Below are positions 1 to 39,078 of a DNA stretch of 39,078 nucleotides, in pieces. Position 1 is the stretch's first letter, and the number at the start of each line of letters is the position of its first letter. The stretch is taken from the sequence record DRR378314_1401; one strand, given 5' to 3'. The notes beneath the pieces are model-generated. The model worked only from the letters and a program-made list of their open reading frames with translations, was not told the DNA's origin and searched no databases. Made by a program: the position numbers and the translations under genes.

Positions 1-1111
1 CACCGGCGGCGGTGTTCTTGAAATTCTGCAGGACGGGTTTGGGTTTTTACGCTCACCAGAAGCCAACTATTTGGCGGGTCCTGATGATATTTATATCTCT
101 CCCAGTCAAATTCGGAAATTTTCTCTTCGAACTGGCGATACAGTGGAAGGGGAAATTCGAAGCCCCAAGGACGGAGAGCGATATTTTGCACTTCTTAAAG
201 TCCAAAAAATCAACTTCGAAGAACCTGAGCGAGCCCGCCACAAAATTAATTTTGACAACCTGACCCCCTTATACCCGGAAGAGCGGATACAGCTTGAAAC
301 CCCGGATCCAACCAAAGAAATCAGCTCAGCCAGGGTCATTGACCTGGTCTCCCCACAAGGGAAAGGGCAGCGGGCCCTGATTGTGGCCCCGCCAAGAACC
401 GGTAAAACCGTTCTCCTTCAAAATATCGCAAATTCCATCACCACCAATAATCCTGAAGTCTACCTGATTGTCCTGCTGATCGATGAACGGCCGGAAGAGG
501 TGACGGATATGAAACGTTCTGTGAACGGTGAAGTGGTGTCTTCAACTTTTGATGAGCCGGCTTCGCGCCATGTGCAGGTTGCGGAAATGGTGATTGAGAA
601 AGCCAAGCGCCTGGTCGAGCATAAACGCGATGTGGTGATCCTGCTGGATAGTATTACGCGTCTTGCCCGGGCCTATAACACGGTTGTCCCGTCCAGTGGT
701 AAGGTTCTGACCGGTGGTGTTGATGCCAATGCCCTGCAACGTCCGAAACGCTTCTTTGGTGCTGCCCGGAATATCGAAGAAGGCGGATCGCTGACCATTG
801 TGGCAACTGCGCTGATCGATACAGGTTCGCGCATGGATGAAGTGATCTTTGAAGAATTTAAAGGCACCGGTAACTCCGAGATTATTCTCGATCGGAAATT
901 GTCTGATAAACGGGTCTTCCCAGCCATCGACATTACCAAATCCGGCACCCGGAAAGAGGAACTGCTGGTTGATAAACCGACCCTGCAGAAAATGTGGGTC
1001 TTGCGCCGTATTCTTAATCCAATGGGAACGACGGACGCCATGGAATTCCTGCTCGACAAGCTTCGCGGCAGTAAAACCAATGATGATTTCTTCGATAGCA
1101 TGAATACCTGA
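1..1111 (+). CDS. rho: Transcription termination factor Rho (5' end outside the window)
   Basis: The frame is open from base 2 ([31 protein letters not shown]). Contains Walker [22 protein letters not shown], and [10 protein letters not shown]. Confidence 0.99.
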
Positions 1112-1136
1112 TCTTTAGTGGCTATCTGGAATTCTC

Positions 1137-1170
1137 AAAGGCGCCAGCGCGATTAACTGGCGCCTTTTTA
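1137..1170 (+). terminator. Intrinsic terminator of rho
   Basis: AAAGGCGCCAG-9 nt loop-CTGGCGCCTTT followed by TTATTT. Confidence 0.85.
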
Positions 1171-1218
1171 TTTGGAATTTCAATTCACTAGGCTATATCT
1201 CCTTTATGGGTTAAAAAA

Positions 1219-1239
1219 TATAATTACATATGTTATTAC
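1219..1239 (+). promoter_or_regulatory. -10 box (TATAAT) overlapping a putative operator of the abrB/doc-like operon
   Basis: TATAAT at 1219-1224. Imperfect palindrome TAATTACATATGTTATTA (16/18) at 1221-1238. No good -35 seen. Confidence 0.6.
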
Positions 1240-1272
1240 TAATTATGTCCTAGGTTTAGAGGAATAGTGAGC

Positions 1273-1518
1273 ATGGTGAAAAAGGATCTCAAACCGTTCG
1301 AGACCAAACTTCGCAAAACCGGAAGCGCGGCCGGGGTGACCATCCCCGCAGAATTTCTGCGCCATCTTGGATATGAGATGGGCGATACATTGCGGGTCGC
1401 AGTTGACGGTGACGGTCTGGCTATTCGGAAAATCGATCCGACCCTTGATGATTTCATGGCCCTTTATGACCAGGTGGCTGTTCATTATCAGCCGGCCCTG
1501 AAACGCCTGTTCCGCTAA
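1273..1518 (+). CDS. AbrB/MazE/SpoVT-family DNA-binding antitoxin
   Basis: KLRKTGSAAGVTIPAEFLRHLGYEMGDTL swapped-hairpin signature. C-terminal helix ...HYQPALKRL is typical of AbrB partners of Doc. RBS GAGGA at 1259-1263 favours ATG 1273 over GTG 1267. Confidence 0.88.
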   Translation: MVKKDLKPFETKLRKTGSAAGVTIPAEFLRHLGYEMGDTLRVAVDGDGLAIRKIDPTLDDFMALYDQVAVHYQPALKRLFR

Positions 1519-1525
1519 GGTGGTC

Positions 1526-1936
1526 ATGATGCATTTACCAACCCGTTCTGTTATTCGTGAAGTCTACCGCCGGCAACTTCGTCAGTTTGGATCGGAATCC
1601 GATCAGAAGCTAGAACTGGACGATGTCAAAATCGGCGCTGCTCTCGCCTGGCCAAGAATGATGGTGACGGCAAATAAGTCGGTGGATCTGTTTGAAGTTG
1701 TGACTTCCCTGTTTACAGGCGTGCTGACCGAACAACCGGCGGCAAAGGGAAACGCGTCTTTGGCGCTGGCCTTGGCCATGATCACGCTGCGCCGAAATGG
1801 ATTGATGCTGGATATCTCAAATGAGGAGGTGGCTGAGTTTTTCAATGATCTCGCGACCGAGCAACATAGCGAACAGTCCCTGAATCAGTTTTTTCAAAAA
1901 AATGCCATTCCCTTTGATTTTACATCGACTATTTAA
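1526..1936 (+). CDS. Doc (death-on-curing/Fic-fold) family protein with degenerate catalytic loop
   Basis: Collinear with Doc along its length (AALAWP ~ SALARP; DLFEVV; LRRNG ~ FLxxNG), but HPFxDGNKR reads QPAAKGNAS. Lies directly behind the antitoxin. Start is uncertain (1520/1526/1529). Confidence 0.7.
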   Translation: MMHLPTRSVIREVYRRQLRQFGSESDQKLELDDVKIGAALAWPRMMVTANKSVDLFEVVTSLFTGVLTEQPAAKGNASLALALAMITLRRNGLMLDISNEEVAEFFNDLATEQHSEQSLNQFFQKNAIPFDFTSTI

Positions 1937-1995
1937 CAAAAAGATCAGAGCAACAGTATCTGCTAAAATTTGCGATATTTAGGCTGAGAATTTTA

Positions 1996-2029
1996 GTAAC
2001 AATTTATGTAATAATTTGTGTAATTACAT
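1996..2029 (-). repeat. Copy 2 of the 12-bp-periodic operator-like element
   Basis: Minus strand TAATTACACAAA TTATTACATAAA TTGTTAC. The first 19 nt match 1221-1239 at 16/19. Confidence 0.55.
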
Positions 2030-2072
2030 GACTTAAGTAACTGAAATATAACCTTTCATATAATTTGTAATA

Positions 2073-2633
2073 TTATTCATCCGGATCAATGACCAAAAGA
2101 TCCGGCCAGCGGGATTTCCAGTCTTTTGTCCTTATCCTATCTTTGAATATTGCTCTTTTCCAAGGAAAATAGGGGTTGGGCCGAAGAATGCCTTTTAACA
2201 GATCATCGGTTCCAAAAGGCGCCGTTAGACGGAGCTCATCCTGCTGCAGCCGGGCGGCAACAGCCGTTGCCGTTTCCGGCCAATATTCAAGTGCAGTCTC
2301 TAGATCTGCATAGGCAGGATCCGAATTTTTCAGATGCATCCGGGCCTGGTTATGGACAGACCAGTTTTCGGTTGGATGCATTTTTATAAGTTGCGCTTCA
2401 ATTTTTCGATCCTGGAGGGGATCAAGATTTTCTGCGTTAAAATAGATCACGTCGATATCGGCATTCAACCCGGTAGGGGCTGACCTGCCAAACAGGTGAT
2501 CCCAAACTGCATTTCGGATTGCACCAGCACTGATCCAGCATTTCGCAAGGGTAATGGCAGACGCTGCTTTTAAAAGGGGGGCTAGCGTGGGATGGGCTTG
2601 AATAAACGCTTTCAACTCATCTTCGGTTTTCAT
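2073..2633 (-). CDS. Nucleotidyltransferase family protein (DUF925 / NTP_transf_6-like)
   Basis: WISAGAIRNAVWD...DIDVIYF (Pol-beta-type DxD), WSVHNQARMH, WPETATAVAAR, APFGTDDL, KDWKSRWP. Confidence 0.85.
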   Translation of the reverse strand: MKTEDELKAFIQAHPTLAPLLKAASAITLAKCWISAGAIRNAVWDHLFGRSAPTGLNADIDVIYFNAENLDPLQDRKIEAQLIKMHPTENWSVHNQARMHLKNSDPAYADLETALEYWPETATAVAARLQQDELRLTAPFGTDDLLKGILRPNPYFPWKRAIFKDRIRTKDWKSRWPDLLVIDPDE

Positions 2634-2745
2634 GCTACCATCTTTTGAGAAGGTAAGAGTGAGGACAGATAGCTGCGCCTAAATCCTTGATTTAGAGGCA
2701 TAAATAGAGGTGCTAAAAATTTATCCAAAATTGAAGTCTAATCTC

Positions 2746-2779
2746 AGTAAAATTTGCGTTATTATTTATGTTATTACAT
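2746..2779 (-). repeat. Copy 3 of the 12-bp-periodic operator-like element, upstream of the nucleotidyltransferase
   Basis: Minus strand TAATAACATAAA TAATAACGCAAA TTTTACT. The first 19 nt match 1221-1239 at 14/19. Confidence 0.55.
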
Positions 2780-2803
2780 ATAACTAAAATATTGAAATTT
2801 ATG

Positions 2804-2841
2804 AAAAAAAGGCACCCTTTGTAATTTAAAAGAGTGCCTTT
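2804..2841 (-). terminator. Intrinsic terminator of qor
   Basis: Minus strand AAAGGCACTCTTT-loop-AAAGGGTGCC followed by T7. Confidence 0.85.
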
Positions 2842-2864
2842 GATTTTGGGAAATTCCTTGAATA

Positions 2865-3839
2865 TTAAAGCGTGAAAATGGTCGACCCGGTTGTTTTCCG
2901 GGCTTCCAGATCTTCATGAGCTTTAGCGGCTTCTGACAGATGGTAGCGCTGTCCGATATTGATTTTGACCGTTCCGTCACCGACCAGTTTAATCAGATCT
3001 GCCGCTGATTTTTCAAGATCAGGGCGGTCTGCATTATAGGTCATCAAGGTTGGACGGGTCACATATAAAGATCCTTTGGCGGCCAGTGTTCCCAGATCCA
3101 GATTATTGACAGGTCCGGTCGCATTTCCAAAAGACACCATCAGACCCCGGGGCATCAAACAATCGAGGGAGCTTTCAAATGTGTCTTTGCCAATACTGTC
3201 ATACACAACAGGGACGCCTTTCCCCTCTGTGATGTCCATAACCCGTTTTTGGAAGTCTTCTGTGCGGTAGTTGATGGTGTGATCACAGCCATGGGCCTTG
3301 GCCAGCTCTGCTTTTTCCTCAGATCCGACGGTTCCGATAACGGTCGCCCCGATATGCTTTGCCCATTGGCAGGCAATTAGGCCCACACCCCCTGCAGCGG
3401 CATGAAACAGGATTGTATCGCCTTGTTTCACGTGAAACGTTCGCTGCAACAGATATTCAACTGTCATACCCTGAAGCATCATGGCAGCGGCGGTTTCATC
3501 GCTGATTGTATCGGGGATTTTGACCAGGCCTTCCTCCGGCATGACCCGTTCTTCGGCATAAGCTCCGATCGGCCGGCCGGCATAGGCAACCCGGTCACCA
3601 ACTTTTACATATTGAACATTTTCGCCAATTTCCTCAATAATTCCAACAGCTTCCATACCTGGACTGTTGGGTAGGGGTGCCGGATAAAGACCCGTGCGGA
3701 AATAGACATCGATATAGTTGAGGCCGACAGCAGAATGCTTGATCCGAACTTCGCCTGGCCCGGGCTTCCCAACTTGGACATCCTCCCATTTGAGGACCTC
3801 AGGTCCGCCGGGTTCTTTAAATGTAATGGCTTTTGTCAT
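2865..3839 (-). CDS. qor: NADPH:quinone oxidoreductase (zeta-crystallin-like MDR)
   Basis: GLNYIDVYFRTGLYP, HAAAGGVGLIACQWAK, GSLYVTRPTL, LEARKTTGS. Confidence 0.93.
   Translation of the reverse strand: MTKAITFKEPGGPEVLKWEDVQVGKPGPGEVRIKHSAVGLNYIDVYFRTGLYPAPLPNSPGMEAVGIIEEIGENVQYVKVGDRVAYAGRPIGAYAEERVMPEEGLVKIPDTISDETAAAMMLQGMTVEYLLQRTFHVKQGDTILFHAAAGGVGLIACQWAKHIGATVIGTVGSEEKAELAKAHGCDHTINYRTEDFQKRVMDITEGKGVPVVYDSIGKDTFESSLDCLMPRGLMVSFGNATGPVNNLDLGTLAAKGSLYVTRPTLMTYNADRPDLEKSAADLIKLVGDGTVKINIGQRYHLSEAAKAHEDLEARKTTGSTIFTL
3424..3439. promoter_or_regulatory. parS: parS site inside qor
   Basis: TGTTTCACGTGAAACG, 15/16 match to the TGTTTCACGTGAAACA consensus. Confidence 0.8.
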
Positions 3840-3884
3840 TTTGATACCTTCTTTACTGTAGAATGCGCCCTTGAGAATAGTGTC

Positions 3885-4364
3885 TTAAAGATTGAGTTGT
3901 TCTTGTTGCGGCGGCAAGGCCTTTTCGAGGGTGAGGAGCCATTTTTTGGTTTCCAGACCTCCATCCCCTGAATATCCGCCCATTTCCCGGCCGGCTGCCA
4001 ACACCCGGTGGCAGGGGATCAGGATCGGGATCGGGTTATATCCGCAGGCATTCCCAACTGCCTGAGCGGAGCTGTCCAGGTCTTTGGCAATGTCACCATA
4101 GGATTTTGTCGATCCGCCCGGAATACGCAGCATAGCCTCACAAACCGATTTTTGAAACGGGGTTCCGGGGGGATTGAACGGCAGATCGAAATCCAGCCTT
4201 TTCCCATCGAAATAGTCATTTAACTGGTCGATTGCCGCTTCAAGAAGCGGTGTTTTGCTTTGCCACTCTGCCGGGACCCAGCCCCAATCCAGTGAAATGA
4301 TCGCCTCATCCTCTTCGGTAATTGTCAAATCGCCGATGGGGCTGTGCATGGATAGCTGTGGCAT
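3885..4364 (-). CDS. ogt: Methylated-DNA--protein-cysteine methyltransferase
   Basis: Active-site PCHRV, GTPFQKSV, AQAVGNACGYNP. Confidence 0.93.
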   Translation of the reverse strand: MPQLSMHSPIGDLTITEEDEAIISLDWGWVPAEWQSKTPLLEAAIDQLNDYFDGKRLDFDLPFNPPGTPFQKSVCEAMLRIPGGSTKSYGDIAKDLDSSAQAVGNACGYNPIPILIPCHRVLAAGREMGGYSGDGGLETKKWLLTLEKALPPQQEQLNL

Positions 4365-4368
4365 GGAA

Positions 4369-6393
4369 TTAAGTCCCTTTCAGGATGTTGCTGAGCTCAA
4401 TCGGTGTGGACGCGGGCAGGGAGCAGACGGGGCCTGTACACACATACGCCGCTGGTTTTCCCTCGATCCGGGTTTTGCCTTTGGCAGGATGGTCAAATGG
4501 CAGATCTTCAGTATCTGGAACGATATTGAGGACCTTGTTTGGCAGGCTGTAGTTGCGAATTTCGCTCAGTAGATCCTGAACTTCCGGCTCCTCGCGGGTC
4601 CCGACAATGATGATCTGTTTGCCCTCCACCAGGGTTTCAAAATTATTGAGAAATGTTGCCAGCGGAAAGAAGTTTCGGCCCAGCTGGATAGAGAAAGCCC
4701 GGACAATATCCGTGGCCTTTTCAAAGTAGGATCGCTCTCCCGTCAGATAATGCAGTTTTGCAAGAACTTCGACAATGGTGCCATTTCCCGACGGAACAGC
4801 GTTATCAAAGGCTGATTTACTGCGAATAATCAGATCGGACGCATCATCGGCCGTCTGGTAGTAGCCGCCTTCCTTGTCATCCCAGAAATGGGTGTTCAAA
4901 ACCTCGATCCAGGTGATCGCCCGGTCCTGATAAAAGGACTTTCCGGTGATCTCATACAGGGTGAGGGCGGCCCGGGCCATATTGCAATAATCTTCCAGCA
5001 TGCCGGTATGTTTAGCCTGTCCCAGGCGATAACTGTGAGAAAGACGCCCATCTTCGGTCATGCAGGTGGTGGTGATGGCCGTAAAAGCATTTTCTGCCTG
5101 CTCAACCCACCGGATTTCCGCGAAATAATCCCCGGCCTTGGCAAGGGTGGCAATCATCAATCCGTTCCAGTCTGTCAGGATTTTGCTATCCAGACCGGGG
5201 GCAATCCGGTTGTGTCTAACGGCCATCAGTTTTTCGCGCAGCGGGATCAGGGCGCTTTCGGTTTCTGGATCCATATAGGTGGGATAATGAAGGCGGTGGA
5301 GGATATTTCCCCCCTCCCAGTTGCCATCCGCTTCGACGCCGTAAATCTCGGCAAATTGGGGGGCCTGATCGCCCAGGATTTCGGTAATTTCCTCCAGGCT
5401 CCAGACGTAAAACTTACCCTCCACACCTTCGCTGTCGGCGTCAATTGTCGCACTGAACGCGCCGTTTTCCCCGATCATTTCGCGTAAAAGCCAGCCAACA
5501 GTCTCATAAATTCGGGATTTAAAAAGATCGCTTTTTGTTTCCTGATGAACAAGCACTAGCAAGTCGAGGATCAGGGCGTTGTCATAGAGCATTTTTTCGA
5601 AATGCGGGACCAGCCATTCCTGATCCGTGGAATAGCGGGCATATCCGCCGCCCAGATGATCATAAATGCCGCCTTGAGACATATGGGTGAGGGCTTTGAT
5701 CACGATATCAGCAAGGGCTTCATTCTCGGTCCGGATATAGCTGCGCCACAGATTTTCCAGAACATAGGTCTGCGGGAATTTGGGGGCAGAGCCGATACCG
5801 CCATGTTCCAGATCCGCTTCTTCCGAATAGCGAAGGGCAATCCGGTCAAGGACTTCAGTGGTCAGTTTTGGGCGGTCACCATCCGGAATGGCATTTTGGT
5901 TTTTCAGGGCTTCTTTCAGTATATCCCGATTTTTACTGACTTTTTCGGGCTCATTTTTGAAAATTTCTGAAATTGAATTGAGAACATGGACAAATCCCGG
6001 CCGACCATAGGCGGCGCCTTTAGGGAAGTAGGTTCCGCCCCAGAAAGGCTCCCCCTTTGACGTCAGGAACATGGTGAGCGGCCATCCGCCTTGTTCCCCG
6101 AGCAGGGCGAGGGCGGTTTGATAGATGGCATCGATATCCGGTCGTTCTTCCCGATCAACCTTGATATTGATGAACAGTTCGTTCATCAAATCGGCAACAT
6201 CTGGGTCTTCGAAACTTTCATGGGCCATCACATGGCACCAGTGGCAGGCTGCATACCCGACGCTGAGCAGAATGGGTTTGCCTTCCTTTTTCGCCTGTTC
6301 CAGAGCTTTATCTCCCCAGGGCTGCCAATGAACCGGGTTGTCTTTATGCTGCAGCAAATAGGGGCTTGTTTCCTGATCCAGGACATTTTCCAT
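4369..6393 (-). CDS. Thioredoxin domain-containing protein, YyaL/SSP411 family
   Basis: ETSPYLLQHKDNPVHW, CHWCHVMAHESFED, KVDREERPD, GGWPLT, PHFEKMLYDNA. Confidence 0.93.
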   Translation of the reverse strand: MENVLDQETSPYLLQHKDNPVHWQPWGDKALEQAKKEGKPILLSVGYAACHWCHVMAHESFEDPDVADLMNELFINIKVDREERPDIDAIYQTALALLGEQGGWPLTMFLTSKGEPFWGGTYFPKGAAYGRPGFVHVLNSISEIFKNEPEKVSKNRDILKEALKNQNAIPDGDRPKLTTEVLDRIALRYSEEADLEHGGIGSAPKFPQTYVLENLWRSYIRTENEALADIVIKALTHMSQGGIYDHLGGGYARYSTDQEWLVPHFEKMLYDNALILDLLVLVHQETKSDLFKSRIYETVGWLLREMIGENGAFSATIDADSEGVEGKFYVWSLEEITEILGDQAPQFAEIYGVEADGNWEGGNILHRLHYPTYMDPETESALIPLREKLMAVRHNRIAPGLDSKILTDWNGLMIATLAKAGDYFAEIRWVEQAENAFTAITTTCMTEDGRLSHSYRLGQAKHTGMLEDYCNMARAALTLYEITGKSFYQDRAITWIEVLNTHFWDDKEGGYYQTADDASDLIIRSKSAFDNAVPSGNGTIVEVLAKLHYLTGERSYFEKATDIVRAFSIQLGRNFFPLATFLNNFETLVEGKQIIIVGTREEPEVQDLLSEIRNYSLPNKVLNIVPDTEDLPFDHPAKGKTRIEGKPAAYVCTGPVCSLPASTPIELSNILKGT

Positions 6394-6502
6394 GGGTTTA
6401 CCTATTTATTTTGGGTGAAACACATCCATCTGATTGATCCACCACAGAAATTCACTTACCTTCAATATCGTTCTCTTGCGGACAACACAAGGAGTCCTGT
6501 CC

Positions 6503-6751
6503 ATGAAGGTTAACGTTGATATTGAGTGTACACCAGAGGAAGCAAGGAAATTTTTTGGCTTGCCGGATGTAGAACCCATGCAAAAAGCGGTTATGGAAGA
6601 GATCCAGAGCAAAATGATGGAAAACATTTCCCGGATGGATCCTGAAAATATGATGAAAACCTGGTTTCCGGCGGGAATAAAGGGTTTTGATCAGATGCAG
6701 AATATGTTCTGGAATTCTTTCGCAGGATCAAAAGACAAGCCTGAAGACTGA
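6503..6751 (+). CDS. DUF6489-family small protein
   Basis: MKVNVDIECTPEEARKFFGLPDVEPMQ motif. RBS AAGGAG precedes ATG 6503. Confidence 0.8.
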   Translation: MKVNVDIECTPEEARKFFGLPDVEPMQKAVMEEIQSKMMENISRMDPENMMKTWFPAGIKGFDQMQNMFWNSFAGSKDKPED

Positions 6752-6769
6752 GACTGGACCGAAAAACGA

Positions 6770-8095
6770 ATGGATACAATCTTTGCACTGGCCAGTGGCC
6801 GGGGACGGGCGGGTGTCTCTGTCATCCGGATCTCCGGCCCTATTGCGCTTCTGGCGCTGGAAAAACTGACGAAGAAACCACTGCCCACCACCAGAATGGC
6901 CTCTGTTCGGGAAATCTGGTCAGTGGACGGGGCTTTTCTGATTGATGAAGCCCTGGTCATCCTGTTTCAGGGACCGGGCAGCTTTACCGGCGAAGATGTG
7001 ATCGAAATCCATTTACATGGGGGACCGGCGCTCGTCTCAGCGCTGTTTGAAACGCTGAGCCAGCTGGAGGGATTGCGCCCGGCAGAGCCAGGTGAATTTA
7101 CCCGACGGGCATTTGAAAATGGCAAACTGGACCTGACCGAGGCGGAAGGGATCGGGGATCTGGTCAATGCGGAAACCCATGCCCAGCATCAACAGGCCCT
7201 GCGCCAGATGCGCGGGGAACTGGGGGCCATTTATACCGCCTGGCGCGAGGAGCTGATCCGCAGTCTTGCCCATCTGGAGGCGGATATTGATTTTCCCGAT
7301 GAAGATTTACCCGATGGGGTGGCAGGCGCAATCCGCCCGAAAATTGACCAATTGAAATCGCAAATGCAGCAGCATTTGGCAGATGGTCACCGGGGGGAGA
7401 AAATCCGTGAAGGATTGGATGTTGTGATCCTCGGGCCCCCGAATATCGGCAAATCCAGCCTGCTCAATAAACTGGCCCGAAAAGAAGCCGCCATCGTTTC
7501 GGAACAAGCCGGAACCACGCGGGATATTGTTGAGGTTCATTTGGATCTGGCAGGTTATCCAGTGACAATCGCCGATACGGCGGGCATTCGGGAGGCAACA
7601 GATCTGGTTGAGCGCGAAGGGGTTCGCCGCGCCCGCGCCCGGGCGGAAGCTGCGGATATTTTGATTTTCATGACCGACGCGGCGGAGGGACCGGCTGCAG
7701 CTGTTGAGTTTCCTGATTTGCTAACCACAGACAGTTACCGCATTTATAACAAAGCTGATTTGAGCGATACTGACTCGGGACTTGCGGATCATCCGCGGCA
7801 TTTTTATCTTTCAGTGAAGACAGAGGCAGGGGTGGATCTGTTTTTAACGCAGCTTGAAAAAGATGTAGTGGCGCGATTGGATGTATCCGGTGCACCGTCG
7901 CTGACCCGTGTTCGCCATCGCCAGTCGCTGGAAGCCTGTATTGAGGCGTTGGATCGCTTTAATCTGGCTCCTGATCCTGAATTAGCGGCAGAGGATGTCC
8001 GCCTTGCCGTCAGGGCCTTGGGCAGAATCACAGGGCGGGTCGATGTGGAAGATATTCTGGATGTGGTCTTTGGGGATTTTTGTATTGGAAAATAG
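6770..8095 (+). CDS. mnmE: tRNA modification GTPase MnmE
   Basis: SFTGEDVIE, GPPNIGKSS, GTTRD, DTAG, NKAD, C-terminal FCIGK. Confidence 0.98.
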   Translation: MDTIFALASGRGRAGVSVIRISGPIALLALEKLTKKPLPTTRMASVREIWSVDGAFLIDEALVILFQGPGSFTGEDVIEIHLHGGPALVSALFETLSQLEGLRPAEPGEFTRRAFENGKLDLTEAEGIGDLVNAETHAQHQQALRQMRGELGAIYTAWREELIRSLAHLEADIDFPDEDLPDGVAGAIRPKIDQLKSQMQQHLADGHRGEKIREGLDVVILGPPNIGKSSLLNKLARKEAAIVSEQAGTTRDIVEVHLDLAGYPVTIADTAGIREATDLVEREGVRRARARAEAADILIFMTDAAEGPAAAVEFPDLLTTDSYRIYNKADLSDTDSGLADHPRHFYLSVKTEAGVDLFLTQLEKDVVARLDVSGAPSLTRVRHRQSLEACIEALDRFNLAPDPELAAEDVRLAVRALGRITGRVDVEDILDVVFGDFCIGK

Positions 8096-8107
8096 GCAAT
8101 TAGCGTC

Positions 8108-8123
8108 TGTTTCACGTGAAACA
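8108..8123. promoter_or_regulatory. parS: parS site (intergenic)
   Basis: Perfect TGTTTCACGTGAAACA, extending to an 18-bp palindrome at 8107-8124. Confidence 0.95.
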
Positions 8124-8155
8124 GTGACCAATTTCCTGCCCCTCCCATTATTGTT

Positions 8156-8183
8156 TTGACATTTGATTTTCTACTCCTAAATT
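8156..8183 (+). promoter_or_regulatory. sigma70 promoter of mnmG (probably leaderless)
   Basis: TTGACA (8156-8161)-N16-TAAATT (8178-8183)-N7-ATG (8191). Confidence 0.6.
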
Positions 8184-8190
8184 GGCGCTC

Positions 8191-10056
8191 ATGACAGTAT
8201 ATGATGTAATTGTAATTGGGGGTGGACATGCGGGCTGTGAAGCCGCTGCTGCCGCTGCGCGAATGGGCGCAAAAACCCTGTTGCTGACCCACAAGCTTGA
8301 GACGATTGGTGCCATGTCCTGCAATCCTGCGATCGGGGGGTTGGGCAAAGGCCATCTGGTGCGCGAAATCGACGCGCTGGATGGGGTGATGGGCCGGGTA
8401 GCGGATGCGGCCGGGATCCAGTTTCGATTGCTCAACCGGCGAAAGGGACCAGCGGTTCGCGGACCCCGCGCTCAATCTGATCGCAAGCTCTATAAAGCGG
8501 CCATGCAGGCGGCTTTGGCAGATCAGGATAATCTGAGCATTCAGGCGGCGACCGTTGAAGACCTGATTGTCGAAAATGGGGAAGTCCTTGGTGTGATTAC
8601 CGGGGAGGGTACAAAAATCCGCTCTGGCAAGGTTATCCTGACGACAGGCACTTTTCTGCGCGGTCTTATCCATATGGGGGAACAGAAGATCCCCGCTGGC
8701 CGGATCGGGGATGATCCGTCAAATGGCCTATCTGTCACGCTGGAGCGGGCGGGCTTTGAACTTGGCCGATTGAAAACCGGAACACCTGCGCGCCTTGATG
8801 GAAAAACCATAAATTGGTCAGTGCTGGAAGAGCAGCCAGGAGATGCGGAACCGGTTCCGTTTTCGTTTTTGACCCGGAAGATCACAACCCCGCAAATCTG
8901 TTGCCATATCACCTATACTACGGAAAAAACCCACCAGGTTATTCGCGACAATCTTCATCGGGCGCCGATGTATTCCGGCGAGATTACCGGTACTGGACCG
9001 CGCTATTGCCCGTCTATTGAGGATAAGGTTGTTCGGTTTGCCGATAAGTCCAGCCATCAGATCTTCCTCGAACCGGAAGGGCTGGATGTGGACACGATTT
9101 ATCCCAATGGCATGTCGACATCGTTGCCGACAGACGTTCAGGTGCAGTTTCTGCGCTCTATCCCCGGATTGGAAAAAGTTGAGTTTTATCAACCCGGTTA
9201 CGCCATCGAATATGATTTTGTTGATCCTCGGGAACTGCGTCACACGCTGGAGACCCGGCGGCTCAAGAACCTATATCTCGCAGGTCAGATCAATGGCACA
9301 ACCGGCTATGAGGAAGCGGCCGCTCAGGGCTTGCTGGCGGGGCTGAACGCAGCCCGTGCTGCGGGTGGGGACGGGGCCTTTATTCTGGACCGGGCCGACG
9401 CCTATATGGGTGTGATGATTGATGATCTGGTGACACGCGGCACGCAGGAACCTTATCGGATGTTCACGTCCCGGGCAGAATATCGCCTGATCCTTCGGGC
9501 TGATAATGCGGACAGCCGATTGACTGGCCTCGGTCTTGAAGTTGGCTGTGTCGGATTGGAACGGCAACAGGCTTTTGAAACAAAACAGGCGGAACTCGCC
9601 TCTGCAAAAGCACTGTTTGCGGGCCTGAACATGACACCGAATGAAGCCCGATCAAAGGGTTTGAACGTGAACCAGGATGGGGTCCGGCGGTCTGCCTCAG
9701 ATCTGTTGGCCTATCCGGATATTGATCTGCAAAAGATTGCGGAGATTTGGCCCGAAACTGGTCAGTTTGATGCGGCTATCCTGGAGCAGGTGGCCATTGA
9801 TGCCCAATATAAAGGGTATCTGGATCGTCAGAAAGCGGACATTCGCGAATTCCGAAAAGATGAGGCATTAATTCTGCCCACCGGTTTGGATTATGACAAA
9901 ATCGGTGGATTATCTGCTGAGGTTTGTCAGAAGTTGAAAGATACCCGTCCTGATACCTTAGGGCAGGCAGCCCGCATTTCTGGCGTGACGCCTGCGGCGC
10001 TAACAGCTTTGCTTTCCTATGTGAAGCGGGGCGATCACCGGAAAATTGCTGGATAA
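8191..10056 (+). CDS. mnmG: tRNA uridine-5-carboxymethylaminomethyl(34) synthesis enzyme MnmG (GidA)
   Basis: [49 protein letters not shown]. Confidence 0.99.
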
Positions 10057-10065
10057 CTGCTAATT

Positions 10066-10671
10066 ATGTCTATACAGGAATTTCAGCGGTTAACGGGTGT
10101 TTCACGTGAAACACTGGAAAAACTGGAAATCTATGTGGCGCTGCTGACCAAATGGCAAAAAGCCATTAACCTGGTCAGCAAGTCTACCTTGCCCGATGTG
10201 TGGATCCGGCATATTCTGGATAGCTATCAGGTGATCCAATATGGCTCGACGACAAAATCCACCTGGGTGGATATGGGAAGTGGGGCTGGCTTTCCTGCAT
10301 TGGTGGTCGCAATGGCCACAGATCACCAGGTTCATGTGATGGAAAGTGATCTTCGAAAATGCCAATTTATGCGTGAAGTTTCACGTGAAACATCCACACC
10401 GATCACTGTTCATACAAAAAGAATTGAGGCGATTGAGCCCTTTGATGCGGATGTTATTTCGGCCAGAGCGCTGGCATCGCTGGATAAACTGCTCAATTTC
10501 AGTCAGAGTTTTGCGACCGAAAAAACAACATTTTTGTTTTTAAAAGGACAAGATGTAGATGCGGAATTGACCAATGCCGCAAAATGTTGGAGTATGGAGG
10601 CCAATAAACACTCCAGTTTATCCAGTTCTGAGGGCTGCATTCTGCAATTGAGGAATGTCCGCCCGCTTTAG
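10066..10671 (+). CDS. rsmG: 16S rRNA m7G527 methyltransferase RsmG (GidB)
   Basis: KWQKAINLV, RHILDS, DMGSGAGFP, SARALA; lies between mnmG and parA. Confidence 0.97.
   Translation: MSIQEFQRLTGVSRETLEKLEIYVALLTKWQKAINLVSKSTLPDVWIRHILDSYQVIQYGSTTKSTWVDMGSGAGFPALVVAMATDHQVHVMESDLRKCQFMREVSRETSTPITVHTKRIEAIEPFDADVISARALASLDKLLNFSQSFATEKTTFLFLKGQDVDAELTNAAKCWSMEANKHSSLSSSEGCILQLRNVRPL
10098..10113. promoter_or_regulatory. parS: parS site inside rsmG (5')
   Basis: Perfect TGTTTCACGTGAAACA, encoding VSRET. Confidence 0.93.
10377..10392. promoter_or_regulatory. parS: parS site inside rsmG (middle)
   Basis: AGTTTCACGTGAAACA (15/16), encoding a second VSRET. Confidence 0.85.
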
Positions 10672-10685
10672 CACAGGGGGCGAGT

Positions 10686-11489
10686 ATGGAAGAACTTCGC
10701 ATCGTTGGTTCCTCAAGAATTCTGGCAATCGCCAATCAAAAGGGTGGGGTTGGCAAAACAACAACCGCCATTAATCTGGCAACTGCCTTGGCAGCGGTTG
10801 GAAAAACCGTCCTGATCATTGATATCGACCCGCAAGGCAATGCCAGCACGGGCCTTGGAATTGATCGTCATGCCCGGGAAAATAACGTGTATGACGTCAT
10901 CATGGGGGACATTCCCATGAAAACAGCGATTTGCAAAAGCGTTATCCCCAATCTGGATCTGGTTCCCTCAACCGCCGATCTGACCGGTGCAGAACTGGAA
11001 CTGATTGAGATGCCGCACCGCAGTCATCGACTGATCATGGCGCTGGAAGCGGTCAAATCAGACTATGATTACATTCTGATTGATTGTCCGCCTTCCTTGA
11101 ACCTGCTAACGTTGAACGCATTAGTGGCGGTCCAGTCTGTTATTGTGCCGTTGCAATGCGAGTTTTTTGCTTTGGAAGGCCTGAGTTTGCTGATTAAAAC
11201 CATCGAGCGGGTCAAAACCACCCTGAACCCACAGCTGGAAATTCAGGGTGTGGTCTTGACCATGTTTGATCGCCGCAACAGATTATCTGATCAGGTAGCC
11301 CAGGATGTTCGGGATTATCTGGGAGATAAGGTTTATCAGACCGTAATTCCCCGAAATGTTCGGGTTTCTGAGGCCCCAAGCCACGGCAAACCGGCCCTGA
11401 TCTATGATCACAGATGTGCTGGCAGCCAGGCTTATATCAAATTGGCCAGCGAAGTGATTAAACGGGAAAAAAGTCAGTTTGCAGCCTGA
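10686..11489 (+). CDS. parA: Chromosome partitioning ATPase ParA
   Basis: NQKGGVGKTTT, DIDPQGNAST, DCPPS, IPRNVRVSEAPSHG. Confidence 0.98.
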   Translation: MEELRIVGSSRILAIANQKGGVGKTTTAINLATALAAVGKTVLIIDIDPQGNASTGLGIDRHARENNVYDVIMGDIPMKTAICKSVIPNLDLVPSTADLTGAELELIEMPHRSHRLIMALEAVKSDYDYILIDCPPSLNLLTLNALVAVQSVIVPLQCEFFALEGLSLLIKTIERVKTTLNPQLEIQGVVLTMFDRRNRLSDQVAQDVRDYLGDKVYQTVIPRNVRVSEAPSHGKPALIYDHRCAGSQAYIKLASEVIKREKSQFAA

Positions 11490-11507
11490 TAAATGGATTG
11501 AATTTTC

Positions 11508-12455
11508 ATGTCTGAAGATGCAGGAAAAAAGAAATTGGGACGCGGTTTATCCGCCCTTTTGGGCGATGATGTAGCAGCAGACTACACGGAATTGGATAAA
11601 ATACGGACTTCCAAGGAGGTCCCGGTTGAACAGCTTCATCCAAGTCCGTTTCAGCCCCGTCAGCTGTGGGATCAGGAAGCTTTGGAAAGTCTTGCTGATT
11701 CCATCGCAGAAAAGGGGATGTTGCAGCCGATACTGGTCCGCCGGGATCCCACCGGTAATGGAACCTTTGAAATTATTGCCGGTGAACGCCGCTGGCGGGC
11801 TGCTCAGATCGCGCAACTTCATGAAGTCCCGGTCATTATTAAGGAATTAAGCGATTCCGATAGTATGGAAATCGCGATTATCGAGAATATCCAGCGGGAG
11901 GACCTGTCTTCGATTGAGGAGGCAGAAGGATATAAGCGTCTGATCGATGAATATGGATATACCCAGGACCAAATGGCCAAACATCTGGGGAAAAGCCGGT
12001 CGCATATTGCCAATACCATGCGCTTGTTATCTCTGCCTGAAGCTGTGCAGGAAATGGTCAACCAGAAAGAACTGAGCGCCGGGGCGGCCCGCGCCATTCT
12101 GATGGCGAATAATCCTGAGGCATTGGCCCGCAAAGCCGTCAATGAAGGGCTTTCAGTTCGCGAAATTGAGAAAATCGTCAGCAAAAAACCGGCAAATAGA
12201 GCGAGCTCTGCGTCCCGGAGTACGAAAGATCAGGATACGCTCGCTCTAGAAGGGGATTTATCGGCGGCAATTGGCATGAAAGTTGCCATTTCGCACAAGA
12301 CCAGCGGAGTTGGGCAGATCTCAATTTCTTATGATCATCTGGATCAGTTGGACGATATTTGCCGGAGACTTACCCGTAATACGGTGAATGAACTGTATGA
12401 AGAAGATGAATTTGAGGAAGATCCATCCTCTGCTTTAGACGAAGATTTCCATTAA
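11508..12455 (+). CDS. parB: Chromosome partitioning protein ParB
   Basis: LGRGLSALL, AGERRWRAA, IENIQREDL, HTH KSRSHIANTMRLL. Confidence 0.98.
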   Translation: MSEDAGKKKLGRGLSALLGDDVAADYTELDKIRTSKEVPVEQLHPSPFQPRQLWDQEALESLADSIAEKGMLQPILVRRDPTGNGTFEIIAGERRWRAAQIAQLHEVPVIIKELSDSDSMEIAIIENIQREDLSSIEEAEGYKRLIDEYGYTQDQMAKHLGKSRSHIANTMRLLSLPEAVQEMVNQKELSAGAARAILMANNPEALARKAVNEGLSVREIEKIVSKKPANRASSASRSTKDQDTLALEGDLSAAIGMKVAISHKTSGVGQISISYDHLDQLDDICRRLTRNTVNELYEEDEFEEDPSSALDEDFH

Positions 12456-12465
12456 AATCAATATG

Positions 12466-13485
12466 TTACCGGGTTCTATTAGCCATAGAGACGCGCATTA
12501 AAGCGCGTCGGCACAAGGTTTCGGCGGAAGCACCTGTTTTTTTACATTCTATCTCTGCCTGTAGAATAATCTCCAGGCATCGAGTGAAATGAAGGCTAGG
12601 CCGGTTGCCGATTTGGCTTTGAGCTTTATTTTGATTGAACGGCGGGATGCCCGCTTTTTTCACTGCGATATTAAGAGGGTTTCCCTTTTCTTTGAGAGCT
12701 GCCGCTTTATGCAGCTGTTTTAATTGGCCCTGCAGCATCCGAAGAAAGGTAATCGGAGACTCGCCGGCGAAAAATGCTTTATCCATGGATTTCTCAAGCC
12801 CGGCCAAATTCCCCAGCAGAGTTGCATCCAGAACATCAAATACACTTTCAGCAGAGCTATCGCCAATAATCTGGCGGACATCATCCAGGATCAGGGGTGA
12901 TTTATCTGCGCCTTTGTAAAGTACCAGCTTATCCAGTTCCTGGCGGGAAATTGCACGGTCATTGCCAAGGGAGGATCTGAGATATTCCTGAACATCAGGG
13001 GAGACGGATAAGTTAGCTTTTCCAAGGACTTCGGTAATCAGACCGGCAATATCCTGAGCCCGATCGTGATAACAGGCCATGGTAATTCCAAATTTAAGTC
13101 CGTTCACAGATTTGACGAGGGCCGCTGTCTTTTTTAGATCCCCGGCCTCTATGATGAATAGGGTTTTGGAAAAATCCGCATCGAAAACGGCCTGTATCAT
13201 TTTGGCATGTGCATTGGTGACGCCGCGCAGGCGAACAACCCGTTCATCGCCGATCATGGAAATGGCTTCAATTTCATCGCGGATCCGGGCTGGATCTCCT
13301 TCAAGCTGGCTGGCTTCCAATTCACTATAGGCAAACGGATCATCCAGGCTTTGAAGAACGGTGAGGGCAATTTTTTTTCCACTTTCGCGGATTAAACCTT
13401 CATCCTGGCCATAGATCAAAAACAGCCTAAAGGCTTTGTCAGGTGATTTTAAAAAGCTGGTAAGTTGCGCCGGTCTAAATTCCAT
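12466..13485 (-). CDS. holA: DNA polymerase III subunit delta
   Basis: LIYGQDEGLIRE, RQELDKLVLY, AEIECKKTG; sits in the leuS-lptE-holA order. Confidence 0.92.
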   Translation of the reverse strand: MEFRPAQLTSFLKSPDKAFRLFLIYGQDEGLIRESGKKIALTVLQSLDDPFAYSELEASQLEGDPARIRDEIEAISMIGDERVVRLRGVTNAHAKMIQAVFDADFSKTLFIIEAGDLKKTAALVKSVNGLKFGITMACYHDRAQDIAGLITEVLGKANLSVSPDVQEYLRSSLGNDRAISRQELDKLVLYKGADKSPLILDDVRQIIGDSSAESVFDVLDATLLGNLAGLEKSMDKAFFAGESPITFLRMLQGQLKQLHKAAALKEKGNPLNIAVKKAGIPPFNQNKAQSQIGNRPSLHFTRCLEIILQAEIECKKTGASAETLCRRALMRVSMANRTR

Positions 13486-13490
13486 CTGGC

Positions 13491-13985
13491 CTACCGGGAC
13501 AGAAAAACGGACAACTGGCGATGGATTTCTTCAGCGATCACGATGGCGGATCGTTTCTGCGCATTCTTTTCAGCAGACAAGTTGGCAAAATCAGATTCCA
13601 CCACATTATAGGAGGCAACAGATTGGGCGCTTCCTTTGTAAACCGCCTTTTTCCCTGCCGAATCCAAAAGCGTATAAGTGCCAATAAGAGTCAAGTTATA
13701 GCGGTTGGTTGAATCCGATTTATCTATGGCAAGGCCTTGTTTTACTTCCCGTAAATTGATCTTCAACTGGTAAAGCGCGCGGCTTGGAAGGCCCTTTGGG
13801 CTGACCCGATCCAAAAGCTCGTTGCGCAGGATTTGGCCAGTGCGTCCTTCAATTGGCAATATATAAGTCTGGTCAAGGGCGGCAACAACCTTGGCGTTCT
13901 GGGTTTGCCGCCCATACAGGGGCTGAAAGCCACAGGATGCAACCGTAAGAAGTATTGCGCATATGAGGATTAATCTAGATAACAA
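13491..13985 (-). CDS. lptE: LPS assembly lipoprotein LptE
   Basis: Lipobox VASC followed by GFQPLYG; lies between leuS and holA. Confidence 0.88.
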
Positions 13986-16533
13986 TGTTTACAATCCGGT
14001 TTGGCACCACAATCACTTTGCGGATCTGGTTCTCACCTATGGCCCGCTGAACCGGCTCAAGCGCCAGCGCCAGCGCTTCGACTTTTGCCTTGTCTTCATC
14101 CTTGGCTATTTCCAAAGTTCCGCGAAGCTTTCCCTTCACCTGAACGGCAACGGTAACTGTATCATCCACGGTCAATTCCGCAATGACAGTCGGCCAGGGG
14201 GCATCGGCAAGCAAGGTCGAATGGCCCAGAATTTCCCACAGCTCTTCTGCTAAATGCGGCATCATGGGCCCGATCATGGAAACCATGACTTCCATGGCTT
14301 CGCGCAGCGCCCAGGCACCAGCCTCATCAGCGGGGGTAAATTCGGCCAGGGCCTTCATATATTCATAAATTCGGGCAATGGCTGTATTGAAATGTAGTTT
14401 TTCAATACTATCGGTAACCAGGCTCAGCGCTTTATGGGTTTCTTTTCGAAGGGCCAGAGCCTCTGCCCCCATATTGGAAGGGGTATCCGTTCCAGACGGC
14501 GCTGATTTATCCACATTTTCAGTAATGAACCGATAGAGGCGTTGTTTAAACCGCCAGGCGCCTGTCGCCCCGGCATCTGTCCATTCCATGTCGCGATCTG
14601 GTGGGCTGTCCGAAAGAACAAACCAGCGGGCTGCATCGGCCCCGAATTTATCGATAATTTCTGCCGGATCGACGACATTTTTCTTGGATTTGGACATCTT
14701 TTCGACGCCGCCAACGGTAACCGTCTCGCCCGTCTCCACATGAACAAATTCGCCGGCATCGTTGGTGACAACATCTTGCGGCAATAACCATTCACCCGAT
14801 TGGCTGCGATAGGTTTCATGGGTGACCATACCTTGCGTGAAGAGACCTGCAAACGGCTCGGGCAGGTCAATGGCGCCGGTTACGGTCATGGCCCGTGTGA
14901 AAAAGCGCGAATAAAGCAAATGCAGGATCGCATGTTCAATGCCACCGATATATTGATCAACTGGCAACCAGTAATCCACATCGTCCCGATTAACAGGATC
15001 GTCGTTGCGCGGTGAGCAGAAACGGGCAAAATACCAGGAACTGTCGACGAAAGTATCCATGGTATCTGTTTCCCGGGTGGCATCTGCCCCACAGGACGGA
15101 CAGGAGACCTGTTTCCAGGTGGGGTGATGATCAAGCGGGTTGCCAGGCTTATCAAAGGTCACATCATCGGGAAGGACAACTGGCAGGTTTTCAGCCTTTT
15201 CCGGCACCGTGCCGCATGCCGGGCAATGAACAACCGGAATAGGGCAACCCCAGTATCGTTGCCGCGAAAGGCCCCAATCCCGAAGTCGGTAGTTAATTGT
15301 TTCGGATCCGATATCAAGTTCAGAGAGTTTGGCAATTGCGGCCGTTTTGGCGGCTTCAACATCCAGACCGTTGAGAAACTCAGAATTGATAATTTCACCA
15401 GGGCCGATATAGGGCCCGTCTATCAAAGGGCCGGTTTCCTGATCAGGGCCGGCAACCACGCGGGCAATGTCCAACCCGTATTTGGTTGCAAATTCAAAAT
15501 CCCGCTGATCATGACCGGGGCAGCCGAAAATGGCGCCGGTTCCATAATCCATCAGCACAAAATTGGCCACATAAACAGGCAGGGTTTTGCCCTCGATAAA
15601 CGGATGATCAGTTGTAAGACCGGTATCCACACCCTTTTTCTCTGCTTTTTCGATGGCTTCTTCGCTGGTTCCCATGCGATGACACTCAGCCACAAAGTCG
15701 GCAATTGCCGGATTGTCTTTTGCCAGTTTCTGCGTCAGGGGATGATCCGCCGCGACCGCCATAAAGCTGGCTCCAAACAGGGTATCTGGCCGGGTGGTGT
15801 ATATTTCAAGGGCGTTCTGTTGTCCGGTCAGTTTGAAATTAACCCGGGCACCGGAGGATTTTCCGATCCAGTTTTCCTGCATCAGGCGGACCCGCTCTGG
15901 CCAGCGATCCAGGGTTTGCAGACTGTCCAGCAACCCTTCACTATAATCAGAGATGCGGAACATCCATTGGTTCAGTTTGCGTTTTTCAACCAATGCGCCG
16001 GACCGCCATCCGCGGCCATCAATAACCTGTTCATTGGCCAGTACCGTCATGTCGACGGGATCCCAGTTGACCCAGCTTTCTTTTCGGTAAACCAGACCTT
16101 TGTCGAGAAAATCGAGAAAGAGTTCCTGTTGCTTGCCATAATAACCCGGATGGCAGGTCGCCAGTTCTTTGCTCCAATCCAGGGAGAGGCCCATGGATTT
16201 CAGCTCTTTGCGCATATTGGCGATGTTGGCATATGTCCATTCTGCCGGGTGGATTTTCTTATCCCGCGCGGCGTTTTCAGCCGGCAGTCCAAAGGCGTCC
16301 CACCCCATTGGGTGAAGCACGTTAAACCCACGGGCCCGCTTGAAGCGGGCGACCACATCGCCCATGGTGTAATTTCTCACATGTCCGATATGGATGTTGC
16401 CTGACGGGTAGGGGAACATCTCCAGCACATAATATTTGGGTCTGGATGTGTCCGTCTCGGACTTAAACGTCTGTTCGGTTTCCCAGGCTGTCTGCCATTT
16501 GGCCTCAACCTCTCTTGCATTATAACGGGACAT
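13975..16533 (-). CDS. leuS: Leucine--tRNA ligase
   Basis: [28 protein letters not shown], editing domain [15 protein letters not shown]. Confidence 0.99.
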
Positions 16534-16607
16534 ATTGCCTATCGGATCCGTATCTTCTGTAACTGTTGACTAAAATCTCTGACTATAGGGCGATCAAACT
16601 GTCCGTT

Positions 16608-17165
16608 TTATTCGCCTTCGCGGGTGATGCGCAGCTCACGGGCTCGTCGCAGGATCGCATTTTCCAGATTGGTAATAGTTTTCGGGGTCAGTTCCACCGG
16701 AACCCAATTATTGGTGCTATCCAAATTCTGTTTAAAGGCGGAAACCCGAACACCATCGGCGCGCAGTCGGCGATCCAGGATATAGACGGTAACCTTGAAC
16801 CGTTCGCCGGGAGATTCTGCAGGTGTGTACCAGTCGGTGATAATGACACCCCCAAACGGATCTGCAGAACTTAAGGGCATGAAGGAGAGTGTATCCAGAG
16901 ACGCACGCCACAGGTAGCCATTAACGCCGATACCACTACCGCCCTGGTTCTGTTCCAGAGATTTTCCACTTCCCAGAATACCGCCGTCCCCAAAGATGGT
17001 GTCCCGTTCTTGGCTACGCCCACCCGGGAAGACCTGACCGGAGGGACCAGATTCAGGAAAGCTGGAATCCGTACCAAGATCGCTACTGCAACTGGAAAGG
17101 AGGAAGAGACTTAACACTCCAAGAGCTGCATATTTAAAACTGCAATTCCGTATCCGCGATTTCAT
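16608..17165 (-). CDS. DUF3576 lipoprotein
   Basis: VNGYLWRASLDTLSFMPLSSADPFGGVIITDWY; lipobox LSSC; RBS GAGGAA before ATG 17165. Confidence 0.85.
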   Translation of the reverse strand: MKSRIRNCSFKYAALGVLSLFLLSSCSSDLGTDSSFPESGPSGQVFPGGRSQERDTIFGDGGILGSGKSLEQNQGGSGIGVNGYLWRASLDTLSFMPLSSADPFGGVIITDWYTPAESPGERFKVTVYILDRRLRADGVRVSAFKQNLDSTNNWVPVELTPKTITNLENAILRRARELRITREGE

Positions 17166-17600
17166 AGTGGTTGAATTCCTCTTTTCCTTCGTTTTAATCC
17201 GGCCTGTCCGTATCAATTTGCCTGCCGGGATCAATATCGGATTCAAAAGCAGCGCCAGTCTAAAGCAGGATCTGGGCCACGACAATAACTGAAAGGGGGA
17301 CTTTCTGCTGTTTTTCCCTGCTCTTTGTAAAAAACACTAAATATAGAGGGTTTCGGTTGAATAGACACACTGTTTAGCGGTTTTCCCTCAAATCTGCCAG
17401 GACCTTGATCTCAGCACTGTTGCAGCTTTGTGACTTTTTAAGCACAGTTTATTTAAAACAGGAAAAACGCAATAGGTCCATTGCTTGACCGCTGAGGGGT
17501 TAAAGTCTTTTATTCAACTTGGCTAACAAGGCCACCGTGCCTTGCGTCGTTTATTTCAAATACTATTTTCTCTAGCTTTCATGAGCAGAGGGGAGACAAA

Positions 17601-18653
17601 ATGAAAAAAGTAATCTTGGGCACAACAGCTTTGGTAGCTGCAAGTGCACTCACAGCAGGCACAGCTTCTGCTGCTGAAAAAATCAAACTCGGCCTCGGTG
17701 GTTACCTGCAGACATCTTTCGTAGCTGGTAGCTATGACGATGGCGATCAGTTGCCAACAGACATTCGCCATGAAGGCGAAGTTTTCTTCATGGGTTCTAC
17801 AACACTGGACAATGGTCTGACATTCGGTGTCAACATCCAGTTGGAAGCTCGTCAAGACGGTGACCAGGTTGACGAAACATACATGTATGTTGACGGCTCT
17901 TTCGGTCGTGTTCTGTTCGGTGCTGAAAACTCATCATCTTACCTGATGCATTATGCTTCACCATCACCAGTTCCTGCTTGGGGCCTGTCTTCACCTAATG
18001 CTGACGCATCTGGCATGGGCGTAAACCCATCCACATACACAAACGGCATCAGCGACGCTGACAAAATCACTTACTTCACACCACGTTTCTCTGGCTTCCA
18101 GTTCGGTGTTTCTTACACACCTGACACTGACGTAGAAACTGGTAACGGTAAATCACCTTACTCAGTAATCCAAGACGAAGGTCTTTCTGACGAAGGTTAC
18201 TCAATCGGTGCCAACTACCAGGGCAAATTCAGCTCTGTAGGTCTTCGCGCATCTTTGGGTTATGAGCTTCAGACAAGTGATACTGGTGAAGATGAAGACG
18301 AAATCAACGCTGGTATCGGCATTGATGTTGCTGGATTCTCTATCGGTGCAGCTTACAAAATGACTGACAACGACGGTAACGTTAATGACGAAGAGCGTCA
18401 TGACTATAACCTTGGTCTGACATACGGCATGGGCCCATGGAAAATTGGTATCCAGTATGCAGGTGTCGATCTTGACGACGCATCTGACGGACATCTTGAT
18501 GCAGTTGTTGTCGGTGGCCAATACGTTCTCGGCCCAGGAATTACTGCTTTCGGTGGTGTCCAGTTCTGGAGCGCCGATAAAGATATTGCAGCTGCTGCCT
18601 CTACAGGTAACGACGCAACACTGTTCTTCGTAGGTACAGCTCTGTCCTTCTAA
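17601..18653 (+). CDS. Outer-membrane porin (Gram-negative porin family)
   Basis: Signal peptide ending ASA-A, TTLDNGLTFGVNIQLE, KITYFTPRFSGFQFGVSY, C-terminal F; strong high-expression codon bias; RBS GGGGAG. Confidence 0.92.
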   Translation: MKKVILGTTALVAASALTAGTASAAEKIKLGLGGYLQTSFVAGSYDDGDQLPTDIRHEGEVFFMGSTTLDNGLTFGVNIQLEARQDGDQVDETYMYVDGSFGRVLFGAENSSSYLMHYASPSPVPAWGLSSPNADASGMGVNPSTYTNGISDADKITYFTPRFSGFQFGVSYTPDTDVETGNGKSPYSVIQDEGLSDEGYSIGANYQGKFSSVGLRASLGYELQTSDTGEDEDEINAGIGIDVAGFSIGAAYKMTDNDGNVNDEERHDYNLGLTYGMGPWKIGIQYAGVDLDDASDGHLDAVVVGGQYVLGPGITAFGGVQFWSADKDIAAAASTGNDATLFFVGTALSF

Positions 18654-18678
18654 TCTTAGAAGCACAAGTTGAGACATT

Positions 18679-18708
18679 AAGGGGTGGCGATTTCGCCGCC
18701 CCTTTTTT
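18679..18708 (+). terminator. Intrinsic terminator of the porin gene
   Basis: AAGGGGTGGCGA-TT-TCGCCGCCCC followed by T6. Confidence 0.9.
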
Positions 18709-18764
18709 ATTGAAGAAAGACCTGCTTTTCCCTTAAATTGGCGAGATTCGAAGGGGAGAGTTTT

Positions 18765-19604
18765 ATGGGCGGAATTATCTGGCTGGCGTCTTATCCGAAA
18801 TCTGGAAACACATGGGTTCGGTCTTTTCTGCAAAATCTGATCTTAAGTCCTGCCAAGTCGGTCCATATCAATGAACTTTCAGAATTTGCCTATGGCGACG
18901 GCCAGAAATACTGGTATGAACAAGTTGCTGGTGGAAGCCTTGAGGGTTTGAGCTCTGAAGCGGTGATGCAGCTCACGCCAAAAGCCCACCGCCTGATGAC
19001 CCGATCCCGTCCCCAATCGGTTTTTGTCAAAACCCATAATTTCCTCGGCACCAACTGGGATGTGCCTTATATCACCGCAGAAGAAACTGCCGGCGCCATT
19101 CATATTGTTCGAAATCCTTTGGATGTTTGTCTCAGTCTTGCCCACCATTTCGGATTTTCCATAGATGATGCAATAGACTTTATGAACAATCCGGAGGCAC
19201 AAACCCCGGAAGATGACTATAAACTTTCCCAATTCTATGGGACCTGGTCGAACCATGTTGCCAGTTGGGAGAAGTTCAATCCGCAATATCTGCATCGGAT
19301 GCGATATGAAGACATGCTGATGAAACCGGGACCCACCTTTTCAAAACTGGCCAAATTCTTAGGCATTAACCCTCCCAAAAATATTCTGGCAAAAGCCGTT
19401 AAAAACTCGTCTTTCAAAACCTTGAAGGAACAGGAGAGGAAAGACGGATTTGTCGAGCGCTCTGACAAAGCGGAGAGCTTTTTTCGGACCGGCAAAGCCG
19501 GGGGCTGGAAACAGGAACTGACAGAAGATCAGGTCAAACGCCTTGTGGCTGCGCATCGCGACAAAATGCAGGCCTATGGGTATTTGAAGGGAATAAACCT
19601 ATAG
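18765..19604 (+). CDS. PAPS-dependent sulfotransferase (Sulfotransfer_1-like)
   Basis: 5'-PSB loop SYPKSGNTW, KTH, 3'-PB RNPLDVCLS, RYED, FFRTGKAGGWK. RBS GGGGAG before ATG 18765. Confidence 0.9.
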   Translation: MGGIIWLASYPKSGNTWVRSFLQNLILSPAKSVHINELSEFAYGDGQKYWYEQVAGGSLEGLSSEAVMQLTPKAHRLMTRSRPQSVFVKTHNFLGTNWDVPYITAEETAGAIHIVRNPLDVCLSLAHHFGFSIDDAIDFMNNPEAQTPEDDYKLSQFYGTWSNHVASWEKFNPQYLHRMRYEDMLMKPGPTFSKLAKFLGINPPKNILAKAVKNSSFKTLKEQERKDGFVERSDKAESFFRTGKAGGWKQELTEDQVKRLVAAHRDKMQAYGYLKGINL

Positions 19605-19659
19605 CCTAACTGAATAACCGGCCCGTCATGCAGCATTTTGGATATGTGCCCGAAGGGTT

Positions 19660-20247
19660 TTAAAGATCTTCAAAAAAGGAAATCGCGCCAAAGCCTTGAA
19701 ACCCGGCTTGAAACACCTGGGGGAGGGTTTCTGGCGTGATGCCGCCAAGTCCGTAAACTGTTAAATATTTCAATTGCTTAAGCATATTTGCAGCCTTAAT
19801 CGGGGATAAGGTTGGACTGCCTGGGTGGCTCTGTGTTGCGAAAAGCGGGGACAGGAAAGCCAGATCAGCGCCCAGCCGTTGCGCCTGAAGCAGGGAAGGC
19901 AAACCGTGGCAGGCCACGCTGACTATCAGCTTTGGATATTGTTGGCGCAAGCGCGGGAGCCGTTGAATCATATGATCGGGAAGGTGTACGCCGTCAGCGC
20001 CGATCTGTGCGGCAACGGCAGCGTCTTTGGCTATAAAGCAGGGCCGGTGGGATTTGGCACAAGCGATCTGCACCTGCTTTGCCAAATGGCGGCGCGCTGG
20101 ATGGCTATAGTGGCGATAAATGACGGAGGAACCTGGCGGTAAACGGGCAATTGTTCCGAGCGGGTCCGGCGTTCGGGTTTCATCGGTGAAATAAAACCCC
20201 ACGGGCAGATTTTGGGGCGCGAAAGCGCGTGTTTGCCGCAAAAACAT
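19660..20247 (-). CDS. Thiamine phosphate synthase-like (TMP-TENI) protein
   Basis: GADGVHLP, ACH, LSPLFATQSHP, YGLGGI. Confidence 0.8.
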   Translation of the reverse strand: MFLRQTRAFAPQNLPVGFYFTDETRTPDPLGTIARLPPGSSVIYRHYSHPARRHLAKQVQIACAKSHRPCFIAKDAAVAAQIGADGVHLPDHMIQRLPRLRQQYPKLIVSVACHGLPSLLQAQRLGADLAFLSPLFATQSHPGSPTLSPIKAANMLKQLKYLTVYGLGGITPETLPQVFQAGFQGFGAISFFEDL

Positions 20248-20321
20248 CAGCTACCTGTTTTTTTTCTTTGCGTTCTCTGCTATCTGCAGGATGGGTCAGC
20301 CCTTAATCAGAAAGGATTCTT

Positions 20322-20993
20322 ATGACGGACGTTGCAGCCAATCTTGAGGATATCAGGAAACGGATCAAGAGAAGAGCGGAAAAATGGGAGCAGGATGCGG
20401 ATCAAGTCTTGCTGATCGCTGTTTCCAAGCAACAACCCCTTGAGCGGGTAAGGGATGCGCTTGAAGCCGGACATCGGGTTTTTGGGGAAAACCGAGTTCA
20501 GGAAGCCCAGGGTAAATGGCCAGACCTAAAGACACAATATAGCGGGATTGAGCTGCATCTGATTGGTCCGCTTCAAAGCAATAAAACCAAGGAAGCGGTG
20601 GAGTTGTTTGATGTCATCCAGACAGTTGATCGTCCGAAAATAGCCAAGGCGCTGGGATCCGAAATGCAAAAGCAGGGAAAATCAATTCCCGTCTATATCC
20701 AGGTCAATATCGGCGCAGAACCGCAGAAATCAGGCATTGCCATCGACGATACAGATGCGTTTATTACGGAATGCCGGGATGTTCATAAACTGAATGTGCA
20801 AGGGTTGATGTGTATACCGCCCGCGGACGAACAGCCGGCCCCTTATTTTGCACTACTGGGTAAAATCGCAGCGCGAAATGGTCTTTCCAACCTTTCCATG
20901 GGCATGAGTAGCGATTTTGAGTATGCCGTCCAGTTCGGCGCCCGGTATGTGCGCGTGGGAACCGGCATCTTTGGATCCCGGTCCCCAAGGTAG
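20322..20993 (+). CDS. yggS: PLP homeostasis protein, YggS family
   Basis: AVSK, FGENRVQEA, HLIGPLQSNK, LSMGMSSDFE, VRVGTGIFG. Confidence 0.96.
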   Translation: MTDVAANLEDIRKRIKRRAEKWEQDADQVLLIAVSKQQPLERVRDALEAGHRVFGENRVQEAQGKWPDLKTQYSGIELHLIGPLQSNKTKEAVELFDVIQTVDRPKIAKALGSEMQKQGKSIPVYIQVNIGAEPQKSGIAIDDTDAFITECRDVHKLNVQGLMCIPPADEQPAPYFALLGKIAARNGLSNLSMGMSSDFEYAVQFGARYVRVGTGIFGSRSPR

Positions 20994-21009
20994 TCCTGAC
21001 TATTGGCGG

Positions 21010-22407
21010 CTAGGCAGAACCTCTTGCCCGGAGCCATCCGACCAGCCCGTCGGGATGACGAAGAACACGGGCGATTACGAACAGGGTGAGCAGAAGGGCC
21101 GCCAGTTCGGTCAGCGGAGACGCATACCAGATCCCGATTTCACCCATCATTTCAGGTAATCCCATGATTAGTGGGATGCTGATCAGATAAATCTTGGTCA
21201 GGCCGAGTATTGCTGCTTTCGGGGCATCGCCAATCGCCTGGAAAAAGCCCGGGAACATCAATAAAGGGCCAAACAGGAAATAGAGAATGGCAAACAGACT
21301 AAGGATACGGTCCGTTTCTGCAATGACGGCAGGGTCGGCGACAAAAATCCCCGCGATTTCCGACGGAAAAGCCAGAAACAGAACCTGCAGCGCGGCGCAA
21401 TAAATGAAGGCAATACCAACTGTCAGGCGTAAACAGCCATAAGTTCGGCTCCATAAACCCGCCCCATAATTGTTCCCGACAATGGCCTGCTGCGCCAACG
21501 TCAGGCCCAGAAGCGGCATATATCCAAATGTCAGGAGCCGGGTAACAATTCCGTAAGCTGCGACAGAGATTTCGTAATCAGCGACATGCCAGTTTTGAAT
21601 TTGATAGATATTGGCTCCGGTGATAAGGGAAACCCCAACATAAGACAGACTGATCGGCGCGCCGAGCGCGAGGAACTGCCCCCAGTTTAGAGTGAGGTTT
21701 TTAAGGCCGGAAAAGCGAAACCGGGCCGTATCAGTTCGCGTGTAGAAATAAATCAGGCAAACTACCGATGCGCCGCCCTGCGCCAGAGCGGTTCCATAGG
21801 CGCTGCCGGCAACCCCCATATCCAAGCCCACAATCAACACATAGTTACAGATAATGTTAAACACATTGGCCAAAATGGAGACGAGCGCCATCATGCCCAC
21901 TTTGCCCTGACAGCGAAGACTGTCCGATAATAAAGCGACCAAAAAGAACAGCGGACTGTAAGCAATTGTCAGACTGAGATAGATATCTCCCATCTCGGTC
22001 AGATGATCAACGCCATTGGCAATTGCCGCGACCAGTTGGTAGCCCCACGTTTGATACAGCAGGATCAGCAACAGGCAAATCCCGAGCGACAAAATAAGCG
22101 CACTGAGCATGGATTGTTCACCAAGCTGTTTCTTTCCGGCTCCGTAATATCGAGAGAAAACGCTTGCAAATCCGCTGGATACCAGGGTTCCAAGCGCGAT
22201 GATCAGCATAAATAAAGGGAAGACCATTGTGACAGCAGACAAGGCGTCCGGGCCCACATATCGCCCGATAAACCAGCCATCAATGACAGTATAAAGGCCA
22301 TTGGTGAAGGTCACCAGAATGATCGGTGCCGCTGTTTTTAAAAACAGGGAGGGTAGGGATGCGGTTACATATGCATTTTGCACAGGTGATGATGTTGGGT
22401 CAGTCAT
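21010..22407 (-). CDS. MATE family efflux transporter
   Basis: About 12 TM segments; YTVIDGWFIGRYVG, MGVAGSAYGT, VGNNYGAG. Confidence 0.92.
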   Translation of the reverse strand: MTDPTSSPVQNAYVTASLPSLFLKTAAPIILVTFTNGLYTVIDGWFIGRYVGPDALSAVTMVFPLFMLIIALGTLVSSGFASVFSRYYGAGKKQLGEQSMLSALILSLGICLLLILLYQTWGYQLVAAIANGVDHLTEMGDIYLSLTIAYSPLFFLVALLSDSLRCQGKVGMMALVSILANVFNIICNYVLIVGLDMGVAGSAYGTALAQGGASVVCLIYFYTRTDTARFRFSGLKNLTLNWGQFLALGAPISLSYVGVSLITGANIYQIQNWHVADYEISVAAYGIVTRLLTFGYMPLLGLTLAQQAIVGNNYGAGLWSRTYGCLRLTVGIAFIYCAALQVLFLAFPSEIAGIFVADPAVIAETDRILSLFAILYFLFGPLLMFPGFFQAIGDAPKAAILGLTKIYLISIPLIMGLPEMMGEIGIWYASPLTELAALLLTLFVIARVLRHPDGLVGWLRARGSA

Positions 22408-22509
22408 GAAAAACTCACACGCTTAAGATAGATTAGATTTTAAGTGAGAAATGCGGCCCGCCCAACATTTGAAGACGAACTTAAACCGATTTTACAGTAA
22501 AATGAAAGC

Positions 22510-23025
22510 CTAATTCGATAAAATCTGTATCTCTGTGTCCGCGCTTACAGTTTCAAGCAGTTCCAGAAGGTCTTCTTTTTTAAGGGCGACACATCCCTCG
22601 GTCCCGCTATAGTCCGGCGTTGCGATATGCATGAAAATACAGCTTCCCTTACCGGGAACGGGTGGATCATCATTATGGCCCAGGATAACCACAATGTCAT
22701 ATAAGTGATCGTCGCGCCTCATGACTTCGTGACTGGCGGCGAAGGGCAGTGCCACTTTTCGGTTATAGTCAGAATGCTGTGGATCATCACACCAGCCATC
22801 AGCCGGGCAGATGATATGAAGTGGCAATTCTGTGCGCGGCTGGGAGGGGAGCCGGTCCTGCCGATAATAAACCGATCTGAGCGGGTAGCTGCCGGCCGGG
22901 CTTGCATGATCCCCTTCGTGCTTTTGAAGGGTCACACCCGCTTTGCCAAGGGCACATTTATAGCTTTTCTCACCAATTGTGAGAAGTCCCTGATGGCCAT
23001 TGATCGCTTTCACTTGAATATGCAT
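22510..23025 (-). CDS. L,D-transpeptidase (YkuD-like) family protein
   Basis: KHEGDHASPAG, GWCDDP, GKGSCIFMH...TEGCVAL catalytic His/Cys. Start taken at ATG 23025. Confidence 0.85.
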   Translation of the reverse strand: MHIQVKAINGHQGLLTIGEKSYKCALGKAGVTLQKHEGDHASPAGSYPLRSVYYRQDRLPSQPRTELPLHIICPADGWCDDPQHSDYNRKVALPFAASHEVMRRDDHLYDIVVILGHNDDPPVPGKGSCIFMHIATPDYSGTEGCVALKKEDLLELLETVSADTEIQILSN

Positions 23026-23075
23026 CCCTAAGGTGTAAATGTGATGATCCTGTTTGTCACACTGAAATGTCCCCA

Positions 23076-23981
23076 ATGTCTATCAAACCTCAGTCCATTG
23101 ATTATCTGGCGCTGCTGTCCCTGTCTTTGATGTGGAGCTCCAGTTTTCTGTTTATCAAATTTGCCGTTGATACCTTACCGCCCCAAACGGTTGCGGCGGG
23201 CCGGATTCTGGTAGCGGCGCTGATCCTGTATCTGGTGATGTGGATCCGCGGCGCGCGGCTGCCCAGGGACCGCAGAAGCTGGCTTTTCTTTATTGCCGTT
23301 GGAATTATCGGCAATGTGCTGCCGTTCAATATGATCAGCTGGGCACAGGTGACGGTTCCAAGCTCCATCGCGTCCATTCTGATCGGGACGGCACCGCTGA
23401 TCGGATTTGTCCTGGGGCATTTACTGACAGAAGATGAAAAACTGACCCCGGATCGGGTGTTTGGCGTTGTGGTCGGATTTATCGGCCTGATTGTGTTGAT
23501 CGGCCCCGAAGCAATTTTGCAACTGGGAACCAACGCGGTTAGTCAGTTGGCGATTGTGGCAGGTGCAACCTGTTATGTCAGCGCCGGTTTCATCACCCGT
23601 GCCATGCCCGATATGGATGCCTTTGCCCGCGCGGCAGGAGTGCTTTTGGTTGCTAGCATTATTGCGGTTCCGATCGCCCTTGTTGTGGATACGCCGTGGG
23701 CCCTGTCACCGTCCTGGCAATCTTTGGGCGCGCTGGTGGTGTTGGGGATATTTCCAACGGCTGTTGCCACGGTTGTGCTGTATTTCGTGATTATGCGGGT
23801 CGGCGCGACATTTGTCGCTTTGAACAATTACCTAAACCCGGTGTTGGGGGTTCTTTGGGGGTTTCTGTTTGCATCTGAATTTCCAACGATACAGACATAT
23901 ACCGGCCTGGCGCTCATTTTAGGGGGAATGATTTTTACCCAGCTCAAACTATCGCACTTGTTTTGGCGTCCGCAAGTTTAG
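23076..23981 (+). CDS. DMT/EamA family transporter
   Basis: 10 TM segments; LMWSSSFLFIK, RILVAA, GNVLPF, NYLNPV. Alternative start at 23067. Confidence 0.9.
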   Translation: MSIKPQSIDYLALLSLSLMWSSSFLFIKFAVDTLPPQTVAAGRILVAALILYLVMWIRGARLPRDRRSWLFFIAVGIIGNVLPFNMISWAQVTVPSSIASILIGTAPLIGFVLGHLLTEDEKLTPDRVFGVVVGFIGLIVLIGPEAILQLGTNAVSQLAIVAGATCYVSAGFITRAMPDMDAFARAAGVLLVASIIAVPIALVVDTPWALSPSWQSLGALVVLGIFPTAVATVVLYFVIMRVGATFVALNNYLNPVLGVLWGFLFASEFPTIQTYTGLALILGGMIFTQLKLSHLFWRPQV

Positions 23982-24973
23982 CGGGCTGGCGGGTTCATGT
24001 AGGCATAAGGGTCGACCGTAGCAGAATGTCTGGCGGCCAGATCAATGCCTTTGTCATAGGCACCGGTTGCTTTTTCGCGGATCACCGGGGTTGCGTCACT
24101 GACAAGTTCAGGGGCTTTTGCGGCTGGTGACGGATCGCCTGATTGGGCGGTTGGGGTCAAACCAGAGGCTTTCCCCATGGAATTGACCAGTTGAGAGATC
24201 TGGTTGGAGCTGAGATCCAGTCCATGCTGCGACTGAATTTTATCGATGGTTTTGCGAAGATTTGGTGGCTGGGTTTTCCATTCCAGACCCATGCCTAAGG
24301 GCGGCGCTGCCGGATCGGTGCTTGGGGCTGGTTTGTCTGAAACAGATGTCATTTCAGGCTTGGCGGCTTGTTGGGTGCCATTGGCGCTTGGCATGGAACC
24401 TGACCGCATGGCCGCCGCCATCATTTGCGCAGCCGCCAGCTGATCGGCGGTTGCTTTTTGAGCTATTGGGGCCGGCTCAGTTTGGGTGGTGGTTGCGGCG
24501 GCTATTGGTGCGGTTTTGTCGCTGGTAATGGGCGTTGTTTCCTGGACCTTGGCAACCTGGACCTCATCACTTGCGGTTTCACCTGAGAAAACCGACGCCA
24601 CATGCTCCCCTATGTCTTTTCCGGTCTGGGCTTCGATAAAGGTATTCACAGCCGAGCTGGCAAGGCCGATACCGCCGCCAAAGATACCCCCCCCAATTAG
24701 CCGTGCGCCAGCTTCAAGCTCATCACCGGTGATTTCCCGATAGATTGTCGAGACAACCGGGATATGTTGAAGTGGATTTATGATGTCGAGAAAATCATCA
24801 AACCCGAAACCGTCTTTGCCAAAAAGGGAAAAGCCTTCGTCCTTTTCGGTGTTTTCGGTCGATGCCGCGATGTCTTCGGTTTTCGCCGTTGGCGCATAGG
24901 AATGGGGCATGCCGCCTTCAATCATGCGGTCCATATAGGCAAACGGGCTTTCAGTTGCGGTACTGACTGACAT
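23978..24973 (-). CDS. Hypothetical protein with a conserved-looking N-terminal FLDIINPLQHIPVVSTIYREITGD motif and an Ala/Thr/Pro-rich linker
   Basis: 331-aa ORF, RBS AAGGAG, own sigma54 promoter. Confidence 0.8.
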   Translation of the reverse strand: MSVSTATESPFAYMDRMIEGGMPHSYAPTAKTEDIAASTENTEKDEGFSLFGKDGFGFDDFLDIINPLQHIPVVSTIYREITGDELEAGARLIGGGIFGGGIGLASSAVNTFIEAQTGKDIGEHVASVFSGETASDEVQVAKVQETTPITSDKTAPIAAATTTQTEPAPIAQKATADQLAAAQMMAAAMRSGSMPSANGTQQAAKPEMTSVSDKPAPSTDPAAPPLGMGLEWKTQPPNLRKTIDKIQSQHGLDLSSNQISQLVNSMGKASGLTPTAQSGDPSPAAKAPELVSDATPVIREKATGAYDKGIDLAARHSATVDPYAYMNPPAR

Positions 24974-24999
24974 CGAAAATTCTCCTTTGCCCGTAAATA

Positions 25000-25016
25000 A
25001 GCAAAGTTCATGCCAG
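25000..25016 (-). promoter_or_regulatory. sigma54 (RpoN) -24/-12 promoter
   Basis: Minus strand CTGGCATGAACTTTGCT = GG-N10-GC, matching TGGCAC-N5-TTGCW. Confidence 0.8.
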
Positions 25017-25075
25017 AACGAATTCGCAGAATTCTGTGCTTTTCAGCGTATCAGATAGGCGCAAATCGGATCGAT

Positions 25076-25090
25076 CGGCAGATTTTTCCG
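25076..25090. promoter_or_regulatory. Putative ftr-like (FlbD-type) enhancer
   Basis: CGGCAGATTTTTCCG = CGGCA-N5-TGCCG with one mismatch, about 60-75 bp upstream of the -24 box. Confidence 0.45.
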
Positions 25091-25120
25091 AAAAGCGGTG
25101 CGTTTTGACCCATCAGGACT

Positions 25121-26242
25121 TTACAGGTAATGGCCGCTTTTTTTGCGTTTGGTCGCCAGGTAAAGCTCATTATGGGTGTTGGACGGGAATTTGTGGGAAA
25201 CCCGCTCAGTAACGGTGATGCCGCACCGCTCCATCCCGTCGATCTTCTCCGGGTTGTTTGTCATCAAGCGGACACTGTCAAAACCCATAAGTTTCAGCAT
25301 TTCAGCCGCCGGACGGTAGATCCGCTCATCCGCGTCAAAGCCAAGGCGTTCATTGGAATCGATGGTATCAAATCCGTCACTCTGCAGTTTGTAGGCGCGC
25401 AGTTTATTGATCAGGCCAATGCCGCGACCTTCCTGCGCCAGATACAGAAGAACGCCAGATCCTTCATCGGAGATGGCTTTGATAGAGCCGCGAAGTTGTT
25501 CCCCGCAGTCGCATTTCAAGGAGCCCACCAAGTCACCGGTGAAGCATTCCGAATGCAGACGCGCAAGAACCGGTTCATGCCGTTTGGGATCCCCAATAAT
25601 CAGCGCCAGATGTTCAATTCCCCCATCGACCGGGCGAAACGCCTGAATTTTTGTGTTCTCTGCACCTTGCAAGGGGACCTTGGCGATAGCAACCGGTTTC
25701 AGTTGCCGGGCAGCCTGATCATCGTAACTGAAAATTTCTGCGGCAGTGACAGACAGCAGATCTTCATCGCGCTTCAATTGATCGACTTTTTCAATATCCA
25801 GTTCACAAATGAGAACGGAGGGTAACAGCCGTCCCAGTTTTGCCAGCTTGATGGCGGCCTTTGCCGGGGTTGAGGCCATTTCCTTAAGACGAGAGAACGG
25901 CCCGCGGAAGGGTTGGTCCAGATCATGGGTCGCATCGGCAAGCGCACGAAGCAGATCCGGCTTCATCCAATCCTCAATGGACAACAGGATCGTGTCATCG
26001 CCGGTTGGCATGATATGAAGGACATTTGCCCGGTGCGCGGTCAACGCCAGGCGCGCAGGCGTTCCAGCGAGGCTTTCCTGATGCTGAATAGCGTCGGAAA
26101 AAGCCATTTCTGTGGAGAGGACCAATGCCGCACTTGTCCCATCTGTGACGATCACACTGAGTGCTCGCCGAAGATCAGCGAGTGATCTGTCGACATTTCG
26201 AAGGCTATGGGAAGCAGTGGATGAAGCGGCCGGATGTGTCAT
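25121..26242 (-). CDS. ribA: GTP cyclohydrolase II with a degenerate RibB-like N-terminal domain
   Basis: RLHSECFTGD, SLKCDCGEQL, QEGRGIGL, LMTNNPEK, KSGHYL. Start is uncertain. Confidence 0.93.
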   Translation of the reverse strand: MTHPAASSTASHSLRNVDRSLADLRRALSVIVTDGTSAALVLSTEMAFSDAIQHQESLAGTPARLALTAHRANVLHIMPTGDDTILLSIEDWMKPDLLRALADATHDLDQPFRGPFSRLKEMASTPAKAAIKLAKLGRLLPSVLICELDIEKVDQLKRDEDLLSVTAAEIFSYDDQAARQLKPVAIAKVPLQGAENTKIQAFRPVDGGIEHLALIIGDPKRHEPVLARLHSECFTGDLVGSLKCDCGEQLRGSIKAISDEGSGVLLYLAQEGRGIGLINKLRAYKLQSDGFDTIDSNERLGFDADERIYRPAAEMLKLMGFDSVRLMTNNPEKIDGMERCGITVTERVSHKFPSNTHNELYLATKRKKSGHYL

Positions 26243-26532
26243 GGTTTCAAGGTTCAGCGAATGGGTTTTCTTTGCTTTGTAGCAGTCCTCTGGTCCTTTT
26301 ACCAATTGTAAAAGTGCGATTATCGACACATTATATACAACAAGGCGGTTCAGTGGGAGGAGACGCTTTTTCGATCACACGAAAGCTCTCAATGGGTCAC
26401 AAGTCCGTGAAATCGCGCAGGCAACCTATCAATATCGCTTGAATGTGGCTAAACAGTTCAAATTTGTAAGGTGTTTGAAGTCGCCTAAATTGTGGCAGGT
26501 CGGTTAAGCAGATAAGGGAACGGGAGCATAGA

Positions 26533-27222
26533 ATGTCGGGAACTCGTAAAATTCTACTGGTGGATGATGATGAAACATTGCGCCAAACGCTTGCTGAACA
26601 GCTGGATCTGCATGAGGAGTTTGAAACTGTTCAGGCAAAAACCGCGACCGAGGGGCTGGAGCTGCTGAAGCAAAACCATTTTGATCTGATTTTGCTGGAT
26701 GTGGGATTGCCCGATATGGACGGGCGGGAAGCCTGCAAAATTTTACGGCGCAACGGATCCCGGGCACCGGTCATTATGCTGACCGCGCAGGATAGCGACA
26801 GTGACCAGATCCTGGGGCTGGAATCCGGTGCCAATGATTATGTCTCAAAACCCTTTCGGATCGGGGTTTTACTGGCCCGGATCCGGGCCCAGCTTCGCCA
26901 GCATGAACAGAGTGAAGACGCCATTTTTGCGGTTGGTCCCTACAGTTTTCAGCCCTCCAAGAAACTCTTGCTGAATGAAGACAAGAACGAGAAAATCCGC
27001 CTGACCGAAAAGGAAACCAACATTCTGAAATACCTGTATCGGGCAGATCAGAAGGTCGTATCGCGGGATATTCTGCTGAATGAGGTTTGGGGATATAATG
27101 CCGGTGTGACGACCCATACCCTGGAAACACATATTTACCGGCTGCGCCAGAAGATCGAGGAGGATCCGTCCTCTGCGGCGATTTTGGTGACAGAGACAGG
27201 TGGATATCGTCTCGCCCCGTAA
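26533..27222 (+). CDS. cenR: OmpR-family response regulator, CenR-like (no adjacent kinase)
   Basis: REC domain (VDDD, LLDVGLPD) plus winged helix RLTEKETNILKYLYRA...VWGYNAGVTTHTLETHIYRLRQKIE; divergent from ribA, as recalled for alphaproteobacterial CenR. Confidence 0.78.
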   Translation: MSGTRKILLVDDDETLRQTLAEQLDLHEEFETVQAKTATEGLELLKQNHFDLILLDVGLPDMDGREACKILRRNGSRAPVIMLTAQDSDSDQILGLESGANDYVSKPFRIGVLLARIRAQLRQHEQSEDAIFAVGPYSFQPSKKLLLNEDKNEKIRLTEKETNILKYLYRADQKVVSRDILLNEVWGYNAGVTTHTLETHIYRLRQKIEEDPSSAAILVTETGGYRLAP

Positions 27223-27230
27223 CGGCGGGA

Positions 27231-28538
27231 TCAGCTATTGGTGCGCAGAACGGATCCGGCCAGATAAAGGCTTCCTGATATCAGTAAGCGGCTGGGTTTG
27301 CGCATCAGATACGGGATCAGGGTGTCTGCGGCATCTTCAACACTGTTCGCATAATCACAATCCAGCCCGGCCGCCCGGCCAAGTTCCGCCATTTTCTCTT
27401 TAGGGGTCGAGGCAGGCTCTTCCGCTACGGGAACCATGATGGCTTTTTGGACAAACTTTTGCATATGACGAAGATAGTTTAACTGATCCTTGGTCTGCAG
27501 CATGCCGCAAATCAGATAGGTTGGTTTTTCATCCTGGGCTTCCCATTCCAGAAAACAATCGGCGATTTGGGCGCCTGCGGCTTCATTATGGCCCCCATCC
27601 AGCCAGATATCGACATTATCCGGCAGGCGTTGGGTCAGATTGCCATGTCGCAGGTTTTGCATCCGTGCAGGCCAGGAGACGGATTTCAACCCAGTTTCGA
27701 TGTCTTTTGGTGTGACCTGAAAGCCGTCTAATGCCGCCAAGACGGCAAGGGCGGTTCCTGCATTGGCAACCTGGTGGGGCCCGTTCAGCCGGGGCAGGGG
27801 GTAAGTTCCGCTATAGTGCTGCCCTTCAAAGGACCAGTGCGCGGCGCCTTTTTCCCGATGAGCTGACCAGTCAGTGCCAAAAACCGCAGCGTTGACATTC
27901 AATTCCATGGCCCGTTGCAAGATTGCTTCTTTTGCCGGGTCGGATTGCGGGCCCAGAATTAACGGGGCGTCAGCTTTGATAATCCCGGCTTTTTCCCGGG
28001 CAATTCCCGCAAGGTCATTTCCCAAAAACTGTTCATGATCCTGGCTGACCGGGGTGATGGCGACCGCAGCGGGCTTTTCGACCACATTGGTTGCATCCAG
28101 CCGCCCGCCAAGACCGGTTTCCAGCAGCAGAATATCGGCGGGAGTTTCGCTGAACGCTTTTAAAGCGGCGGCTGTGGTGATTTCAAAATAGGTGATCGGA
28201 TCGGCGCCATTTGCTTCTTCACAGGAGAGCAACAGATCAGATAATTTCGCCTCCGGAATGATATGTCCGTCCAGGACAATGCGTTCGGCGAATTTCACCA
28301 GATGCGGGGATGTGTAGACATGAACCTTATATCCCGCTGCCTCCAAAATGGCCCGCAGGTAAGCGATCAGGGAGCCTTTGCCATTTGTGCCCGCCACATG
28401 AATGACGGGTGGCAGCCTTTGTTCTGGGTGATCCAGTTTTTCCAGGATGTGATAAACCCTGTCGAGGGAGAGATCAATTACCTTGGGATGGAGCGCCATA
28501 AGGCGCTTCAGGATCACGTCACTATGCAGTCCCGGCAA
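27231..28538 (-). CDS. folC: Bifunctional folylpolyglutamate/dihydrofolate synthase
   Basis: [40 protein letters not shown]. Confidence 0.97.
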   Translation of the reverse strand: MPGLHSDVILKRLMALHPKVIDLSLDRVYHILEKLDHPEQRLPPVIHVAGTNGKGSLIAYLRAILEAAGYKVHVYTSPHLVKFAERIVLDGHIIPEAKLSDLLLSCEEANGADPITYFEITTAAALKAFSETPADILLLETGLGGRLDATNVVEKPAAVAITPVSQDHEQFLGNDLAGIAREKAGIIKADAPLILGPQSDPAKEAILQRAMELNVNAAVFGTDWSAHREKGAAHWSFEGQHYSGTYPLPRLNGPHQVANAGTALAVLAALDGFQVTPKDIETGLKSVSWPARMQNLRHGNLTQRLPDNVDIWLDGGHNEAAGAQIADCFLEWEAQDEKPTYLICGMLQTKDQLNYLRHMQKFVQKAIMVPVAEEPASTPKEKMAELGRAAGLDCDYANSVEDAADTLIPYLMRKPSRLLISGSLYLAGSVLRTNS

Positions 28539-28550
28539 TTCGAAAAATCC

Positions 28551-29540
28551 TTAACTGACCGGTTTTTCGTCAGGTTTATCTGCTTTGGGTATTGTCTCTG
28601 GTTCGGCTGGTTTCTCGGGTTCTGGTGCCGCGGCTTTGTCAGCTTTTTTCGGAGTTTTTAACGCTTTGGGAAGTTCCGGATGAACCGTTTTCAGCTTGTT
28701 ACTGGTCAAATCAACGATGCGCGCCAGCGTCTCTTTCAGCTCATGGCGGTGGACAACCATATCCAGCATGCCTTTTTCCAGCAGGAATTCGGCCCGCTGA
28801 AAGCCTTCCGGAAGTTTTTCGCGAATGGTTTCCTCGATCACTCGGGGACCGGCAAAACAGATCAGGGCGCCGGGCTCTGAAATCTGGATATCCCCGAGCA
28901 TCGCATAGGAGGCGGTCACTCCCCCGGTTGTCGGGTCGGTCAGAACCACAATAAAGGGCAGTTTTGCTTCTTTCAGGCGCTGGATCGCGACCGTGGTGCG
29001 CGGCATCTGCATGAGTGAGAGAATTCCCTCCTGCATGCGGGCGCCGCCAGCCGATGTGAAAAGGATCAACGGGGCTTTTTGTAAAATGGCCAGTTTTGCA
29101 GCTGCAATGATGGCTTCACCAACCGCCATTCCTAAGGAGCCACCCATGAAATTGAAGTTCTGCACCCCAATGACGGCAGCATTGCCCTTCAATTTGCCAT
29201 GAGCGACGATCATGGCATCCCGGTCACCCGTTTTATTCCGGGCATCTTTGAGCCGATCCAGATATTTTTTGGAATCCCGAAATTTGAGCGGATCAACCTG
29301 CACTTCAGGCAGTTCAATAACGTCATATTTTTCGCCATCAAATAACGCATCAAACCGTTCTTGCGGCGTCAGGCGCATATGATGATCACAATGGCTGCAG
29401 ACGCTCTGGTTCTGGGCAAGCTCACTATGAAACAGCATCTGACCGCATTCCGGACATTTGAGCCAGAGATTATCAGGTGTATCGCTGGTTTTCGTCAGAT
29501 TGCGGATCTTGGGAAGAACCTTGTTTGTCAGCCAGTTCAT
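28551..29540 (-). CDS. accD: Acetyl-CoA carboxylase carboxyltransferase beta subunit
   Basis: CPEC...CSHC zinc finger, [24 protein letters not shown]. Confidence 0.98.
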
Positions 29541-29555
29541 GAATAAGTCCTGTTG

Positions 29556-30371
29556 TTATTTGGAAACGCTCTGCACACCGGCAGAGAGTTCGGATGCCAG
29601 CGCCAGCAGGGAACTGACAGCTTCATCCTTTGTCTTGGCGTTGGCAATGCATTCAACCAGGGCACTGCCAACCACCGCACCATCAGCAATTTTCGCAATT
29701 TCTGCGGCCTGTTTGCCGGTGCGGATACCAAACCCGACCGCAATGGGCAGATCAGTTGCTGCGCGGATACGGCTAAGGGCACCGGCCACATCGCTGGCTT
29801 TCGGGGCGGCAGCCCCTGTTGTTCCGGCGATGGATACATAATAGAGGAAGCCGGAGCTGTTTTGCAAAACAGAGGGTAACCGTTTGTCATCGGTTGTTGG
29901 CGTTGCCAGTCGGATGAAGTTTAGGCCGGCCTTCTGCGCGGGTATGCACAGCTCTTCATCCTCTTCAGAGGGAAGGTCGACAATAATCAGACCATCAATG
30001 TCAGCATCCTTGGCATCGATCAGGAATTGATCCACCCCATAAGAATAAATCGGATTGTAGTAACCCATTAAAATAATTGGGGTTTCATCGTCTTTTTTGC
30101 GAAACTGGCGGATCAGTCCCAACGTGGATTTCAGCGTCGTCCCACCGGCAAGTGCCCGAAGGCCGGCTTGTTGAATTGCCGGACCATCGGCCATGGGATC
30201 GGTGAAGGGCATGCCGATTTCAATAATGTCAGCACCCGCCGCCGGTAAGCCTTCCAAAATCTCGAGGGAGGCTTCAGGATCTGGATCCCCGGCCATGACA
30301 AAACTCACAAAAGCAGCGCGACCCTGACTTTTCAAGGCCTTGAAACGGCGATCAATACGGGTTTCAATCAA
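29556..30371 (-). CDS. trpA: Tryptophan synthase alpha chain
   Basis: [32 protein letters not shown]. Confidence 0.98.
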
Positions 30372-31579
30372 AGCTCTACTCCTAAAGCGTCAGCAACGGT
30401 GAAAATGTCTTTATCTCCCCGACCAGAAAGGTTTACCACGATGAGGTGGTCCTTCGGAAGGTCCGGTGCATAATGTTTCAAATAGGCTAGGGCATGGCTG
30501 GATTCCAGGGCCGGAATAATACCTTCCAGTTCACAGCAGAGCTGAAACGCATCGAGGGCTTCCTGATCGGTGGCGCTGACATAATTCACCCGGCCAACGT
30601 CATTGAGCCAGGAATGTTCAGGACCAATACCCGGATAATCCAGTCCAGCGGAGATGGAATGAGCCTCAATAATCTGCCCATCATCATCCTGCAGCAAATA
30701 CGTCCGGTTTCCATGCAGCACACCGGGGCGTCCGCCTTTCAAGGAGGCGGCATGTTTGTCCGTATCCAGACCGTGGCCTGCAGCTTCAACCCCGTAAATT
30801 TCAATCCCATCGTCATCCAGGAAAGGGTGGAACAGGCCCATAGCGTTGGAGCCACCGCCGATACAGGCGAGTAAAGTGTCTGGCAAACGCCCTTCGGCCT
30901 CCATCATCTGGCGGCGGACTTCCTCTCCGATCACATTTTGGAAATCGCGAACCAGTGTCGGATACGGGTGAGGGCCAGCGACAGTGCCGATAATGTAGAA
31001 GGTATCTTCGACATTGGTTACCCAGTCGCGTAAGGCTTCGTTCATAGCATCTTTTAAAGTCCGCGAGCCGGAGACAACTGGAATGACCTCTGCGCCCATC
31101 AGTTTCATGCGAAAGACGTTTGGCTTTTGCCGCTCAATATCCGTCTCCCCCATATAAATTGTGCAGGGAAGACCGAAACGGGCAGCAACTGTTGCTGTTG
31201 CCACACCATGCTGACCGGCACCGGTTTCTGCAATGATGCGGGTTTTGCCCATTTGCTTCGCTAGCAGGATCTGGCCCATGCAATTGTTGATTTTATGGGC
31301 GCCCGTATGGTTTAGATCTTCCCGTTTCAGGTAAATCTTGGCGCCGCCAAAATGTTCGGTCAATCGCTCGGCATAATAAAGCGGGCTTTCCCGGCCCACA
31401 TAATGCTTGAGCAGACCGTTGAGCCGCTCGGAAAAGGCGGGGTCGTTTTTCGCGGCCTCATAGGCGTCATTCAGCTCCAGGATCAGGGGCATCAGAGTTT
31501 CGGCGACAAATTGTCCCCCAAAAATGCCAAAATGACCTGTATCATCAGGGCCGGACCGATATGTATTCAACTGCGTCAT
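30368..31579 (-). CDS. trpB: Tryptophan synthase beta chain
   Basis: [37 protein letters not shown]. Confidence 0.99.
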
Positions 31580-31591
31580 GGGTATCCCAGT

Positions 31592-32254
31592 TCAACCTTC
31601 CAAGTTTATGCCATGGACCGTTTTTAAAAAGCGGGTCACTTCAGCCGGATCTTTTCTGCCGGGTTCAATCTCCACACCAGAGGATGTATCCACTGCCTTC
31701 GCACCACTGATCCGTACGGCATCCGTTACATTGTCAGCAGTCAGTCCCCCGGCAAGCATCCAGGGACAATCGATGTCCGTATCTGCAAGCATTGTCCAGT
31801 CAAAGCTTAGACCGTTTCCGCCCGGCAAAGCCTCTGTCATGCTTTTAGGAGCTTTTGCATCAAACAGCAACATGTCAGATACGCTTTCATAGGCTTTTGC
31901 GGCCAAAAGATCCTCCCGGGTTGCGATTTTCAGGGCTTTCATCACCGGCTTACCGAAGATGGTTTGAATTTCGCGGACCCGATCCGGGCTTTCATTACCA
32001 TGCAGCTGCAGGATATCCAGGGGAACTGCCTGTAAAGATTTACGCAGCAGCGCATCATCCGGATCAACGAACAGACCGACCAGTTTCGCTGACCCCTGAT
32101 ACTGCCCAAATAGCTGCGCTGCCGCTTGGGGAGAGAGGGATCGGGGGCTTGGTGGATAGAAGACGACCCCGATATAGTCTGCCTTGTGATCCAACGCAGC
32201 CTTCAGGGCATTTGTGTCGTTCAATCCACAGATTTTTGCCGCTACAGTTCCCAT
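31592..32254 (-). CDS. trpF: Phosphoribosylanthranilate isomerase
   Basis: KICGL, QLHGNES, LAGGL, VDTSSGVE. Confidence 0.97.
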   Translation of the reverse strand: MGTVAAKICGLNDTNALKAALDHKADYIGVVFYPPSPRSLSPQAAAQLFGQYQGSAKLVGLFVDPDDALLRKSLQAVPLDILQLHGNESPDRVREIQTIFGKPVMKALKIATREDLLAAKAYESVSDMLLFDAKAPKSMTEALPGGNGLSFDWTMLADTDIDCPWMLAGGLTADNVTDAVRISGAKAVDTSSGVEIEPGRKDPAEVTRFLKTVHGINLEG

Positions 32255-32255
32255 G

Positions 32256-32963
32256 TCAGGTCAGGCTTTCCAGAATGTCAGTAACAGATCCCGCCGGATC
32301 GGCATGGGCGCTGATAGGTCGGCCAATGACCAGATAATCAGCTCCGTCCTTCAGGGCCTCAGCCGGGGTTTTCACTCTTTTCTGATCACCATGATCGCTG
32401 CCAACGGGGCGAATGCCCGGAACAACCAGTTTGAAATCGGATCCAAATTCGGCCCGCAAGGTTTTGATCTCCAGCGGGCTGCAAATGACCCCATCGGCGC
32501 CGTTCTTCTGCGCCAGATCCGCCAGCCGCAGAACCTGATCAGATGCTTTGGCGGTTACGCCCGTTGCTTCAAGATCAATATCATCCATGCTGGTCAGCAC
32601 GGTGACGGCTAAAATCCAGGGGGCATTTTCAAATTCCGCAGCGGCACCGGCCGCAGCCCGGATCATCGCCGGACCGCCACTGGCGTGAACGGTCAGCATA
32701 TTGGGGGCAATGACCTTTGCTGCGGATCGAACAGCCCCGGCTACCGTATTCGGGATGTCATGGAATTTAAGGTCAAGGAATAGCGGCGTGTCCGTTCCTG
32801 CGACTTTCAGAATGCCCTGGGGGCCAAAGCTGGTGAAAAACTCCTTGCCGAGCTTGATCCCGCCAACAGAGTCCCTGATGGCTGAGACAACCTCATCGGC
32901 GGCCTCCAGGCTGTCCTTGTCGATAGCGGCCAAGACCGGGTTTTTTGGATTTTTTCGGATCAT
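32256..32963 (-). CDS. pyrF: Orotidine-5'-phosphate decarboxylase
   Basis: FLDLKFHDIPNTV, VTVLTS, PGIRP, DQKR, VIGRPI. Confidence 0.98.
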   Translation of the reverse strand: MIRKNPKNPVLAAIDKDSLEAADEVVSAIRDSVGGIKLGKEFFTSFGPQGILKVAGTDTPLFLDLKFHDIPNTVAGAVRSAAKVIAPNMLTVHASGGPAMIRAAAGAAAEFENAPWILAVTVLTSMDDIDLEATGVTAKASDQVLRLADLAQKNGADGVICSPLEIKTLRAEFGSDFKLVVPGIRPVGSDHGDQKRVKTPAEALKDGADYLVIGRPISAHADPAGSVTDILESLT

Positions 32964-33097
32964 GTCAGTTGTTTAAACCAGCTCAATTTGAATGAAAAGC
33001 AGTGGATAATAGCCTTTCTGGCGGGAAAGTGAAGTGATAGGAGCGTAAAATGTGAAGTTTCTGACTTATAAGTAGATTGTTGTGGACTTATTGAAAG

Positions 33098-33787
33098 TTA
33101 GCGGTGTTTTTTCTGTTCAGATTGCATATGGACCTCAAGATCCCGGTAGCGGCTTGGGGAAAAGCTTTCATCCGTTAGCTGAAATCGTCGAAATCGGTCC
33201 AGACGGAAGTTTCGGATATCATTTCGAAGGTCGCACCAGGTGACCAATAGCTGCAGGTTTTGGAAAAATACAATGACAAGCGGGCTTAACCGGCGAAATG
33301 TCACTTCGCCGCTCAAAGCTTCATATTCTGTATCTGCCTTGACCTGTGTGCGCATAGCGGTTCGCACCGTTGGCATGGAAATGGTGATGGCAGCGGGTTC
33401 TTCATCCCGATGAATGATTTGCCGCATCTGACTGACAAGGGTTTGGCGGCTTTGGGGCAGGACTGCGCCAATTTTGGTCAACACGTCGATTGCCGCGCGC
33501 TGCAGTTCCGGATCGCCATTGGCCCGGACCCATTCAACCCCCAACATGACCGCGTCAATTTCCTCATCGGAAAACATCAGGGGCGGCAGGTGATATCCCT
33601 GTTGCAGCAGGTAACCTGTGCCGCGCTCCCCCACGACGGGCACATGATTTTTCATCAAATCCTGAATATCCCGGTAAATGGTTCGCACCGATGTTTCCAG
33701 TTCTGCCGCGATTTCCGTCGCCGTTATGGCTGTCTTTTTTCGCTGCAGGATCTGAATGATTAAAAACAGTCGGTCAGCCCTGCGCAT
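33098..33787 (-). CDS. YafY-family HTH + WYL domain transcriptional regulator
   Basis: MRRADRLFLIIQIL, SVRTIYRDIQDL, GERGTGY, LPPLMFS, WCDLRNDIRNFRLDR. Confidence 0.92.
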   Translation of the reverse strand: MRRADRLFLIIQILQRKKTAITATEIAAELETSVRTIYRDIQDLMKNHVPVVGERGTGYLLQQGYHLPPLMFSDEEIDAVMLGVEWVRANGDPELQRAAIDVLTKIGAVLPQSRQTLVSQMRQIIHRDEEPAAITISMPTVRTAMRTQVKADTEYEALSGEVTFRRLSPLVIVFFQNLQLLVTWCDLRNDIRNFRLDRFRRFQLTDESFSPSRYRDLEVHMQSEQKKHR

Positions 33788-33880
33788 TGCCGCGCTGCCG
33801 GTTGAAACTGCTTGAGTTCCGGTGTCGTGACCTGTTCACAGATATGTCCTTTGCTAATTATTTGTTCCGATTGCCAAAGA

Positions 33881-33904
33881 CTACTGACAGTATGCTGTCA
33901 GTAG
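33881..33904. promoter_or_regulatory. Perfect inverted repeat, probable YafY operator
   Basis: CTACTGACAG-TATG-CTGTCAGTAG between the divergent yafY and GST genes. Confidence 0.8.
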
Positions 33905-33949
33905 GGATCCGGTATCAAGGGCTTTACACCCAAAATAAAGGATTTTGAT

Positions 33950-34729
33950 ATGCCGGATACACTTGTTGTTCATAACTTTCCCCCCGTTTTTGAAGGTCAG
34001 TTAAGTCCGTTTGGTCTGAAGCTGGAAAGCTGGCTGCGGCTGGCGGGGCTGTCCTATCGAAATGAGTGGAATTTTCAAAAAGTCGGCCCCAAGGGAAAAC
34101 TGCCCTTCGTTACAATTGAAGGTAAAGCCATGGGCGATAGCGAGCTGATTATTCAGTATCTGGCGGCGCGAACCGGGAAAGATCCGGATTCGATGCTCAA
34201 CCTGGAGGCACAGGCCGAAGGGGTTGCCCTTCGCCGAATGATGGAAGAACATTTTTATTTCATCATTGTCTATTCCCGTTGGCAGGATGACGCGGTTTGG
34301 CCGGATTTTTCACAGCAGGTGTTTGGTTCTGTCCCCTGGCCGGTTCGTTCTTTGGTGAAATCAAAGGTTCGAAATGCGGTTTTGCGGTCCTTGTTCAATC
34401 AGGGCATCAGCCGACATGAGCGGTCAGAGGTTTATGATAAGGCAAGATCTGATCTGGAGGCGCTGTCCATCAAGCTAGGGTCAACGGCGTATCTGTTGGG
34501 GCCGGATCCGACCTTGACGGATGCAAGTGTATATGGGCATCTGGCAACAATCCTGTACCAGCCAGTAGCGAGCCAGCTGCAAATTGAAATTCGTAAATTT
34601 GAAAATCTTTGCGCCTATTGTGACCGGCTGAAAGCATTATGGTGGCCCCACGCCAAGGGAGCCGGCGGTACAGATCCGGAATTTACCGCGTCAGAAGAGA
34701 CGGGGTTTAGCCAGCGGCGCTCTGCTTAG
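33950..34729 (+). CDS. Glutathione S-transferase-like protein, metaxin/FAX-like subfamily
   Basis: SPFGLKLESWLRLAG, GPKGKLPFV, GDSELII, RRMMEEHFYF, YLLGPDPTLTDASVYG. Confidence 0.88.
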   Translation: MPDTLVVHNFPPVFEGQLSPFGLKLESWLRLAGLSYRNEWNFQKVGPKGKLPFVTIEGKAMGDSELIIQYLAARTGKDPDSMLNLEAQAEGVALRRMMEEHFYFIIVYSRWQDDAVWPDFSQQVFGSVPWPVRSLVKSKVRNAVLRSLFNQGISRHERSEVYDKARSDLEALSIKLGSTAYLLGPDPTLTDASVYGHLATILYQPVASQLQIEIRKFENLCAYCDRLKALWWPHAKGAGGTDPEFTASEETGFSQRRSA

Positions 34730-35081
34730 ATCGCGTGGTTTCAGAGTTGGACAGTTGCAATAGATGATTTGCATCTTCGCCAATGGCCTCGTTCTGGGCG
34801 GTCTTCTCTTTTTCAAGGCGGGAAATTTCCGCTTTCAGGCGCAGGATTTCCTGCTTGTTGGCCCGGTTTTCGGATCGGGCCTTTCCGTCTGAGATCCAGG
34901 TGCGGATAGCACCCAGCAGGACGCCAAGAAACGCCCCGGCCAAAATCAGGATAAAGAGGGGAAGTTCCATGACATAAGGAAGAGGAAATAGGGAAAAATT
35001 GACCGATTCTCTATTTCCGATGCTGAGAATAATCACTGTGAGGCCCAAAAGGACTACAAAAACCCACGAAATTAGTTTCAC
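34707..35081 (-). CDS. lapA: LPS assembly protein LapA domain protein
   Basis: Two TM segments (NRESVNFSLFP, LPLFILIL) plus a coiled coil; directly follows ihfB. Confidence 0.78.
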   Translation of the reverse strand: MKLISWVFVVLLGLTVIILSIGNRESVNFSLFPLPYVMELPLFILILAGAFLGVLLGAIRTWISDGKARSENRANKQEILRLKAEISRLEKEKTAQNEAIGEDANHLLQLSNSETTRSKQSAAG

Positions 35082-35120
35082 GTTCTTTCCCGTTCTTTGA
35101 CGTTTTGCAGGTTCTGACGA

Positions 35121-35402
35121 CTATTTATCGTTCAGTTTTTCCCGCATTTCCTTTCCGCATTTGAAGAAAGGAACAAGCTTCTGATCAACAGCAACCTGTT
35201 CACCGGTCCGCGGGTTGCGGCCCACGCGAGACGCTCTTTCCTTGGTTGAAAATGCCCCAAAACCGCGAAGTTCAACCCGTTCCCCGTTAGCGAGGGCATC
35301 TGAAATTGTATCAAAAATTGTGCCGACTATTCGCTCAACATCACGCAAGTAAAGGTTTGGATTATTTTCTGCAATTTTAGCAATCAACTCTGACTTAATC
35401 AT
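35121..35402 (-). CDS. ihfB: Integration host factor beta subunit
   Basis: [37 protein letters not shown]. Confidence 0.97.
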
Positions 35403-35466
35403 TCTGAGAAGTCCCCCACATGTAACTCCGACTGCTGCGGTCAATCGACGTTTAGTCAAATTTTCT

Positions 35467-36372
35467 TTATTTAGGTTGCCAAAGAGAAACCAACCCGTCA
35501 AGTGTAAGTCGTTCTGATATAACGCTTTTCCCAAATATTCCTTGTAATAGCTCCTGGATTAGCCCTTTTGGGGTGCTGTAATCCGCGACAACCAGGGGAA
35601 GGGAGCCAGAGATCTGCTTGGTCGATTCCAGCCACCGGCGCGCTTCTTCGATCCCGCCCAGCTCGTCAATCAGCCCGGCTTGCAGCGCGGCTTTTCCGAT
35701 CAGAACCCGCCCGTCAGCAACAGCAGCGGCTTCGGCCCGGGAGATCGGACGGTTTTGAGCAACCAGATCAACAAACCATTCATGGGTTTGCAGGACCATT
35801 TCTTTGAGGTTCCGCCGGCCTTTTTCAGATAACGGCTTGAACGGAGAGGGTTCGCCTTTTAATTCGCCCGATGTGATGGCATCGGCTTTGACCCCGATCT
35901 TTTCCATCAATTCCGAAACTTCGGTCAATTGGACAATTACCCCGATGGAGCCGGTAATGGAGCTTTCACCGGCAAAGATATGCTCTCCCGCCAGGGCCGT
36001 CATATAACCGCCAGATGCCCCAACGGTTCCGATAACCGTGATCACGGGTTTTTTCGCGGCCACCCGTTTAAGGGCCTTTAAAAGCCGTTCACTGCCATAT
36101 GTAGAGCCGCCAGGACTGTTAATATAAACGATCAAGGCTTTGGCATCATCATCCTGGGCAATTTCATGGATAATCTGTTGGCGGCGTTCATTTTCAACAA
36201 TCACGGATGTGACATCGAGCCGAGCGACATGTTCTCCTGTGCCAGAGCCAGCAAAGCGGGCCACACCTGCGCCCACTGCGATCAGCAGGGCGGCAACGGC
36301 CAGCGCGCGCCAAAAAAACAGGCGCCGCTTTAAGCGGCGCCTATCCAATATTGCATCGGTATCAATGGACAT
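35467..36372 (-). CDS. sppA: Signal peptide peptidase SppA (S49)
   Basis: INSPGG, ASGGY, TGSIGV, N-terminal TM segment. Confidence 0.95.
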
Positions 36373-36428
36373 GTTGTCTCCGTAAGTGATGGACCATCAT
36401 TTCCTTAATGCCGATGGTTTTTTAAGTT

Positions 36429-38141
36429 CTACTCGTCAGAACCTTCGGCTTTGCGCATCGCAGCACCGAGGATGTCACCGAGGGAAGCACCTGCATCAGA
36501 AGAACCGTACTGTTTGACGGCTTCTTTCTCTTCAGCAACTTCCTTGGCTTTGACGGAGAGTGAAACTTTCCGGGTTTTGTTGTCAATAGAGGTGATTTTC
36601 GCATCCAGCTTGTCACCAACCGCAAAGCGGTCTGGACGCTGTTCAGCGCGATCACGGCTCAGATCACCCTTACGGATAAAGCCAACAACACCTTCGGTAA
36701 CCTCAACATCCAGACCCGCATCCTGAGTCGCTGTAACAGTACAGGTAACGACTGCACCTTTCTTCAGCTCAGCGGCGCCTGCGAACGGATCGTCAGACAT
36801 CTGTTTGATGCCAAGGCTGATGCGCTCTTTCTCGATGTCGATGTCCAGAACCTTGGCGGACACTTCGTCACCTTTGTTGAAGTTCTGAATGGCTTTTTCG
36901 CCAGGCTCGCTCCAGTCGATATCAGACATGTGAACCATGCCGTCAACGTCATTTTCCAGACCAACGAACAGACCAAATTCAGTGATGTTCTTAACTTCAC
37001 CTTTGATGGAGCTGCCAACAGGAGTTGTTTCTGCGAATTTCTCCCAAGGATTATCCAGGCACTGTTTCAGGCCAAGGCTGATCCGACGACGGGATTCGTC
37101 CACTTCCAGAACCATGACTTCAACTTCCTGGGAAGTTGAGACAATTTTACCCGGATGTACGTTTTTCTTGGTCCAGCTCATTTCTGAAACATGGACAAGA
37201 CCTTCAACACCTGGCTCCAGCTCAACAAAAGCACCATAATCGGTGATGTTGGTGACGCGGCCAGTGAATTTGGCGTTCAGTGGGTATTTGGCTTCCAGGC
37301 TTTCCCAAGGATCTGTCTGCAACTGCTTCATGCCGAGGCTGATGCGCTGTGTTTCCTTGTTCAGACGGATCACCTGAACCTGTACAGTTTCACCGATTGT
37401 CAGTGCTTCGGATGGGTGGTTGACCCGACGCCATGCGATGTCAGTGACATGCAGCAGGCCGTCAACACCGCCCAGATCAACGAAGGCACCATAATCGGTG
37501 ATGTTTTTCACAACACCTTCAAGTGTCTGGCCTTCTTCCAGTGTTCCGATCAGTTCCGCACGTGCTTCTGCACGGCTTTCTTCCAGAACAGCCCGGCGGG
37601 ATACAACGATGTTACCGCGGCGGCGATCCATTTTCAGGATTTGGAATGGCTGTGGAATACCTTTTAGAGGGGCAATATCCCGAACCGGACGAACGTCTAC
37701 CTGACTACCTGGCAGGAAGGCAACAGCGCCAGAAAGGTCAACTGTAAAGCCACCTTTAACGCGGCCGAAGATAATGCCATCAACCCGCTCGTTCGCGTCA
37801 AACGCAACTTCGAGTTTTTCCCAGGCTTCTTCACGGCGTGCTTTGTCACGAGACAGAACCGCTTCACCTGCAGAGTTTTCAATCCGCTCCAGGAACACTT
37901 CTACAGTGTCGCCAACTTTCAGGTCGGCATCCTGCCCTGGGGCTGCAAACTCTTTCAAAGGAACGCGGCCTTCAGATTTCAATCCCACATCGATGATGGC
38001 GAGATCGTTCTCAACATTTACTACGGTACCTTTGATAACTGTGCCTTCAAGGCTGTCGCTAGTCCCGTAGGACTCTTCCAGCATGGCGGCAAAATCTTCC
38101 ATGGCTGGCATGCCTTCTTCGGCAGTATTTGTATTGGACAT
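36429..38141 (-). CDS. rpsA: 30S ribosomal protein S1
   Basis: Six S1 repeats (VKNITDYGAFVDLG, DGLLHVTD, RISLGMKQ). Confidence 0.99.
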   Translation of the reverse strand: MSNTNTAEEGMPAMEDFAAMLEESYGTSDSLEGTVIKGTVVNVENDLAIIDVGLKSEGRVPLKEFAAPGQDADLKVGDTVEVFLERIENSAGEAVLSRDKARREEAWEKLEVAFDANERVDGIIFGRVKGGFTVDLSGAVAFLPGSQVDVRPVRDIAPLKGIPQPFQILKMDRRRGNIVVSRRAVLEESRAEARAELIGTLEEGQTLEGVVKNITDYGAFVDLGGVDGLLHVTDIAWRRVNHPSEALTIGETVQVQVIRLNKETQRISLGMKQLQTDPWESLEAKYPLNAKFTGRVTNITDYGAFVELEPGVEGLVHVSEMSWTKKNVHPGKIVSTSQEVEVMVLEVDESRRRISLGLKQCLDNPWEKFAETTPVGSSIKGEVKNITEFGLFVGLENDVDGMVHMSDIDWSEPGEKAIQNFNKGDEVSAKVLDIDIEKERISLGIKQMSDDPFAGAAELKKGAVVTCTVTATQDAGLDVEVTEGVVGFIRKGDLSRDRAEQRPDRFAVGDKLDAKITSIDNKTRKVSLSVKAKEVAEEKEAVKQYGSSDAGASLGDILGAAMRKAEGSDE

Positions 38142-38296
38142 ATTTTGAATTCCTCAAACGATCCGATATCAGGCCAAACCGGTATCCGGCGGATCTATGG
38201 CCACTTGTTTTCCAGTCTTTTCCGTCACGCTTGGAAAACGCTTTTCAAAAGATCCCAGCGTGGGCGGGACCATCTCTATTCATTCCGCTAAAATCA

Positions 38297-39078
<782 letters not shown>

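Follow-up and report, generated by a model that had tools for sequence, protein, structure and literature searches.

The DNA stretch DRR378314_1401 (39,078 bp at full length, hereafter the window) carries three copies of a single 20-bp bipartite site around a two-gene operon. We consider it reasonably probable (roughly 0.6) that these elements are operators for the encoded AbrB/MazE-type antitoxin homolog, with its Doc-fold partner (pseudo-Doc) as co-repressor and the first two copies, O1 and O2, joined by a DNA loop. The module is located between rho and qor in Sneathiella-like bacteria, in which the locus is vertically inherited, and comprises the following features.

1137..1167, + strand: rho terminator, hairpin and T run, containing the inverted repeat I12 (perfect, 11 bp); left boundary of the module
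1219..1224, + strand: TATAAT, candidate -10 of the abrB-pdoc promoter as read from the sequence, overlapping the left box of O1
1220..1239, + strand: O1, ATAATTAC-ATAT-GTTATTAC, near-palindromic two-box putative operator at the abrB-pdoc promoter
1273..1518, + strand: abrB, AbrB/MazE-type antitoxin homolog of 81 aa, candidate binder of the boxes
1526..1936, + strand: pdoc (pseudo-Doc), 136 aa, predicted Doc fold, with EQPAAKGNAS in place of the catalytic motif
1996..2027, + strand: O2, GTAACAAT-TTAT-GTAATAAT-TTGT-GTAATTAC, three boxes, putative auxiliary operator
2073..2633, - strand: nucleotidyltransferase gene (PF06042, Pfam E 2.9e-52), inserted between O2 and O3
2758..2777, + strand: O3, GTTATTAT-TTAT-GTTATTAC, O2 duplicate, 125 nt upstream of the start codon of the nucleotidyltransferase gene
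2808..2841, - strand: qor terminator, its hairpin flanked by A/T runs (13 pairs, then a T run, in the terminator scan); right boundary of the module

Structure of the repeated site

Each site is built from two 8-bp pseudo-palindromic boxes GTWATWAC, 12 bp apart from centre to centre. The boxes are paired at this distance in 41 listed sites, in the manner of palindromic half-sites for a dimer, and GTAATTAC is a perfect palindrome. The three strings were found where the original prediction had placed them, including the overlap of copy 1 with TATAAT; its 12-bp period was retained, while its unit TWATWAC was refined to the 8-bp box. The assignment of copies 2 and 3 to the - strand had to be revised, since the best alignment, (R)TWATWAY-N4-GTWATTAC, puts all three copies on the + strand. 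As the boxes are near-palindromic and align best in this common orientation, the copies are regarded as direct repeats. The boxes of O2 start at 1996, 2008 and 2020, the first of them 60 nt past the pdoc stop codon. Since O2 has two boxes in the relatives and three in the window, the window gained one 12-bp unit.

Over both strands of the 39,078 bp there are 13 occurrences of TWATWAC, nine of them within 1221-2776, and the dimer TWATWAC-N5-TWATWAC occurs three times, in each case at one of the three sites. Scored with a position matrix trained on 18 sites from eight related loci, with the window sequence left out, the sites reached 31.6 bits (2008, + strand), 30.1 and 28.0 bits (1220-1240) and 24.2 bits (2758, + strand); the O2 box pair at 1996 scored 16.7 bits with this matrix of the relatives. 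With 24-32 bits at the sites versus 6.5 bits for the next-best match elsewhere in the window, the array is confined to these spacers, as had been proposed. The suggested comparison with an AT-matched background also came out in favour of the sites: when the three AT-rich spacers were shuffled with their dinucleotides preserved (n=1000), the maximum was 23.4 bits, with 15 bits or more in 12/1000, and ten further AT-rich stretches, together 1270 nt of the window, gave a maximum of 4.9 bits. The motif copies are thus real, non-chance elements. The view that the boxes are chance AT-rich repeats or belong to some other global regulator (Fur/Zur-family or a nucleoid protein) is scarcely credible to us, for its first half because shuffled and other AT-rich DNA falls short of the observed scores.

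O1 and O2 furthermore form conserved blocks in spacers that are otherwise unalignable among relatives, and this holds for the nearest relative despite saturated synonymous sites (dS 1.4-1.8). Besides the terminator, whose hairpin is kept in all aligned relatives, O1 is the sole conserved block of the rho-abrB spacer (nine aligned genomes). O2 scores 27-35 bits across genomes, and a hairpin is found at the position of the qor terminator in the relatives, too. A search of 1100-2900 against Rfam returned no match at E up to 1.

History of the locus

Related loci were found by an alignment-based search, and genome-wide counts cover the genomes of the relatives; L008 is a duplicate of L003 and was removed from every count. 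O1 is present in all 16 genomes encoding pseudo-Doc (window counted), and two-box orthologs of O2 in 15 of them. Seven relatives encode a Doc protein with the intact motif HPFxDGNKR and carry a single site, fused to a TTGACA -35 element before the antitoxin gene. Since O2 is missing in L036 and in all seven intact-Doc genomes, it is dispensable. The orientation of the abrB-pdoc cassette is inverted between the two genome groups. Because the switch to pseudo-Doc, the cassette inversion and the gain of O2 fall on one branch, their association rests on a single event.

The nucleotidyltransferase gene is found at this place in the window, L028 and L001, which share the arrangement O2-nucleotidyltransferase-O3, and is absent there from the 13 other pseudo-Doc genomes. 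Of the two flanks of the single ancestral copy in the relatives, the left one is matched by the left flank of O2 and the right one by that of O3 on the right. On sequence grounds O3 is a duplicate of O2 which arose with the nucleotidyltransferase insertion (3/16 genomes).

Such matching flanks are a signature of insertion with duplication. Together with the layout O1-[abrB-pdoc]-O2-[nucleotidyltransferase]-O3, in which each cassette is bounded by direct repeats, and with the inverted abrB-pdoc cassette, they would suit the view that the copies are recombination scars or sites marking cassette insertion or inversion (Xer/dif- or integron-like), O2 and O3 being non-regulatory. The nine bases ATAATGTAT also resemble the centre of E. 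coli dif. We nevertheless hold this view to be highly improbable. The sites have an 8-4-8 build with extra boxes in 12-bp phase instead of the 11-6-11 build of Xer/dif, no conserved XerD-type arm was recognised by eye against the dif consensus, and the locus contains no recombinase gene. Xer/dif sites occur once per replicon; the present element has two to five copies per genome, and 17 of the 19 module-less genomes have none. A scar would moreover have decayed, which argues against this origin for an O2 that keeps 27-35 bits amid unalignable spacers and saturated synonymous sites.

Promoter context

A scan for consensus sigma-70-type promoters found no full -35/-10 pair within 1100-2900, so that we infer the promoter at O1 and any promoter at O2 or O3. 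In the intact-Doc relatives the site directly follows TTGACA, with TACATN at the -10 position in 6/6 readable cases, and thereby fills the gap from the perfect TTGACA to the -10 element of these predicted promoters. TTGACA and site are arranged alike at an unlinked AbrB-Doc paralog, and another paralog, whose AbrB loop differs, has a different 20-bp palindrome after TTGACA (one covarying paralog). The placement of copy 1 at the operon promoter is borne out by this position of the equivalent site in the relatives. O1 would accordingly overlap the -35 to +1 region of the module's predicted promoter, as is characteristic of type II toxin-antitoxin operators.

The fact that the site is built into the promoter (TTGACA, site, AT) in the intact-Doc relatives and the paralog also speaks for a different role of the additional copies. 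According to this view, which we consider rather unlikely, the O2-type copies are orphan promoter-operator units derived from the ancestral promoter-operator and not loop partners; O2 would drive an antisense transcript of pdoc, O3 the nucleotidyltransferase mRNA and a further copy YtoQ in one relative, all under ordinary repression by AbrB and pseudo-Doc. In both independent cases, i.e. the nucleotidyltransferase (window, L001 and L028, counted as one event) and YtoQ in L006, the closely following gene is on the same side and strand at a distance of 125-150 nt, and most copies have TAAAAT beside the left box on the - strand, as judged by eye. However, the -35 position of the O2-type copies reads ATTTTA and not TTGACA, the - strand -35 candidates match just 2-3 of 6 positions (by eye), O3 of the window lacks TAAAAT, and several copies are located between convergent gene ends, where there is no gene to drive. 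Hand-read -35/-10 candidates on both strands of O2 and O3 were too weak to fix a direction.

Spacing of O1 and O2

Orphan promoters would also leave unexplained that O2 is helically phased with O1. In 15 genomes the O1-O2 spacing ranges from 736 to 802 bp with a phase coherence of R 0.652 at 10.45 bp, which is the best period within 8-13 bp. Random distance sets reached this value in 14/5000 trials for the 15 genomes, and reached the observed phasing in 49/5000 trials for 12 less related genomes. The component distances taken singly gave R 0.43-0.49, and re-pairing of components among genomes reached the observed value in 33/5000 (15 genomes) and 77/5000 trials (12 genomes). Statistically this is of moderate strength (about 0.003-0.015), and it comes from related genomes. 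O2 thus shows, at moderate strength, the properties of an auxiliary operator, namely a second site of like sequence at looping distance and phased spacing, and we regard the phasing as a moderate indication of DNA looping. The originally proposed DNA loop gains ground in so far as 15/16 pseudo-Doc genomes retain the copy behind the operon, in phase with copy 1; the loop itself is read from the spacing.

The AbrB/MazE-type homolog and pseudo-Doc

The product of abrB matches PF04014 (E 1.8e-8, 34.6 bits versus a cutoff of 24.7), which suggests an N-terminal swapped-hairpin domain of the AbrB/MazE/SpoVT type, and the "doc_partner" family TIGR02609 at E 5.5e-10, under its cutoff. Its residues 6-42 are mostly identical across nine orthologs, whereas pseudo-Doc drops to 37% identity, and its C-terminal residues 55-81 constitute the predicted interface with pseudo-Doc. 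The only solved relative found for this protein was the antitoxin of E. faecalis (PDB 9vzc, E 0.0091 in a profile search). We infer that AbrB is the protein that binds the boxes, on the indirect evidence of the joint occurrence of sites and module, the covarying paralog and the predicted contact of its tail with pseudo-Doc.

Pseudo-Doc had no family match in Pfam and scored 35.3 bits with TIGR01550, short of the cutoff of 38.65. Its structure model (mean pLDDT 84.7) had P1 Doc chains as best Foldseek matches, with TM 0.74-0.77 normalised to the model length and 0.81-0.84 to the target length (best match 3dd7_A: 0.76 and 0.83), in agreement with a Doc/Fic fold. The Doc/Fic catalytic motif is described as HxFx(D/E)GN(G/K)R with an essential His (PMC4454073). 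In the window it reads EQ-PAAKGNAS, lacking the His and with other residues in place of F, D, K and R. The catalytic His is deleted in 16/16 genomes of this lineage, and HPFxDGNKR is intact in 7/7 genomes of the sister group; the readings for L032 and L043 were taken from tblastn segments. The label "pseudo-Doc" is hence appropriate, as the P1 Doc fold is predicted to be present and the catalytic motif is absent. Pseudo-Doc is still under purifying selection (dN/dS 0.03-0.11) and, judged from its motif, is a catalytically dead yet conserved protein.

A predicted 1:1 complex of AbrB and pseudo-Doc scored 0.87, compared with 0.08 for the best of three controls. The mark applied to this score was attained by 51/78 solved complexes and 2/108 mismatched pairs, although the pass may reflect likeness to the Phd-Doc complexes already solved. 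At least 97% of the contacts were shared between prediction runs, and the pLDDT of the partner was at least 86. Pseudo-Doc is thus predicted to bind the antitoxin tail. A PADLOC search gave no match for AbrB, pseudo-Doc, the nucleotidyltransferase or YtoQ.

Proposed mode of action

If the sites are operators for the AbrB/MazE-type homolog, each GTWATWAC box may take up one dimer of AbrB's N-terminal domain, so that two boxes would hold two dimers. In P1, where Doc is a co-repressor with conditional cooperativity, it links two operator-bound Phd dimers (PMC4803016), and pseudo-Doc could similarly grip the C-terminal tail of AbrB and bridge the dimers as P1 Doc does for Phd. Since catalysis is lost and the holding of the tail is predicted to be kept, pseudo-Doc probably acts as a co-repressor. 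O1 overlaps the operon promoter and its occupation would lead to autorepression. O2 would serve as an auxiliary operator joined to O1 via a loop of about 750-800 bp that encloses the whole operon; such a two-site bridging assembly is suggested by the two Phd-binding faces described for Doc (PMC4803016). Finally, O3 would bring the region upstream of the nucleotidyltransferase gene under the same protein.

Occurrence outside the locus

Among 39 genomes of the order, exact sites were found in 19/20 genomes with the module versus 2/19 without it; a reversed-pattern control gave 24 matches over all 39 genomes. There are one to five exact sites per genome, nearly all of them at this locus. For the boxes to belong to a global regulator, one may point to words such as GTTAT/ATAAC in AT-rich boxes, which are reminiscent of Zur-type boxes, and to metal-related neighbours of some extra copies, namely a CobW-type GTPase and, in L001, a His-rich secreted ORF. 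Neither the low number of exact sites and their concentration at the locus nor their absence from 17/19 module-less genomes fits this view, as global regulators are expected in all genomes. The Zur-box reading was therefore rejected, as was the dif/Xer reading.

Extra intergenic copies are confined to the pseudo-Doc genomes, and the adjoining genes are unrelated in function. Several other matches were set aside. The match in G022, a module-less genome, sits in a hairpin loop and was treated as chance, and the exact off-locus matches in G010 and G020 lie inside ORFs, one of them within a peptide repeat. One-mismatch off-locus matches in five genomes were not accepted as regulon members, since they are just as numerous as the matches of the reversed-pattern control and 5/9 are inside ORFs. 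Nucleotidyltransferase homologs elsewhere (G004, G005) and YtoQ orthologs (G001-G003) have no site, their best scores being at most 13.4 bits, and a conserved regulon was rejected for this reason. The originally proposed regulon link to the nucleotidyltransferase gene could likewise not be upheld; it is positional only, as copy 3 arose with the insertion in 3/16 genomes and homologs elsewhere are without a site.

The idea of a repurposed toxin-antitoxin pair fared better, since the extra copies occur only in the lineage whose Doc protein has lost the toxin's catalytic residues. We tentatively suggest that the pair may have been tamed into a two-protein transcription factor that loops its own operon and whose operator module of about 60 bp is spreading, which would amount to a regulon at birth; this extension seems to us possible and somewhat doubtful. 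In that reading, the pair preserved the contact between its two proteins once the kinase site had been lost and acquired the phased second operator, and the spread has reached the nucleotidyltransferase gene in the window and genes for YtoQ, a CobW-type protein and others in relatives.

The purpose and long-term fate of chromosomal toxin-antitoxin pairs is a long-standing question. The locus offers a natural before/after series at one chromosomal position within one bacterial order: before, an active-looking Doc and a single promoter-embedded operator; after, a conserved Doc that appears catalytically dead, a second phased putative operator and scattered extra copies. Whether a toxin-antitoxin pair has been domesticated to serve as a regulator thus becomes directly testable here.

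Comparison with known systems

As in P1 Phd/Doc, the gene for a DNA-binding antitoxin is followed by that for a Doc-fold partner and two adjacent palindromic sites occupy the promoter (PMC4803016), and the C-terminal tail of the antitoxin is, in our case by prediction, held by the Doc-fold protein. P1 Phd/Doc differs in having an antitoxin of the Phd/YefM fold instead of the AbrB/MazE type; here, the catalytic His and most of the motif are missing from the Doc partner, the operon is followed by a second putative operator, and inheritance is vertical at one chromosomal locus. The combination of an AbrB/MazE-type antitoxin with a Doc-family protein is shared with tasA-tasB of B. thuringiensis pGI1 (PMC1626090). 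TasB is described as toxic in E. coli; the Doc protein of the window has no catalytic motif left. In comparison with the mazE-doc composites (TIGR02609/TIGR01550), both NCBIfam scores of the present pair are under the cutoffs.

The E. faecalis Phd-Doc pair, with an AbrB/MazE/MraZ-like antitoxin (PDB 9vzc) and the one such system to have been characterised, likewise has a palindromic operator near the -10 element (PMC13034048). It comprises one 10-bp palindrome and an active Doc, while the present locus has as many as three sites with two or three boxes each. Its antitoxin binds this lone palindrome, and no DNA binding was seen for the complex of toxin and antitoxin (PMC13034048), so that co-repression by a Doc partner is not universal. 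Paired short palindromes 12 bp apart from centre to centre over the promoter are also known from YefM-YoeB, and a reach of the antitoxin beyond its own operon from MqsA, which represses other promoters; an operator behind the operon is not among the features described for these systems in the available text of that source (PMC3920265). YefM-YoeB and MqsA further differ from the present pair in their folds and box sequences and in having active toxins.

Auxiliary operators acting by DNA looping are familiar from lac O1/O2 and lambda OL-OR. The locus resembles both in having a second operator copy hundreds of bp away at helically phased spacing. Unlike in lac and lambda, the regulator would be derived from a toxin-antitoxin pair and the loop, which we deduce from the spacing, would enclose the regulator's own two genes. 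If this holds true, a loop-forming architecture joins the known modes of transcription control in toxin-antitoxin systems.

Gene organisation of the locus

An antitoxin-type gene (abrB) and the gene of a Doc homologue without catalytic residues (pseudo-Doc, gene pdoc) form a module between rho and a quinone oxidoreductase-like gene, and three operator-like copies (O1 to O3) are located in the same region:

up to 1111: rho, 3' part, which starts the window
1137-1167: terminator hairpin of rho
1220-1239: O1
1273-1518, plus strand: abrB, AbrB/MazE-type protein of 81 aa (PF04014, E 1.8e-8)
1526-1936, plus strand: pdoc, pseudo-Doc of 136 aa, no Pfam match
1996-2027: O2
2073-2633, opposite strand to abrB and pdoc: PF06042 nucleotidyltransferase
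2758-2777: O3
2865-3839, opposite strand: quinone oxidoreductase-like gene, named qor here
after qor, opposite strand: O6-methylguanine methyltransferase gene

In NCBIfam both proteins of the module matched below threshold, the AbrB-type protein to TIGR02609 ('doc_partner') and pseudo-Doc to TIGR01550 (Doc; 35.3 bits against a cutoff of 38.65). As the pdoc ATG at 1526 comes just 7 nt after the abrB stop codon (window 1516-1528), a translational coupling of the two genes may be suggested; additional in-frame pdoc starts are present at 1520 and 1523. In a related locus from a metagenome-assembled genome (L001) the abrB ortholog (3720-3750) lacks an ATG, GTG or TTG in frame ahead of the conserved N-terminus, and its aligned first codon, CTG, could represent an unusual start or an assembly error.

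Operator-like boxes

All three strings claimed in the original prediction were found where it had placed them. Its description of the unit as TWATWAC every 12 bp holds with respect to the spacing, but a more accurate unit is an 8-bp pseudo-palindromic box, GTWATWAC, repeated at a centre-to-centre distance of 12 bp. TWATWAC itself matched 13 times in the window, nine of these matches lying within 1221-2776, and its dimer with a 5-nt gap occurs at three sites only and nowhere else in the window. On the plus strand all three copies read (R)TWATWAY-N4-GTWATTAC and are therefore direct repeats. O1 takes the form of the palindrome GTAATAAC-NTAT-GTTATTAC, and O2 has a consistent form of its own, GTAATAAT-GTAT-GTAATTAC preceded by ATTTTA and followed by AT. 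O2 of the window contains three boxes (at 1996, 2008 and 2020), that of the relatives two.

With a position matrix trained on 18 sites, all from relatives and none from the window, O1, O2 and O3 scored 24-32 bits, the rest of the 39 kb at most 6.5 bits and the AT-rich stretches elsewhere in the window (1270 nt) at most 4.9 bits. The comparison with shuffled AT-rich background proposed along with the original prediction also came out in its favour, as 1000 dinucleotide shuffles of the three spacers yielded a maximum of 23.4 bits (12 of the 1000 reached 15 bits). O2 is at least as conserved as O1 (27-35 vs 25-32 bits). The element is a conserved, locus-specific putative operator, presumably bound by the AbrB-type protein.

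Most O2-type copies are followed on the right, at 10-25 nt, by a conserved block, ATTGA(A/T)(A/T)T (window 2791-2798; L001, L002, L004, L005, L009, L010, L050 and L055 among the relatives' loci), and its minus strand often resembles the IHF consensus, WATCAANNNNTTR. With this block and the left flank AAATTTTAG included, the conserved O2-type unit amounts to about 55-60 bp.

Conservation of pseudo-Doc

The model of pseudo-Doc (mean pLDDT 84.7) aligned to the P1 Doc chains with TM scores of 0.74-0.77 (model's length) and 0.81-0.84 (target's length), and a profile search against 1.84 billion representatives linked the protein to ordinary Doc proteins with the HPFxDGNKR motif. Close homologues are rare, with only seven detected in 5.8 billion clusters; the two with a named source both belong to Sneathiella. 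An assignment to the Doc toxins failed because the histidine reported as essential for Doc catalysis (PMC4454073) is absent. The pdoc frame is open in 16 of 16 genomes and the dN/dS ratios range from 0.03 to 0.11 (0.03 for the least saturated pair, dS 0.23). By these sequence criteria pseudo-Doc is a putative pseudo-enzyme that is conserved, kept rather than decaying.

In the predicted complex AbrB residues 55-81 dock onto pseudo-Doc, with a contact agreement of at least 97% between runs and a partner pLDDT of at least 86. The score of 0.87 (best of three controls 0.08) passes a mark attained by 51 of the 78 solved complexes and by 2 of the 108 mismatched pairs; since Phd-Doc complexes have already been solved, this pass indicates likeness and may derive from those known structures.

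Two groups of loci

Loci were gathered from genomes and metagenomes and then from all 39 genomes of the order. After exclusion of L008, a duplicate of L003, 23 distinct loci including the window were obtained, all of them in the rho-qor interval.

In seven genomes (L040-L046) the Doc homologue keeps the motif HPF(A/T)DGNKR, and the pair is co-oriented with qor and converges on rho. Their single site directly follows the qor stop codon in the order TTGACA, box, N4, box, AT, so that the boxes occupy the spacer of the predicted promoter and TACATN stands at the -10 position; this arrangement can be read in six of the seven genomes, the seventh contig stopping inside the site. In the remaining 16 genomes, the window among them, the pair is inverted: rho, abrB and pdoc are co-oriented and converge on qor, the motif has lost its catalytic histidine by deletion and is otherwise decayed to a varying extent. 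O1 precedes abrB in all 16 of them, and O2 lies 48-94 nt past the pdoc stop codon in all except L036, which has no O2. As the seven intact-Doc genomes form one clade in the rho and qor tree (support 0.991), the change maps to a single branch. The intact motif was presumably the ancestral state, since its rebuilding from a decayed one seems unlikely.

L010 carries a tandem duplication of about 780 bp (3475-4400). The duplicated stretch contains a further O2 and a further terminator, a broken additional copy of pdoc and a fragment of 33 aa from the 3' end of qor.

Spacing of O1 and O2

In 15 genomes O1 and O2 are 736 to 802 bp apart, start to start, and these distances cluster on a ladder. The best period within 8-13 bp was 10.45 bp (R = 0.652), and R was 0.000 at 3 bp. 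Random distance sets equalled or exceeded the observed R in 14 of 5000 cases for periods of 10-11 bp and, for 8-13 bp, in 21 of 2000; once three close pairs had each been reduced to a single member (12 genomes) the counts were 49 of 5000 and 78 of 2000, respectively. The component distances, O1 to stop codon and stop codon to O2, were less phased (R 0.43-0.49), and re-paired components reached the observed R in 33 of 5000 (15 genomes) and 77 of 5000 cases (12 genomes).

Phasing at the helical repeat is the classical sign that a protein holds two sites together. O2 appears to be selected and phased, with moderate support from the phasing in these related genomes. Because of this spacing we favour, at the same moderate strength, that O2 would act as an auxiliary operator looping to O1.

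O3 and the nucleotidyltransferase gene

Two O2-type copies enclose the nucleotidyltransferase gene in the window, in L028, the nearest relative of the window, and in L001. The left flank of the left copy and the right flank of the right copy match the respective flanks of the single copy in genomes without this gene, so it was inserted with a duplication of about 45-70 bp that included the operator. These three loci cluster with L002, which has no nucleotidyltransferase gene (clade support 0.946-0.993), and a single gain with a single later loss is the most parsimonious history. The O3-type copy is positioned in all three at 125-126 nt upstream of the nucleotidyltransferase start codon, a placement that would permit control of this gene. 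No site was detected at nucleotidyltransferase homologues elsewhere in two other genomes.

L001 has a further plus-strand ORF (4657-5013) in the interval from O2 to the nucleotidyltransferase gene, about 200 nt from O2, for a His-rich protein of 118 aa with a signal-peptide-like start; it has no Pfam family and is not present in the window or L028.

Copies outside the locus

Exact intergenic copies with O2-type flanks outside the locus were detected in pseudo-Doc genomes only:

G005: one copy upstream of a YtoQ-family gene
G007 and G034, orthologous places: after a secreted-protein gene, adjoining a TauE-family gene
G025: two copies around a CobW-type GTPase gene
G031: one copy between a DUF2938 gene and a patatin-like gene

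The six scorable intact-Doc genomes have exactly one site each. The neighbours of these copies share no function, and no site was found at the YtoQ orthologs in three other genomes. This distribution looks like that of a putative binding site starting to spread rather than a settled regulon. In L055 two near-identical O2-type copies (1455 and 4472), 3 kb apart, flank a CobW-type GTPase gene and two unannotated ORFs, again as a cassette between two copies.

Candidate binder of the boxes

Four lines point to the AbrB-type protein as the probable binder of the boxes. No other DNA-binding protein is encoded at the locus, and in the intact-Doc group the site and the predicted abrB promoter are fused. 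Exact sites occur in 19 of 20 module-bearing genomes of the order (the contig of the lone exception terminates within the site; G021 has only a distant paralogous module, with the site on a separate contig) vs 2 of 19 that lack it; over all 39 genomes, the control with the reversed pattern matched 24 times. AbrB residues 6-42 are mostly identical in nine aligned orthologs, as are the boxes, and the partner protein falls to 37% identity. Furthermore, a paralogous pair in one genome (L048) has boxes like those of the window's module, and another (L047) has a different 20-bp palindrome, GTAGT...ACTAC, after TTGACA together with a different putative DNA-binding loop.

These unlinked AbrB-Doc pairs (L048 1170-1230, L047 1180-1230) have an intact HPFxDGNKR motif, and TTGACA abuts a 20-bp palindrome. 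L054, from a genome where no module was detected, has a single exact site (2040-2100); it is located between convergent genes, within the loop of a hairpin rich in GC (GGCGAC...GTCGC).

Comparison with known systems

The proposal that the AbrB/pseudo-Doc pair acts as a transcription factor through extra sites is largely upheld with regard to a conserved locus-specific operator, a conserved pseudo-enzyme toxin and a second operator that is selected and phased; the binder of the boxes, the loop and the control of the nucleotidyltransferase we infer.

Among the papers listed by full-text searches outside the subscription journals, we found no description of a catalytically dead Doc partner or of an operator behind a toxin-antitoxin operon, and no toxin-antitoxin work on Sneathiella. 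Pairings of AbrB/MazE with Doc are already known, as reported in PMC1626090, and the structure of the pairing in E. faecalis has been solved; according to the account in PMC13034048, the system differs in that the antitoxin binds one palindrome and DNA binding is absent from the complex. In YefM-YoeB the short palindromes are described as likewise spaced 12 bp apart (PMC3920265). P1 Phd/Doc, where Doc is reported to bridge two Phd dimers (PMC4803016), resembles the module in the two-box operator at the promoter and in the Doc-fold partner on the antitoxin tail, the latter as predicted here.
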